Source: an uncultured delta proteobacterium
Lineage (GTDB): Bacteria; Myxococcota_A; Polyangia; Polyangiales; Polyangiaceae
Assembly (NCBI GenBank): GCA_963775185.1
Contig: CAVZIE010000032.1
Span: 502,705-566,704 of the forward strand
Direction: 5' to 3'
Length of the DNA stretch: 64,000 bases
A program made the position numbers and the translations under genes. The notes beneath the pieces are model-generated. The model saw only the letters and a list, made by a program, of their open reading frames with translations, made no database searches and was not told where the DNA came from. Every line of letters begins with the position of its first letter. Position 1 is the stretch's first letter. Of this stretch, positions 1 to 64,000 are shown in pieces.

Positions 1-32
1 GGCGGAAGTGCTCGCGACGCGAAAGCCCGACA

Positions 33-95
33 ACCCTTCCGGCCTTCCGCCCTTCCTGTGCATCAGAAGCCGTCGCGACCGCCGTCCACGACGCG
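33..95 (+). repeat. 63-bp direct repeat copy 1 (acccttccggccttccgcccttcctgtgcatcagaagccgtcgcgaccgccgtccacgacgcg)
   Basis: Second copy at 273..335 with one mismatch; 3' flank of the acyl-CoA synthetase gene. Confidence 0.7.
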
Positions 96-272
96 TCCGA
101 CAAGCGTGCAGGGGACGTCGCTGTGCGATCGAGAGGAACAGGAAGGGCAGAAGGGCGGAAGAATGGGGGGCGAGGCCGGAGCGTGACGGAGATGGAAGCG
201 TGGAGCTCGTCGCGGTGCGATGCGTCGCGACGCGGCGCGTGCTTGCTGCCCGGTCCGCACACAGGCCCAAAC

Positions 273-335
273 ACCCTTCCGGCCTTCCGGCCTTCCTGTG
301 CATCAGAAGCCGTCGCGACCGCCGTCCACGACGCG
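273..335 (+). repeat. 63-bp direct repeat copy 2
   Basis: See 33..95. Confidence 0.7.
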
Positions 336-368
336 CCTGCGCCGGGCGACGTGCGGGACGCGCCGCGG

Positions 369-389
369 GGTTCCGCGCCGGACCGGCAA
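369..389 (+). repeat. 21-bp GC-rich interspersed element (GGTTCCGCGCCGGACCGGCAA), copy 1
   Basis: Exact core ttccgcgccggaccggcaa, downstream of the acyl-CoA synthetase stop. Confidence 0.7.
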
Positions 390-393
390 TCCA

Positions 394-1932
394 TCAGATG
401 CTCTTGTCCTTGCCGGCCCAGTACGGGTCGCGGAGCTTGCGCTTGTAGAGCTTGCCGTTTGGATCGCGCGGCATCTCTTCGATGAAGTCGATGCTCTTCG
501 GCATCTTGTACTTGGCGACGCGCGTGCTCGCGAACTCGCTGAGCTCGGCGGCCAGGGCGGGGGAGGGCGCGACGCCACTGGCCGGTTGCACGACGGCCTT
601 CACTTGCTCGCCCCAGTCGTCGTCGGGGATGCCGAACACGGCGACGTCGGCGACCTTGGGGTGGGTGACGAGCACCGCCTCGACCTCGGCCGGGTAGATG
701 TTCACGCCGCCGCTGATGATCATGTCGGCCTTGCGATCGCACAGGAACAGGAAGCCGTCCTCGTCCAGGTAGCCGGCGTCGCCGACGGTGAAGAAGCCTT
801 CGAGCCAGGCGTTCTCCGTCTTCTTCGCGTCCTTGTGGTACTCGAACTTGTGATCCCCCATGCGGATCCAGACGGTGCCGATCTTGCCGGCGGGCAGCGG
901 CTGGCGCTCGTCGTCGAGGATGCGGATCTCGGAGATCGGCCAGGGCTTGCCGACGGTGCCCGGCTTCTTCAGCCAGTCCTGTGGCGTGGCCAGCGTGCCG
1001 CCGCCTTCGCTGGCGGCGTAGTACTCGAAGATCACCGGACCCCACCAGTCGAGCATCTTCTGCTTCGTGTCCACCGGGCAGGGCGCGGCGCTGTGGATCA
1101 CGTGCGACAGCGACGAGACGTCGTAGCGCTGCCTGACGTCGTCCGGCAGCTTGAGCAGTCGGTTGAATTGCGTCGGCACCATGTGGCTGTTGGTGACGCG
1201 ATGCTTCTGGATCAGCTCGAGCGTGGCTTCGGGCGTCCACTTGTCCATCAGGACCAGCTGGTGGCCGAGGTGCAGGTGGTTGGTCGCGAAGTTCAAGACC
1301 GCCGTGTGGTAGAGCGGCGCGCCGACCAGGTGCACGCCCTCGCTGCCGGGGAACATGCCGAATAGCGACAGGAACAGCGCCTGCTGGGTGCTCACGAGTT
1401 CCGGCGCGACCCGCGGCATGGCGCGACGCACGCCCTTCGGATTGCCGGTGGTGCCCGAGGTGTACGTCATCGGCCCGCCGGCGCTGCGGTCCTCGGGCAG
1501 CGTCGTGGGCTGGCCCGCCTTCAGCGCCGCGTAGGCCGCCGCGTCGAAGAAGCACGCGATGTCGAGCCCGCTCGCCGCCTCGCGGCAGGTCGCGGCGAAG
1601 CGCTCGCTGGCGATCAGCGCCTTGGCGCCGGAGTCCTTCAGGATGTAGGCGATCTCCGGAGCGGTCAGGTGCCAGTTGATGGGCACCACGTACCAGCCGG
1701 CCTGGGCCGCCGCCATGAACACCTCGAACACCGCCGCGGAGTTCGGCAGCGCGATCGCCACCGCGTCGGTGCGCGCGAGGCCGCGCGCACGCAGCGCGTG
1801 CACCAATTGGTTCGCGCTCGCGAGCAGATCCCCCGCCGTCACCGCGTGGCCGTCGGGCTCGATCACCGCGACGTGGGCCGGCTTTTCCGCTGCGACCTTC
1901 CAGAAACCGAGCTCCATCTTGATCACGCTCAT
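394..1932 (-). CDS. AMP-dependent acyl-CoA synthetase/ligase (FadD-like)
   Basis: ORF 394..1959; AMP-binding motif TYTSGTTGNPKGV; probable start MSVIKMEL. The first in-frame Met lies inside the operator palindrome. Confidence 0.85.
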   Translation of the reverse strand: MSVIKMELGFWKVAAEKPAHVAVIEPDGHAVTAGDLLASANQLVHALRARGLARTDAVAIALPNSAAVFEVFMAAAQAGWYVVPINWHLTAPEIAYILKDSGAKALIASERFAATCREAASGLDIACFFDAAAYAALKAGQPTTLPEDRSAGGPMTYTSGTTGNPKGVRRAMPRVAPELVSTQQALFLSLFGMFPGSEGVHLVGAPLYHTAVLNFATNHLHLGHQLVLMDKWTPEATLELIQKHRVTNSHMVPTQFNRLLKLPDDVRQRYDVSSLSHVIHSAAPCPVDTKQKMLDWWGPVIFEYYAASEGGGTLATPQDWLKKPGTVGKPWPISEIRILDDERQPLPAGKIGTVWIRMGDHKFEYHKDAKKTENAWLEGFFTVGDAGYLDEDGFLFLCDRKADMIISGGVNIYPAEVEAVLVTHPKVADVAVFGIPDDDWGEQVKAVVQPASGVAPSPALAAELSEFASTRVAKYKMPKSIDFIEEMPRDPNGKLYKRKLRDPYWAGKDKSI

Positions 1933-1951
1933 AGCGCGATCCGGGCCCGAA

Positions 1952-1965
1952 TGAAACATGTTCTA
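1952..1965. promoter_or_regulatory. KstR-type operator palindrome TGAAACATGTTCTA (TnnAACnnGTTnnA)
   Basis: Near-perfect inverted repeat about 20 bp upstream of the acyl-CoA synthetase start, in the divergent region shared with the SCP2 operon. Confidence 0.5.
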
Positions 1966-2377
1966 TTCCGCCGCTGGAGGCCGGTCCGGCGCACAACCGC
2001 TCTTGATCGCGCGCAAGCGGGTGACGGACGTCAGCGGCGCGTCGCGAGAACATTGTCGAGCGTGCGCGCGTGCTGCACGAAAGGATCGTGACGACCCAGA
2101 CGTGGCCTCCGCACGGGAGCTCTCACCCGGCACCAAGGCGCACGAAGCGGATCGACCGCGACGCGGCCAGGCCTCCCCGTCCGACGGAGCCGCCGCCCAG
2201 CGAGGTGGGCCTCGAGCGGCGCGAGCTCGGGTGGAGCCTGGTGGCGCTCGCGGCGGTCATCGTCGGCGCGCTGGTGGCGTGCGGCCTGACGCGCACGCTG
2301 ATGCACACGCTCTGGCCGTAGCCGCCGTTCGCGTTCGGCCCACCCCGGCGCCGCCGCGGCGGGAGCGCAGGCCCGGG

Positions 2378-2399
2378 ATCGCGGTCCGGCGCGGAACCG
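2378..2399 (-). repeat. partial 21-bp element copy (gcggtccggcgcggaacc)
   Basis: Upstream of the SCP2 operon promoter. Confidence 0.5.
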
Positions 2400-2459
2400 C
2401 CATCCCCCTCCCAACCGATCCGCTTGACGGCGGCCCGCCGGGCGCGCTTGACTCGCGAC

Positions 2460-2473
2460 TAGAACATGTTTCA
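2460..2473. promoter_or_regulatory. KstR-type operator palindrome TAGAACATGTTTCA
   Basis: About 20 bp upstream of the SCP2 gene start, preceded by a TTGACT -35-like hexamer. Confidence 0.5.
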
Positions 2474-2492
2474 TTGCGAGGGAGAGGGCTGA

Positions 2493-2831
2493 ATGGTCGC
2501 GCGCGTCTCGAGCTGTCAGGAATACTTCGACACCATCCAGGATCGCTTCATCGCGGACGCCGCCAAGGGCGTGGAGGCGACGTACCTCTACGAGCTCGAC
2601 GGCGAGGGCGGCGGGACGTGGACGGTGAGCGTGAAGGACGGCGCCGTGTCCGTCGCCGCCGAAGCGACGGCGGGCCCGAGCGTCACCTACAAGATGAAGG
2701 CCGAGGACTACGTCAAGCTCGCGAACGGCGATCTCGGCGGCGCCAAGGCCGTGATGACACGGAAACTCAAGGTGAGCGGCAGCATCGCGCTGGCGCGCAA
2801 GATGAACAACTTCCTCCCGCCGGCGAAGTAG
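2493..2831 (+). CDS. SCP2 sterol-carrier domain protein
   Basis: 112 aa. Glycine-rich loop and the C-terminal KLKVSGSIALARKMNNF are typical of SCP-2 sterol transfer proteins. Confidence 0.8.
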   Translation: MVARVSSCQEYFDTIQDRFIADAAKGVEATYLYELDGEGGGTWTVSVKDGAVSVAAEATAGPSVTYKMKAEDYVKLANGDLGGAKAVMTRKLKVSGSIALARKMNNFLPPAK

Positions 2832-2833
2832 CC

Positions 2834-4425
2834 ATGCAGTTCAACCTGGCGGACATGTTCGAATCGCTGGCCGACGCGATCCCGGATCGTCCGGCGCTGG
2901 TCAGCGGCAAGACGCGGCTCACGTTCGGGGAGCTCGACCGGCGCGCGAACCGCCTCGCGAACTTCCTGAAGGCGCGCGGCGTCGAGCCGGGGCAGCACAT
3001 CGGGCTGCACCTCTACAACGGCGCCGAGTTCGTCGAGAGCATGCTCGCGGCGTACAAGCTGCGCGCGGTGCCGATCAACCTGAACTACCGCTACGTCGCC
3101 GCGGAGCTGAAGTACCTGTGCGACAACGCCGATCTGGTCGCGATCGTGTCGCAACGCGAGCTCTCGCCGGTCGTGGCGGGCGCGACGACCCTGCCGATCA
3201 CGCTGCTGGTCGAGGACGGCAGCGGCGTGACGGCGCCGGGCTCGACGCCGTCGACTACGAGCAGGCGCTCGCCAGCGGCTCGCCGGAGCGCGATTTCGAG
3301 CCGCGCTCCAGCGACGACATCTACATCATCTACACCGGCGGCACGACCGGCATGCCGCGCGGCGTGATGTGGCGCCACGAGGACGTGTTCTTCGCGGGCT
3401 TGCAGGGCGGCGCGCCGGGCGGCGAACCGATCGAGCGCCCGGAACAGATCGCGGAGAACGCGCAGGATCCGGACAACGGCCTGACGATGCTGCCGACCGC
3501 GCCGTTCATCCACGGCGCGGCGCAGTGGGCGGCGTGGATCGGGCTGTTCACCGGCGGCAAGTTGGTGCTCCAGCCGGGCAAGAGCTTCAGTGCCCAGCGC
3601 GTGTGCGAGCTGTGCGCCGAGGAGCAGGTCACGACGCTGCTGCTGGTCGGCGACGCCATGGCGCGGCCGATCGTCGAGGCGCTGGAGGCGGGCAGCTACG
3701 ACATGTCCAGCGTGATCGCCGTGGCCTCCAGCGGCGCGGTGCTGTCGCCGAGCATCCGCGATCGCCTGCAGGAGCTCATGCCGGACGCCATGGTGCTGAA
3801 CAACTTCGGCGCGACGGAGACCGGCCACCAGGGCAGCGCGATCATCGGCGAAGACACCGGCGTGGACGGCCGCCCGAGCTTCTTCATGGACGAGAGCAAC
3901 GTCGTGCTCGACGACGACAACAAGCCGCTCGAGCCCGGCTCCGGCAAGATGGGCCGGATCGCGCGCAAGGGGCGGATCCCGCTCGGCTACTACAACGATC
4001 CGGAGAAGACGGCCGAGCGCTTCGTCACCCTCGACGGCGTGCGCTGGTCGATCCCCGGGGACTTTGCCACGGTCGAGGAAGACGGCCGCATCACCATCTT
4101 CGGCCGCGGCGCCGTGTGCATCAACACCGGCGGCGAGAAGGTGTTCCCGGAGGAGGTCGAGGAGGCGCTGAAGAGCCACCCCGACGTGTTCGATGCGCTC
4201 GTGGTCGGCGTCCCGGACGAGCGCTGGATGCAGCGCGTGGCCGCCGTGGTCGAGCCGAGGGCCGGCAAGCAGCCGACCCTGGAGGAGCTGTCGGCCCACT
4301 GCCGCAAGCACGTCGCGGGCTACAAGGTGCCCCGCCAGCTCGCCCTCGTGACCAAGGTCGAGCGCCAGCCGAGCGGCAAGCCCGACTACGCCTGGGCCAA
4401 GAGCGTCGCGCTCGGAACCGCGTGA
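2834..4425 (+). CDS. acyl-CoA synthetase (FadD-like), split by an apparent frameshift near 3225-3245
   Basis: N-terminal part in the frame of ORF 1958..3367 (MQFNLADM...LLVEDGSGV). It continues in ORF 3118..4425 (LDAVDYEQALA...IYIIYTGGTTGMPRGVMW...PSGKPDYAWAK). The AMP-binding signature crosses the frame break. Confidence 0.75.
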
Positions 4426-5759
4426 TGCGACCGCCCGGGCCGAAGGGGCTGCCGCTCCTCGGCAGCACGCTGGACTTCCCGAAGGACCAGCTCGGCTTCA
4501 TCGAGGCGCTGAAGCGCGAGCACGGCGACGTGGCGCGCTTCAGCGTCGCGTTCACGAACTGGATCCAGCTCACCAACCCGGAGCACGTGTACGACGTGCT
4601 CGTGACGCGCGCGGCGCTGTTCCACAAGCCGGCGATCAACAAGCGGATCTTCGAGTTGTTTCTGGGCGACGGCTTGCTCAGCATCGACGGCGAAACCTGG
4701 AAGCGCCACCACAAGCTGGTCCTGCCGGGCTTCCACAAGAAGCGCGTCGACGCCTACGGCGACATCATGGTGCGCTACACCGAGGAGTTGCTCGCCGAGT
4801 GGAGCGACGGCGCGCGCGTGGACTTCAACGACGCGATGACGGATCTGACGCTCGCCATTGTCGCCAAGACGCTGTTCGACGCCGACGTGAAGCGCGACGC
4901 GCGCACGGTGGGACGCGCCATGAAGGTGATCAACGAGGTCCTGGTCGAGCACGTTACGTTGCCGATCCCGGTCCCGCGCTGGTGGCCGACGGCGAAGAAC
5001 CAGCGCAAGAACGCGGCCATCGGCGACATCGACGCGATCGTGGCGCGGGTCATCGACGAGCGACGGCGATCCGGGCGCGATCACGGCGATCTCCTGAGCA
5101 TGCTGCTCATGACGGAGGACGAGCACGGCGGACGCTTCAACGACAAGGAGCTGCGCGACGAGTCGATGACGCTGTTCTTCGCCGGCCACGAGACCACCGC
5201 GCACGCGCTCACCTGGATGTGGTACCTGCTCGCGAAGCACCCGGACGTCGAGGCGCGCGCCGTCGCCGAGATCCAGCGCGAGCTCGGCGGCCGCGCCGCG
5301 ACGGTCGCGGATCTCGCGCGCCTCCCGTACCTGGAGATGGTCGTCAAGGAGTCGATGCGCGTGCTGCCCAGCGTCTGGGTGTTCATGCGCACGCCGACCG
5401 AGGACGTGGAATACGGCGGCTACACGCTACCCAAGGGCAGCATCGTCTTCATCAGCCCGTACCTGCTGCACCGCGACGCGCGCTGGTTCCCGCAGCCGCT
5501 CGAGTTCCGCCCGGAGCGCTTCGAGAAGGACGCGGAGAAGACGATTCCGAGCGGCGCGTACCTGCCGTTCTCGATGGGGCCGCGGGTGTGCCTGGGCAAG
5601 GCCTTCGCGATGATGGAGGCGCGGCTGATCCTGGCCACGCTGCTCGGTCGCGTGCGCCCGGTGCTCGCGCCGGGCTACGAGCCGGTGCTCAACCCGCGCC
5701 TGTCGCTGAACCCGAAGAACGGCATGCCGATCGACGTGCGATTGCGTCAGAAGCAGTAG
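4425..5759 (+). CDS. cytochrome P450 monooxygenase
   Basis: Carries the FFAGHETTAHAL I-helix, the ESMRVLP/ExxR motif and the heme loop FSMGPRVCLGKAFA. Its start overlaps the upstream stop (ATGA), indicating translational coupling. Confidence 0.9.
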   Translation: MRPPGPKGLPLLGSTLDFPKDQLGFIEALKREHGDVARFSVAFTNWIQLTNPEHVYDVLVTRAALFHKPAINKRIFELFLGDGLLSIDGETWKRHHKLVLPGFHKKRVDAYGDIMVRYTEELLAEWSDGARVDFNDAMTDLTLAIVAKTLFDADVKRDARTVGRAMKVINEVLVEHVTLPIPVPRWWPTAKNQRKNAAIGDIDAIVARVIDERRRSGRDHGDLLSMLLMTEDEHGGRFNDKELRDESMTLFFAGHETTAHALTWMWYLLAKHPDVEARAVAEIQRELGGRAATVADLARLPYLEMVVKESMRVLPSVWVFMRTPTEDVEYGGYTLPKGSIVFISPYLLHRDARWFPQPLEFRPERFEKDAEKTIPSGAYLPFSMGPRVCLGKAFAMMEARLILATLLGRVRPVLAPGYEPVLNPRLSLNPKNGMPIDVRLRQKQ

Positions 5760-7363
5760 CCGTTGTTGCACGCCTGCCCGTTGTTCGAGCAGTTCTTGCA
5801 CGCGCCGCCGCCGGTGCCGCAGTGCTGGTCGTTGGTCTTGCCGTAGGGGTTGCAGGTCGTCCCGTCGCAGCACGTCGAGCAGTTGCTGGGCCCGCAGCTC
5901 GCCGTCACGCACTGGTGCGAGCCGTTGCACGTCTGGTTCGAGCCGCAGTCGGCGTTGGTCCGGCACTGGACGCACTGCGACGTGGCGCCCTGATCGAGGC
6001 AGTGCGGCGTGCCGCCGCCGCACGCGGTACACGCCGATCCGCAGGCGCTGTCGCTGCTGCACACGCTGCACGTGCCGCCGTTGCACTGCTGGTTCGAGCC
6101 GCAAGAGCCCGCTGTGCACACGCACGCGCTGCCGTTGCACGACGGCGTCTGTCCGGAGCACGCCACGCAGCTCGCGCCGCAGTGGGTGGCGTCGCTGCAC
6201 GCGGCGCAGGTGCCGCCGTTGCACCAGTTGCCCGCGCCGCACTGGCTGCCGACCGTGCACTGGACGCACGTCGTGCCGCCCTGGCAGACCTTCGAGCTCG
6301 CCGAGCAGTCCGTGCACGCCGACCCGCAGTGCTGGTCGCTGTTGCAGCCGACGCAAGTGCCGGCGTTGCACCACTTGCTCGCGCCGCAGTCGGTGTTGTT
6401 GGCGCAGTTCTGGCAGACGCCCGAGACGCAGCCGTAGGAGCACGCCACGTCCGACGCCGAGTAGGCGCACGTGCCTCCGCTGCACGTCCCGCTCGCGTTG
6501 TAGGAGCGCAGCGTGCTGGCGTCCTTGCAGTAGCTTGCCGGCGGCGACGCGCACGTCACGCCGGCGCACGGGTCGTTCTGGCACGCGCCGCCGTTGCAGC
6601 CGAAATTGCAGAACTCGTTGTGGGTCGCGTAGCTGCACTTCGCGCCGGTGCCGCACGTGCCCGGCGACTCGAACACGGTCAGGTTGTCCGCGTCCGCACA
6701 GTAGTTCGCCGGCGGCGTGTTGCAGGTCTTGCCCACGCACGGATCGCCGTTGCAGACCCCGCTGGCGCAGCCGTACTGGCAGTAGGCCAGGTGGCTGCCG
6801 TACGCGCACACGCCGCTCGAGCACGAGCCCGGCGAGTCGTACACGGTCAGATGCGTCGAGTCCGCGCACACGCTCGCCTGGGGCGAGTTGCACGTCACGC
6901 CGATGCACGCGTCGCCGCTGCACGCGCCGCCCTGGCAGGCGAACGGACACGGCGTGTCGGACGCCGCGTACTGGCACTGGCCCGCGTCGCACACGCCGTT
7001 GGACGCGAACACGTGGAGCGTCGTGCCGTCAGCGCACGTGTTGGACGGCGGCGTGTTGCAGGTCACCCCCGCGCAAGCGTTCGCGCCGGCGTCGCCGTCC
7101 GTGCCGGCGTCGATCGCGCCCGCGCTACCGGCGCTGCCCGCGCTCGCATCGCCGGCGTTTCCCGACGCGCCGGCGTTTCCCGACGTGCCGCCGCTTCCCG
7201 ACGTGCCGCCGGTCGCGCCGCTCCCCGCGCCGCCGCCGGCGCTGCCGCCGCTGCCGGACGCGGCCGCGCCGCCGCTGTTGCCGCCGGTTCCGGACGATCC
7301 AGCCGCACAGCCGGCCGACAGCGCGGTCAGCAGGAAACCAAGAAATACCAGGCGTCGGGTCAT
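5747..7363 (-). CDS. Cys-rich repeat lipoprotein
   Basis: Signal peptide and lipobox (MTRRLVFLGFLLTALSAGC), then a Gly/Ser linker and four roughly 45-aa Cys-rich repeats (CNTPP.NYCAD...GACxxDPC) plus CxxC-rich modules. Confidence 0.6.
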   Translation of the reverse strand: MTRRLVFLGFLLTALSAGCAAGSSGTGGNSGGAAASGSGGSAGGGAGSGATGGTSGSGGTSGNAGASGNAGDASAGSAGSAGAIDAGTDGDAGANACAGVTCNTPPSNTCADGTTLHVFASNGVCDAGQCQYAASDTPCPFACQGGACSGDACIGVTCNSPQASVCADSTHLTVYDSPGSCSSGVCAYGSHLAYCQYGCASGVCNGDPCVGKTCNTPPANYCADADNLTVFESPGTCGTGAKCSYATHNEFCNFGCNGGACQNDPCAGVTCASPPASYCKDASTLRSYNASGTCSGGTCAYSASDVACSYGCVSGVCQNCANNTDCGASKWCNAGTCVGCNSDQHCGSACTDCSASSKVCQGGTTCVQCTVGSQCGAGNWCNGGTCAACSDATHCGASCVACSGQTPSCNGSACVCTAGSCGSNQQCNGGTCSVCSSDSACGSACTACGGGTPHCLDQGATSQCVQCRTNADCGSNQTCNGSHQCVTASCGPSNCSTCCDGTTCNPYGKTNDQHCGTGGGACKNCSNNGQACNNGYCF

Positions 7364-7520
7364 GAGCGGACCTTCTCCTCGAGCGCTCGAGCCCGCCCGC
7401 AGCGCACAGGACAGCACCGTCAGGATAGCCGCGACACGGCCGTCCGGTCCAGCGGCCGATGCCGCGCCGGGACGTGACGCATCGCATCGCGGACCAACGC
7501 CGGCCATTCCGGGGGGAATA

Positions 7521-7541
7521 CTGCCGGCCCGGCGCGGAACC
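7521..7541 (-). repeat. 21-bp GC-rich element copy (ctgccggcccggcgcggaacc)
   Basis: Intergenic between the Rieske gene stop and the lipoprotein gene start. Confidence 0.6.
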
Positions 7542-7552
7542 CCGCTCGCCGG

Positions 7553-8512
7553 CTACGCGTGGGCGGGGGCTTCGTCGCGGTAGAACTGCTGGTACCAGCG
7601 CCGCAGCTTGCCGATGGCGCCGTCGCCGTCGCACAGCACGGGCTGCGCGCGGTACGCCTTGTTCTCCCAGATCGCCACGTCCTCGGCGAAGCCGACTTGC
7701 AGGTTCTGGACGTAGCCCTGGGCGAACTGCTCGGTGCGGTCGGCGCTCTTCGTCTTCTTCAACATCACGCCGAAGCGCAGGTGGAGCGTGTGCTCGTCGA
7801 TGGGCGTGTGGCAATTGACCAGGCGATTTTCGAGGAACGACTCCATCTCGCTGATCTGGTACGCGGGGCCGTAGTACGTCGCGACGATCTTGAAGCGGTC
7901 CTTGCCACCGCCGCGCGGGTACGCGATGCCCTCGGCGCGCTGGATCGCCATGTGCCGGTCGAACTCGTTCTCGAACTTGTCGATGTGCGTGCCGTGCACC
8001 TCGGGAAAGTGCGCCTTGTCCGCGACGTTCTCGACGATCTCGCGGGGGTGCGTCTTGATCTCCAGGATGTTGTGCGTCCAGCCCGTCCACTCGTCGGTGC
8101 CATACTCCTGGATCACCGGGATCTCGTAGTCGGGCTCCTCGCCCTGGCGGGCGTGCCACAGGAAGATCATCCCGTTCCGCTCGGTCACGCGGTGCGAGCC
8201 CACGCAGGCGCGCGGCGGGATCTTCTTCGCGTACGGGACCTCGACGCACTTGCCGCTGCCGTCGAAGCGCCAGGCGTGGAACGGACAGCGCAGCGTGCTA
8301 TCCACCACCGTGCCGCCGACACCGAGGTGCGCGCCGAGGTGCGGGCAGTAGGCGTCGAGGATCCGCACCGCGCCGTCCTGCCCGCGGAACATCGCCAGCT
8401 CCTGGCCGAAGTAGTGCAGCCGCGTCGCCGCTCCCGCGGCCAGCTCCTCGCTGAAGCCCACCACGAACCAGCCGCGTGGGTAGCCCTGGTACCCGTCCGT
8501 CGTCGTGCTCAC
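7553..8512 (-). CDS. Rieske [2Fe-2S] non-heme iron oxygenase, KshA-like
   Basis: Rieske motifs CPHLGAHL...CPFHAWRF with a C-terminal catalytic domain; 319 aa. Confidence 0.8.
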   Translation of the reverse strand: MSTTTDGYQGYPRGWFVVGFSEELAAGAATRLHYFGQELAMFRGQDGAVRILDAYCPHLGAHLGVGGTVVDSTLRCPFHAWRFDGSGKCVEVPYAKKIPPRACVGSHRVTERNGMIFLWHARQGEEPDYEIPVIQEYGTDEWTGWTHNILEIKTHPREIVENVADKAHFPEVHGTHIDKFENEFDRHMAIQRAEGIAYPRGGGKDRFKIVATYYGPAYQISEMESFLENRLVNCHTPIDEHTLHLRFGVMLKKTKSADRTEQFAQGYVQNLQVGFAEDVAIWENKAYRAQPVLCDGDGAIGKLRRWYQQFYRDEAPAHA

Positions 8513-8529
8513 ATCGCGCCTCCCGCGTG

Positions 8530-8550
8530 GATTCCGCGCCGGACCGGCAA
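8530..8550 (+). repeat. 21-bp GC-rich element copy (gattccgcgccggaccggcaa)
   Basis: In the 5' UTR of the Rieske oxygenase gene, 18 nt from its start codon. Confidence 0.7.
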
Positions 8551-8628
8551 TTTCCCCACCTTCGAGCGGATTTGACCGCGATCAAATGAGAGGGTGCGGG
8601 GGCGACCGGACGCGTGGTACATCAGGAA

Positions 8629-8642
8629 TAGAACATGTTCTA
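8629..8642. promoter_or_regulatory. KstR-type operator, perfect 14-bp palindrome TAGAACATGTTCTA
   Basis: Lies in the divergent region between the Rieske oxygenase gene (-) and the SDR-amidohydrolase-MlaE operon (+). Confidence 0.55.
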
Positions 8643-8794
8643 CACGGCGCCTGGCGCGACGGCAAGTCGCGAAAAGGTCGGGGAGCAGGGTGTGGTTGCA
8701 GTGCCGAGCTACAAACCCTGCTGTCGTCGGCCCGCCGGGATAGGCGCGAGGCGTTGCGGTGCGCAGCAACAGAACCACACCCGGGGAGCAAGGC

Positions 8795-9529
8795 ATGCGT
8801 AGATTCGAGGGCAAGGTCGCGTTGGTGACGGGTGCGGCGTCGGGCATCGGCCGGGCGACGGCGGAGCGGCTCGCCGAAGAAGGCGCGAGCGTGGCGTGCG
8901 CGGACGTGAACCGCGAGGGCGTCGAGGAGACGGCCGCGAAGGTCGGCGGCATCGCGCTGGTGTGCGACATCAGCGATCCCGCGCAGGTGAAGGCGACGGT
9001 GGCGGCGACCATCGAGCGCTTCGGCAAGCTCCACGTATTGTGCAACATCGCCGGCATCCTGCGATCGGAGCACAGCCACGAGATCAAGCTCGAGGACTGG
9101 AACCGGATCATCGCGGTAAACCTCACCGGGACGTTCCTGATGTGCCAGGCGTGCCTGCCGCACCTGCTCGCCACACGCGGCAACATCGTGAACATGTCGA
9201 GCACCGCGGCGCTCGGCAGCCACCCGTGGATGGCGGCGTACGCGGCGAGCAAGGGCGGCATCCTGAGCCTCACGCGCTCGCTCAGCGTGGAGTACGTCAA
9301 GCAGGGGTTGCGCGTGAACGCCGTCATTCCCGGCGGGATCGCCACGCCGCTCCACGGACAGTTCAGCTTGCCCGAGGGCGCGGACGTGGAGCTCCTCAAG
9401 GGCGCGATCCCGTTCGTGAGCTACGTCGGGCCGGAGTACTGCGCGTCGGCCGTGGCGTTCCTGGCGTCGGACGACGCGAAGTACATGAACGGTGCCGAGG
9501 TGCGCGTGGACGGCGGAGCGATGAGCTGA
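8795..9529 (+). CDS. SDR-family oxidoreductase
   Basis: TGAASGIGRA cofactor motif and the YAASKGG active site; start MRRFEGKVALVTG with a GGGAG RBS. Confidence 0.85.
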   Translation: MRRFEGKVALVTGAASGIGRATAERLAEEGASVACADVNREGVEETAAKVGGIALVCDISDPAQVKATVAATIERFGKLHVLCNIAGILRSEHSHEIKLEDWNRIIAVNLTGTFLMCQACLPHLLATRGNIVNMSSTAALGSHPWMAAYAASKGGILSLTRSLSVEYVKQGLRVNAVIPGGIATPLHGQFSLPEGADVELLKGAIPFVSYVGPEYCASAVAFLASDDAKYMNGAEVRVDGGAMS

Positions 9530-9531
9530 AC

Positions 9532-10404
9532 ATGCCGATGCCGCGCGACGTCCGGGCCATCGATCTGATGCTGAACATCCCCGGCGAGGATCAGAGCGGC
9601 TGGTACACGTTCATGAAGCCGCTCTTCCTCGACCAGGAGAGCCGGCACCAGTTCGAGATGCCCGCCGAGTACATGTTCAAGGACATCCCGAAGACCGAAC
9701 AGCGCGCGGACCACGTCGCGTACACGGTCGCGGAGATGGACAAGCACGGCATCGAGCGCGCCATGCTCGGCGTCGACGACGAGAACGCGGTGACGCGCGA
9801 CGCCATCGGGCGCTTCCCGACGCGCTTCTTCGGCAGCTATCACGCCAATCCGAACAACGCGATGGACGAGGTGCGCAAGATCGAGCGCCTGCATCGCGAG
9901 CGCGGCATCAAGTGCGTCACAGCGTTCCCGTCGGGCCTGTGTCCGCAGGTGCCCATCGACGACAAGCGCTGGTATCCGATCTACGCGAAGTGCGTCGAGC
10001 TCGACCTGCCGATCGCGATCTGCGTGGGCGTGCCGGGCCCGCGCTTGCCGATGGCGCCGCAGAAGGTCGAGCTGCTCGACGAGGTGTGCTGGTTCTTCCC
10101 CGAGCTCAAGATCATCATGCGCCACGGCGCCGAGCCGTGGACCGAGCTCGCCGTCAAGCTGATGCTCAAGTACCCGAACCTCTACTACTCCACGAGCGCG
10201 TTTTCTCCGAAGTACTACCCGAAGGCGATCGTCGACTACGCGAACACGCGCGGCGCCCACAAGCTGATGTACGCCGGCTACTTCCCCATGGGGCTGTCGC
10301 TCGAGCGCATCTTCAAGGAGCTTCCGGGCGTTCCGTTCAAGGACGACGTGTGGCCGAAGTTCCTGAGAGAAAACGCGATTCAAGTGCTCGGTCTGGAGAC
10401 GTAG
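9532..10404 (+). CDS. amidohydrolase-2 family metal-dependent hydrolase
   Basis: TIM-barrel amidohydrolase-2 (ACMSD-like) features; begins 3 nt after the SDR stop. Confidence 0.75.
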   Translation: MPMPRDVRAIDLMLNIPGEDQSGWYTFMKPLFLDQESRHQFEMPAEYMFKDIPKTEQRADHVAYTVAEMDKHGIERAMLGVDDENAVTRDAIGRFPTRFFGSYHANPNNAMDEVRKIERLHRERGIKCVTAFPSGLCPQVPIDDKRWYPIYAKCVELDLPIAICVGVPGPRLPMAPQKVELLDEVCWFFPELKIIMRHGAEPWTELAVKLMLKYPNLYYSTSAFSPKYYPKAIVDYANTRGAHKLMYAGYFPMGLSLERIFKELPGVPFKDDVWPKFLRENAIQVLGLET

Positions 10405-10408
10405 CGGG

Positions 10409-11245
10409 GTGGACTCGCCGGCGTCCAGGGTCGTCATCTCGCGCTCGCGCCGGCGCACGCTGCTCCAGAAGGTGACGTTCCCGCTCGCCGGTCTCGGGGC
10501 GCGCTTCCTGTACGCCGCCGCGATCGCCGGCGGCATGGGCGTGCTGCTCGGCCGCGTGGTCCTGCGCCTCGTGCGCCTCGACTTCGACCGCAGCGAGCTC
10601 TTGCGCAACATGTACAAGATGGGCGTGAAATCCCTGCCCATCGTCGTGATCACGGCGCTCTTCACCGGCGGCATCATGGTGATCCAGGCCGCGCCGATCG
10701 TGAAGCGCTACGGCGCCGAGGCGCTCTTGGGTTGGGCCGCGGGCTTCACCACGCTGCGCGAGGTGGGGCCGTTGCTCACGGCGCTGATGCTCTCCGGCCG
10801 GATCGGCGCGAACAACACCGCCGAGCTCGGGACGATGGTCGTCACCGAGCAGATCGACGCGCTGCGCGCTCTCGCCATCGACCCGATCAGCTTCCTGATC
10901 ACGCCGCGCTTCATCTGCGTCGTCACCACGCTGTTCGTCGCGACGCTGTTCTCCGACGCGCTGGCGCTCTTCGGCGCGGCCTACGCCGGTCAACCGATCC
11001 TCGGCGTCGCGCCCATGACCTTCTACAACGGCCTGACCATGGGCGTGCTCAACTTCGGCGACGTGCTGCACGGCCTGATCAAGAGCGTCGTGTTCGGACT
11101 GGTGATCGCGCTGTCGAGCTGTCACTTCGGGATTGCCACCGAGGGCGGCGCGCCGGGCGTCGGGCGCGCCGTGAACGCGACGGTCGTGGCCAGCGCCGCG
11201 GGCATCTTCCTGCTCGACTACCTGGTCAGCTTCGCGATCGGCTGA
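10409..11245 (+). CDS. MlaE/YrbE-family ABC transporter permease
   Basis: Strong match to the MlaE/YrbE core (EVGPLLTALMLSGRIGANNTAELGTMVVTEQIDAL...LIKSVVFG). No MlaF, MlaD or Mce genes are adjacent. Confidence 0.8.
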   Translation: MDSPASRVVISRSRRRTLLQKVTFPLAGLGARFLYAAAIAGGMGVLLGRVVLRLVRLDFDRSELLRNMYKMGVKSLPIVVITALFTGGIMVIQAAPIVKRYGAEALLGWAAGFTTLREVGPLLTALMLSGRIGANNTAELGTMVVTEQIDALRALAIDPISFLITPRFICVVTTLFVATLFSDALALFGAAYAGQPILGVAPMTFYNGLTMGVLNFGDVLHGLIKSVVFGLVIALSSCHFGIATEGGAPGVGRAVNATVVASAAGIFLLDYLVSFAIG

Positions 11246-12033
11246 GGGCGCGGTAGCCCGTCGCGATCGCCCAGCGCGCGAGGGCCGGGGCCGCGCGCGA
11301 CAGCAGCTCCAAGGTCCGGGCGTCCGCGCCGATGACGAGCCGGGCCTGGTTCTTCTCGACCGCCGCCAGGATGCGGCGCGCGGCCTTGTCCGGCGCCATG
11401 CCGAAGCGCGCCGACAGACGCTCCATGCGCGGCTTCATGGCGGCGTCCGCGATGCGCGCGTTCCTGATGATGTTCGTGTCGATCGCGCCCGGGTGCACCG
11501 TGGTCACGCCGATGTGTTCCGGCGCGAGCTCCGCGCGCAGCGCCTCGGAGAAGCCGCGGATCGCGAACTTGCTGGCGCTGTAGGCCGTCTGGCCCGGCAG
11601 CGCGACGAACCCGAGCATGCTCGACAGGTTCACGATGTGGGCCCCGGGCTCGCGTCGGAGCAGCGGGAGGAACGCGCGCGTGCCGCCGACGACGCCGCCG
11701 AAGTTGACCGCCATCAGCCGATCGAACTCCTCGGCGGTGTGCTCGTCGAAGGTCCCGCCGATGCTCATGCCGGCGTTGTTCACGAGCAAGCGCACGTGCG
11801 CGTGCCGGGCCGCGACGTCGGCGGCGAGCGCCTGCATCGCGCCGCGATCGGCGACGTCGACCGCGTGCGTCGTCGCGCCGGCGATCGCGGCCATGCGCCC
11901 GAGCCCGGCCGCGTCGCGATCCACCAGGGCGAGTGACAGACCGCGCCGGGCGAGCGCCAGCGCGAGCGCGCGGCCGATGCCGCTGGCGGCGCCGGTCACG
12001 ACCGCCGTGGTGCCCGGGACGAGCTTCACGACC
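11226..12033 (-). CDS. SDR-family oxidoreductase
   Basis: TAVVTGAASGIGRA and YSASKFA motifs; the start (GTG at about 12030) is uncertain. Confidence 0.75.
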
Positions 12034-12179
12034 AGCTCACCATCCAGGTGCAGGCGGCGTCGCCGGCGTGCAGGCACTGGTCGTGTTCGACCAAGACCCG
12101 CTGCCCGCCGGACATCTCGACCGAGGCGACGAGCCAGCCGCTGATGCCGTGGGCGCACAGGTACAGCGGGTGGACGGCG

Positions 12180-12641
12180 TCATCCAGCTGCGAGGCGGAC
12201 ACGGCGATCGGCCAGCTGCTCGGCGCGCGCGGAGCCCCCGCGGAAATACTTGCCGTAGGCCGCGCCGACGCGCTTCAGGATGAACGACGGCGAGCCGACC
12301 TTGTACAGGAGCTTGTACAGCGTCGACAGATCGTAGCGGGCGATGTCGATGCCGAAGTCGCGCATCCGGGTGACGTCGCCCTGCATCGGGCCGAGCACGA
12401 TCTGGCGATCGATCTCGATCATCTCCGCGAACGGGTACCAGGAGAACGGCAGCGGTCGCTCCAGCAAGTGGCGACGCGCGGGCTCCGGCACGCGGGCGAC
12501 CAGCTCCGCCAGGGCAGTCTCGCCGTGGGCCTCGGCGACGTAGCGGGCGCGCGCGGCGAGCACGCTGCCCTTGATCTCGTGGCGCAGGACACCGGGCAGC
12601 AGCTTCGGATCGCCAAGGATTGGATCGAGCGCGGGCAGCAT
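12180..12641 (-). CDS. hypothetical protein, possibly a Myxococcales-restricted DUF
   Basis: About 150 aa with no recognised catalytic motif; co-directional with the SDR, OYE and flavin reductase genes. Confidence 0.4.
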   Translation of the reverse strand: MLPALDPILGDPKLLPGVLRHEIKGSVLAARARYVAEAHGETALAELVARVPEPARRHLLERPLPFSWYPFAEMIEIDRQIVLGPMQGDVTRMRDFGIDIARYDLSTLYKLLYKVGSPSFILKRVGAAYGKYFRGGSARAEQLADRRVRLAAG

Positions 12642-12695
12642 TCTCGCCTCCCCATGGCGCGACCTATCCGTCACGCTAGCAACGTAGCACAGACG

Positions 12696-13860
12696 TCACG
12701 GCTCCAACGCGCAGCGCACGCCGCCCCGGTCCATCTCCGCGATGCACTTGTTGCACGGAACGCATCGCGCCGTCGTCACGTCGCCTTGCTGGTAGCGCCG
12801 CACGAGATCCGGCTCGCGGATCAGCGCGCGCCCCATGGCCACGAAATCGAACCCCGCGTCGAGCGCCCGCGTCACGTGCTCGAGCGCCGTGATCCCGCCC
12901 ACCAGCACGACCGGGATGCGGACGGCCTCGCGGATCCGCAGCGCCGGCTCGAGGAAGAACAGCGGCTCGTAGGGGAAGCGCTCGACCAGGAGCCGCCCGA
13001 ACGCGTACAGCCCGACCTTGCGGATCAGGCTCTCCTGCACGCTGACCATGTCCTTCAACGGCACGTCGCCCCGCAGCATGTACAGCGGTGTCTTGCTCAC
13101 GAACCCGCCGCTCGGGACGATCGCGCTGGCGCCGGCCTGCTCGAAGGCGCGCGCGACCTCGACCGCGTCGTCGAGCTCGAGCCCACCCTTGAAGCCGTCC
13201 GAGAGGTTCGTCTTGACCAGCACGGCGAAGTCCGGGCCCAGGGCGTCGCGCACCCGGCGCACGACGTCGGCCGGGAAGCGCAGCCGGCTCTCGAGCGCGC
13301 CGCCCCAGCCGTCGCGCCGCCGGTTGGTGAACGGCGACAGGAACTGGCTCAAGAGGTAGCCGTGCCCGGCGTGGATCTCGACGGCGTCGAAGCCCGCCTC
13401 GCGGGCCTGCCGCGCCGCCCCGACAAAAGCCAAGCGTGACCCGATCGATGTCCGCGGGGCTCATCGCGCGGCAGAAGTCGAGGCCGTAGGTGTTGAACAG
13501 GCGCGAGGGCCCGAGCGGTCGGTGGCCGATGACAGAGCTGTCGGCGAAGTAGCCGCAGTGCCCGAGCTGGATCGACGCCGCGGCGCCCTCGGCGTGGACG
13601 GCGTCCGTCAGCTCGCGGAGCGCCGGCAGGATCTCCGGGCGCATCCACATCTGGGTGTCGTAGCTGCGACCGTCCGGCGACACCGAGCAGTACGCGACGG
13701 TGGTCATGGCCGCGCCGCCGGCGGCGATCCCGCGGTGGTGCGCCACGAGCGCGGGCGAGGGCACGCCACCGGGACACATGCCCTCGAAGGTCGCGGTCTT
13801 GATGAAGCGATTGCGAAGCTCGAGGCCCGCGATGCGCCCCGGCGCGAACGGCGACGTCAT
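12696..13860 (-). CDS. Old Yellow Enzyme family NADH:flavin oxidoreductase, split by an apparent frameshift near 13435
   Basis: N-terminal part (MTSPFAPGRIAGLELRNRFIKTA...ADIDRV) in one frame, C-terminal part (AFVGAARQAREAGFDAVEIHAGHGYLLSQFLSP...) in ORF 12696..13433. The start overlaps the upstream stop (ATGA). Confidence 0.75.
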
Positions 13861-14354
13861 GCGATCGTCGCGTAGCGGCCGCGGAAGTAAACGAGCGGCG
13901 TGCCGTCGCGCACGTCGGTCGTGATCAGCCGGCCGACGAAGATGTCGTGATCGCCGCCGGCGAAGATGTCGGCGACCTCGCACTCCACCCACGCCAGCGC
14001 GTCGGGCAGGAGCGGGCAGCCGGTGGCCGGCCCGGCGCGCCAATCGACGCCGTCGAACTTGTCGGCTTGGGGCCGGGCGAAGTGCGCGGAGACGTGCTCC
14101 TGGCCCGCGGCGAGGATGTTCACCGCGAAGCGCCGTCCGACGCGCATCGGGCCGTGCGCCCGCGAGCCGCGCTTCACGCACACCAGGCACAGCGGCGGAT
14201 CCTGCGACAGCGAGCTGAACGCCGTCGCCGTCAGCGCGTGCGGCGCGCCGTCGGGGTCGACCGTGGTCACCACCGTCACGCTGGCGGCGAACGACGCCAT
14301 CACGGCCTTGAACGCCGCCGTGTCGATCAGCGCTGCCGGTGCCGGGCTCGCCAC
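13857..14354 (-). CDS. flavin reductase domain protein (HpaC/HsaB-like)
   Basis: C-terminal 166 aa of the spurious giant ORF 13857..17990. GTG start with an AGGA RBS just downstream of the operator palindrome; VMASFAASVTVVTT motif. Confidence 0.8.
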   Translation of the reverse strand: MASPAPAALIDTAAFKAVMASFAASVTVVTTVDPDGAPHALTATAFSSLSQDPPLCLVCVKRGSRAHGPMRVGRRFAVNILAAGQEHVSAHFARPQADKFDGVDWRAGPATGCPLLPDALAWVECEVADIFAGGDHDIFVGRLITTDVRDGTPLVYFRGRYATIA

Positions 14355-14375
14355 GACTCCGATCCTGGCCCGGAA

Positions 14376-14389
14376 TAGAACATGTTTCA
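14376..14389. promoter_or_regulatory. KstR-type operator palindrome TAGAACATGTTTCA
   Basis: About 20 bp upstream of the flavin reductase GTG start. Confidence 0.45.
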
Positions 14390-15530
14390 AGCAGGAAAAT
14401 TGCTGGATTTCTTGCCGGTCCGGCGCGAAATCCAGAACAACGCCAGCACCAGCAGCCACGGCGCGCCGGCGCTCGACCCCGGCGCGGACGAGCAGGCGCA
14501 GCCGCCGCGCGTCGTCGCCGGCGCGGGCGCGGCGTCGGGCGGCGCGTCCAGGCTCGCGTCGGGCGCGGTGCTCGCGTCGCTCGCGGCGTCGGGCGACGCA
14601 CGACAGTCGCCGTCGCGGCACTGCTGGCCGGCGGGGCACACCACGCCTTCGCACGGATCGTCGCCGCACCGGCCCGTGACGACGTCGCAGTGGGTGCCGC
14701 CGGCGCACGGCGTCGCGAGGCACGGGATCGGCGCGCAGCCGTCGCCCGCGGAATAGTCGGCCGCGCAGTACTCGCCCGCCGGGCAGCCCGTCCAGCAGTG
14801 CGTGTGGAAGCACTCGCCGCTGCGGCAAGGATACACACCGCAATCGAGCGGCGCGTCGACGCACGACGTCTCGCACGTGTGTCCGGGCGTGCCTTCGGGT
14901 CGACACACCTCGTCGGGCGCGCACGGATCCGGATCGCACGGATCGTCGAAGCAGGCTCCGGATTCTGCAGATCATGCCCGCCGGGCAACCGCGCAGGTAG
15001 CAGTTGTCGTTCGGCTGGCACTGGCCGGCAGCGACGCCGATCTCGCGGCACGTCCAGCCGCCGTCGCAGTCCACGCGCCAGCACGGATCCTTGCAGCCCG
15101 CCTCGCCCTGGCACGCGCAGCGCGGCGAGTCGGCGTCGTAGCCCGGCGTGCCGGGGCCGCAGATCCGCGCGTCGCCCTCGAAGCCGCCGTCCCGGCAGCC
15201 GCCACAGACGTCGGCGACGCAGTATTTTCCAGCAACGCCGCCCTCGGGCGAGAGCGCCACGGTCTCGCAATGGAGCCCGCTGGTGCACGGGAAGCCGGTG
15301 TTGTTGCACGGCGCCGCGCACTGCACCGGATCGCCGTTGTCCGGCACGACGCACCGCTTGCCTTGCGCACACAGCGATCCCCCGTCGGGCGCATTGTCCA
15401 CCAGCCCGTCGCAGTCGTCGTCGAGGCCGTTGCAGATCTCCGTCGAGCCCCCGTCGGGACACGCCGCGGCGGACAGGCGCGCCGCGAGCGCGATGGACGC
15501 GAGAACCGCCGCTGCCAGGCCCCTTCTCAC
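14387..15530 (-). CDS. Cys-rich lipoprotein with MYXO-CTERM tail, apparent frameshift near 14960
   Basis: Lipoprotein signal (RRGLAAAVLASIALAARLSAAAC) and DPC-type Cys repeats. The C-terminus GGCACSS...WLLVLALFWISRRTGKK matches the MYXO-CTERM sorting signal. The coding path crosses two frames. Confidence 0.55.
14412..14432 (-). repeat. 21-bp GC-rich element copy (ttgccggtccggcgcgaaatcc)
   Basis: Upstream of the operator and flavin reductase promoter region. Confidence 0.6.
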
Positions 15531-15571
15531 GCGATCAGCGTCGCGCCCACGGCGCTCCGCCGCAAGCACGC

Positions 15572-15591
15572 GGTTCCGCGCCGGACCGGCA
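15572..15591 (+). repeat. 21-bp GC-rich element copy (ggttccgcgccggaccggca)
   Basis: 5' UTR of xdhC. Confidence 0.7.
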
Positions 15592-15611
15592 CCCATGCTA
15601 GGATCGGCAAC

Positions 15612-16448
15612 GTGCGCACGGTTATCGAAGCACTTCTGGCCGAGCTCGACGCGGGGCGGCCCGCGGCGCTCGCCACGGTGGTGCGCACCCAGGGCTCGGC
15701 GCCGCAGGTAGCCGGCGCGCGGCTCTTGCTCCGCAGCGACGGCACGTTCGTCGGCACGGTCGGCGGCGGGCGCATCGAGGAGCTCGTGCTCGAGACGGCG
15801 GCGCGCGTGATCCAGAGCGGTCGCGCCGAGACCGTGCAGCGGCATCTGGTCCACGATCTGGGTATGTGCTGCGGCGGCGCGATGGAGGTGTTCGTGGAGC
15901 CGATCGAGGAGCGACCGCGGCTGGTGCTGTTCGGCGCGGGCCACGTGGGGCAGGCGACGGCGCGCCTGGCGGCCGGCGTCGGGTTCGACATCACGGTCGT
16001 GGATGACCGCGAAGAGCTCAATGATGAAGAGCACTTCCCCGGCGCTTCGCATGTGTTGCTGGAAGCACGGGAGGCCGTGCGGCGGGCCAAGCTGCCGTTC
16101 ACGCCGGGCACGTACATCGTGATCGCGACGCACGATCACCTGCTCGACGAGCAGGCGCTGGAGGCATGTCTCGGCGTGCCGCACCGCTACCTCGGCATGA
16201 TCGGATCGAAGCGCAAGATCGCGCGCATCTTCCAGCGCATCCTCGCCCGCGAGCCGGAAGCGCGCCTGGACGCGGTGCGTGCGCCGATCGGCCTCGATCT
16301 CGGCGGCCGCACGCCGGAGGAGATCGGTCTCGCCATAGCCGGCGAGCTGGTGAGCGTCCGGCGCGGGGGCTCCGCGTCGAGCCTGGCGCGACAGACCGCG
16401 CGCGAGCGGCGCGAGGCCGACGCGGACGCCGACACGCACCGTGCCTGA
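15612..16448 (+). CDS. XdhC/CoxI-family molybdoenzyme maturation factor
   Basis: XdhC Rossmann-like core (VLFGAGHVGQATARLAAGVGFDITVVDDRE); GTG start. Confidence 0.75.
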   Translation: MRTVIEALLAELDAGRPAALATVVRTQGSAPQVAGARLLLRSDGTFVGTVGGGRIEELVLETAARVIQSGRAETVQRHLVHDLGMCCGGAMEVFVEPIEERPRLVLFGAGHVGQATARLAAGVGFDITVVDDREELNDEEHFPGASHVLLEAREAVRRAKLPFTPGTYIVIATHDHLLDEQALEACLGVPHRYLGMIGSKRKIARIFQRILAREPEARLDAVRAPIGLDLGGRTPEEIGLAIAGELVSVRRGGSASSLARQTARERREADADADTHRA

Positions 16449-17022
16449 GCGCGTCGGCGCCGTGGTGCTCGCCGCGGGCGCGTCGACGCGGGCCGGCTTC
16501 CCCAAGGCGCTGGCGCGTCTGGCGGGCGAGGCGTTCGTCGTGCGCATCGCGCGCACGCTGGCCGAGGGCGGGGCGAGCGACGTGGTGGTCGTGGTCGGGC
16601 CGCCCCACGAGGCGGCGATCCGCGCGGCGCTGGGCGACGTGCGCTGCGCGACGAATCCCGACCCTTCGCGGGGCATGCGCTCGTCGATCGCGGTCGGGCT
16701 CGCGGCGCTGGGCGACGTGGACGCCGCGCTGGTCGCGCTGGTCGACCAGCCGCGCGTCGGCGTCGAGACGGTGCGCGCCCTGCTGGCCACGGGCGGCGCG
16801 CCGCTGGTGCGTCCGCGCTTCGACGGCCAGCACGGCCATCCGTTCCTGGTCCGGCGCGCGCTGTTCGCGGCGTTGCAGGATGCGCCGCCCGTGCAGAGCG
16901 CCCGGGACGTGCTTTCGGGCGTGGCGGCGATCGATGTGGACGTGGACGACCCGGGCGTCGTCGATCGGCTGGACACGCCCGGCGCGATCGCCGCCATCGG
17001 CGCCGAGCCGCCCGGCGCCTGA
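16441..17022 (+). CDS. MobA-like NTP transferase (MocA-type molybdenum cofactor cytidylyltransferase)
   Basis: N-terminal [18 protein letters not shown] motif; overlaps the XdhC stop. Confidence 0.75.
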
Positions 17023-17111
17023 CGGCGGGCGGCTCGGGCGGGCCGCGAAAATGGCTGTCCTGGTCGCGATGGGTGCGACGAACGCCGGGAAGGATTACCT
17101 TCCGGAGCACC

Positions 17112-17387
17112 ATGAAACCCGGACGCAACGACCCGTGCCCCTGCGGCTCGGGCAAGAAGTACAAGAAGTGCCACCAGGCCAGCGACGACGCCAAGGAGTC
17201 GGCCGAGCTCGCGGCGCTCCAGGCCAAGGCGGTCGCGGACAAGGCCGCGGCCGACGCCGACGCCGAGGCGAACCCGGAAGCCGCCGCACAGGCCAAGAAG
17301 GCGACCGCCCGCTCCGCCGAGCGCGCCGTGCGGCCGCACGAGCGCATCTCCACCGCCGCCAACCCAATCCGGCGTCGCGCGGTCTAG
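17112..17387 (+). CDS. SEC-C motif small protein
   Basis: [14 protein letters not shown] metal-binding SEC-C motif. Confidence 0.6.
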
Positions 17388-17440
17388 CCGGCGCGGCCAG
17401 GCCGCCGCTGCGCCAGCGCCGCCGCTACGCCAGCGCGCCG

Positions 17441-18424
17441 CTACGCCAGCGCCGCCGCGATCGTCCGCTTCACGAACACCGGCACCATCTCGCGCCTGTA
17501 GTCGGGATCGCCCGGGATGTTCGGCATCGGGTGGCACTGCTTGTAGGCCTGCGCGGCCACGCGCTCGATGGCGCTCCGCGCGCCGTCCGCCGCGACGCCG
17601 CCGAGCGCGTCGGCCACGCCCTTGATGCGGACGGGCCGCGCCTGGAGCGCGCCGATCACCACGTCCGCGTCGGCAATCTTGCCGTCTTCCACGTCGACGC
17701 GCACGGCGACGCCGAGCAGCGGAAAGTCGATCGAGCCGCGGTCGCGCAGCTTGCCGTAGGCGCCGCGATGTCCCGGCGCCTGCCGTGGGACGCGAATCTC
17801 CGTCAGCAGCTCGCCCGGCTCCACGCCGCGATGCGCGATGCCGTCGGCCTTGTAGAAGGCGTCCACGGGCACGCTGCGCGAGCTTCCGCGCCGGACCAAC
17901 AGCAAGCTGCCCCCGAGCGTACACAGGACGGGCGCGGTGTCCGTGTCGAGGGCGGCGACGCACTTGCGACCGCTCTCGACCACGTGGCACTTGGTGCCGT
18001 CCTTCTTCAGGCAGAAGCCGAGGCTCTGCCGCCAGAAGTGGGTCTGGTTGATGTAGCGGCAGCGCGTGTCGAGCATCACGTTGCCGCCCAGGGTGCCCAT
18101 GTGGCGGAGCTGCGGTCCGGACACGACGCCGGCGGCCTGGGCGAGAGCAGGGGCGTGCACGCGCACCACGTCGCTCGCTGCGACCTCGTCGAGCGGCGTC
18201 ATGGCGCCGATCACCAGCGCGCCGTCGCTGTCGACGCGGATGCCGTGGAGCTCCGCGACTCCGGCCAGGGCGACGAGCGCCTTCGGCGTCTCGATGCGGT
18301 GCTTCATGTTCGGGATCAGATCCGTGCCGCCCGCGAGGGGCAGGGTGTCCGGATCGGCGAGCAGGGCGACGGCCTCGTCGACGCTGCTCGGGCGGTGGAG
18401 ATCGAAGCGGGGGAGGCGCAGCAT
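17441..18424 (-). CDS. xanthine dehydrogenase family FAD-binding subunit (CoxM/XdhB-like)
   Basis: FAD-binding motifs of the molybdopterin dehydrogenase family (LAGGTDL, GTLGGN). Confidence 0.85.
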   Translation of the reverse strand: MLRLPRFDLHRPSSVDEAVALLADPDTLPLAGGTDLIPNMKHRIETPKALVALAGVAELHGIRVDSDGALVIGAMTPLDEVAASDVVRVHAPALAQAAGVVSGPQLRHMGTLGGNVMLDTRCRYINQTHFWRQSLGFCLKKDGTKCHVVESGRKCVAALDTDTAPVLCTLGGSLLLVRRGSSRSVPVDAFYKADGIAHRGVEPGELLTEIRVPRQAPGHRGAYGKLRDRGSIDFPLLGVAVRVDVEDGKIADADVVIGALQARPVRIKGVADALGGVAADGARSAIERVAAQAYKQCHPMPNIPGDPDYRREMVPVFVKRTIAAALA

Positions 18425-18533
18425 GTTGCCGGCGGAGTCTAGCGCATCCGGGCGCGAATCGCGGCGTGTTCAGCGGTCGCAGTTGGAGCCACGCTCACCG
18501 GGTCCTGGTGTCCGCTGCTACACTCGCGGCACG

Positions 18534-19619
18534 GTGTCCCAGCATGCGCGACTCGCCATCGAGATCCTGACCGTCCTGGCGGCGATCGCGGCCGTGCTGG
18601 TCGCCTGGGGGATGTTCTGGCGCCGCCGGCTGTCAACGCCACACGCGTTCGACGCGGTCCACGAGCTGTCGACCGGTGATGGCGCGACCGTCATCGTCGC
18701 GCGCGTGCTGCCGATCGGGGCGCCGGCCCGCCTTCCGCCGATCGTGCTCGTCCATGGCCTCGCGATGAACCGCCACGCGATGGCCTTCGACCTCGAGACC
18801 AGCCTCGCCGGAGCGCTCGCGCGCAGCGGGCGCGACGTCTGGTGCGTGGAGCTCCGGGGCGCGGGCAGCGCCGCGTTCGCGCGGCACCACCGCCGCTCGG
18901 ATTTCGACACCTACCTGGAGCACGACGTGCCGGCGGCGCTAGCGCACGTGATGGCGGCGACCGGCGCGTCCCAGGTCGACTGGGTCGGCTTCAGCATGGG
19001 CGGGATGCTCGCGTATGCGTACTCGGCGTCGGGGGCGGGCACCGGTCACATCCGGCGCCTGGTCACGATCGGCTCGCCGATGCAGCTGAGGCCCGTGCCG
19101 GCGTTCCAGCTGATCGCGGCGCTCGGTGCGCCGTCCACGCTGCTGCTCAAGCGCGTGCCCACCGGGCTCCTGCTCGCGATGATGGCGCCGCTGATGCCGC
19201 CGTTCCTGCCCGGCGCGCTGACGCCGGGCCTGCTGGCGCGGAACTACGCGCCAGGGCGGCTGCGGCGCGCGCTGGTGACGGCCATGGCGGATGCGCCGTC
19301 AGGCGTGATCGCCCAGTTCGCGCGCTGGATCTTCGCACGCGGCGAGGTGAGCGATCGCGACGGCGCATTGAAGCGATTGCCGGACCTCGCGCGGGTGACC
19401 ACGCCCACGCTGGTGATCGCCGGCAGCCGGGACCGGCTCGCGCAGCCGGCATCCGTCGCGGTCGGCTTCGAGGCGCTCGGGGCCGCGGAGAAGCAGCACC
19501 TGGTGATCGGCCCCTCGAGCGGCGCACGGGACGACTACGATCACCTCGATCTGGTGCTGGCGGGAAGCGCCGCGGTGGACGTCTTCCCGCATGTCACGGC
19601 CTGGCTCGAGCGCGACTGA
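18534..19619 (+). CDS. alpha/beta hydrolase
   Basis: GFSMGG nucleophile elbow after an N-terminal TM helix; GTG start. Confidence 0.7.
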   Translation: MSQHARLAIEILTVLAAIAAVLVAWGMFWRRRLSTPHAFDAVHELSTGDGATVIVARVLPIGAPARLPPIVLVHGLAMNRHAMAFDLETSLAGALARSGRDVWCVELRGAGSAAFARHHRRSDFDTYLEHDVPAALAHVMAATGASQVDWVGFSMGGMLAYAYSASGAGTGHIRRLVTIGSPMQLRPVPAFQLIAALGAPSTLLLKRVPTGLLLAMMAPLMPPFLPGALTPGLLARNYAPGRLRRALVTAMADAPSGVIAQFARWIFARGEVSDRDGALKRLPDLARVTTPTLVIAGSRDRLAQPASVAVGFEALGAAEKQHLVIGPSSGARDDYDHLDLVLAGSAAVDVFPHVTAWLERD

Positions 19620-19637
19620 GACGCTGAAGCGGGTCAG

Positions 19638-21978
19638 CTACTCCGCGGCGACTTCCTTCTTCGCGCGCACGGCGCGCAGCGCGCGCAGCACCTTGCCCGC
19701 CGTGAACGGCAGCTCGGTGAGTCGAATACCGACCGCGTCGAAGATCGCGTTGCTCACCGCCGGCAAGACCGGATGCAGCGGGCCTTCGCCGGCCTCCTTC
19801 GCACCGTACGGGCCCTCGGGATCGATGCTCTCGACGATCTCCGAGTGGATCTCGGGGGTGTCGAGCGTGGTCGGCAAGCGGTAGTCCAGGAGCGACGGGC
19901 CGATGTGGAGGCCGCGTTTGTCGACGGCGTGCTCTTCCAGCACGATCTCGCCGGCGCCCATGTAGACGCTGCCCTGGATCTGGCCGTGTACCAGCACCGG
20001 GTTGATCGCGCGGCCGCAGTCGTGGGCGACCCAGACGTGCTTGATGTCGATGACGCCGGTCTCCGCGTCGACCTCGACCTCCGCGATGTGGGCGGTGAAC
20101 GAATAAGCCGGCGACGCGCCGATGGCGCCGCCGCGGTAGCCTTGGCCGAGAGCCGGCGTGTTGTACGCGCCGGTCGAGCCCAGCGTGTCGAAGCGCTCCT
20201 CGGCGATCCGGAACGCGTCGCGGGTGATCATGCGACGCTCGCCGCCGATCTCGATGGCTTCGCCCCCGTGGAGCACGACCTTGTCCTCCGGCACATCCCA
20301 CGCCTCGGCGACGGCCTTGACGACGATGCGGCGCAGCTTGCGCGCGGCGTCGATGGTGGCGTTGCCGACCATGAACGTGACGCGGCTCGAGTACGCCCCG
20401 AGAATCGACCGGGCACAAGTCCGTGTCCGCTGCGACGACGCGCACGTCCTCGGGCAGCATGCCCAGCTCCTCCGCCACGATCACGCGCACGACCGTGCTC
20501 GACCCCTGGCCGATGTCGTTGCCGCCGGTGAACGCCGTCACCAGGCCGGACCGGTCGACCTTCAGCTGGATGCCGGCTTGCGGCATCTTGTTCGGGTAGA
20601 TCGGGTAGTTCGTGCCGGAGATGTACATCGAGCCCGCGACGCCGATGCCGCGACCGAACGGCAGCTTGCCGTGGCGCTTCTTCCAGTCGCTCGAGCGCTC
20701 GACCGCTTCCAGACACTCCATGAAGCCACTCGAGGTGATGCGCTGGTCGTTGACCGTGCGGGTGTACGCGCCCTGGTAGTTCTTGCGGCGGATCTCGATG
20801 GGATCCATGCCGAGCTTCTCGGCGATCTGGTCGAGCTGGATCTCGAAGGCGAAGCGCGGCTGTACCGATCCGTGACCGCGCTTCGGCCCGCACGGCGGCT
20901 TGTTCGTGAAGACCCGCGTCGAGTCGAAGCGGTAGGTCGGAAAGTCGTAGGGTCCCGTGAGCAGCTGGCCGGCGTAGTAGGTCGTCACCAGGCCGTAGGA
21001 GCTGTACGCGCCGCCGTCGATGACGATGCGCGCGTCCACGCCCGTCAGCCGCCCGTCCCGGGTCGCGCCGCTCTTGTAGCGCATCTTCATCGGGTGCCGG
21101 CCGCGGTGCGCGTAGAAGATCTCCTCGCGCGTCCACAGCATCTTCACCGGGCGCCCCGTCAGCATCGCGAGCTTCGCGACGCAGAACTCGAGCGCGAACG
21201 GATCGGATTTTCCGCCGAACGCGCCGCCGAGCGTGGGCTGGATCACGCGCACGCGCGACTCCGGCAGCTCCAGCACGCGGGCGAGCGCGCGGTGCACGTA
21301 GTGCGTGATCTGCGTCGAGGACCACACCGTGAGCACGCCGTCCGCGCCGTACTGCGCGACGGCGCAGTGAGGCTCCATCGCCGCGTGGGTCGTGCCGTGG
21401 AACGAGTACTCGCCCTCCACCACGACGTCGGCGCCGTCGATCGCGGCGTCGACCTCGCCGAACTCCAGGTGCACGTGCTTCGAGATGTTACCGTGCTTGC
21501 CGTTCTCGGGGATTGCCGGTTCGGCGCGGGACAAGGCCTCGTCCGGGTCGAGATGGGCCTCGAGGATCGCGTATTCGACCTGGATCAGCTCCAGCGCGTC
21601 GATGGCCGTGTCCTCGTCGAGGGCCGCGATCGCGGCGACGGGCTCGCCGACGTAGCGCACCTTGTCCACGGCGAGCGCCGTCTCGTCCTCGGTCCAGGGC
21701 AGGATGCCGAATTTTATCGGCAGATCGGTGCCGACGATGATCGCGAGCACCCCGGGCAGCGCGCGGGCGCGGCTGGTGTCGATGGACTTGATGATCGCGT
21801 GCGGATGCGGGCTGCGCAGCAGCTTCGAGTGCAGCATGCCCGGCAGCTGGATGTCGTCGGTGTAGATCGCCGTGCCGGTCGCCTTGCCGAGGCCGTCGAC
21901 CTTGCGCTGCGCCTTGCCAACGACCGTGAAGTCCTTGCCCCAGGGCGCGCCGGGCCCGTGCTGGTCACGCGCTGCCAT
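19638..21978 (-). CDS. xanthine dehydrogenase family molybdopterin-binding subunit, apparent frameshift near 20395
   Basis: N-terminal 530 aa of ORF 19594..22092 (MAARDQHG...DTDLCPVDS) continue in ORF 19638..20372 (SRVTFMVGNATIDAARKL...). GGGAGG RBS; the start overlaps the small-subunit stop (TGATG). Confidence 0.8.
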
Positions 21979-22565
21979 CAGATCCTCCCTGATGGGGGGC
22001 CTTGGCCCCCCGCAGCTTGCTTCGCAACTGCTCCCCCCGCCGCCTGCGTCGGGCTCGCTTTGCTCGCGGTCGTCGATACTTCCGGGTGGCACAGCTGCGC
22101 GACCAACTCGACCGCTTCGATGATCTGCGTGTAGCCCGTGCAGCGACAGAGGTTGCCGGCGAGCGCTTCCTTGATCTGGTCACGCGTCGGGGAGGGGTGT
22201 TTCCGGAGCAGCGCCTTCGTGCTCAGCATCATGCCGGGCTGGCAGAAGCCGCACTGGAGCGCGCCGGTGCGTTCGAACGCGTCCTGGATCGGGTCGGCAC
22301 CGGACCCCCCGATACCGCGATGCGCCGGCATCAAACCCTCGATGGTGGTCACCTCGTGGCCCTCGGCGAGCGCGGCGAGGGTCAGACAGCTCATCACCGG
22401 CTCGCCGTCGAGCAGCACGGTGCACGCACCGCAGTCGCCCTTGTCGCAGCCTTGCTTCGAGCCGGTCAGGCCGAGCTTGTAGCGAAGCACCTCGAGCAAC
22501 GTGAAGTGATCCGGGGCGGCGACCTCGAGGGGATCGCCGTTGACTCGCAGGGACAGGATGCGCAC
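21978..22565 (-). CDS. xanthine dehydrogenase family [2Fe-2S] small subunit
   Basis: Both 2Fe-2S motifs present (CDKGDCGACTV; CGFCQPG...CRCTGY). The 3' end reads in frame through the copy of the roughly 65-bp repeat element. Confidence 0.8.
   Translation of the reverse strand: MRILSLRVNGDPLEVAAPDHFTLLEVLRYKLGLTGSKQGCDKGDCGACTVLLDGEPVMSCLTLAALAEGHEVTTIEGLMPAHRGIGGSGADPIQDAFERTGALQCGFCQPGMMLSTKALLRKHPSPTRDQIKEALAGNLCRCTGYTQIIEAVELVAQLCHPEVSTTASKASPTQAAGGAVAKQAAGGQGPPSGRI
21994..22060 (+). repeat. roughly 65-bp structured repeat element, copy A (GGGGGGCCTTGGCCCCCC hairpin + GCAGCTTGCTTCGCAACTGCTCCCCCCGCCGCCTGCG.CGGGCTCGCT)
   Basis: Near-identical to 45063..45128. The perfect 8-bp stem differs from copy B by a compensatory base pair. 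Lies inside the 3' end of the 2Fe-2S subunit ORF. Confidence 0.65.
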
Positions 22566-22685
22566 GACCCCGACTATCCCGCACCTTGCGGGCAGAGCCA
22601 CCAGGAATGTCCCGTAGCGTCGCGACGCGCTGCGGCATGATTGGCGGCAGCGGGCGCCGGCTCGGCCGCGTGGTAGATTCAGCGG

Positions 22686-23987
22686 ATGAAGCGGGGCTTT
22701 CTTCTGGGTATCGCAGCTCTCGGGGTGGCGGTCGGGTGCGGCGGAACGAGCTTCGACGCGTCCAATCCCGACGGCGGCAAGGACGGGAGCGCGGCGAGCT
22801 CGGGCAGCGGCGGTAGTGGCGGCGGCGCCAGCGGCACGGGCGGCAGCTCGGGGACCGGCGCGAGCGGCGGCAGCTCGGGCGCTGGGGGCTCGGGCGGCAC
22901 CGCCGCGACCGGTGGCAGCGGCGGAACGTCGGGCAGCGGCGGAACGTCGGGCAGTGGCGGAACCGGCGGAACGTCGGGCAGCGGCGGAACGGCGGGCAGT
23001 GGCGGAACCGGCGGAACGTCGGGCAGCGGCGGAACGGCGGGCAGTGGCGGAACCGGTGGAACGTCGGGCAGCGGCGGAACGTCGGGCAGCGGCGGAGCGT
23101 CGGGCAGCGGCGGCAGCGGCGGAACCGGTGGAACGGCGGGCAGCGGCGGAACGGCGGGCAGCGGCGGAACCGGCGGAACGGCGGGCAGCGGCGGAGCGGC
23201 GGGCAGCGGCGGAACCGGCGGAACGGCGGGCGCCGCCGGCGCCGGCGGCGGCTGTAACTCGACCACGTGCCCGTTCACGTGCTGCAACGACAAGTGCGTC
23301 AACACGGACAACGACATCTACAACTGCGGCGGCTGCGGAACGAAGTGCACAGGCGCGTTTCCCTACTGCAACAACGGGCACTGCGGCACCGCGCCGTGCA
23401 ACGGCAAGACGTGCTCGAACAACCTGTGCTGCGGCGACACCTGCTGCGACGTCGGCGACATCTGCTGCACGTATACGCAAAACTTCACCATCACGACCTG
23501 CGTCACGCCCACCGCGGGCGGTACCTGTCCGGTTGGTTGCGTCGGCTGCGTGTGCGCGTCCCCGGACACGCCGATCGCGACCCCGTCGGGTGATCGCCCG
23601 ATGGCGTCGCTGCACGAGGGCGATCTCGTCTACAGCGTCGACCGCGGTCGCGTGGTTGCCGTGCCGCTGATCGCCACGCGCTCGGTGCCGACCCACAACC
23701 ACTTCGTGATGCGCGTCGAGCTCGAGACCGGCGCGGTGCTCGAGATCAGCGCCGAGCACCCGACCACCGACGGCCGTATGTTCGGTGAGCTTGCGCGCGG
23801 GCAACTGCTCGACGGCGTGCGCATCACCGACGTCCGCCCAGAGCCGTACAAGCACGACGCGACGTACGACATCCTGCCCAACTCGGACACCGGCGCGTAC
23901 TTCGCCGGCGGCGTGCTCATCGGCAGTACGATGACGACCACCGGCAAGCGTGTGACCGCGCCAACCGCGCCGATCTCGCGCGAGTAG
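22686..23987 (+). CDS. lipoprotein with Gly/Ser/Thr linker, Cys-rich module and C-terminal Hint (intein-like) domain
   Basis: Lipobox LGVAVGC and about 190 aa of GSGGTGGT tandem repeats. Hint N-terminal motif C-V-C-A-S-P-D-T-P-I-A-T-P-S-G...GDLVYS. Confidence 0.6.
   Translation: MKRGFLLGIAALGVAVGCGGTSFDASNPDGGKDGSAASSGSGGSGGGASGTGGSSGTGASGGSSGAGGSGGTAATGGSGGTSGSGGTSGSGGTGGTSGSGGTAGSGGTGGTSGSGGTAGSGGTGGTSGSGGTSGSGGASGSGGSGGTGGTAGSGGTAGSGGTGGTAGSGGAAGSGGTGGTAGAAGAGGGCNSTTCPFTCCNDKCVNTDNDIYNCGGCGTKCTGAFPYCNNGHCGTAPCNGKTCSNNLCCGDTCCDVGDICCTYTQNFTITTCVTPTAGGTCPVGCVGCVCASPDTPIATPSGDRPMASLHEGDLVYSVDRGRVVAVPLIATRSVPTHNHFVMRVELETGAVLEISAEHPTTDGRMFGELARGQLLDGVRITDVRPEPYKHDATYDILPNSDTGAYFAGGVLIGSTMTTTGKRVTAPTAPISRE
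22800..23230 (+). repeat. coding tandem repeat (roughly 45-bp units encoding GGTSGSGGTAGSGGT)
   Basis: Near-perfect nucleotide-level repeats within the Hint-domain lipoprotein linker. Confidence 0.6.
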
Positions 23988-23993
23988 CGCGGG

Positions 23994-26900
23994 TCAGCGC
24001 CCGAGGCGGAGCGGACCGGTCCCGGGCTCGAGCGGGAGCCGGATGGTGAACGTCGTGCCGCGCCCCGGCGTGCTCTCCACCGACAGCTCGCCCCGGTGCT
24101 CGTCGACGATGCGTTTGACCACAGCGAGCCCGAGACCGGTTCCCGTGGCCTTGGTCGTGAAGAACGGCTCGAAGATCCGCGCGAGGTTCTCGTCGCTGAT
24201 GCCGCATCCCGTGTCGCCGACATCGATGCGCGCCGTGAAGCGCTCGCGCGTCGCACGCAGCGTCAGCGTGCCCTTGCCGGGCATCGACTGCACGGCGTTG
24301 ATCGTCATGTTGAGGATGGCCTGACGCAGGAGTCCGACGTCGACGGGCACCGGGGGCAGCGCTCGATCGATCTCGCGATCGAGCGCGATCCGATCCGCGA
24401 CGTCGGCGAGGGCGGAGGCGGCGACGTCGTCCAGCAGCCTGTCGAGCAGCTCGGGGCGGATCTCCGGAACGGTGGGGCGTGCAAAGCTGAGAAGGTCGCT
24501 CACGATCCGGTTCAGCCGCTCCGACTCCTCGCCCATGATGTCGACCAGCATCTTGGCGTCGCCTTCGAGACGCAGCAGCCTGCGCAGCGACCCGAGCGAG
24601 TTGAAGATCACGCCGAGCGGGTTGCGGACCTCGTGGGCGACGACCGCCGCCAGCTCGCCCAGCGCGGCCAGACGTTCGCGCTGGACCAGCCGCGCCTGGG
24701 CGCGCGCCAACTTCTCGTAGCTGTGCTGCAAGTCCTCGTAGAGCCGGGCGTTCTCGACGGCGATCGCGAGCTGGTTGGCGATCGCCGCGACGCGCGCTAC
24801 CTCGCTGGGCGAGAAACGCCGCGGCGACAGCGGCTCGACGATCACCGCGACGCCGATGGCTCGCTCGCGCACGACCAGCGGCACCGCCAGGTAGCCGCGA
24901 CCCTGGAACCTCGAGCGCAGATCCGGGTTGACCAGCGGGTTGCCCAGCGCATCTTCGACGGTGATCGGCTCGCGGGCATGGAATGTCCGCGCGGCCAGCG
25001 ACGAGGTCGCCGGCGCGAGCGGCAGCACTGTTCCCACCGCGTCGCGATCCGCGGCCGCGGCACGGATCACCAGGTTGTCGCCGGCTTGGTCGAGCAACAA
25101 CAGGTGCGCCTGCGGCGCGCTCACGATGCGCGCCAGGTTCTCCACGCCCGCGTCGAGCACGTCCTCGAGCTCGAGCGTCGCCACCAGCGATCGCCCCACG
25201 TCGTGGACGATGGATATCTCCTCGATGCGGCGGCGGGCCTCGGCGTAGAGCTGCGCGTTCTCCAGCGCCATCGCGACGTGCCTCGCCAACGTGAGCGCGA
25301 GCAGCGCCTCGTCGTCGCCGAACGCGCGGCCCGCGCGGTCGGCGATCACGACCACGCCGAGCACCGCGGTGCGGGACTCGAGGGGAACCAGCAGCACGGC
25401 GCTCGGTTCCGCGCTCGGCGCGTCGGCGAGCTTCCAGCCCGGCTCCCGGGTCACGTCCAGCGACGTGACGGGCTTCCGCCCGTGGATGGTGCGCCCCAGG
25501 ATGTCCTGCTCATCCACGGCGAACTGCCGCGATTTCACGCGGCGGGCGCCGGGTCCGTGGGCGGCCACGCCGCGGACGTGGTGGTTCGAGTCTTCGAGCA
25601 GATACGCCGAGACCGACGGCGCGGCGAACGCGTGGGCGAGCTCCTCGCAGGCGGCGGTCAAGAGCGCCTCGGGGTCGCCCTGTGCGGTCCCGAGCACGCG
25701 CGACGACAGCGCGCTCACCGCCTCGAGGTCGGCAACACGGCGCCTCAAGCTCTCGAACAGGCGCGCGTTCTCGATCGCCGCAGCGAAGTGCGCGCCCACG
25801 GCGCCGACGACCTCGATCTCTCGCGGCGAGAACGAACGGTCCACGCGGTAGGCGGCGTTCAGCACGCCGATGACGGTGGACCGGACCATCAGCGGCACCG
25901 ACGCGACGACGGCCTGCCCCATCCGCTCGAGCAGCGCGGCGCGGTCCGGCGGGTCGTCGGCGGCGCGCAGCACGCGTGCGGTGCCGGACGCGATTACCTT
26001 GCCAAGGTGCGTCCCTTCCAACGGCACGCGCGCTAGATCCGGCGAGACGTCCGCAGGGCCGCCGTGCAGATGCATCAGCTGCGCCTCGCGAACTCCCGGG
26101 TCGACGAGGTAGATGGCGACCGCATCGCAACCGATTGCCTCGGCGCTCTCGCGCGTCGCCCGCGCCAGCAGCTCCTGAAGATTGGCCGACGTGCCGGCCG
26201 CGACGGCGAAGCGATTCAGGGCCGCGAGCTCGTCGTTGCGGCGCGACAGATCGCGGATCGCGCGGGCCGCGTCGAGCGCCGCCGAGAACCTGGGCGCCGA
26301 ACAGGCGGAAAGCGGGGAGATCGGCGGGTTGGAACCAGTTACCGAGAAGCATCAGGATCTGGAACGGGTTCGAGGCCACGTCGACCCGCAGCACGATCGC
26401 GCGCCGGAGCTGCTCGCGAACCTGGAGCGCCTGTGCGACGTCCGCGTGCACCTCGCCCAGGAACCGCGCGACGCCTGGGAGCGCGTCATCGACGTAGGCC
26501 GCTCCGTCGCGCAAGGCTGCATTGCCGGCTTGGCCGCGCGGTCCGATCATGCCCACCACGTCCAGGCCTGTGCTCGCCTCGAACTCGTGGGCCAGCGTGC
26601 CGGGAAACCGCAGCTCGCGCACTCTCACGCGCTCGCCCTCGAGCGAGAAGCGCAGCACCGACAAGCCGATCTCGGCGAGGCCATCGACGACCGCGCGGAA
26701 GACGGCGGCGTCGCTGCGCTCGCTCTGCACGGAAGCACCGAGCCTGGCAAGCTTCGCCAGGTTGTCTTGCCGTGCGGCGCGGTCGGTGAGGTCGTGCAAT
26801 TGCAGCACCGTGTCCGCGCCCATCTGGGCCACGAAGATCCCGGCGATGCGGCGCGCGCCGTCGGCGCGGATGATGTTCAGCTCGTACGCGTCCGGAACCG

Positions 26901-27177
26901 GCTCGCCGCGCAGCCGCTTGACGTGACGCTCGCGGATGCGCTCGCGATCTTCCGGTGCCACGGGCTCGAAGAAGCTCATGCCAATCAGCGCTTCGCGCGA
27001 CCAGCCCAGGAACTCGACGAACGCCTTGTTGACATAGACGTAGCGGCCGTCGCGGATGGTCGCGGTGGGCAGCGGCGACGACTCGAGCCAGTCCGCGGGG
27101 GCGGCCGCGCCTTCGGCGGCCGGAGTACATACGACATCCGGCCCCGGCCTCGGTGGCGGCGGGGAAGGCGAGCCCAC
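23994..27177 (-). CDS. PAS/multi-GAF sensor histidine kinase, apparent frameshift near 26270
   Basis: HisKA (AHEVRNP) and HATPase_c (GTGLGLAVV) follow three GAF domains in ORF 23994..26075. That frame stays open to about 26351 and encodes a further GAF domain. An N-terminal PAS domain lies in ORF 25510..27177. Confidence 0.75.
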
Positions 27178-27215
27178 CAGGACATGCTACGCCAGGGTCG
27201 AGTCCGGCGAAACCG

Positions 27216-27710
27216 CTACCGGTCGCCGTCGAGCGGCGCGAGACGGGCATAACGGCTGCGCCAGTAGACGAGCGGCTCGCCCTCCAGCGCCTCGGCGGCA
27301 AGCACGCGTCCGATGAAGATATCGTGATCGCCGCCGCGGAAGATATCGAGTACCTCGCACTCCGCCCAGGCGAGGGTGCCGGGCAGGAGCGGACAGCCCG
27401 TGTCCGGGCCGGGCTCCCATTTGACGCCCGTGAACTTGTCGTCGAGCGTGCTCGAGAAATGCGCCGACCAGTGCTGCTGTTCGACGCTCAGGATGTTGAC
27501 GGCGAACTTGCGACCGAGCGCCATCGGCCTGTGCGCGCGGGACGCCTTGTCCACGCACACCAGGCACAGCGGCGGATCGATGGAGACGCTGGTGAAGGCC
27601 GTGGCCGTGAGCGCGTGGGGCGAGCCGTCCGGATCAAGCGTGGTGACGACCGTCACGCTTGCCGCGAACGAGCCCATCACGCGGCGGAAATCGCGCTTCT
27701 CGATGCTCAC
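27216..27710 (-). CDS. flavin reductase domain protein (paralogue of 13857..14354)
   Basis: About 70% identical to the first flavin reductase (VMGSFAASVTVVTT...); GTG start. Confidence 0.75.
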   Translation of the reverse strand: MSIEKRDFRRVMGSFAASVTVVTTLDPDGSPHALTATAFTSVSIDPPLCLVCVDKASRAHRPMALGRKFAVNILSVEQQHWSAHFSSTLDDKFTGVKWEPGPDTGCPLLPGTLAWAECEVLDIFRGGDHDIFIGRVLAAEALEGEPLVYWRSRYARLAPLDGDR

Positions 27711-27741
27711 GGCGCTAGCGTAACAGAGCCTGGCGCACGGG

Positions 27742-28503
27742 TCAGCGCCCCTTCCAGACCGGCGCCCGCTTCTCGATGAACGCCAGCGGACCTTCGCGGA
27801 AGTCCTCCGTCTGGGCGAGGCGCATGAACGCGCCGAACGTCTCCTGCCAGAGCGTCTCGTCGGTGTCGGTCCAGGCGCGGCGGACAATGTGCGCCGTCTC
27901 GCGCACGGCGAGCGGCGCGTTCGCCGCGACGCGCTCCGCCAACGCGATGGCGGCGTCCAGGGCTTGCCCGGCGTCGACCAGCACGTTGACCAGCCCGAGC
28001 GCGTGAGCGCGCCCGGCGTCGAGCGCATCGCCGGTCAAGGCGAGCTCCATCGCGACGTTGCGCGGGATCATCCGTGGCAACCGATGCAGCCCCCCCGCGG
28101 CGGCGATCAGTGATCGCTTCACCTCCGGCAGCCCGAAGCGCGCCGCGCGCGACGCCACGATCAGGTCGCAGGCGAGGGCGATCTCGCAGCCGCCGGCCAG
28201 CGCCGGACCGTCCACGGCGGCGATCAACGGCTTGTCGAGCAAGCGTTGCACGATGCCGCCGAAGCCCCCGCGCTCCGTGGTCAACGCCGCGCCCTCTCCG
28301 GCGGCCACGGCTTTCAGATCCGCACCAGCGCAGAACACCGGACCGTTGCCGGCGATCACGCCGAGCCACAGCTCCGGATCGGCGTCGAGGCGGTCGAGCG
28401 CCGCCTCCATGCCCTGGGCGACCGCGGCGTTCACCGCGTTGCGCGCGTCCGGGCGGTTGATGGTCAGAACGGCGACGTGTCCGCGGATCTCGAAATCGAT
28501 CAT
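27742..28503 (-). CDS. enoyl-CoA hydratase/isomerase (crotonase family)
   Basis: Crotonase oxyanion-hole motifs (GVIAGNGPVFCAGADL; DGPALAGGCEIALACD). Confidence 0.85.
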   Translation of the reverse strand: MIDFEIRGHVAVLTINRPDARNAVNAAVAQGMEAALDRLDADPELWLGVIAGNGPVFCAGADLKAVAAGEGAALTTERGGFGGIVQRLLDKPLIAAVDGPALAGGCEIALACDLIVASRAARFGLPEVKRSLIAAAGGLHRLPRMIPRNVAMELALTGDALDAGRAHALGLVNVLVDAGQALDAAIALAERVAANAPLAVRETAHIVRRAWTDTDETLWQETFGAFMRLAQTEDFREGPLAFIEKRAPVWKGR

Positions 28504-28518
28504 GGGCCGACTATAGGT

Positions 28519-28540
28519 TTTGTCGGTCCGGCGCGGAACC
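28519..28540 (-). repeat. 21-bp GC-rich element copy (ttgtcggtccggcgcggaacc)
   Basis: 5' UTR of the enoyl-CoA hydratase gene. Confidence 0.65.
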
Positions 28541-28628
28541 GTCGCTGTGGTTCTGTTCGTGCGCACGGCAACGCCTCCGCCTCGGGCTGTCCGCCAAGAC
28601 CCGATACCGCGCCGCACCGGCATCCCTC

Positions 28629-30071
28629 TCACCGCTTCACGAGCGCGAGCCCGATGCCGTCGCCCTCGCCCCAGCCCCCGGAGGTGCGCATCCAGCCGGC
28701 GACCGCCGTGTGGGCGTCGATGGGGGCGAGGCGATAGCCCGTCACATTGCCGGGATTGTCGACGAACGGATCGGACGATTGCACGCCGCCGCTCGCGTCG
28801 AGGCGCTCGGCGGTGAGACCGTTCGCGAGGTACACGCCGCCGGTGCCGCTGCCGAGCAACACCAGGCTGCCGGTCCCGCTCGCGAGCACCGGCGCCGGGT
28901 TGTAGTCGGTCAGGGAGAGCGTGGTCACGTCGCTCGCTGCGGCGTGGGCATCGATGAACGCGTGCTTGACGACTGCCGCGTTCGTGAAGTCCGCCCACGT
29001 GACCCGTCCGCGCGTGCCGTCCCAGGCGAGCTGCGGATACTCCGTCGCGGCACTGCCCGGCTGCGTCACGCACGTCAGCCGGCCGTCGATCTCGATGCGC
29101 GCTACGCGCACGCCGCCGCTGGCACCGGGACCGACGAGCCGCTTGGCGAGCAGGAACGCGTCGCCGACGAACACAGCGTCGTACGGCGTAGATGTGTATG
29201 TGTCGTCGAACACCTTGGTGGTCCACAGCACGCTACCGTCGACGTCGAGGAGCGCGGCCCACTGCGCCTCGCCAATCTCGAAGCCGAGCAGCGGGCCGGC
29301 GCCGGGGCGCGACGCGAAGCGCGGGTTGTGGGCGCCGGCGAGGCGATATCCGTTCAAGTTGCCGCCTACATCGAACAAATCGATGCCGTCGGTGTTGTCG
29401 ATGGCAATCAGGAACCCCGACGGCGTTCGACCCAGCTCGACGCCGTGGATCCCGCTTGCTCGCAAGCACCCCGGAGGGATCGTGACGAGCTTGGACGACC
29501 AACCATCGAACCAGAAGACATGGGCGCCGACCCCCGAGCCGCCGGCGCCTTGCAGATAGCTCGCGACGACGATCCGATCGGGTCGCGCGGCAATGGCGAA
29601 GCCCGCGACGCTCACGCCGCCGAAGTGGCGACATGCCTGCACAACGCCGCCCGGCGCACAGTCGTCGCACTCGCTGCGATCGAAGCGACAATCGGTGCAC
29701 GAGAGTGTTCCGTCGGCATAGCCGAGGCTCTGGCACGTCTCGCTACCGGCAGTGTCCTCGCAGTCCTCGGCACCGCCGGCACAGGCGTCGAGGGAGCCGT
29801 TGCCGCACAGGCCCGGGCACGGCGGCTCGAGGGTTGGGACGGGGCAACCCAGCAGGTCGGCTGCAATCGGCTGCACGTTGCCCAGGTCGACAGGCCACGC
29901 CTGCACCGGGCACGGCGCTGCGGCGTCGGTCGAGTCCGCCGGCGCGTCCTCGACCACATCCGCCGGCGCGTCGTGACCAGCGTCGTGGACCTCCGGTGAC
30001 GGTGCAGGCAGCAACTCGCTACGTGCGCCGCATGCGACGACCCCCAGAGACACCGCGATCCAGATCCGCAT
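28629..30071 (-). CDS. hypothetical lipoprotein
   Basis: Signal/lipobox MRIWIAVSLGVVAC with a Cys-rich N-terminal region; no recognised domain. Confidence 0.45.
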   Translation of the reverse strand: MRIWIAVSLGVVACGARSELLPAPSPEVHDAGHDAPADVVEDAPADSTDAAAPCPVQAWPVDLGNVQPIAADLLGCPVPTLEPPCPGLCGNGSLDACAGGAEDCEDTAGSETCQSLGYADGTLSCTDCRFDRSECDDCAPGGVVQACRHFGGVSVAGFAIAARPDRIVVASYLQGAGGSGVGAHVFWFDGWSSKLVTIPPGCLRASGIHGVELGRTPSGFLIAIDNTDGIDLFDVGGNLNGYRLAGAHNPRFASRPGAGPLLGFEIGEAQWAALLDVDGSVLWTTKVFDDTYTSTPYDAVFVGDAFLLAKRLVGPGASGGVRVARIEIDGRLTCVTQPGSAATEYPQLAWDGTRGRVTWADFTNAAVVKHAFIDAHAAASDVTTLSLTDYNPAPVLASGTGSLVLLGSGTGGVYLANGLTAERLDASGGVQSSDPFVDNPGNVTGYRLAPIDAHTAVAGWMRTSGGWGEGDGIGLALVKR

Positions 30072-30098
30072 CGCAGGCCAGCATACCGCGCCGGCTCC

Positions 30099-30126
30099 GG
30101 GACTCGCCCCGGGGCCAGTTCGCGGC
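30099..30126 (+). repeat. 24-bp direct repeat (gccccggggccagttcgcggcRcaKaa), copy 1
   Basis: Second copy at 30964..30991. The pair brackets the small Cys-rich gene and a repeat-dense spacer. Confidence 0.55.
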
Positions 30127-30145
30127 GCAGAACCCATTGAAACGC

Positions 30146-30602
30146 CTAGGGCGCCGAACACACGTGCGTCTCGCCGAGGCACGCGGCGTCCAGCTTCTCG
30201 GCCTCGGTCGGGCACGGCGGCGAGGGAGCCGGTTCGCCGACGGCAGCGACACACTTGACCCAATCGGCGAACGCCGTCCGGCACGCCGCCTCGTCGCTCG
30301 CGGGCGCCCGCACCGCGAGCACGCTATCGAGCGTGCCGGTGCAGGTCGGCTGCCAGTCGTAGGGCACGCTCGCGCACTCGGGCGCGATGGGAATGTCCTC
30401 GCAGCTGCAGCGTCCCCACATGCCGGAGCTCGTGCACGAGCGTGTGCCCTCGATGGCAATCGCCAATCGCCAGCACTCGCCGCAGCCTTGGTACTCGCAG
30501 CCGAGCTCGCCGCAGGAGCCCGCGTCTCGCCGGCGGCGCAGTCGCTCGCGCTGTTGCTGCCGTACGCCGCTACGTCCGCCGCGAACACGAACGCAACGAG
30601 CA
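30146..30602 (-). CDS. small Cys-rich secreted protein, apparent frameshift
   Basis: Signal peptide MAVLLVAFVFAADVAAYG in one frame and a Cys-rich mature part in ORF 30146..30640. Flanked by 24-bp direct repeats. Weak call. Confidence 0.3.
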
Positions 30603-30918
30603 ACACCGCCATCCCACCCCGCACAGTGCGATCGTAGCACGCGCTTCCGTGCCGAACCGGCAACCAGCCGGCGCTACTCCAGGCGGTAGCCGGAGAGCGA
30701 CTCGCAGTTGATCGGCCCGGCTTCGCTGCATCGCGTGGGTTGCCCGTAGCAGTCGGGACGCCACTCGCACCCGCCGGTGCAATCGCGCTCGGCGACGACG
30801 AGGCCGTCGAGCACATCTGGCTCACGCCCGCGGAAGCCGAGCGCGCCGAGCGCCGCGCCGTCGAAGCACGGGGTGCGCGAGCTCGAAGGCAAGCTGGGAC
30901 AAGCGAAGTAGGGGAGGG

Positions 30919-30939
30919 TTGCCGGTCCGGCGCGGAACC
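30919..30939 (-). repeat. 21-bp GC-rich element copy (ttgccggtccggcgcggaacc)
   Basis: Intergenic, repeat-dense region 30640..31100. Confidence 0.7.
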
Positions 30940-30963
30940 GCGCGGGCAGTCCGCCGGCACTGG

Positions 30964-30991
30964 AACCAACTTGCCCCGGGGCCAGTTCGCG
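30964..30991 (+). repeat. 24-bp direct repeat, copy 2
   Basis: Followed by an unusually AT-rich stretch (cacataagttattgatattcc). Confidence 0.55.
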
Positions 30992-31020
30992 GCACATAAG
31001 TTATTGATATTCCTTGCGCG

Positions 31021-31041
31021 GGATTCCGCGCCGGACCGGCA
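31021..31041 (+). repeat. 21-bp GC-rich element copy (ggattccgcgccggaccggca)
   Basis: Downstream of the flotillin stop. Confidence 0.7.
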
Positions 31042-31103
31042 GGCACCAAGGCCGGCGCGCCGCTTGCTCGCGACGGCCGGCCTTGGCCACTCTGGCGACG
31101 GAT

Positions 31104-32900
31104 TCAGCTCGCTTCTTCCAGCACCTCCTCGTCCTCGACGACGAGCGCGGAGTCGTCGCGCTTCGGCGCGAGCTTCTCGGCGACGCTCGCGGCGACCTTC
31201 TCCAGGTTGTCCTTCAGCTCGCTCGCCGCGGTGACGGTGCTCTCGTCGAGCGCCGCCATGAAGCCGCCGAGGCCGCGGGCCACGCTCTGGCCCTTGAGGA
31301 ACGACTCGTTCATCTTGGCGACGTCGGCGGGCGTGCCGAACAGGTTCGCCTCGACGCGGCTGAAGAGCGTCGCGCTCGCGTTGGCGATGGCGACGCGGAC
31401 CTCCTTTTCCGCGGCGATGCGCAGCTGGGCGATCTCGAAGTCCTGGGCGACCCGGCCGTGCTCCTCGCGCGCTTCGAGCTCGGGCTTGACGACCGTCTCG
31501 AGCCGCTCGCGATCGAGCGCGACCTGGGCCTTCTGGACCTCCACCGGAACCATGGCGTTCGCCTTGGCGCCGTCGGCGTGCTGGCGCGCGGCTTCCGCTT
31601 CAGCCTGGGCCTTCGTGCGAACGGCCACGGCTTCGGCGTCCGCCGAGAGCTTGCGCGCCTCCGCTTGCGTGCGAAGCGCGTAGGCCTCGGCGTCGGCCTT
31701 GCGCTGCTCGCCGACGAAGCGCTGTTCGGCCAGCGCCTCGGCGTCGATGACCTGCTTCTGCTTCGCCCTCTGTGCCTCCTCGGTGACGCGCACCGTTGCA
31801 ATGGCCTGCAGCGCCTTCTCGCGCTCGGCTTCGGCCTCGTGCAGCTCGCGCTCGGCAGCGGCCCGCTTCTTCTCGGCGCGCGCGATCTGCTCCTGCTTCT
31901 CGCGCTCGGCGACCTCGACGGCTTGCTGCTGCATGCGCGCGGCCAGCTCGATGGCCTTGTGCTTCTCGACGTTGGCCAGCTCCACCTGACGTTCGGCGAC
32001 CAGGCGCCGCTCCTGGGCCTCGCGGGTCGCGTCCGCTTCCGCCGTCGCGATCAGCGCCGCCTGGCGCGCCTCGGCTTCGCGCTGCGCGCGCTCGTACTCG
32101 AGCAGCTCTTGTCGCGTCATCACATCCTGCTCCTTCCGGGCCTGCTCGCCGGCACGCACCAAGCGGTTCCTCTCGGTGAGGTTCAGCTGGGTGATCTCGG
32201 CGATCTTCCGCCGGCCCTGGGCATCGAAGATGTTCTCCGCTTTCAGGAACTGCTCGTCCGTCTGGTCGAGCTTGCTGATGGTGGCGGTCTCGAGAATGAG
32301 ACCGTTCGAGCGCAGATCCTCCGTGACCAGGCGCGTGACCTCCGCGAGGAAGTCGTCGCGCTCGCTGTTCAACTGCTCGAGGGTCTTGCTCGCGGCCGCG
32401 GTACGCAGCGCGCTCACCAATTTGTCCTCGATCAGCTCCTTGACGGCGCTCGCGCTGCTCATGCGCTCGCCGAGTGAACGCGACGCCTGCAGGATGGATT
32501 CGCGCTCGGGTTGCACGCGCACGAAGAACTCCGCGCAGATGTCCGCGCGTAGCTTGTCGTGGGTGATCAGCGCATCGGTCGCGGCTCGCTCCACTTCCAT
32601 CTTGATGGTCTCGAGCGAGACCTTCATCAGCTCGTGGATGAACGGCACCACGACGGCGCCGCCGTCGCGGATGACCTTGACACCGCCGGCGCCGGTCCGC
32701 ACGAACGCCTCGGAGGCCTTGGTGCGGTGGTACAGGCGCGTCACCACCAGCAGGATGCCGACCAGGACGAACAACGCGATGCCGGACGCGGTCATCAGGA
32801 TGCTCGATCCCGCGGACAACGCGTGACCGGCAACGCCGGCCACGACGGGAGCCGCAACGAGCAACGCCGCCAGTGCACACAAGAGCAGGATCGTCATCAC
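31104..32900 (-). CDS. flotillin / SPFH (band 7) domain protein
   Basis: N-terminal TM segment, SPFH domain and a long Ala/Glu/Arg/Gln coiled-coil (YqiK-like). Confidence 0.8.
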   Translation of the reverse strand: MMTILLLCALAALLVAAPVVAGVAGHALSAGSSILMTASGIALFVLVGILLVVTRLYHRTKASEAFVRTGAGGVKVIRDGGAVVVPFIHELMKVSLETIKMEVERAATDALITHDKLRADICAEFFVRVQPERESILQASRSLGERMSSASAVKELIEDKLVSALRTAAASKTLEQLNSERDDFLAEVTRLVTEDLRSNGLILETATISKLDQTDEQFLKAENIFDAQGRRKIAEITQLNLTERNRLVRAGEQARKEQDVMTRQELLEYERAQREAEARQAALIATAEADATREAQERRLVAERQVELANVEKHKAIELAARMQQQAVEVAEREKQEQIARAEKKRAAAERELHEAEAEREKALQAIATVRVTEEAQRAKQKQVIDAEALAEQRFVGEQRKADAEAYALRTQAEARKLSADAEAVAVRTKAQAEAEAARQHADGAKANAMVPVEVQKAQVALDRERLETVVKPELEAREEHGRVAQDFEIAQLRIAAEKEVRVAIANASATLFSRVEANLFGTPADVAKMNESFLKGQSVARGLGGFMAALDESTVTAASELKDNLEKVAASVAEKLAPKRDDSALVVEDEEVLEEAS

Positions 32901-32930
32901 ACACCTTCTTTCATCGGTTCGGTCACGGGG

Positions 32931-33599
32931 TTACGGACAAAGAAACTTCTCGACGGTGTACTCGTCGCGGTCGTTGTCGTAGTCGACGACCAGCAGCGAC
33001 TCGCCCTTGGCGATGCGCGCGTCGCTGCGGCAGCGGATCTTCATCAGCGAGCCGCCGGGATCGGTGACGTTCGCCAGGCCGAAGCCCGCGTCGATGTCGA
33101 GCTCGGCGCGGCCGAGCTGGCCGATCAGATCCTCGCGCCGGCTGGCGTACGTCTCCGTGGTGGGTAGCACCCGCGCGACGCCCCGCGCCACGAGCCCTGT
33201 GCCGACCAGCGTGATCGCCAGGGCGAGCGCGACGTTCACCAGGCCGGCGTCGATCAGGGTGTTCAGACACAGCCCGGCGCCACCGAACAGCAAGAGCGCG
33301 ACCATCACCAGGATCGACAGCGGCACGCGTCCGAAGCCGATCAGCCCGAGCAGGGTGGCCGCCACGTCCGTGTCGGCGTCCGCGTCGGCGTCGAGATCCG
33401 CATCGGCGTCGAGATCCGCGTCGGCGTCGAGATCCGCGTCGGCGTCGAGATCCGCGTCGGCGTCGAGATCCGCGTCGGCGTCGAGATCCGCGTCGGCGTC
33501 GAGCCCGGCGAGGCCCATCGCGTTGCCCACGACGAGCACGGCGCCGAGCGCCGTCGGGATCACGAACACCAGGCTCTGCCACTCGAGGAAACCAGCCAT
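32931..33599 (-). CDS. NfeD/YqiJ-like membrane protein with a (DADADL)n insert
   Basis: Sits immediately upstream of the flotillin gene, the typical yqiJ-yqiK arrangement. TM helices and a C-terminal OB-fold-like region. Contains an 18-bp tandem repeat array. Confidence 0.6.
33370..33515 (-). repeat. 18-bp coding tandem repeat x8 (gatctcgacgccgacgcg; encodes DADADL)
   Basis: Near-perfect copies inside the NfeD/YqiJ-like gene. Confidence 0.7.
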
Positions 33600-33741
33600 G
33601 ACCAGGGACTCCACGCGCCCCTGGTGCGAGGCGCGTGCCGGCTGGAAAACCACGACAAACCCGCAGTGGAGGGGAGGGTTGCTGGTCAGGAGCGGTATCT
33701 AGCCTATGCGAAATACAGCAGCGTGCTGTATTCAAGAGCAT

Positions 33742-35019
33742 ATGAGCCGCCTTCGACTGCTACCCCTCGCGGCGCGCGTGATCGAGAACCCGTTCGGACG
33801 CGGTTGGCACGCAGCTGCGCGCCGGCTCGGCGCGGTCGACGCGCGCGCGGAGCTGTCGGCGCTGGCGCGCACGCCGGCCGACGCGGAGATCGTGCTGCTC
33901 GGCGTGCTCCACGTCGCCTCGCGGCGCGACCCGGAGGCGGCGCACCGAATCGCCTCGCGCGTTCCGCGCACCGTCGCCGAGCGGCTGCCACGCCCGGTCC
34001 CGGCGTACCTGCGGATGGCGCTGGCCGCCGGCCGTTGCTGGACGGCGCTGGCGTCGCTGCACGGCGACTCGCCGGCGATGCAAGACGTCCGGCGCCGGAC
34101 ATGGAGCGCGTGCTTCGGCCAGTCGCTGCTGCGCGCGATCGAGCTCGAGCGCGTGATCCGCGATCACGACGTGCTGATCACGGGCGAGACGGGCACCGGC
34201 AAGGAAGCCGTGGCGACCGCCATCCAGTCGGGCACGCCGGGGGACGCCACGGGCTCGCCCGCACCGAGCGCAGCGCTCAACGCCGCGGCGATACCGGAGC
34301 CGCTGGTCGAGAGCGAGCTGTTCGGGCACGTGCGCGGCGCGTTCACCGGCGCCACCAGCGATCGCCCAGGGCGCCTGCGCTCGGCGGCCGGCGGCTGCTT
34401 CTTCCTCGACGAGGTGGGCGATCTGCCGCCGACGGCGCAGGCCAAGCTCTTGCGCGTGATGGAGACGAACCGCGTGAGCCCGGTCGGATCGGATCGCGAG
34501 AGTGACGCGGATGTTCGCTACGTTGCCGCGACGCACCGCGATCTCGACGCGATGGTCGAGGCCGGCGCGTTCCGCCGCGATCTGCAGCAACGCCTGGCCG
34601 GGGTCGTGATCGCGATCCCGCCGCTCCGCGACCGGCCGGAGGACATCGCCGCCATCGGGATGGCGTTCGTCGCCGGACAGGTGCCGGGTGATCATCGCCA
34701 TATCGCCCGCTTCCTCGCCAGCGACGCCGCGCGCCGCTACGCGTGGCCGGGCAACGTGCGCGAGCTCGACAACGCGCTCCGCAACCTGATGCTCGGGCTC
34801 GAGCCGGGCATCGCGGACGCGACGCGGGGTTCCGCGCCGAACCGGCATTCCCAGCCAGAGGACGTCGATCCGCGGGTGGCCGCGGGCACGGCGACGCTGG
34901 GCGAGACCACGGCCTGGTACGTGCGGCGCGCGCTCGAGGCGCACGACGGCAACATGGCCGCCACCGCGCGCGCGCTCGGCGTCGATCGCGCGACGGTGAA
35001 GCGCCACGCCGCGGGGTGA
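33742..35019 (+). CDS. sigma-54-dependent transcriptional activator (AAA+ enhancer-binding protein)
   Basis: Walker A GETGTGKE, the GAFTGA loop (HVRGAFTGA), an arginine finger and a C-terminal HTH. No receiver domain. Confidence 0.8.
   Translation: MSRLRLLPLAARVIENPFGRGWHAAARRLGAVDARAELSALARTPADAEIVLLGVLHVASRRDPEAAHRIASRVPRTVAERLPRPVPAYLRMALAAGRCWTALASLHGDSPAMQDVRRRTWSACFGQSLLRAIELERVIRDHDVLITGETGTGKEAVATAIQSGTPGDATGSPAPSAALNAAAIPEPLVESELFGHVRGAFTGATSDRPGRLRSAAGGCFFLDEVGDLPPTAQAKLLRVMETNRVSPVGSDRESDADVRYVAATHRDLDAMVEAGAFRRDLQQRLAGVVIAIPPLRDRPEDIAAIGMAFVAGQVPGDHRHIARFLASDAARRYAWPGNVRELDNALRNLMLGLEPGIADATRGSAPNRHSQPEDVDPRVAAGTATLGETTAWYVRRALEAHDGNMAATARALGVDRATVKRHAAG
34828..34847 (+). repeat. 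degenerate 21-bp element copy inside the sigma-54 activator gene (ggttccgcgccgaaccggca)
   Basis: One mismatch; lies in the linker coding region between the AAA+ and HTH domains. Confidence 0.45.
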
Positions 35020-35034
35020 CGCCGTGCCGCGAGC

Positions 35035-35685
35035 TCAGGCGCCGAGGCAGGCGTAGAGCGCGGTGTACTGCGCCTCGCAGCCGGTCACGATCACCTGGCC
35101 GCCGGCGTTGCACGCCAGCGGGTACGGCGAACCGAGCGCGGTCGCACAGGCGATGACCGCGTTGTACTGGGCGGCGCAGGCGCTGGTGGTGATAGAGTTG
35201 CAACCCGTCTCGCAGTCGGCCTCGGTCTTCGGGCCGTTGGTGCAGCCGACGGCGACGACCTGGGGACACACGCTCACGCAGTCGTAGCCTCCGGACCCGC
35301 CGGAGCCGCCGGACCCGCCGGACCCGCCGCTGCCGCCCGCACCGCCGCTGCCACCGACGCAGGCATACAGCGACTGGCCCTGCGCTTCGCAGCCGGCGAC
35401 CGTGGCGTTGCCCGAGATGTCGCACGTCCAGCTCGGGCTCGAGCCAGCGCAGGTCAAGAGCCCGTTGTACTGGGTTGCGCAGGCGCTGGTGCGAACCGCG
35501 CTACAACCTTGCTCGCAGTCGGCCTCGCTCACCGGCCCGCCTTGGCAGTGTGCAGCGACCACACCGGGGCAGATGTCGGCGCACGACTGGCCCCCGCCGC
35601 CCGAGCTACTGCTGCTGCACGCCGCGAGCAGAAGGGCCACCGCCGCGAACGACCAGATGCGTGCTGCTGCCATGCCGCCGAGCAT
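35035..35685 (-). CDS. lipoprotein with an internally duplicated Cys-containing domain
   Basis: Lipobox LLLAAC; two roughly 85-aa tandem copies separated by a (GGS)n linker. Confidence 0.5.
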   Translation of the reverse strand: MLGGMAAARIWSFAAVALLLAACSSSSSGGGGQSCADICPGVVAAHCQGGPVSEADCEQGCSAVRTSACATQYNGLLTCAGSSPSWTCDISGNATVAGCEAQGQSLYACVGGSGGAGGSGGSGGSGGSGGSGGYDCVSVCPQVVAVGCTNGPKTEADCETGCNSITTSACAAQYNAVIACATALGSPYPLACNAGGQVIVTGCEAQYTALYACLGA

Positions 35686-35706
35686 ACACGAGACGTCGCA
35701 GGATGG

Positions 35707-36378
35707 TCACTCGCGCGTGGCTTCGATGATCAGCGCCGGCGTGCCGGGGATGCGCCGCACGTCGGCGCTCGCGACGGGCAGTCCGCCGACCAGCGCCCGG
35801 GCGTCGTCCAGATCCAGGGAACGGCCCGCCACCAGTGTCCGGAACAAGCCGAGCAGCAGCGGGCGCGCGATCGGTGCGACCCGCCAGCGCGAGACGAAGC
35901 GCTTCGCGTCCTCGAAGGTGCAGCCGCGATCGGCTTCAACCACGACCAGCAGGCCGCCGGGGGCGAGCACCCGCGTGCACTCCGACAGGCCACGCGCGGG
36001 ATCCGGCCAGTGCTTGATCGAGGCGACGCTGATCACGACGTCGAAGCGCGCGTCCGGGAACGGCAGATCGAGGGCCGAGCCCTGGATGAACGTCACGCGC
36101 GGCGACAGCGGCGCGGCGCGCCGGCGCGCGCGACCGATCTGCTCGTGCGACAGATCGAGGCCGACGTAGCGGAGATCGGTGCGCCGGGTGGCGAGATCGA
36201 CGGCGAGCTGCCCTCCGCCGCAGCCCACCTCCAGCGCCTCGCCGCCGGCCGGGACGCGGGCGAGGAACGGCTCGACCACCGCGTCCTTCATGCCGACCAC
36301 GGCCGGCGCGATCACGCGGTCGTACACCCAGGATTCCAACGCCGTGTACGGCGCGGTGAAATCCCGCACGGTGCCCAT
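35707..36378 (-). CDS. class I SAM-dependent methyltransferase
   Basis: Motif I LEVGCGGG; C-terminal 223 aa of ORF 35707..36969. Confidence 0.75.
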   Translation of the reverse strand: MGTVRDFTAPYTALESWVYDRVIAPAVVGMKDAVVEPFLARVPAGGEALEVGCGGGQLAVDLATRRTDLRYVGLDLSHEQIGRARRRAAPLSPRVTFIQGSALDLPFPDARFDVVISVASIKHWPDPARGLSECTRVLAPGGLLVVVEADRGCTFEDAKRFVSRWRVAPIARPLLLGLFRTLVAGRSLDLDDARALVGGLPVASADVRRIPGTPALIIEATRE

Positions 36379-37262
36379 CAGCTCGAGCCCTCGGTGGCCT
36401 CTTCGTGTCGCTTGCGGCGCCGCCGCTCGAACAGCCACAGTGATCCCAGGAAGCCGCCGAGCACAATCACGGTCAGCGCGCCGCCGAGACTCATGACCTT
36501 GCTGGCGACCAGGGAGTAGTTGCCCTCCTTGGGGTCGTAGGCGCAGCAGAAGAGCAGGATCTTGTCGATGGTCGTACCGATCTTGCCCTGGGACGACTCG
36601 ACCAGCCCGAGGCGTAGCGTCTGCGGGTTGAACTGGATGCCGTACATGTAGCGCGCGATGACGCCCTTGGGCGTCGCCATCGCGATGACGGCGGGGTGGT
36701 AGTACTGCTTCTTCTCCGGGTCGTAGTTGTACGAGAAGCCGATCGCCTTCGCGAGCTTGTGTACGTCGGCGTCGGTGCCGCGCAGGAACTGCCAGCCGGC
36801 GTCCGCACCAGGGCGGCCGTACAGGCGCAGGTAGCGGGCGCGGGTGCGCGTGGAAAGCTCGTTCGACTCGGTCGGGTCGAGGCTGACCGTCAGCACGCGG
36901 AACTGATCGCCGGCGCGCCACTCGAGCTGCTTCATGCCCTTGGCGAGCCCGGTGAGCTCGAGGCTGCACAGCATCGGACAGTTCGAGTAGTTGAGCGTGA
37001 TGATGACCGGGTGTTTGCCGTCGAAATAGTCGCGCAGCTTGACCGCGCGCCCGGTGTTGTCCTTGAACGGCAGATCCAGCGGCAGCGCGCTGCCGAGGTG
37101 CTCGGTAACGGCGACGCCGTGGAGCTGCTGGGGCCCGCGTTCCGTGCGATCGCCGATCTGGCTGTCCTTTACGGGGGCGGCCTGGGCCGGCGCCGCGAAC
37201 GGCGCGACGATCAGCGCCGCGAGCAACGCGACGAACAGCGAGACCGGGACACGAGACTTCAT
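36378..37262 (-). CDS. SCO1/SenC-family copper chaperone
   Basis: Signal peptide, the CPMLC (CxxxC) motif and a conserved His; C-terminal TM helix. Confidence 0.8.
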   Translation of the reverse strand: MKSRVPVSLFVALLAALIVAPFAAPAQAAPVKDSQIGDRTERGPQQLHGVAVTEHLGSALPLDLPFKDNTGRAVKLRDYFDGKHPVIITLNYSNCPMLCSLELTGLAKGMKQLEWRAGDQFRVLTVSLDPTESNELSTRTRARYLRLYGRPGADAGWQFLRGTDADVHKLAKAIGFSYNYDPEKKQYYHPAVIAMATPKGVIARYMYGIQFNPQTLRLGLVESSQGKIGTTIDKILLFCCAYDPKEGNYSLVASKVMSLGGALTVIVLGGFLGSLWLFERRRRKRHEEATEGSS

Positions 37263-37296
37263 CGCGGCGCGGAGCCTAGCACCGGCGCCGCGGATT

Positions 37297-38391
37297 TCAT
37301 TGTCCGCGCGCACGACGCAGGATGACCTCCAGAACGCCGTCGAATGCGTCCCGCATCGCCCACGCCTGCGCGTCCACGTCGGAGAGCTTCTGCGCGTGCT
37401 TCCGGCCCGCGGTCAGCGCCTTTTTCGGACCGCTGCACGCGCGCGGGAGCTTGGACTCGAGGTCCTCCGCGGCGCCAGCGTAGATGTGGTAGCACGCCTC
37501 CACGTTGCCGTGGTTGTAGAGCGGCGCGCCAATCTTGATCGCGTCGCCGATGCTGTGGACGATGAGCGCGACCGCCTCGGGGCTACAGCCGTCGAGGATC
37601 TCCACGGGGTGATGCGGCACATGTCGGGTGATCGGGGCGCGCGCGGGCTCGAGCGCCGCCATCGCCGCGGCGAACAGCATCATCGACACCGGCTGCGGGT
37701 GGTCGATGAGCTCCTGAACGTACTTCACCGGCAGCGCGAAATTCAGGTTCTGTCCGCCGCGCAGGATCGCCGTGGCCACGCCGATCACCTCGCCGCGATC
37801 GTTGAACAGCGGACCACCGGATGAGCCGGGCGCGATCGGCGCGGAGATCTGCAGCACCTCCAGACCGTCGTCGACGTGACGGACGGCGCTGACCAGGCCG
37901 TTCGACACCGTGTCCTCGAGCCCGAGCGGGTGACCGATGGCGACCACGGTGTCGCCCGGCCGGACCTTGTCGCTGTTGCCGAGGGCGAGCACCGGCAGGT
38001 GCCGGGCGTCTACGCGAAGGATCGCGAGATCGTGCGAGCGGCTCGCGTTCATGATCTCGATCACCGGCAGCTCGTGCTTGTTGGCGAACACGACCACGAT
38101 GCGGCGCGCGCCGTTGATGACGTGGAAGTTGGTCGCGATCCAGCCGTCCTCCCGCACCACGAAGCCGCTGCCGAGCCCCTCGGGCGTCCGGACAGTGACC
38201 ACCGCCGGCGTCGAGTGCGCGGCGATGTCCGCCGGCGACTGCTGCGGAGGCGGGGGAGGGGCCGGGTTCTTGGGTGGGGTCGGCGCGGAAGCGACCGCAC
38301 CGGCCGCGCCAGCGCGCGTCCCCACGCCGCAGGCGAGGGGTCCGGCGGCAAGCGCCGGGACGACGACACAGATCAGCGGCCAGATCCTCAC
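37297..38391 (-). CDS. trypsin-like (S1/HtrA-type) serine protease lipoprotein
   Basis: Catalytic motifs TNFHVI, DLAIL and GSSGGPL; lipoprotein signal; non-PDZ C-terminal domain. Start uncertain. Confidence 0.7.
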   Translation of the reverse strand: MRIWPLICVVVPALAAGPLACGVGTRAGAAGAVASAPTPPKNPAPPPPPQQSPADIAAHSTPAVVTVRTPEGLGSGFVVREDGWIATNFHVINGARRIVVVFANKHELPVIEIMNASRSHDLAILRVDARHLPVLALGNSDKVRPGDTVVAIGHPLGLEDTVSNGLVSAVRHVDDGLEVLQISAPIAPGSSGGPLFNDRGEVIGVATAILRGGQNLNFALPVKYVQELIDHPQPVSMMLFAAAMAALEPARAPITRHVPHHPVEILDGCSPEAVALIVHSIGDAIKIGAPLYNHGNVEACYHIYAGAAEDLESKLPRACSGPKKALTAGRKHAQKLSDVDAQAWAMRDAFDGVLEVILRRARGQ

Positions 38392-38488
38392 GAGCCGATG
38401 CGCCAAGCCTAGCGCGTGCCGTCGCGTGGCGCGAGCCCGCCGCGCCGCGGTATAACCGCGCCGCGAAAGCCAGGAGATCCCCCGTTCG

Positions 38489-39484
38489 ATGACCAGGAAG
38501 CGCGTTTTCTCGGGCGTCCAGCCCACCGGCAAGCTCCACCTTGGAAACTACCTCGGGGCCCTGACCCAGTGGGTCGGCCTGCAGGACAGCTACGAGTGCA
38601 TCTTCTGCGTCGTGGATCTCCACGCCCTCACCGTGCCGGAGACGGTCGACCCCGAGGAGCTCAAGCGTCACGCGCGCCAGGTCGCCGCGCTGTACGTGGC
38701 GAGCGGCATCGATCCGGAGCGCTCCGCGATCTTCGTGCAGTCGCACGTGCGGGAGCACACGGAGCTGACCTGGATCCTCAACTGCGTCGCGCCGCTCGGC
38801 TGGCTCGAGCGCATGACGCAGTTCAAGAGCAAGAGCGAGCAGCGCGAGACCGTCGGCACCGGGTTGCTCGACTACCCGGTGCTGATGGCGTCGGACATCC
38901 TGCTCTACGACGCCGAGCTCGTCCCGGTCGGTGAAGACCAGAAGCAGCACGTGGAGTTCTGCCGCGATCTGGCGCAGCGCTTCAACGGACTGTTCGGCGG
39001 CGTGTTCACCATCCCCGGCGTGATGATGCCGAAGGTCGGCGCGCGCGTGATGGGTTTCGACGACCCGGAGCGCAAGATGAGCAAGAGCGTCGCGGAGACG
39101 AACCCGCGTCACGCCGTCGCCCTGCTCGACCCGCCGAAGGCGATCAAGAAGACGATCATGAGCGCGGTCACGGACTCGGGCTGCGAGTTCCGTTTCGATC
39201 AGGCGTCAGCCGGCGTCCGCAACTTGATCACGGTGCTCGAGGCGCTGTCCGGCGAGTCGCGCGAGTCGATCGCGACACGCTTCGAAGGCCGCGGCTACGG
39301 CTATCTCAAGCAGGACGTGCTGGACGCCGTGATGGCGGCGCTCGAGCCGCTGCAGAAGCGCTACCACGAGATCGCCGACGATCCGGCGACGCTCGACGGT
39401 CTGCTCGCGCGGAGCGCGGACCGGGTGCGCCCGATCGCCGCGGCGACCATGCAGCGCGTGCGTGACGCGGTCGGCGTGGGTTGA
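38489..39484 (+). CDS. trpS: tryptophan--tRNA ligase
   Basis: HIGH-type motif (TGKLHLGNY), the KMSKS motif and overall TrpS architecture. Confidence 0.95.
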   Translation: MTRKRVFSGVQPTGKLHLGNYLGALTQWVGLQDSYECIFCVVDLHALTVPETVDPEELKRHARQVAALYVASGIDPERSAIFVQSHVREHTELTWILNCVAPLGWLERMTQFKSKSEQRETVGTGLLDYPVLMASDILLYDAELVPVGEDQKQHVEFCRDLAQRFNGLFGGVFTIPGVMMPKVGARVMGFDDPERKMSKSVAETNPRHAVALLDPPKAIKKTIMSAVTDSGCEFRFDQASAGVRNLITVLEALSGESRESIATRFEGRGYGYLKQDVLDAVMAALEPLQKRYHEIADDPATLDGLLARSADRVRPIAAATMQRVRDAVGVG

Positions 39485-39496
39485 GGCGACCCGGGC

Positions 39497-41722
39497 TCAG
39501 TTGAACACGATCTCGTCCCACCACGCGGTGGTCGAGGTGTCGTAGTTGAAGAACTGGAGGTTGCTGAGGTTCGAGCCGGTTCCGTACATCGTGCAGCCGC
39601 TCTTCTTCAGGACGCCGTCGATGTAGAAATCGTACGTCCGCGTCGTCCAGTCGATGTTGCGAAGCTCGAGGTGGTACCAGGTGTTGACGGTGTACGCCTG
39701 GGTCACGGCCGTGCCCGACGGCTGGTAGAGGTACAGCTGGGCGCCAGTGAATGTGAACCACACGAGGTAGTCGCTGGACGAGTAGTCCGAGTAGAACACC
39801 GTGGTACCCAGCGTGCCGCTGGACTGGCCGGCTCGCTCCCACCAGCTGATGGTCGTGGGCTTGAGCTGCGCGAACGCGTGCGACACGCCGTCGTAGTAGC
39901 CGGCGCTGCCGGTCTTCGCCTGCGTGAAGCTGTGGGCGGTGCCGTTCGCCGCGGTACTGGTCGTCACGCTGCGGGTGTACGTCCCGGTGCCCGCCGTCCA
40001 TCCGGCGTAGTCGCCGTCCTCGAAGTCCTCGATGAACAGCGCGCTCGCGCACGCGCCCTGCACGCAGTACTCGCTCGTCGTCGTGCAGTCTGTCTCGGCG
40101 CCAGTGTAGCCCGAGCCCGCGGCGTTGCAGGTCGCGGTCTTGTTGCCGTCGCAGGCCGGCTGGTTCGGCGTGCATACTTGCGCCTTGCACGAACTGGACG
40201 CGGCGTCGCAGTACTGGGTGCTGGTACAGGTCTGGTAGGTGGTCGAGCTCAGGCCGTCGCTCGCGCAGTGCTTCACGACGTTGGCCGCGCAGTAGTAGCT
40301 GTTCGGCGCGCAGAGCTGGGTGACGCAGGTGCCCGCCGAGCAGACCTTGCTGCTCGTGGTGCAGTTCGTCCCGCCGCTGGCGTAGCCCGAGCCGTCGGCG
40401 TTGCACGTCGTCGCGGTGTTGCCGTTGCACGCGGGCTGCGACGGCGTACACAGCTGCGCCTTGCAGGTCGCGCTCGCGCTGTCGCAATACTGCGTGCTGG
40501 TGCAGGTCTGGTAGGTGCTGGCGGTCAGTCCGTCGTTCGCGCACAGCTTGACCACGCCCGCGTCGCAGTATGTGGTGTTCGGCGTGCAGATCTGGGTCTG
40601 GCACTGACCCGCCGAGCAGACCTGTCCCGAGCTCGTGCAGTCGACGCCGCCGGACGCGTAGTCCGAGCCGTCGGCGTTGCAGGTCGTGGCGACGCTGCCG
40701 TTGCACGCCGGCTGCGCTGGCGTGCAGATGCGCGCCTGGCACGACCCGCTGGTGGCGTCGCAGTACTGGCTCGAGGTGCACGTCGAGTAGTGCGTGGACG
40801 AGTCGCCCTTCGGGCTGCACAGGCGGACCTCGTCCGTGCCCTGGCAGAAGGTCTGCCCGGCGTTGCACACGACCGCCGAGCAGGCGCCGGCCACGCACAC
40901 CTGGGAGCTTTGCGCGCAGTCCTCGATGACGGACTGGCTCAAGCCGTCGGACGAGCACTTCCGCACCTGCTCGCCGAAGCTCGAGCACGAGATCACCGAC
41001 GGCGAGCAGATCGGGCTCTCGCAGCTCGCGTTGCCGGCGCTCTCGATGCACACGTTGCCGCCGCACGCCTGTGGCGGCAACGTGCTGCTGCCGGTCACGT
41101 TGCACGCGACGACGGCGTTGTTCTGGCAAACGGACGTGCCCGGCGTGCACACGTCGTCGAAGCACTTGCCGAGCGAGCAGTACTGGCCCGTCTTGCAGTC
41201 GGTGTCGGCGATGCAGTCGACGCAATAGCCCGCCGGCTGGTCGCACAGCTGGCCGTGTGGCGTGCACTGCACGTCGGACTGGCAACCCATGCGGCAGAGC
41301 TGGGCCACGCACTTGTCGCCGGGGTTGCAGTCGGCGTCGCCGAGGCACTGTACGCAGCGACCGACGCTGCCGTCGCACACCTGATCGGCGGGACAGTCGA
41401 GGCTGTTGGTGCAGGGCGTGAACGGCACGCAGGCGTTCGCGGTGCAGTCGTTGTTGGCCGGACAGTCCGCGGACGTGATGCAGTCGACGCAACGGTGGCT
41501 CGCGTCGTCGCACACCTTGTCGCTAGCGCAGTCGAGGCTGTTCTGGCAGGTCGCTCCGGCGTCGCCGGACGTACCCCCGCCGCCGCTCGCGCCGGCCCCG
41601 CCGCCGCTGCCGCTCGCGCCGGCCCCGCCGTCGGGCCCGCCTCCCGAACCGTCACCTGAGCCACAGGCGACCACCAGCGCCGCCAGCGGCAGTGCGACCA
41701 GCAATGAACGCAAGAAGGCCAT
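39497..41722 (-). CDS. large Cys-rich repeat lipoprotein
   Basis: Lipobox MAFLRSLLVALPLAALVVAC, a Gly/Ser linker, four roughly 50-aa repeats (CTP.QPACNG..ATTCNADGS.YASGG..CT.S..VCSAG.C.TQ.C) and a C-terminal beta-rich domain. Confidence 0.6.
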   Translation of the reverse strand: MAFLRSLLVALPLAALVVACGSGDGSGGGPDGGAGASGSGGGAGASGGGGTSGDAGATCQNSLDCASDKVCDDASHRCVDCITSADCPANNDCTANACVPFTPCTNSLDCPADQVCDGSVGRCVQCLGDADCNPGDKCVAQLCRMGCQSDVQCTPHGQLCDQPAGYCVDCIADTDCKTGQYCSLGKCFDDVCTPGTSVCQNNAVVACNVTGSSTLPPQACGGNVCIESAGNASCESPICSPSVISCSSFGEQVRKCSSDGLSQSVIEDCAQSSQVCVAGACSAVVCNAGQTFCQGTDEVRLCSPKGDSSTHYSTCTSSQYCDATSGSCQARICTPAQPACNGSVATTCNADGSDYASGGVDCTSSGQVCSAGQCQTQICTPNTTYCDAGVVKLCANDGLTASTYQTCTSTQYCDSASATCKAQLCTPSQPACNGNTATTCNADGSGYASGGTNCTTSSKVCSAGTCVTQLCAPNSYYCAANVVKHCASDGLSSTTYQTCTSTQYCDAASSSCKAQVCTPNQPACDGNKTATCNAAGSGYTGAETDCTTTSEYCVQGACASALFIEDFEDGDYAGWTAGTGTYTRSVTTSTAANGTAHSFTQAKTGSAGYYDGVSHAFAQLKPTTISWWERAGQSSGTLGTTVFYSDYSSSDYLVWFTFTGAQLYLYQPSGTAVTQAYTVNTWYHLELRNIDWTTRTYDFYIDGVLKKSGCTMYGTGSNLSNLQFFNYDTSTTAWWDEIVFN

Positions 41723-41768
41723 GAGTGTTTCCCGGCGCGGAGGATAGCAAAGGACGTATGCTTCGCCC

Positions 41769-43394
41769 ATGCGCCTGATCCCGATGCTCGGTGTCGCCGC
41801 TGTGACGCTCGCCGGATGCTCCAGCGCGGAGCCGGTCGCCAGCGGCTTTCCCCACAAGGACCGCGACGCGACTGCGACCGAGCTGCTGTCCGGCCCGGAC
41901 TGGTACCGCCACGCGGAGCTGTACGAGCTCAACGTGCGCTCGTTTTCCGACTCGGACGGCGACGGCATCGGCGATCTGCCGGGCGTGATCCAGCGCCTGG
42001 ATTACCTGAAGCAGACCGGCGTCGACGGCATCTGGATGATGCCGATCTACCCGACGCCGTTCGTGGACTCGGGCTACGACGTCGCGGACTACGACGCCAT
42101 CAACCCGGACTACGGCACCCTCGACGACTTCGACAAGCTCGTCAGCGAGGCCCACTCACGCAATATCCGGGTCATCCTCGATCTCGTGCTCAACCACACC
42201 TCGGATCAGCATCCGTGGTTTGTGGAGTCGCGCTCGAGCAAGACCAACCCGAAGGCCAACTGGTACGTGTGGTCCGACACCCAGGGCACGCCCGACAACA
42301 CCTGCGGTCCGTCGCCGGGCCCCTTCGGCGATTCGGCCTGGACCTTCGACGACACGCGCCAGCAGTACTACTTCCACCGCTTCTATGCCGGACAGCCGGA
42401 TCTGAACTACCGCGAGCCCCAGGTCGTGAAGGCGACGCTGGACGCGGTTCGCTTCTGGCTCGAGCGCGGCGTCGACGGCTTCCGCTGCGACGTCATCGCC
42501 TACCTCTTCGAGAGCGCGAACGGCTGCGATCTCTTGCCCGGGACGAAAGACTACATCCGCCAGCTACGCGCCTTGCTCGACGAGTATCCCAATCGCGCGA
42601 TGGTGGCCGAGCCGACCGACATCGACAGCACCGCGGGCTACTACGGCAACGGCCACGACATGTTCCACATGACCTTCAACTTCGCCTACGCGTCGTTCTG
42701 GGGCCTGTATTTCTCCGGCACCACCGCCGACAGCGTGAAGACGATCTTCACCAAGGCCAAGACCGATTTGCCCGCCGGCGCGCAGATGGCGCTCACCATC
42801 GGCTCCCACGATATCTCCCGGGCCTACACCGCCGCCAAGGGCATCCGCTCGCGCATGGAGCGCAGCGCCGTGATCCAGCACACCATGCCGGGCACGCCGT
42901 TCGTCTACAACGGCGAGGAGCTCGGGCTCGAGCCCGGCACCCAGAGCGTGGTCGACAGCCGCGACTTCGCGCGCACGCCGATGCTCTGGTCGAGCGGCGC
43001 CGGCTACGGTTTCACGACCGGCAAGCCCTGGATCGGCTTCGGTGCCGACGCAGACCAGACCAACCTGGAGGTGGAGCAAGCCGACGACACCAGCATGTAC
43101 GCCTTCTACAAGGGCCTGATGTCGGTCCGGCGCGGAAGAGCGGCGTTCGGCTCCGGCTCGTTCGACGTCGTCGACGCCGGGGATCCGTCGCTGCTCGTCT
43201 ACACGCGCGCCGACGCCGACGAGACGTATCTCGTCGCCGTCAGCTTCGACGAGGAAGGCGAGCACCGCGCGACCCTCGCCGGCGTGAAGCCCGCGGCGAC
43301 GCCCGAGCGCCTGATCGGCGCGGCGACGCTTCGTGGCAGTCCGCCCGCGCTCGTGGTGCCGCCGGGCGGCTACGGCATCTTCCGGATCCGCTGA
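41769..43394 (+). CDS. glycoside hydrolase family 13 (alpha-amylase/alpha-glucosidase-like) lipoprotein
   Basis: GH13 catalytic motifs (DLVLNHTS; GVDGFRCDV; EP; HD); lipobox LAGCSS. Confidence 0.85.
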   Translation: MRLIPMLGVAAVTLAGCSSAEPVASGFPHKDRDATATELLSGPDWYRHAELYELNVRSFSDSDGDGIGDLPGVIQRLDYLKQTGVDGIWMMPIYPTPFVDSGYDVADYDAINPDYGTLDDFDKLVSEAHSRNIRVILDLVLNHTSDQHPWFVESRSSKTNPKANWYVWSDTQGTPDNTCGPSPGPFGDSAWTFDDTRQQYYFHRFYAGQPDLNYREPQVVKATLDAVRFWLERGVDGFRCDVIAYLFESANGCDLLPGTKDYIRQLRALLDEYPNRAMVAEPTDIDSTAGYYGNGHDMFHMTFNFAYASFWGLYFSGTTADSVKTIFTKAKTDLPAGAQMALTIGSHDISRAYTAAKGIRSRMERSAVIQHTMPGTPFVYNGEELGLEPGTQSVVDSRDFARTPMLWSSGAGYGFTTGKPWIGFGADADQTNLEVEQADDTSMYAFYKGLMSVRRGRAAFGSGSFDVVDAGDPSLLVYTRADADETYLVAVSFDEEGEHRATLAGVKPAATPERLIGAATLRGSPPALVVPPGGYGIFRIR

Positions 43395-43541
43395 CACCCG
43401 CTTGCGACCGATCGCCCAGAAGCGGTCGCGGCCCTGAGAAGTCCCCTGATTTGATTTGCACAGCAAGGGCGCAAGAGCGGAAGGTTCCAGGGACGCGGGG
43501 TATTCAGGCGTGAGCTGTCGCACGCCATTTCGCAGGGCGGT

Positions 43542-43569
43542 GACGTTGACGTTGACGTTGACGTTGACG
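43542..43569. repeat. hexanucleotide microsatellite (GACGTT)x5
   Basis: Lies in a relatively AT-richer convergent intergenic region between the GH13 and esterase genes. Confidence 0.7.
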
Positions 43570-43718
43570 AGCGAACAGGCAGATGGAGCGGCATCGCGCC
43601 CGCGCCCGAATCGGTGGCCGGCTTTCTTCGCCCGAAAATCGGGTGATTTCCATCGCGGACCGGCGTTGAAGCCACGCGCTGCCAACGTCCTGGCGGGGCG
43701 GGGCGCGGCGTCCGCGCG

Positions 43719-44972
43719 CTACGGGCCGACGTTGCTCGTGCTGCCGGACACCAGCGCGCCGACGAAGTCCGGCAGCGTCGTGCCGCTCACGGTCGTCCCG
43801 TAGAACGATGCGTTGTCGCCGATCCAGGTGTGGTGCGAGCACGGCGTGTCCGCGCACTGGGCGATGTAGTAGCTGCCGAAATTCGTGTAGGCCTTCATCT
43901 GGTCCCGGAGATCGAGCAGCCCCTGCTGGTACTGCTGGGCGCTCAACTGGCCGAAGCTGCAGTTGTTCTGGCCGAACGCCAGGAACGTCCGGATCGTCCC
44001 GTCCGCGACGCTCGAGACGAGCGCCAGCTTGCGCTGGGGATACTTCGTGGCCGCGTACGCCAGCAGGTCGGACAGGTAGTTCGACTTGTCCTGGCAGTGG
44101 CTGCCGCAGGCCTTGAGGATCGTGTCGTCCATGCCCCACAGCGTGCGGATCTGGTCCTGCAGACACGGCGGGATGTAGGTCGTGCCCATCGGCGGTCCGG
44201 AGTCGTCGAGCAAGTCGACGGGTACAGACGCGAAGTACTCCTGGGTCTGCAGGTAGTTCGCCGCCGAGCCGAAGCCGCCGGCGCTCGCGCCCGTCAGCAG
44301 CACCTGCGTCGCCGCGGGGAACGTCGGCACGATCCGGTCCAGATACTGCGTCATGTTCGAATAGCCGACGAACTGCTGCGTGCCGGCGACGCTGGGGACG
44401 CTGCCGGCCGCGTTGTCGCCGGCGTGCACGTCGCCCGTGCAATAGGGGACGTAGACGTAGTTCCAGTCCTTGAGCGGGTTCTGGGCCTGGCTGCGATCGA
44501 AGATGCCGGCGAGCGACCCCTTGCGCGAGTTGAAGTCGCTCTCGCCGAACGTCGACGGGTTGACGCCGCACGTCACGGAGTTGAAGCACGCGCCGCCGCC
44601 CTCGAGATAGATGGCGACCTTGGTCGAGGCGCTGTTCAGGTTCACGCCGATGCCGGTGGTGGATCCGTCGCGACAGTGCGCGCCCGCGAACGGCACCCAG
44701 GTCCAGGCGTTGTCGGCGGCGCTGATCGGCTGCCCCGTCGCGGGCGAGCCGGCGCTTCCGGCCGCGCCGCTCGCGCCGGCGCTTCCAGCCGCGCCGGCGC
44801 TTCCGGCCGCGCCCGCAGCGCTGCCCGCGCTGCCGCCGGTTCCCGCCGCACCGGCGCCGCCCCCGCTACCTCCCGCGGCGGGACTGCCGGTGTCGTCGCT
44901 GCCGCCGCACGCGGCCAGCAGGGTGGGGACGACGCACAGGGAGCCAAGAGCGAACCAGGAAGCGATGCGCAT
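43719..44972 (-). CDS. pectin-acetylesterase/Notum-like esterase lipoprotein
   Basis: Lipobox and Gly/Ala/Ser linker; YLEGGGAC and LTGASAGGFGS serine-esterase motifs. Confidence 0.5.
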   Translation of the reverse strand: MRIASWFALGSLCVVPTLLAACGGSDDTGSPAAGGSGGGAGAAGTGGSAGSAAGAAGSAGAAGSAGASGAAGSAGSPATGQPISAADNAWTWVPFAGAHCRDGSTTGIGVNLNSASTKVAIYLEGGGACFNSVTCGVNPSTFGESDFNSRKGSLAGIFDRSQAQNPLKDWNYVYVPYCTGDVHAGDNAAGSVPSVAGTQQFVGYSNMTQYLDRIVPTFPAATQVLLTGASAGGFGSAANYLQTQEYFASVPVDLLDDSGPPMGTTYIPPCLQDQIRTLWGMDDTILKACGSHCQDKSNYLSDLLAYAATKYPQRKLALVSSVADGTIRTFLAFGQNNCSFGQLSAQQYQQGLLDLRDQMKAYTNFGSYYIAQCADTPCSHHTWIGDNASFYGTTVSGTTLPDFVGALVSGSTSNVGP

Positions 44973-45062
44973 GGCGTTTGCGTAACGGCCCGGCGCGCCG
45001 CCTGCAAGAGCGGGCCGCGCATTTGGTGAGGCGGTGTAGGGAAGACGCCGGGCTCAGTCCTC

Positions 45063-45128
45063 GGGGGGTCTTGACCCCCCGCAGCTTGCTTCGCAACTGC
45101 TCCCCCCGCCGCCTGCGGCGGGCTCGCT
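45063..45128 (+). repeat. roughly 65-bp structured repeat element, copy B (GGGGGGTCTTGACCCCCC hairpin + conserved tail)
   Basis: Intergenic between the uvrA stop and the esterase gene start. Confidence 0.65.
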
Positions 45129-45164
45129 CCGCTCGCTTCGAGCGTGAGCAATGCTCACGCTCTT

Positions 45165-48075
<2,911 letters not shown>

Positions 48076-48080
48076 ACCGC

Positions 48081-49579
48081 TCACGGCGAAGACGGCAGCC
48101 GGAGTGCGCGGATCACGTCGGGCGCCGCGCCTTGGTCGATCCATACCGACACATCGGTGGCAGCATGTCCCACGCTCCAGGGCGCCGGCGCGGCGGCGGC
48201 GAGCAGGCTGCCGTCGCGCGGCTCGATCCACACCCGCCGCGCGCCGGAGACGAGCACCACGCGGTCGCCTTGCACCGAGAGCCGGCTCCAGGGCAGCCGA
48301 TACTGGAAGCGCACGCTGGCGTCTTCGGCGATCAACGCGATCACGTCGCGGCCGGCGTTCTCCACCAACAGCCCGGCCGCGAGCGGCCGGATCCGGCTCG
48401 TTCCCTCCGGCAGCGCGAAGCGCCCGATCGACGTGCCCGTGGTGCTGAACCACTCCACCGTGCCGACCGCACCCGGCGCGATCGCCCGCGTCGGCTCGTT
48501 TTCGATCAGCGCCAGCCCGCGCGCCCGCGCCGTCCACAGCGCGGCGCCGGAGCGGGCGTCCACGAGCGTCACGTCGGCGCACGACTGCACCAGCGCGGCG
48601 CGTTCGTGTCCCGGCGGCCCGGGGACGGAGCGGACGCGCGCGGCGTCGCCGCACGCCGCGGCGCCGGTGATCGCCCGCTCGAAGACCACGCGCCCCGTCG
48701 CGCGCTCGATGCGCACCAGGCTGCTGGTCGCGGCGGGCGTCACCGCCAGGCTCGCGAACAGCGATCCGTCCGCGTCGGCGTCGAGAAGATCCACCACCTG
48801 GCCGGTCACCGGGTGTCGCCACAGCGTGCCCGTCGCCGACAAGCCGATCAGCTGCGCCGTGCCGTCCTTCAAGAAGCTCGCCGTGGCGACGCCGCTCGAT
48901 AGCTCGTGCAGCGCCACCGTGTTGCGGCACACGCCGCCAGGGCGTCCCCTGAAGTCGCGCGTCGCCGTGAGCGAGCCAGCGACGGGCGCGCCGAGCCGCT
49001 TGCCGGTGAGCGCGTCGAGGATCGAGACCTCGCAGCGATCGCGATCGACGAGCTCGAGGCCGCCGTGCTCGCCGCGCTCGAGATCCACGGAAGCGGCGAT
49101 CGTGCGGTGCTCGAGCAGCTTGCCCGTCGCCGGATCGAGCCGGACCAGCACGCGCCGATCGCGCGCGTCCGTACCCTGCACGGCGAGGAAGCCCGCGCCG
49201 TCCTGCGTACCGGCGGCCAGCGCGCGCCAGCGCTCGCCGTTCGCGGCGCGACGCGTCCAACGCCGCTTGCCCGTGTCCGCGTCCACCAGCTCGACGCCGC
49301 GCTCGTCCGGCAGTGCCGCGATCGCCGCGCGCCCGGACGGCGCGCGCACCGCCTCGACCCGCGCGGACGCCGGCACGCTCCACAGCTCCGTCGGCGCGGC
49401 GAGCGTCGCCACGTCCACGGGCTCCGGCTCGAGCACGACGCGCGCGATCGCCGGCTCGGGTGGCTTCGCCGGCGCGGCCGGCGGCGCGGGCCGCGGCGCC
49501 GGCACTTCGATGCGCGGCGTCGCCGACGGGGCTGCGGCGGCGCATGCCGCGACGAGCAGCGCGGCGACGGGCGCGGCGC
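48081..49579 (-). CDS. PQQ-like beta-propeller repeat lipoprotein (BamB-like fold)
   Basis: Signal/lipobox ...LLVAAC followed by repeated D.TGK..W motifs; start uncertain. Confidence 0.45.
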
Positions 49580-49849
49580 GGTGGGTCAAGCCTCGGGCGC
49601 CGCTTCGCCACGCCGGGTGTGCCCGGCGATCGGGTACGGCGCCTGCGGGCGCGGTCCGGGCGCGCCCGTGGCTTGGCGCCCGTCGACGCCGACGCGCTCG
49701 ACGTCGGGATGCATACCGGAAGCATGGGCCCGGGTCGGAGCCGCGTCGAGCGGAACCCGGGCCCTCGATCCGCTCATCGATTGAAGCTGACGCCGCGCAG
49801 GCCGCGCCACGACGAGTTCTGGTAGCCTCCGGGGAGCTGGGAGCAAAGC

Positions 49850-52843
49850 ATGGGGCGAACGTGCGTTGCAGGTCTCGCTGCGGCTGCACTGGCAGTCGTG
49901 TGCGGCTGTGGGGGCGAGCGCTCGATCGCGCCGGCGGACGGAGGCGTTCCGCCGTTGTCCGAGCGCGTCGCTCGGGTGAGCGAGCTGCGGGCGCGCTTCG
50001 GCGTGCTCCGCGCGACGCTCGCTGCCGGGGCGACCGCGCGCGTCACCGTGGCGGCGGATCGGCCCGCGGATTTCGCCGTCGCGGACATCCGGAGCGGCAT
50101 GCGCGCGCGCATCGTGCTGCTCGGCACGACGCCGGTCGCCGGCGAGCCGGTCGGCGACGTCCTGATCCATCGCGCCGCGCTCGCCGGGAGCGATGTGCTG
50201 TCGCGCGCGGGCGCCGACGGCGCGGAGGATCTCGTGGCGTTCGAGCGCGCCCCGGCGCTCGAACGCGTGCGCTACCGCCTGGAGCTCGAGCACGGCGTGG
50301 CCGGGCTGCGGCTGGTGGCCGGCTCGCTCGAGCTGCTCGACGCCGAGGGCACGCCGCGGCTGCGGATGCGCCGTCCGGTGTTGCTCGACGAGCACGGCGT
50401 CGCGACGCCCGCGGACGTGGCCGTGGATGGCTGCGCCGTGTCCCGCGATCCGCGCGCGCCGTGGCATCGACCCGTGACAGCTCCCGGCGGCGCGACCTGC
50501 ACGCTGCGCGTCGATTGGTCGGGGCGTGGCGTGCGCTACCCGGCGCTGCTCGATCCGGCCTGGGGCACGACCGGCAGCATGGCGGTCGTGCGCTACAACC
50601 ACACGGCGACGCTGCTCGGAAACGGCAAGGTGCTGGTCGCGGGCGGGTCCGCGCTGACCGCGCTGTCGAGCGCCGAGCTGTACGATCCGCCGACCGGCAG
50701 CTTCGCGGCGACCGGCTCCATGTCCGGCGCTCGCAACAACCACACGGCGACGCTGCTCGTGGATGGTCGCGTGCTCGCCGTGGGCGGCGGGCTGGTCTCC
50801 GAGCGCATGAGCGCCGAGACGTACGACGCCACGACCGGCAGCTGGACGCTCACGGGTCCGCTCTCCGGCCGACATGCGGGCCACACGGCGCTGCGGCTCG
50901 CCGACGGCCGGGTGCTGGTCGCGGGCGACAACACCGAGTCCAAGGTCGAGATCTTCGACCCGGCGGGCGGCGCCAACGGGACCTGGAGCACGGTCGCGCC
51001 CGCAGCCACCGCGCGCAACCACCCGGCCAGCGCGCTGCTGTACGACGGGCGCGCGTGGCTGGTCGGCGGAGAAGACGGCTCGCAGCGCTTCTCGAGCACG
51101 GAGATCTACGACCCGACCGCGGACTCGTGGGCGGCGGGGCCGAGCTTGAACTTCAAGCACACGCGGGCTGCGACGCAGACGCTCGCCGACGGCCGCATCG
51201 TCGTGTTCGGCAGCGACACGACGGCGGACGGCCCGCTGGGGCTGGCGGAGCTCGCCACCATCTCGTCGGTCCAGGTCAGCATCGTACCGACGCTGGCGAT
51301 CGACGTGGGCTACTGGTACCCGAACCTCGCGTTGCTAGACGACGGCACGCTGCTGGTCGCGGACACCGCGATCCTCGACCCGACCCAGGGCACCTGGAAG
51401 ACGTTCACCAAGGCGTCGAGCGGCGTCACCGGCTCGCGCTGGTTTACCACCACGAAGCTGCCGGACGGGACGGTGCTGAAAGTCGGCGGTTTCGACGGGA
51501 ACAACGCTGTCGCCGGCGCGGAGCTGTACGGCCCGCTCGCCAACGGCCAGCCGTGCTTGAACGCGGGCGACTGCGCGAGCGGCTTCTGCGTCGACGACGT
51601 GTGCTGCGACACGCTCTGCGACGGCGCGTGCATGGCGTGCAGCGCCAGCACGGGCTCGTCCACCGGTCCCCCCGGCACGTGCTCGCCGCTGCAGGCCGCC
51701 GAGTTCGACTCGCTGTGCGCGAACGCGGGCAACGGCTTCTGCGGCTTCGACGGCCAGTGCACAGCGCAGGGCACGTGCCGCTACAAGGACGCAGGCAGCG
51801 CGTGCGGGCAACAGGCGTGCAAGGACGCGACCACGGCGTACGCACCGGACGCGTGCGACGGCGCCGGCGCCTGCGCAGCCGCCACGGCGACCGTCGCCTG
51901 CAGCCCCGGCAGCTGCCAGAACGGGCTGTGTCTGCAGCAGTGCAACGGTGACGGCGACTGCGACGCGAGCGCGTACTGCGACAGCCCGACCAACTTCCAT
52001 TGCACGCCGGACCAGCCGGCCGGCAACCCGTGCACGCGCGACGAGATGTGCGTCTCGGGTCACTGTGCCGACGGCGTGTGTTGCGACACGACCTGCACCG
52101 GCTCGTGCCAGGCGTGCGATCTGCCCGGCACCACCGGCACGTGCTCGCCGGTGCCGGATGGCATGGATCCGCACGGCGAGTGCTCGGACAGCGGCGCAGG
52201 CTGCGACGACGACGGCTATTGCGACGGGCAGAGCGCGTGCCGCAAGTACGCGAAGAAGAGCGACGGCAGCTGCGACATCGGGGGCTGCAGCGCAGACGCG
52301 GATTGCCAGAGCGGGCACTGCATCGACGGCATCTGCTGCGATGGCGCCTGCGACGGCCAGTGCGAGTCGTGCCACAATCAGCTGACCGGCGCTGTCGAGG
52401 GACGCTGCGCGGCCGTGAAGTACGGCACCGACCCGGGCGGAGACTGCAAGAACGCCAGCGGCGCGGACCAGTGCAAGGGTCCGCTGGTGTGCTCGGCCGA
52501 TCGAACCTGCATCTGTAGCGACTCGCTTCCGGGCTGCGTCGGCAACACGCTCGTGGACGGCGCGACCGGGCAGGAGACGAAGTGCGATCCGTACATCTGC
52601 GACTCGGCGGCGCATCAGTGTCGCGTGCAGTGCTCGAGCAGCGACGATTGCGTCGCCGGATCCATCTGCGACGTGCAGCAGGGCGACGGCGTGTGCACGG
52701 TCGTCGGCGCGCAAGGCGCTGCCGACGACGGCGGCTGCGGGTGCCGCGTCACCGGGCGCTCGAAGCCCGCCGGCGGCGCGCTCGCGTGGCTCTCGATCGC
52801 GGCGTTCGCGCTCGCGCGCCGCAAGCGGCGGAGGCAAGCATGA
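49850..52843 (+). CDS. Kelch-repeat, Cys-rich repeat lipoprotein with MYXO-CTERM tail
   Basis: Lipobox VVCGC, Kelch-type repeats (HTATLL.DGRVLV.GG), myxobacterial Cys-rich repeats, and C-terminal GGCGCRVTGRS...LAWLSIAAFALARRKRRR. Confidence 0.65.
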   Translation: MGRTCVAGLAAAALAVVCGCGGERSIAPADGGVPPLSERVARVSELRARFGVLRATLAAGATARVTVAADRPADFAVADIRSGMRARIVLLGTTPVAGEPVGDVLIHRAALAGSDVLSRAGADGAEDLVAFERAPALERVRYRLELEHGVAGLRLVAGSLELLDAEGTPRLRMRRPVLLDEHGVATPADVAVDGCAVSRDPRAPWHRPVTAPGGATCTLRVDWSGRGVRYPALLDPAWGTTGSMAVVRYNHTATLLGNGKVLVAGGSALTALSSAELYDPPTGSFAATGSMSGARNNHTATLLVDGRVLAVGGGLVSERMSAETYDATTGSWTLTGPLSGRHAGHTALRLADGRVLVAGDNTESKVEIFDPAGGANGTWSTVAPAATARNHPASALLYDGRAWLVGGEDGSQRFSSTEIYDPTADSWAAGPSLNFKHTRAATQTLADGRIVVFGSDTTADGPLGLAELATISSVQVSIVPTLAIDVGYWYPNLALLDDGTLLVADTAILDPTQGTWKTFTKASSGVTGSRWFTTTKLPDGTVLKVGGFDGNNAVAGAELYGPLANGQPCLNAGDCASGFCVDDVCCDTLCDGACMACSASTGSSTGPPGTCSPLQAAEFDSLCANAGNGFCGFDGQCTAQGTCRYKDAGSACGQQACKDATTAYAPDACDGAGACAAATATVACSPGSCQNGLCLQQCNGDGDCDASAYCDSPTNFHCTPDQPAGNPCTRDEMCVSGHCADGVCCDTTCTGSCQACDLPGTTGTCSPVPDGMDPHGECSDSGAGCDDDGYCDGQSACRKYAKKSDGSCDIGGCSADADCQSGHCIDGICCDGACDGQCESCHNQLTGAVEGRCAAVKYGTDPGGDCKNASGADQCKGPLVCSADRTCICSDSLPGCVGNTLVDGATGQETKCDPYICDSAAHQCRVQCSSSDDCVAGSICDVQQGDGVCTVVGAQGAADDGGCGCRVTGRSKPAGGALAWLSIAAFALARRKRRRQA

Positions 52844-53238
52844 TATCGAGATGGACGCGGCTGTGGATCGCCGCACTCCCGCTGCTCGCCGCGGGCGCGT
52901 GCAGCTCCGGGGATTCGTCCGGCGGCGGCGGGGCCGGCAGCGGCGGCGCGGGCGGCAGCGACGGCGGGCACCGATCGCTCGACTGCCCGCTGTTTTGCCA
53001 GGCGTTGATCCAGCCACAGTGCCCGATGGGCCCGAGCTTCGACGAGTGCGGCAAGCTGTGCACGCTGCTCCTGACGCTGACCGACTGCCCGTCGGTGCAG
53101 CCGATGATCGACTGCGGCGGCGCAGCGCCGCGGTTCCACTGCGATCCGGCGAAAGGCGAACCGCTTCTGACGGGCTGCGAGACCGAGCAGCAGGCCGTGA
53201 GCGCGTGCGTCGACGCGGCCGACGCGGGAAAGGACTGA
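52840..53238 (+). CDS. small Cys-containing lipoprotein
   Basis: GGAGG RBS; start overlaps the upstream stop (ATGA); signal/lipobox MISRWTRLWIAALPLLAAGAC. Confidence 0.4.
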   Translation: MISRWTRLWIAALPLLAAGACSSGDSSGGGGAGSGGAGGSDGGHRSLDCPLFCQALIQPQCPMGPSFDECGKLCTLLLTLTDCPSVQPMIDCGGAAPRFHCDPAKGEPLLTGCETEQQAVSACVDAADAGKD

Positions 53239-53255
53239 TCCGCTCGCCCGACTGG

Positions 53256-53276
53256 ATGCCGGTCCGGCGCGGAACC
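53256..53276 (-). repeat. 21-bp GC-rich element copy (atgccggtccggcgcggaacc)
   Basis: 5' UTR of the RTX lipoprotein gene. Confidence 0.7.
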
Positions 53277-53301
53277 GGGCGGTCCGTGATACGGATCGCG
53301 A

Positions 53302-55398
53302 ATGCGTTGGCGAATCGTGCTCGGGGGGGCGCTGGTGATCGCGGCGACCACCGCCGGCTGCGGCGGCGACGGTGAAAGCACGGCGGGCGCCGGGGGAACG
53401 AGTGGCGCGGCGGCAGCCGGGGCGGCGGCCGGAGACGGCGGCGGCGCCGCCGGTTGGCCGGGTTCCGGCGGTGCAGGCGGCAGCGCCGGTACGAGCGGCA
53501 GCGCCGGCACGAGCGGCGGCGCCGGCACGAGCGGCGGCGCCGGCACGAGCGGCAGCGCCGGCACGAGCGCGTGCGATCCGGGCGGCGCGACCGGCGCCGT
53601 CGGTGGCCCGCCGGCAGACTGGAGCTGGGATCCGTGCTCCGCGCCGCCGCCGGCTGGTTACAACGTCATCCAGGGTACGAGCGGCCCGGACAACTTGACC
53701 GGTACCGCGGGCAACGACTTCATCATCGGCGGCGACGGCGACGACACGATCCACGCGCTCGGCGGCGACGACATCGTGTGCGGCGGCAACGGCGAGGACA
53801 CGATCTACGGCGGCGCCGGCAACGACTTTATCGACGGCGGGGCGCACAACGACGTGATCTTCGGCGACGACGGCAACCTGACCGGCGGCGGCGACGACGT
53901 GATCTTCGGCCGCGCCGGCAGCGACACCATCCACGGCGAGGGCGGCAACGACCGGATCTACGGCGGCATCCTCGACGACACGCTGTACGGCGACGATGGC
54001 GACGACCTGATCATCGGCGGGCACGGCAGCGACCACATGCATGGCGGCGCCGGCAACGATTGGCTGCGTGGCGACACGGGGCGCGACGAGTTCGTCGGCG
54101 GCGCGGGGCAAGACACGGCGAGCTTCGCGACCGCGACGCCGCCAGGGCAGGGCGGGGGCGTGGACGGCGTCGCCGTCGACACCAACGCGATCTACGACTA
54201 CGCCGAGATCAAGGCGCTCAACCAGACCAACGTGAAGGCCGGCCGGGCCCAGGGCGACGGCACACCGGAACCGCTGGTCGGGATCGAGGAGGTCGTGGGC
54301 TCGCCGTTCTCCGACAGCTTCACCGGGCCGGGTACGTTCGCGAGCGGCTACGGCGACAGCGTGTGCTCGCCGCTGACGTTGCCCTACGTCTTCGTGGACG
54401 CCCGCAAGGCCGCGGCGTCGGCCATCACCGACGTCGGGCTGGTCGTGCTCGGCAGCAAGGGCGACGACGATCTGACGCTCTCCGCAGCGAACGGCAGCGT
54501 GGTAGTGACCGCCAACAACGGCGCGACGCTCGCGGCGGGCCCGAACTGCGCGTCCACGCAGCCGAACGTGGTCACGTGCGCGATCCCCGCGACCTTGAGC
54601 TACGTGCTGGCGTGGGGTGACGATGGCAACGACCGCATCACCATGGGCACGACCGGGTGGCCAAACGTCATGACCGCCACGCTCGACGGCGGTCCGGGTG
54701 ACGACGTGCTCGTCGGCAGCCGGGGCGAGGACGTGATGCTCGCCGGCGAGACCGGCCACGACGAGCTGCACGGCGGCGACGGGGACGACGCGCTGATCAG
54801 CGAGGCCGTGAACGGCAACACCGACGGCGACAAGCTGTACGGCGAGGGCGGCAACGACCAGCTCGTGACGGACTACCCGTGCGGCGGCCACTACTACAGC
54901 GGCGGACCGGGCATCGACATCGCAGGCTTCGCCCGCGCCGGCAACCTGCCGATCCGCGCGCAGCTCGCGGGCGCCGCGAGCAATCAGGCCGCCTACGACG
55001 GCCACGCGCTCAGCTACAACTCGAGCACCGGGACGAACGACTGCGGCCAGGCGTCGTGGACGACCTTCGACCCCGCCGGCGATCTCGAGGTGCTCGAGGG
55101 CGCGGCGGGCAACGACGAGCTCTGGGGCAACAACGACCGCAACATCATCTGGGGACGCGACGGCGACGACAAGATCTGGGGGCTCGACGGCAACGACGAG
55201 CTCTGGGGCGACACGGGCAACGACACGATCTACGCAGGCATCGGCGCGGACACCGTCTACGGCGGCGACGGCGTCGACCACATCTACGCCAAGGACGGCG
55301 AGAAGGACCGGAGCTTGAGCTGCGGCGCCGGTGGCGGCGTGCTCGAGACGTACGACAGCGTGGATCTCTCGATCCAGAGCGGTTGCACCTATCAATAG
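53302..55398 (+). CDS. RTX (hemolysin-type) calcium-binding repeat lipoprotein
   Basis: Lipobox TAGC; many GGxGxDxxx nonapeptide repeats (GGDGDDTIHALGGDDIVCGGNGEDTIYGGAGNDFIDGG...). Confidence 0.65.
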   Translation: MRWRIVLGGALVIAATTAGCGGDGESTAGAGGTSGAAAAGAAAGDGGGAAGWPGSGGAGGSAGTSGSAGTSGGAGTSGGAGTSGSAGTSACDPGGATGAVGGPPADWSWDPCSAPPPAGYNVIQGTSGPDNLTGTAGNDFIIGGDGDDTIHALGGDDIVCGGNGEDTIYGGAGNDFIDGGAHNDVIFGDDGNLTGGGDDVIFGRAGSDTIHGEGGNDRIYGGILDDTLYGDDGDDLIIGGHGSDHMHGGAGNDWLRGDTGRDEFVGGAGQDTASFATATPPGQGGGVDGVAVDTNAIYDYAEIKALNQTNVKAGRAQGDGTPEPLVGIEEVVGSPFSDSFTGPGTFASGYGDSVCSPLTLPYVFVDARKAAASAITDVGLVVLGSKGDDDLTLSAANGSVVVTANNGATLAAGPNCASTQPNVVTCAIPATLSYVLAWGDDGNDRITMGTTGWPNVMTATLDGGPGDDVLVGSRGEDVMLAGETGHDELHGGDGDDALISEAVNGNTDGDKLYGEGGNDQLVTDYPCGGHYYSGGPGIDIAGFARAGNLPIRAQLAGAASNQAAYDGHALSYNSSTGTNDCGQASWTTFDPAGDLEVLEGAAGNDELWGNNDRNIIWGRDGDDKIWGLDGNDELWGDTGNDTIYAGIGADTVYGGDGVDHIYAKDGEKDRSLSCGAGGGVLETYDSVDLSIQSGCTYQ

Positions 55399-55416
55399 CG
55401 ACGCCGGGATCCCGAG

Positions 55417-55437
55417 GTTCCGCGCCGGACCGGCAAA
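55417..55437 (+). repeat. 21-bp GC-rich element copy (ggttccgcgccggaccggcaa)
   Basis: Between the RTX gene stop and the giant Cys-rich protein gene start. Confidence 0.7.
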
Positions 55438-55554
55438 CCAGCGGCCTGGATGTGGATCGCGGCGGGACCATAGGGAAATGCAACGGCGGTCCGGGCCCGT
55501 TGACGCGGGGCCCGGGAGCGCCGAGACTGCGTCCCGTTGCTGCCGAGGGCCCCC

Positions 55555-58500
55555 ATGCGTAGAGTCGTCGTACTATTGTCCGCGCTCTTCGCGCTTTGCC
55601 TCGCGGCGAAGGCGCGCGCCGACAACACCGCGGTGTTGCACCCGGTCGCGGATACATCGATCTGGAGCGAGAACCAGAACTCGGACGGCGCCGGTACGTC
55701 GCTGTTCATGGGCAAGTCGAACGGCGGCGCCATCCGCCGGATCTTGATCCGCTTCGATCTCTCGACGATCCCCGCCGGATCCACGATCACCGGCGCGTCG
55801 ATGACGATGAACGTGACGAAGGTGCCCGACACCGCGCCGATCACCGCCTACGCGTACATGTACCGGGTCACGCAGCCCTGGGGCGAGAGCTCGTCGAACG
55901 CCGCCACCGGCACCGGTGCCGCGCCGGCGACGAACGACGCGACGTGGAGCTACCGCTATTATTCTTCCACGGGCTGGAGCACCGCCGGCGGCTCGAACAC
56001 CGCCACCGGATCGGCCTGGGGTTACGCCGGCTACGGCTATATCAACGGCACGCTCGGCGTGAAGACGTTCTACATCAACGCCACGGACATCTCGCACTTC
56101 GTCAATGGCACGTACGCGAACTACGGCTGGCTGATCGTCGACGAGAGCGCGAACAAGACGGCCCGCAAGTACGACTCGCGCACCGGCGGGACGCCCCCGA
56201 CGCTGACGATCACCTACAAGTACCCGCAAGGGCATTCGTGCGCGGCGGGGAGCCAGTGCTCGACGGGATATTGCACCAACGGCGCCTGCTGCAACGTCAA
56301 CGCGTGTTCCGCTGCTGGCGAGTGCTACACCGCCGGCACCTGCCAGGTCGGTTCGGGCACCTGTTCCAACCCGCCGAAGAGCAACGGCGTGGCGTGCTCC
56401 AGCGACGGCAACAACTGCACGGTCGACCAATGCAACGGCTCCGGCGCCTGCACCCACCCCGCCGGCAACAGCGGCGCCGCGTGCCCCGACGACGGCAACG
56501 AGTGCACCAGCGACACGTGCAACGGCGTGAGCACGGCATGCCAGCACCCGAACAAGGGTTCCGGCACCGCGTGTACGGCCGACAGCGACCCGTGCACGCT
56601 CGACCAGTGCAACGGCTCCGGCGCTTGCACCCACCCGGCGGGCAACAACGGCGCCGTGTGCAACGACGGCGACGCCTGCACGCTGACCGACAAGTGCGCT
56701 GCCGGCGTCTGCGCCGGGACGCCGATCGTCTGCACCGCAAGCGATCAGTGCCACGTGGCCGGCACGTGCAGCGGCGGCACCTGCTCGAATCCGCCGGCCC
56801 CGCTCGGGACGGGCTGCACGGCGGACTCGAACCCGTGCACGCTCGACCAGTGCAACGGCTCCGGCGCTTGCACCCACCCGGCGGGCAACGCCGGCGCCCA
56901 GTGCAGCGGCCCCAGCTGCGCGTGCGGCGGCGGCGGTTGCACGGCGACCCTCGCGTCTACCTGCAACGGCAGCTCCACGAGCTGCCCGGCGGCGTCGCAG
57001 GTGAGCTGCGGCGGCGCGTTGTGCAGCGGCAACGTGTGTGCGGGCGGCTGCGGCGTGGATACGGATTGCCTGAGTGGGTACTTCTGCCTCGGCGGCGCGT
57101 GCACGGCCAAATACGCCAACGGCGTCGTCTGCGGCGGGTCCAACTACTGCAGCAGCGGGAACTGCGTCGACAACTACTGCTGCAACACGGCGTGCGCCGG
57201 TGGCGGCAGCGATTGCCAGGCGTGCAACGTCGCAGGCAAGCATGGCACGTGCTCGCCGATCCCGGCGAACACCCTGTGCCGCGCGGCTGCTTCCGGCGGC
57301 TGCGACGCGAACGACTACTGCAACGGGTCGAGCAGCGCATGCACCGACGTCAAGCAAGCGGCAGGGTCGACGTGTCGCGCGTCCGCCGGGAGCTGCGACA
57401 TCGTGGAGACGTGTGACGGCAGCTCCAACAACTGCCCCGGGGACAGCTTCAAGAACTCGAGCACGAGTTGCCGCGCCGCGACCTGCACGGCGGGCGTCCA
57501 GACGAACCCGGCCAGCTGCCCCGGCAACGGCGCCCAGTGCCCCGCGATCGTCACGAAGAACTGTGCGCCCTACGTGTGCGGCGCTACGGCGTGCAAGACG
57601 TCCTGCTCCGGCGACGGCGATTGCTCCACCGGCAACTGGTGCGACGCCGGGACTTGCGTTGCCAAGTACAGCAACGGCGTCGCCTGTGGCGCCTCGAACT
57701 CGTGCCAGTCCGCTCACTGCGTCGACGGCGTGTGCTGCAACCAGGCGTGCAGCGGCCAATGCCAGGCCTGCGACGTCCAGGGCAGCACCGGCACGTGCAC
57801 CGCCGTGAACGGCGACCCGCACGGGACGCGCGCCGCGTGTGCCTCCGACGGCAGCGTGTGCTCGGGCGCGTGCAACGGCAGCCTGACCACGGCCTGTACC
57901 TATCCGGGCAGCTCGACCTCGTGCCGCGCCGCCAGCTGCACCAGCGGCGTGGCGACCGTAGCGGCGAGCTGCCAGGGAGCGGGCACGTGCCCCGCGAAGC
58001 AGACGGTGACCTGCGACCCGTTCGTGTGCGGCGCGACGGCGTGTCTCGGCAACTGTGCGGGTGACGTGGACTGCATCGCCGGCGACTACTGCGCCGGCGG
58101 TGTGTGCAAGCCGCGTATCGACGCCGGCCAGGCGTGCGCGGCCGACCACGAGTGCAACAGCCAGTACTGCGTGGATGGCGTGTGCTGCAACACCAGCTGC
58201 AAGGGCCAGTGCGAGGCGTGCGACGTCTCGGGGAGCGCGGGCACGTGTACGGCGGTCAACGGCGCGCCGCACGGCCCACGTCCGGCGTGCATCGGCGATG
58301 GTTCGACGTGCGACGGCGTGTGCGACGGCAGCAACACGTCGTCGTGCGCCTATCCCGGCGCCGGCAAGGTGTGCCGACAAGCGAGCTGCACCACCGGGAC
58401 GGCGACGCTGATCGCCTTCTGCAACGGGACGGGCGTGTGCCCGCCGTTGCAGCAGCAGGCGTGCGCACCGTTCACGTGCGGCACGACGATGTGCGCCGGC

Positions 58501-59883
58501 GAGTGCCAGGTCGACGGCGACTGCGGGTTCGACGAGTTCTGTTCGGGCGGTCTGTGCAAGCAGCGGCTGGACAACGGCCAGGCCTGCGACGGCGACGTGC
58601 AGTGCAAGAGCAGCCTGTGCGTCGACGGCTCGTGCTGCAACGAAGCGTGCACCGGCCAGTGCGAGGCGTGCGACGTCCCCGGCAAGCTGGGCACGTGCTC
58701 GGCGGTGGTCGGCAATCCAGAGGGCGTCCGGGCGCCGTGCAACAGCGACGGAAGCGCGTGCGGCGGAAGCTGCGACGGCATCGCCCGCACCGGTTGCACC
58801 TACCCGGGGGCGGCGACGGCCTGCCGCGCCGCGGCCTGTAGCAGCAACGTGGCGGTCCTCGGGGCAAGCTGCAACGGCACGGGCTCGTGTCCGCCGGCGC
58901 TGGGCGTCTCCTGCACGCCGAAGACGTGCTCCGGAACGAAGTGCGGCGGCGGGTGTTCCGCGGACACCGACTGCGCGACGGGCAAGTTCTGCGCGGCCGG
59001 CGTGTGCATCACGAAGAGCGCGCAAGGCGATCAGTGCGACCAGGACTCCCAGTGCCAGAGCGGTCACTGCGTGGACAATTTCTGCTGCGACGTCGCGTGC
59101 AGCGGCCAGTGCCAGGCGTGTGACGTGCCGCCGTCGCTCGGCACGTGCACGACGCTGAAGAGCGGTCAGCCGCACGGCGGGCGTCCCGCGTGCTCGGGCA
59201 CCGGGCTCTGCGTTGGAACCTGCGACGGCACCAGCGCCACGGCGTGCACGCTGCCCGACTCGACGGTGACGTGCGGCGCCGCCGCCTGCACCGGCGGCGT
59301 CGTGGTGTCGGCGGCGGCGTGCAACGGCGCGGGCGTCTGCCTGCCGCCCGCGTTCACGAACTGCGCGCCGTACGCTTGCTCGGGCACCAGCTGCCTGTCG
59401 TCCTGCACGGCGGCCAGCGACTGCGCGCTCGGCTACGACTGCGTGGGCGGAGCGTGCGTTCCGGCCACGACGACGGACGCGGGGGCGGCGGGCGCTGCCG
59501 GCGCGGCGGGCGCTGCCGGTGCGGCGGGCGCTGCCGACGCGGGCCTGGACGGCAGCGCCGGCAGCACGCTCGACGCCAGCGCCGGAGCGAGTGGCAGCTC
59601 CGGGAGCTCCGGAACGGGCGGCACCGGCGGAACCTCGGGTAGCGGCGGCACCGGCGGAACCGGCGCTACGACAGGCGGCACCGGCGGCACCGGCGGCACG
59701 GGTGTCGATGCCGGACCGGACGCCGGCAAGACCGGCGGCGCCGCCGACGACGGCAGCTGCGGCTGCCGCGCGCCGGGACGCGGCAGTCCCGGCGGCGGAG
59801 GGGTCGCCCTGTTCGGCCTGCTCGGCGCGGTCGCGATCGCATCGCGCCGCCGTCGGCGTCGCCGCGACGCGCGCGCAGCATGA
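55555..59883 (+). CDS. giant secreted protein: DNRLRE-like N-terminal domain, seven Cys-rich repeats, MYXO-CTERM tail
   Basis: Signal peptide, DNRLRE-like beta-sandwich, seven roughly 95-aa repeats (...CVDGVCCN..C.GQC.ACDV.G..GTC..V.G.PHG.R..C..DGS.C.G.CDG...) and C-terminal DGSCGCRAPGRGS...ALFGLLGAVAIASRRRRRRR. Confidence 0.65.
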   Translation: MRRVVVLLSALFALCLAAKARADNTAVLHPVADTSIWSENQNSDGAGTSLFMGKSNGGAIRRILIRFDLSTIPAGSTITGASMTMNVTKVPDTAPITAYAYMYRVTQPWGESSSNAATGTGAAPATNDATWSYRYYSSTGWSTAGGSNTATGSAWGYAGYGYINGTLGVKTFYINATDISHFVNGTYANYGWLIVDESANKTARKYDSRTGGTPPTLTITYKYPQGHSCAAGSQCSTGYCTNGACCNVNACSAAGECYTAGTCQVGSGTCSNPPKSNGVACSSDGNNCTVDQCNGSGACTHPAGNSGAACPDDGNECTSDTCNGVSTACQHPNKGSGTACTADSDPCTLDQCNGSGACTHPAGNNGAVCNDGDACTLTDKCAAGVCAGTPIVCTASDQCHVAGTCSGGTCSNPPAPLGTGCTADSNPCTLDQCNGSGACTHPAGNAGAQCSGPSCACGGGGCTATLASTCNGSSTSCPAASQVSCGGALCSGNVCAGGCGVDTDCLSGYFCLGGACTAKYANGVVCGGSNYCSSGNCVDNYCCNTACAGGGSDCQACNVAGKHGTCSPIPANTLCRAAASGGCDANDYCNGSSSACTDVKQAAGSTCRASAGSCDIVETCDGSSNNCPGDSFKNSSTSCRAATCTAGVQTNPASCPGNGAQCPAIVTKNCAPYVCGATACKTSCSGDGDCSTGNWCDAGTCVAKYSNGVACGASNSCQSAHCVDGVCCNQACSGQCQACDVQGSTGTCTAVNGDPHGTRAACASDGSVCSGACNGSLTTACTYPGSSTSCRAASCTSGVATVAASCQGAGTCPAKQTVTCDPFVCGATACLGNCAGDVDCIAGDYCAGGVCKPRIDAGQACAADHECNSQYCVDGVCCNTSCKGQCEACDVSGSAGTCTAVNGAPHGPRPACIGDGSTCDGVCDGSNTSSCAYPGAGKVCRQASCTTGTATLIAFCNGTGVCPPLQQQACAPFTCGTTMCAGECQVDGDCGFDEFCSGGLCKQRLDNGQACDGDVQCKSSLCVDGSCCNEACTGQCEACDVPGKLGTCSAVVGNPEGVRAPCNSDGSACGGSCDGIARTGCTYPGAATACRAAACSSNVAVLGASCNGTGSCPPALGVSCTPKTCSGTKCGGGCSADTDCATGKFCAAGVCITKSAQGDQCDQDSQCQSGHCVDNFCCDVACSGQCQACDVPPSLGTCTTLKSGQPHGGRPACSGTGLCVGTCDGTSATACTLPDSTVTCGAAACTGGVVVSAAACNGAGVCLPPAFTNCAPYACSGTSCLSSCTAASDCALGYDCVGGACVPATTTDAGAAGAAGAAGAAGAAGAADAGLDGSAGSTLDASAGASGSSGSSGTGGTGGTSGSGGTGGTGATTGGTGGTGGTGVDAGPDAGKTGGAADDGSCGCRAPGRGSPGGGGVALFGLLGAVAIASRRRRRRRDARAA

Positions 59884-61025
59884 CGAAGACGCAGCGGAAC
59901 GTGATCGCGGCGGCGGGCGTCGCCGCGCTGGCGGCCGCCACCTACCTGGGCCTGCGCGCGCGCTCGGCACCCCGCGCGCCGACGCCGCCAGACGCCAGCG
60001 CGCGCTCGGTAGCGCGGGGCGGCGACGAGCCCGGCCAGCGGCCGCCCGCGCCGCCGCCGCCGCCCAGCATGGTCCCGCCGGGCGCGCCTACGCCGCCCTC
60101 GGATCCGTCCGCGATGAAGGCGGCCACGAGCAAGGCGATCGACGCATTCCTGGCGCGAACGCACTATCCCCCGGAGTCGCGTCCGGCCTCCGAGTCGCCG
60201 CCGCACGTCTTCAGCAACGTCGCGCCCGAAGCGGAGCGCTCGTACGGCGCGGGCAAGCCGGTCGTCAGGCAGAGCCAGGACCAGATGTTCGTGACCGGCG
60301 GCATGGTCGCAACGGCCACGTTCACGGTCCTCGTCGACGGGCAGCCGCACGCGGTCGACTCGTCGTCGGCGATCATCACGACCAAGGACGGAACCGTCGG
60401 CAAGGCGGTGTTCAAGGACGACGGCGTGGCGCCCGACGTCGCGGCCAACGACGACACGTACACGGCCGCCGTCGCGTTCCCCGCGGACAAGCTGGGCGAC
60501 ACCACTGGCCGGGTCATGCTGAACGTCACCGTCCACGTCGGACAGGACCAACTGCCGGTCGATTTCGGTTTCACGGCGACGGGCAAGCCGCCGGCGCGCT
60601 TCACCGGCAAGATCATCGACAAGCAAGCGGGCGGCTCGCTGGCGCTCTACGTCGACGTCGACGTCGAGCAGCCCGGCCCGTATTCCTTCGTGGCCGTGGC
60701 CAACGACGCCACCGGCAAGCCCGTGGCCCGGATGACGAAGTCCGCGACGCTCGAAGCGGGTAAGCAACAGGTCGAGCTGTTGGCGTTCGGGAAGCTCCTG
60801 CGCGATACGAACGCCAGGACGCCGCTCGTGATCGAGCGCATCGACGGGTGGCGGCTCGCGGTGGACGGCCCGGGCCCGGAGCGCCAGATGATGCTCCCGG
60901 CCACGGGAACGTACCGGACCCGCAGCTACGCGCTCGACGCGTTTTCCGACGCCGACTGGGACTCGCCGGAAAAGCAGAAGCAGCTCGAGCGCATGCGCGC
61001 CGGCCCGCCGAAGAGCCAGCGTTAA
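59880..61025 (+). CDS. hypothetical membrane-anchored protein
   Basis: Start overlaps the upstream stop (ATGA); N-terminal TM helix and a Pro-rich linker; no recognised domain. Confidence 0.5.
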   Translation: MTKTQRNVIAAAGVAALAAATYLGLRARSAPRAPTPPDASARSVARGGDEPGQRPPAPPPPPSMVPPGAPTPPSDPSAMKAATSKAIDAFLARTHYPPESRPASESPPHVFSNVAPEAERSYGAGKPVVRQSQDQMFVTGGMVATATFTVLVDGQPHAVDSSSAIITTKDGTVGKAVFKDDGVAPDVAANDDTYTAAVAFPADKLGDTTGRVMLNVTVHVGQDQLPVDFGFTATGKPPARFTGKIIDKQAGGSLALYVDVDVEQPGPYSFVAVANDATGKPVARMTKSATLEAGKQQVELLAFGKLLRDTNARTPLVIERIDGWRLAVDGPGPERQMMLPATGTYRTRSYALDAFSDADWDSPEKQKQLERMRAGPPKSQR

Positions 61026-61795
61026 CGGCGCGGCGCTACCAGGCGCCGGAGCGCGCCCAGCGCAACGACGAAGAGCACGATCGCGATGGCGAACAGCGGC
61101 AGCGTCTGCGTTGCCAGTGCAGGCGGCGCGCCGGACGAGAGCGCGCCGCGCAGGCCGTCCACCGCGAGCGACAGCGGATTCACGCGGGCCACGGCGGCCA
61201 GCGCCGGCGGCATGTGCGCGGCGGGCACGAGCGCGGTACTCGAGAACAAGAGCGGCATGTTCACGAGATGAACGAACACGGCCATGCTCTCCGGCCGGCG
61301 CGCCGTCAGGGCGATGGCACAGGACAGGCTGCCGAGCGCCGCCCCGAACAAGGCGAGCCCGAGCACGGCCAGCGGCACACTGCCCGGCGACGGCGCGAGG
61401 TGCGCGCCGAGGAGCACGCCCACCAGCAGCACGCCGAGCGCCTGCACGAGCAGCCTGAGCACGTCCGCGCCGAGCTTGCCCGCCAGGATCCACGGTCGCG
61501 CCGAAGGGGCCCGCAACATGCGCATCAAGAAGCCGGTCTGCATGTCGCGGATCAGCTCCACGCCGCACTGGGACGCACCGAACAGCACCGTCATCGTGCA
61601 CACGCCGGGCACGAGGTAGTCCAGGTAGTTGCCCACGAAGCCGATGCGCGCGATGCGGTAGCTCGCGAACAGGAACCCGAACAGCAGCATCCAGATCACC
61701 GGCTGCGCGAACGAGAAGGTGAGCGCCACCGGGCGCCGCACGGCCTTGAGCCAACTGCGCCAGCCGACTGCCAGCGCGACCGCCAAGCCATTCAT
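61022..61795 (-). CDS. ABC-2 type transporter permease
   Basis: Six predicted TM helices with ABC-2 features; overlaps the ATPase gene by 4 nt. Confidence 0.75.
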   Translation of the reverse strand: MNGLAVALAVGWRSWLKAVRRPVALTFSFAQPVIWMLLFGFLFASYRIARIGFVGNYLDYLVPGVCTMTVLFGASQCGVELIRDMQTGFLMRMLRAPSARPWILAGKLGADVLRLLVQALGVLLVGVLLGAHLAPSPGSVPLAVLGLALFGAALGSLSCAIALTARRPESMAVFVHLVNMPLLFSSTALVPAAHMPPALAAVARVNPLSLAVDGLRGALSSGAPPALATQTLPLFAIAIVLFVVALGALRRLVAPRR

Positions 61796-62763
61796 GCGCG
61801 ACCCCGCCGCCGGCGCGCGCCACGCTCGACCGGTTCGACGACACCGACGAGCGACGCGTACGCGGTGTCCAGATCCGGCTCGCGGAGCTTGATCTCGCGG
61901 ACCTGGACGCCGCTCTGCTCGACGGCGAAAAGCACGCGATCGATCGACGCGCCGGCGAGCTCGACGCCGACGACCACGCCGGACGCGGTCACGGCGCCCG
62001 CGCCGTCGATCCCGCGTAGCGCGGTGACGACCGGCGCGGGATCGACGCCGCGGCCGAGCGCGACGTCGACGCGCCGCCGAGCGTGCTCGCGCACCAGCGC
62101 TTCGGGCGTGTCGTCGGCGACCACGCGGCCGTGCGCCATGACCACCAGACGCTGGCAGTGCCGCTCCACGTCCGCGAGATCGTGGGTGAGCACGAGCGCG
62201 GTGCCGCCGCCGCGCGCGGCACCGGCGACCCGCGTCCAGAGCAGCTCGCGCCCGTCGCGATCGAGGCCGGCCGTGGGTTCGTCCAGAATCGACAGCTCGG
62301 GCTCGTGCAAGAACGCCAGGCCGACGTGGAGGCGGCGCTTCAGTCCGCCGGAATACGCCTCCACGCGCTTGTCGAGGTGGGCGTCGAGCCCGAACTCGGT
62401 CGAGAGCGCGGCGAGCCGCTCGCGCGTGCGCCGCCGCGACAGCCCGTGCAGGGCACCGAACAACGCGAGCGTCTCGCGCCCGGTCAGCTCGGGATCGAGC
62501 TCCACGTCCTGGGCGAGGTAGGCGAGGCGCATGCGCAGCGCCCGCGGCGCACCGAGCGGATCTTCCCCGAACACGCGCGCGCTGCCGGCGCTGGGCGCGA
62601 CTTCGCCGGTCAGGATGCGGGCGAACGTGGTCTTGCCCGCACCGTTCGGGCCGACCAACGCGGTGATCGACCCGCGCTCGAGCTCCAGACTCACGCCCTC
62701 GAGTGCCACGACGCCGCCCGGATGGGTCTTCGCGAGATCCGCGACGCGGGCTACCGCCGTCAT
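61792..62763 (-). CDS. ABC transporter ATP-binding protein
   Basis: Walker A GPNGAGKTT, signature YSGGLKRR and Walker B ILDEPTAGLD. Confidence 0.85.
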   Translation of the reverse strand: MTAVARVADLAKTHPGGVVALEGVSLELERGSITALVGPNGAGKTTFARILTGEVAPSAGSARVFGEDPLGAPRALRMRLAYLAQDVELDPELTGRETLALFGALHGLSRRRTRERLAALSTEFGLDAHLDKRVEAYSGGLKRRLHVGLAFLHEPELSILDEPTAGLDRDGRELLWTRVAGAARGGGTALVLTHDLADVERHCQRLVVMAHGRVVADDTPEALVREHARRRVDVALGRGVDPAPVVTALRGIDGAGAVTASGVVVGVELAGASIDRVLFAVEQSGVQVREIKLREPDLDTAYASLVGVVEPVERGARRRRGRA

Positions 62764-62765
62764 GC

Positions 62766-63581
62766 TCAACCCGCGTGGACGACCGTCCCGACGTGTTCGC
62801 CGGCCAGCGCGGCCCCGAGCAGCTCGGGCTTCGCGCCGTTGACGATCTGGAACTTGTCGAGCAGCCGCGCCTCGTCGAGCAGATCGAGGATCACGCGGTC
62901 GAACGGCAGCGTGGCGAGCTCCAACGAGCGCAGCTCTTTCGAGCCGATCTCGCGGATCAGGCTCGCGGACGCGTCGCGCTTCGGGTCGCGGTCGTACAGG
63001 CCGTCCACGTCCTTGACCAGCGTGAGCGAGCGGCAGCCGAACGTCTCGGCGAGCATGAAGCAGCCGGCATCGGTGCGGTGCGGCGGGACGCGCCCGCGCG
63101 CCGGCGGGTGCTCCCACAGCGAGTAGGGCGGCACGCCGTGGAACACGACGCCGGGCGCCGCCTGGATGAACAGCGGCAGCAGGTGGCCGAGGATCTCGGG
63201 CGGGATGGCGACGACGCCGTAGGGCGCGAGCAGCGCGCCGAGCAGGTGCGCGTTGCCGAGGGCGTCGGCGGCAGTGAGCTGTGCGAGCACGCCGGTGGGC
63301 AGCCCGAGATCGATGCCGATGGCCAGCAGGTGGCGGCTGCGCGCGCCGCCGCCGGTTCCGAGGATGAGCTTGTACTTGTCGAGCGCGCGCGCGATCTCCT
63401 CGACTAGCGGATCGACGAGCCTGCGGCCGGCGTCGATGATCGACCCGGCGCCGATCTTCACGACGTGGACGTCCGGGAGCATGCGCCGCACCGGCGCCTC
63501 CGTAGAGCTCATCAGCGCCTTGTCGAGCAGGCTCTCGCGCATCAAGAGCGAGCGTAGATGGTGACGTTGGTCGTCGCTCAT
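62766..63581 (-). CDS. amino-acid-kinase family protein, molybdenum storage protein (MosA/MosB)-like
   Basis: Motifs VVKIGAGS, GIDLGLPTGVLAQLTAADALGNAHLLGALLA, RVPPHRTDAGCFMLAETFG and NGAKPELLGAALAGEHVGTV resemble Azotobacter MoSto subunits. Confidence 0.6.
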   Translation of the reverse strand: MSDDQRHHLRSLLMRESLLDKALMSSTEAPVRRMLPDVHVVKIGAGSIIDAGRRLVDPLVEEIARALDKYKLILGTGGGARSRHLLAIGIDLGLPTGVLAQLTAADALGNAHLLGALLAPYGVVAIPPEILGHLLPLFIQAAPGVVFHGVPPYSLWEHPPARGRVPPHRTDAGCFMLAETFGCRSLTLVKDVDGLYDRDPKRDASASLIREIGSKELRSLELATLPFDRVILDLLDEARLLDKFQIVNGAKPELLGAALAGEHVGTVVHAG

Positions 63582-64000
63582 GCGTCCACCCGGATGATCG
63601 TGCCGACGTGTTCGCCGGCGAGCGCGCGCGTCAGGTTGCCGCGTTCGAGACCGTTGATGATCTGGATCTGTTTGCAGTGCTCCGCGTGCTGCATGAACTC
63701 GAGCACCGGACGCTCCACGACCACGTCGGCGAAATCGCGCTCTCTGAGCTCGCCGACGGTGATCTCCGGGATGAACGTCGCGTGCTTGTCCTTCTTCGGA
63801 TCCGCCGTATACAGGCCCTTCTCGTCCTTCACGTAGATCATCGACCGCGCGCCGAAGACCTCCGCCACCAGGAAAGCGCCGGTGTCGGTGCGGTGCGGGG
63901 GCACGCGACCGACGGCGGGGTTCCGCTGCCAGAACGTGTACGGCGGCATGCCGAAGAAGATGCAGGCGCGCCGTTCGGCCAGGTACAGCGGCAGCTGCGG
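63578..64000 (-). CDS. second MoSto-like amino-acid-kinase paralogue (C-terminal part; gene runs off the window)
   Basis: RVPPHRTDTGAFLVAEVFGARSMIYVKDEKGLY...NGLERGNLTRALAGEHVGTIIR parallels the downstream paralogue; ATGA overlap with it. Confidence 0.5.
   Translation of the reverse strand, partial: PQLPLYLAERRACIFFGMPPYTFWQRNPAVGRVPPHRTDTGAFLVAEVFGARSMIYVKDEKGLYTADPKKDKHATFIPEITVGELRERDFADVVVERPVLEFMQHAEHCKQIQIINGLERGNLTRALAGEHVGTIIRVDA

Follow-up and report, generated by a model that had tools for sequence, protein, structure and literature searches.

Most catalogues of small interspersed repeats deal with enterobacteria, pseudomonads, neisseriae, mycobacteria, rickettsiae and pneumococci. 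The REP is a single imperfect palindrome of 20–40 bp, and the Rickettsia palindromic elements (RPE) are AT-rich, 105–146 bp long, Rickettsia-specific and frequently intragenic. Polyangiaceae genomes are very large and hard to assemble. REPs go with a RAYT (Y1 transposase) gene, which the repeats flank in the same genome. Their palindrome has, at one of its ends, a defining GTAG or CGTC tetranucleotide (PMC3733652), and BIMEs are made up of regularly spaced REPs in alternating orientation (PMC2817692). In the passages of PMC3184786 on which we draw, MIRUs appear as units of 40–100 bp, tandem and interspersed, that lie between cistrons and have ORFs overlapping the adjacent genes; the same passages state, citing Supply 1997, that filled and empty MIRU sites differ between relatives, and that filled sites are flanked by tetranucleotide direct repeats. 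In-frame and 3'-extending insertions of palindromic repeats that do not destroy the gene are established (PMC10969869, PMC3184786). We found no description of such repeats for Polyangiaceae and nothing on them in the full-text literature on myxobacteria or Sorangium, and a survey of tagged REPs leaves myxobacteria unmentioned. Here we report what is probably a previously undescribed family of interspersed repeats in Polyangiaceae-type soil myxobacteria. Its units are short (~70–120 nt), modular and GC-rich, each with several hairpins, and one copy would be a tolerated, stop-free, in-frame insertion in a gene.

The window, that is, the whole stretch of DNA analysed, comprises 64,000 nucleotides of an uncultured myxobacterium of 71% GC, whose best homologues come from a Polyangiaceae MAG. 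A repeat search detected a direct repeat of 74 nt (family D20) with 93% identity between positions 21994–22067 (copy A, plus strand, also delimited by alignment, folding and covariance model) and 45063–45136 (the core of copy B, plus strand). Its 33-nt core occurs exactly twice in the window, against an expected number of 0 from 100 shuffles, which bears out the near-identical pair claimed in an earlier note on this DNA. The covariance model of the family likewise recovers these two sites only, with 89.2 and 87.4 bits, the next best site scoring 14.5 bits. Five differences separate the copies. Two of these five form the compensatory change from C:G to T:A in hairpin 1 (22000 C with 22005 G in copy A, 45069 T with 45074 A in copy B), and the covariation asserted earlier is thus real, the changes being the two sides of one pair. 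A third, 22050 T against 45119 G, costs copy A one pair of hairpin 3, and the remaining two are 22061–22062 TT against 45130–45131 CC.

Read on the plus strand, the unit begins with hairpin 1, in which G6-7 pairs with C6-7 while the inner stem and the loop vary. Hairpin 2, GCAG-C-TTGC-TTC-GCAA-CTGC with its C bulged, is followed by a single-stranded TCCCCCC, a GC-rich and variable hairpin 3, and a distal part of one or two further small GC hairpins (GCTCGC-TTC-GCGAGC). Copy A shows these modules as hairpin 1 at 21994–22011 (GGGGGGCC-TT-GGCCCCCC), hairpin 2 at 22012–22031 with the sequence just given, the TCCCCCC run at 22032–22038, hairpin 3 at 22036–22053 with one C.T mismatch, and a distal GCTCGC-TTT-GCTCGC at 22054–22067. 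The same modules make up the core of copy B: hairpin 1 at 45063–45080 (GGGGGGTC-TT-GACCCCCC), hairpin 2 at 45081–45100, the C-run at 45101–45107, a perfect hairpin 3 at 45105–45122 and a distal GCTCGC-TCC-GCTCGC at 45123–45136. Hairpin 1 had been described as a perfect 8-bp stem with a TT loop; the hairpin stands, and its dimensions need correcting, since folding makes it effectively a stem of 7 bp with a CTTG loop. Folding gives the same stacked set of hairpins on either strand; for the minus strand, which is the transcribed one, the energies are better than those of shuffles by a modest margin only (z −1.6 and −2.35).

Copy B extends further than copy A. Its right-hand module (45137–45163, plus strand), which contains the extra hairpin GAGCGTGAGCA-A-TGCTCACGCTC (45140–45162), is shared with the family copies in loci L013 and L064 and missing from copy A. 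On the other side, 44986–45062 (plus strand) may be a degenerate left-hand module on weak evidence: it bears a weak likeness (~72%) to the left flank of the copies in L140, and its last part, 45049–45062 (GCTCAGTCCTC), agrees with the sequence to the left of the L064 array. Copy A is homologous to family members from 21993/4 to ~22070 only. Copy B is so over 45049–45169 and weakly back to 44986, and the element may therefore fill nearly the whole intergenic region between uvrA and the gene that follows.

The two copies sit in very different gene contexts. Copy B is intergenic and downstream of uvrA, as noted before, between the uvrA stop (45165–45167), which adjoins its right-hand module, and the start (44972) of the next gene, which lies downstream of the copy and encodes a lipoprotein with a domain of the pectinacetylesterase (PAE) family (43719–44972, minus strand). 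The uvrA gene is split by a frameshift; its C-terminal 653 codons occupy 45165–47126 (minus strand), and the predicted protein, P0127, has 653 aa only. We also considered whether a second repeat, D18, extends uvrA; this reading is weakened, UvrA homologues of the clade often having basic tails and the D18 copy being 76% identical. Copy A, in contrast, lies within the 2Fe-2S small-subunit gene (21978–22565, minus strand; 195 aa, identical to P0001), where it is read in frame on the minus strand as residues 167–191 (ASKASPTQAAGGAVAKQAAGGQGPP), beyond Fer2 (residues 7–60) and Fer2_2 (residues 74–153). It ends 4 nt from the operon junction (21976–21989, minus strand), which consists of the ribosome-binding site (RBS) GGGAGG (21989–21984) and a TGATG overlap of the small-subunit stop (TGA, 21980–21978) with the large-subunit start (ATG, 21978–21976). 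Both the in-frame position at the gene's end and the close approach to the RBS and overlap had been correctly noted. The molybdopterin large-subunit gene (19638–21978, minus strand; Ald_Xan_dh_C, MoCoBD_1 and MoCoBD_2) has a +1 frameshift, an extra T near 20403. This frameshift and that in uvrA reflect either indel errors in the assembly or gene decay; with at least two of them in the assembly, the frame of copy A through its G/C homopolymers is to be taken as assembled only. Since the flanking gene sets at both loci are on the minus strand, copies A and B as written are antisense to transcription.

Far from being confined to the two copies of the earlier note, the element belongs to a large family: a covariance model built from 29 copies recognised 36 copies in 18 sources. 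When one genome per species was scanned for the exact 20-nt second hairpin (GCAGCTTGCTTCGCAACTGC), 15 loci came up, seven of them chance matches in coding sequence and eight the whole element. These eight come from three assemblies and have the same flanking C-runs; this core, CCCCCC-GCAGCTTGCTTCGCAACTGC-TCCCCCC, is present in a Polyangiaceae MAG, other deltaproteobacterial MAGs and soil metagenomes. By the exact-core scan, the Polyangiaceae MAG CK_flocs7 (GCA_035063585.1) holds at least 12 copies over six loci, with head-to-tail arrays of a period of about 70–75 nt (70 and 74), several of them at contig ends; in L008 of this MAG two copies stand 135 nt apart. One further element locus, L003, is in an uncultured deltaproteobacterial MAG, and another, L013, on a 2.1-kb contig of 72% GC binned as Usitatibacter. 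The pattern used for metagenomes was too permissive and matched mostly coding sequences of the 'QLxxKL' type, and at least seven further true copies were obtained with it from soil and other metagenome contigs (L040, L064, L073, L080, L120, L131), four of them from one soil metagenome. Two loci represent sister subfamilies, L140, with at least eight copies in 19.7 kb, and L141; both were reached through spurious ORFs that matched the element's translation. Array periods across the family are 70–80 nt. A phage or plasmid origin was rejected: viral contigs gave chance coding matches only and no true copy, and plasmids gave no match to the element.

The family is modular throughout. The left module is optional and of several types, one GCGACGTGAGGTGCGGCGTGGGATTGGTCTTGT-like, which both window copies lack, and another GTGAYGAATSMYCAG; flanking modules are mosaic, some copies are truncated, and hairpin 1 is duplicated internally in L064 and L073. 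When family loci were compared with the window by blast, the element was the sole shared sequence. These copies thus make up a dispersed, modular, structure-conserving repeat family with lineage-specific positions, and the search for further copies and the covariance model that had been proposed for this repeat have yielded copies at many loci and a structure conserved in related genomes. Its presence at many unrelated loci and in many genomes, with compensatory hairpin variation, upholds the earlier description as a REP-like dispersed repeat.

The hairpins are kept by compensatory changes across the family. Hairpin 1, which lay outside every search pattern, has inner pairs CC/GG, TC/GA, TG..CA or C/G. 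In hairpin 2 of the sister subfamilies, the inner stem TTGC/GCAA is replaced by TTCGCC/GGCGAA, with two extra pairs, or by TCGC/GCGA, and the outer stem GCAG/CTGC by GCGG/CCGC, with a G.T intermediate. The alignment fitted to the model has 91.5% of its cells in pairs; changes on both sides affect five pairs, as compared to 2.0 in shuffles (two of 500 shuffles reach five), and the covariation score is 0.110 against 0.041 in shuffles (none of 500) and at most 0.016 in slid controls. This alignment is biased towards the model, and the sister family's longer hairpin 2 is misaligned in it, so that we take the covariation test as support but not as proof. Hairpins of DNA would account equally well for pairing on both strands.

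Compensatory changes in hairpins 1 and 2 would also be expected of a strand-specific functional RNA, either a multicopy small RNA or a cis-acting terminator or mRNA-stabilising element, composed of two hairpins, a C-rich single-stranded UCCCCCC resembling an anti-Shine-Dalgarno sequence, and a terminal hairpin. The single-stranded TCCCCCC linker is invariant, the CK_flocs7 copies have a T-rich TTGGTTTTG after hairpin 3, and many copies come right after gene ends. Three G.T wobble intermediates fit the plus strand (twice in hairpin 2 of L140, once in hairpin 3 of L013); one wobble, in the L131 copy, favours the opposite strand. Orientation, however, speaks against such an RNA. Copies lie in intergenic DNA and point either way with respect to the genes, whether at 3' ends, in 5' regions or between genes that converge: downstream and sense in L040, L064, L073 and the L140 array, downstream and antisense in copy B of the window, L006 and L141, between convergent genes in L013 and at 8627–8812 of L140, and upstream of genes in L010, L012, L014, L080 and L003. 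The head-to-tail arrays are promoterless, and truncated or mosaic copies and internal duplications also count against it. At the window copies, no sigma-70 promoter consensus was found, and no terminator-like site occurs on either strand of 21600–22500 or 44600–45500; an intrinsic terminator or promoter was rejected there for want of consensus matches, as was a sigma-54 promoter, the GG-to-GC spacing in TTGGCCCCCCGCAGCTTGC being, by eye, 3 nt too long. What comes after hairpin 1 on the minus strand, the transcribed one, is AUCAGGGAGG or GAGGACUGAG and no U-tract, and the window copies lack the T-rich tail. A known RNA family was likewise rejected: the window had no match in Rfam 15 at the gathering threshold, and nothing relevant appeared at E up to 10 in the copy B region or at E up to 1 in five family loci. 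Termination at copy A, moreover, would have polar effects, since this copy lies within the junction of a coupled operon. Mixed orientations, the lack of terminator and sigma-70 consensus and the lack of an Rfam family disfavour a strand-specific RNA or terminator and favour a repeat at the DNA level. We therefore consider a functional RNA unlikely, and the terminator or stability element suggested earlier fails on the same counts of absent U-tract and consensus, both orientations and the position of copy A.

A related proposal centres on the 33-nt core (C6, bulged hairpin 2 and UC6) as a module under purifying selection across Polyangiaceae. It might serve as recognition hairpin in a new REP-transposase pair of Myxococcota that has no tag; or it might be a small RNA, multicopy and C-rich (anti-Shine-Dalgarno-like), or a site where a protein binds. 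The junction copy would then have been recruited to adjust how the molybdoenzyme operon is translationally coupled or how stable its mRNA is. We give this proposal a small chance, and found no evidence of the exaptation that the earlier note had entertained. The core is nevertheless more conserved than neutral junk would be and may have a host function, and a slight residual chance goes to a conserved core with a host or RNA function.

If such a function were exerted as DNA, the core would bind a conserved protein, in nucleoid organisation, as a gyrase- or IHF-like site of the kind known from BIMEs, or in replication or segregation, and would be kept by selection. Across genomes the copies have ~90% identity with the 33 nt invariant, the core is identical in copies from at least six assemblies with differing flanking modules, and the closest copies of different genomes are 89–94% identical, as high as copies A and B within one window (93%). 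Part of this invariance is ascertainment, because the scans needed exact matches, and hairpin 2 changes freely in the sister subfamilies. Positions are not kept between genomes, the closest orthologous operon lacks copy A, and tandem arrays and copies that break assemblies are typical of selfish repeats. Altogether, a DNA motif with a host function appears improbable.

The reading we prefer for copy A, a lineage-specific insertion at the junction of small and large subunit, is suggested by comparison with an empty site. The closest small-subunit homologue, P0002 from CK_flocs7 (83% amino acid identity, 163 aa), ends in ...AARTTKGAS (IIEAVELAARTTKGAS) and has the same TGATG overlap onto its large subunit, with the RBS/TGATG junction kept (AGGGAGCGAGCTGATGG). 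Alignment of the DNA gives exactly 96 extra nt (32 codons) in the window, placed between the end of the conserved domain and AGGGAG..TGATGG, so that the window's gene runs 32 codons past the orthologue's end with the repeat included. The comparison of the C-terminus with an orthologue free of the element, which the earlier note had called for, thus reveals a protein 32 residues shorter with no shared extension. The 10.5-kb orthologous locus (L016) has no copy by the covariance model, though CK_flocs7 is rich in the element. Deletion in the relative is an unlikely source of the 96-nt difference, as no other homologue has this tail. That the tail is instead native to the 2Fe-2S subunit and copy B a stray gene fragment, from local segmental duplication or gene conversion at just two loci, is very improbable and refuted in practice: the in-frame position, the frequency of C-terminal extensions among homologues and a possible reading of copy B in the same frame (QAAGGAVAKQAAGGQ) speak for it, yet the same sequence is non-coding in arrays and at many unrelated loci and genomes in all frames, the closest orthologue has an empty site, the tails of other homologues are unrelated, and the peptide occurs in no other protein with a real domain among 5.8 billion clusters.

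As an insertion, copy A would be tolerated. The tails of distant small-subunit homologues are variable and unrelated and Fer2_2 ends at residue 153, which marks the site as permissive. The element core has no stop codon in any of its six frames, the net gain is a multiple of three, and the RBS and TGATG coupling are intact; the upstream ORF consequently reads through as a low-complexity tail beyond Fer2_2. By our own estimate, about one in five random 96-nt inserts at 71% GC would be in frame and open, and the in-frame read-through needs no special explanation. Folding of the mRNA places the hairpins just upstream of a free RBS. The predicted effect is most likely neutral, with a disordered Ala/Gly/Pro/Gln tail on the subunit. 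A search with the six-frame translation of the element against the protein clusters found the window's own subunit (P0001) as the sole genuine fusion, with no further in-frame fusion to a protein with a real domain; the other matches were spurious ORFs over arrays of the sister subfamilies (P0121–P0124).

No transposase is among the genes called in L016, L140 and L141, and no RAYT gene was seen. Copy A is flanked by no clear target-site duplication, and by none beyond 3 nt; a 6-nt microhomology (GCGAGC) exists between the empty site and the end of the element. Copy B is flanked on both sides by TCAGTCC (45053–45059 and 45164–45170), and similar 6/7 pairs surround the copies in L064 and L013; the motif may be part of the element because it recurs between loci. 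With no transposase, clear target-site duplication or terminal inverted repeats found, mobility is something we infer, from the one filled/empty comparison at copy A and from the scattered distribution of the family. In this respect, the small mobile element tolerated in a gene terminus that was envisaged earlier holds for its tolerance, by virtue of the empty-site orthologue, and more conditionally for its mobility. We tentatively suggest that the family spreads as non-autonomous selfish DNA. Its arrays might grow by slippage or unequal exchange, and dispersal could proceed via a trans-acting enzyme that recognises single-stranded hairpins, of the REP/RAYT or IS200/IS605 type, and/or via recombination between copies. 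The candidate recognition hairpin would be hairpin 2, which has a bulge and invariant flanks, by analogy with REP/RAYT and IS200/IS605 systems. Should a cognate enzyme exist, the REP/RAYT paradigm would be extended to an untagged, multi-hairpin substrate.

The family has practical consequences. Its arrays lie at contig ends and break MAG assemblies, and it gives rise to spurious 'hypothetical proteins' such as P0121–P0124 and can lengthen real proteins, so that its recognition improves annotation. The arrays may serve as VNTR-like markers, and copy A offers a tractable case of a stop-free repeat entering a translationally coupled junction.

Several described repeat classes share features with this family. 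Like REPs and BIMEs, it consists of short, GC-rich, imperfect palindromes (the bulge of hairpin 2) that are extragenic, multicopy, mosaic and often at gene 3' ends, with a sequence conserved within a clade. Unlike in REPs, the conserved unit is a string of ~70 nt with three or four different hairpins, each single hairpin measuring 18–20 nt, and in the aligned copies none of the hairpins has a GTAG or CGTC tag beside it; variable sequence precedes hairpin 1, and hairpin 2 starts with the paired GCAG. The arrays, unlike BIMEs, are all head-to-tail in one orientation (L012, L014, L015, L064, L140 and L141). A MITE was rejected, since terminal inverted repeats are absent and the left module is no inverted copy of the right one, and so was a CRISPR remnant, suggested by the 70-nt spacing, since the whole period is repeated near-identically with no unique spacers. 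RPE, ERIC, BOX, SPRITE and RU-2/3 are all repeats found fused in frame to genes, as copy A is; the present family differs from RPE in having only one genic copy among ~36. The BOX elements of Streptococcus pneumoniae, by their description, are similarly modular: a middle module that can be repeated lies between different end modules, the number of modules varies, and internal duplications occur. Their host, unlike that of the present family, is a low-GC Gram-positive.

The nearest known system in functional terms is MIRU, a likeness drawn from descriptions. Both have GC-rich units of 40–100 bp in a high-GC genome, tens of copies, head-to-tail arrays and openness to translation. They differ in that no clear direct repeat flanks copy A, and in that the present family, from another phylum, is mostly outside operons, at 3' ends or in 5' regions and in either orientation. 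Copy A itself is most MIRU-like, being read through to a TGATG overlap at an operon junction, a resemblance that is functional only. The kind of element, a REP/MIRU-like interspersed repeat that can land in a gene end, is already known, and the family itself is probably new.

A 7-nt direct repeat, TCAGTCC, lies on both sides of copy B (45063-45136), at 45053-45059 and again at 45164-45170, where it includes the uvrA stop codon. At the equivalent flank positions, two element-bearing contigs from outside the window carry CTCAGTC/CTCACTC (L064) and TCATCAG/TCCTCAG (L013). These flanking repeats could have arisen by duplication of a preferred target site, or they could be terminal direct repeats belonging to the subfamily itself. 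Contig L013 (DATIVM010000405.1; 2125 nt, 72% GC) is binned in a MAG labeled 'Usitatibacter', and is probably mis-binned myxobacterial DNA.

When two element-bearing contigs from one soil metagenome were compared (L040, 1500-1669, and L080, 1-215), the right-hand flank of the element was found to be ~97% identical over about 90 nt, while the sequences to its left bore no resemblance at all. This one-sided match suggests that the strains differ here or that a rearrangement occurred at the element. At one end of L140 (1-260), a contig carrying a sister subfamily, two converging copies join in long poly-G/poly-C runs; the repeat itself seems to have produced this arrangement as an artefact of assembly.

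Our repeat search of the window also recovered a second dispersed repeat, distinct from the element, of ~37 nt with core GGGGTTCCGCGCCGGACCGGCAA. Copies lie on the forward strand at 356-392, 34815-34851, and 55403-55439, with an inverted copy at 30916-30952, and reverse-strand stop codons adjoin two of the copies. The copy at 34815 appears to be in frame within a coding sequence; judged by eye, its host looks like an inter-domain linker in a regulator of the sigma-54-activator type. A further, weak copy was found inside the uvrA tail (45212-45248). Given that it reaches only 76% identity and that basic tails are common among UvrA homologues, it may be a chance match.

The molybdopterin large-subunit gene is split by a +1 frameshift at ~20403 (minus strand, GAT-T-CTC), corresponding to residue 525/526 of the orthologue in CK_flocs7, a Polyangiaceae MAG (GCA_035063585.1). 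Either this is a sequencing indel or the gene is a pseudogene. The uvrA gene is likewise frameshifted, at ~47127-47150 (after ...PDSSLSLD), and the database UvrA protein of this assembly (P0127) is limited to the C-terminal 653 aa. The presence of two frameshifts among the few genes inspected suggests that the assembly has indel errors.

Directly upstream of the small-subunit gene lies a forward-strand ORF of 433 aa (22686-23987), in which a Cys-rich region comes after a long tract of repeats rich in Gly, Ser, and Thr. Tandem 9/18-nt repeats span 22774-23277 within it, and the ORF had no match in Pfam. Further repeats resembling its Gly/Ser/Thr-coding ones were observed at 53436-53561 and 59577-59684. 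Across 53656-55315 and 57681-59157, 27-nt periodic repeats occur with repeated 450-nt Cys-rich modules (repeat families D3 and D6-D8); these indicate that large, putatively secreted repeat proteins are encoded in the window. Read by eye from the DNA, the 27-nt units apparently encode nonapeptides of the GGxGxD type, resembling those of RTX proteins.
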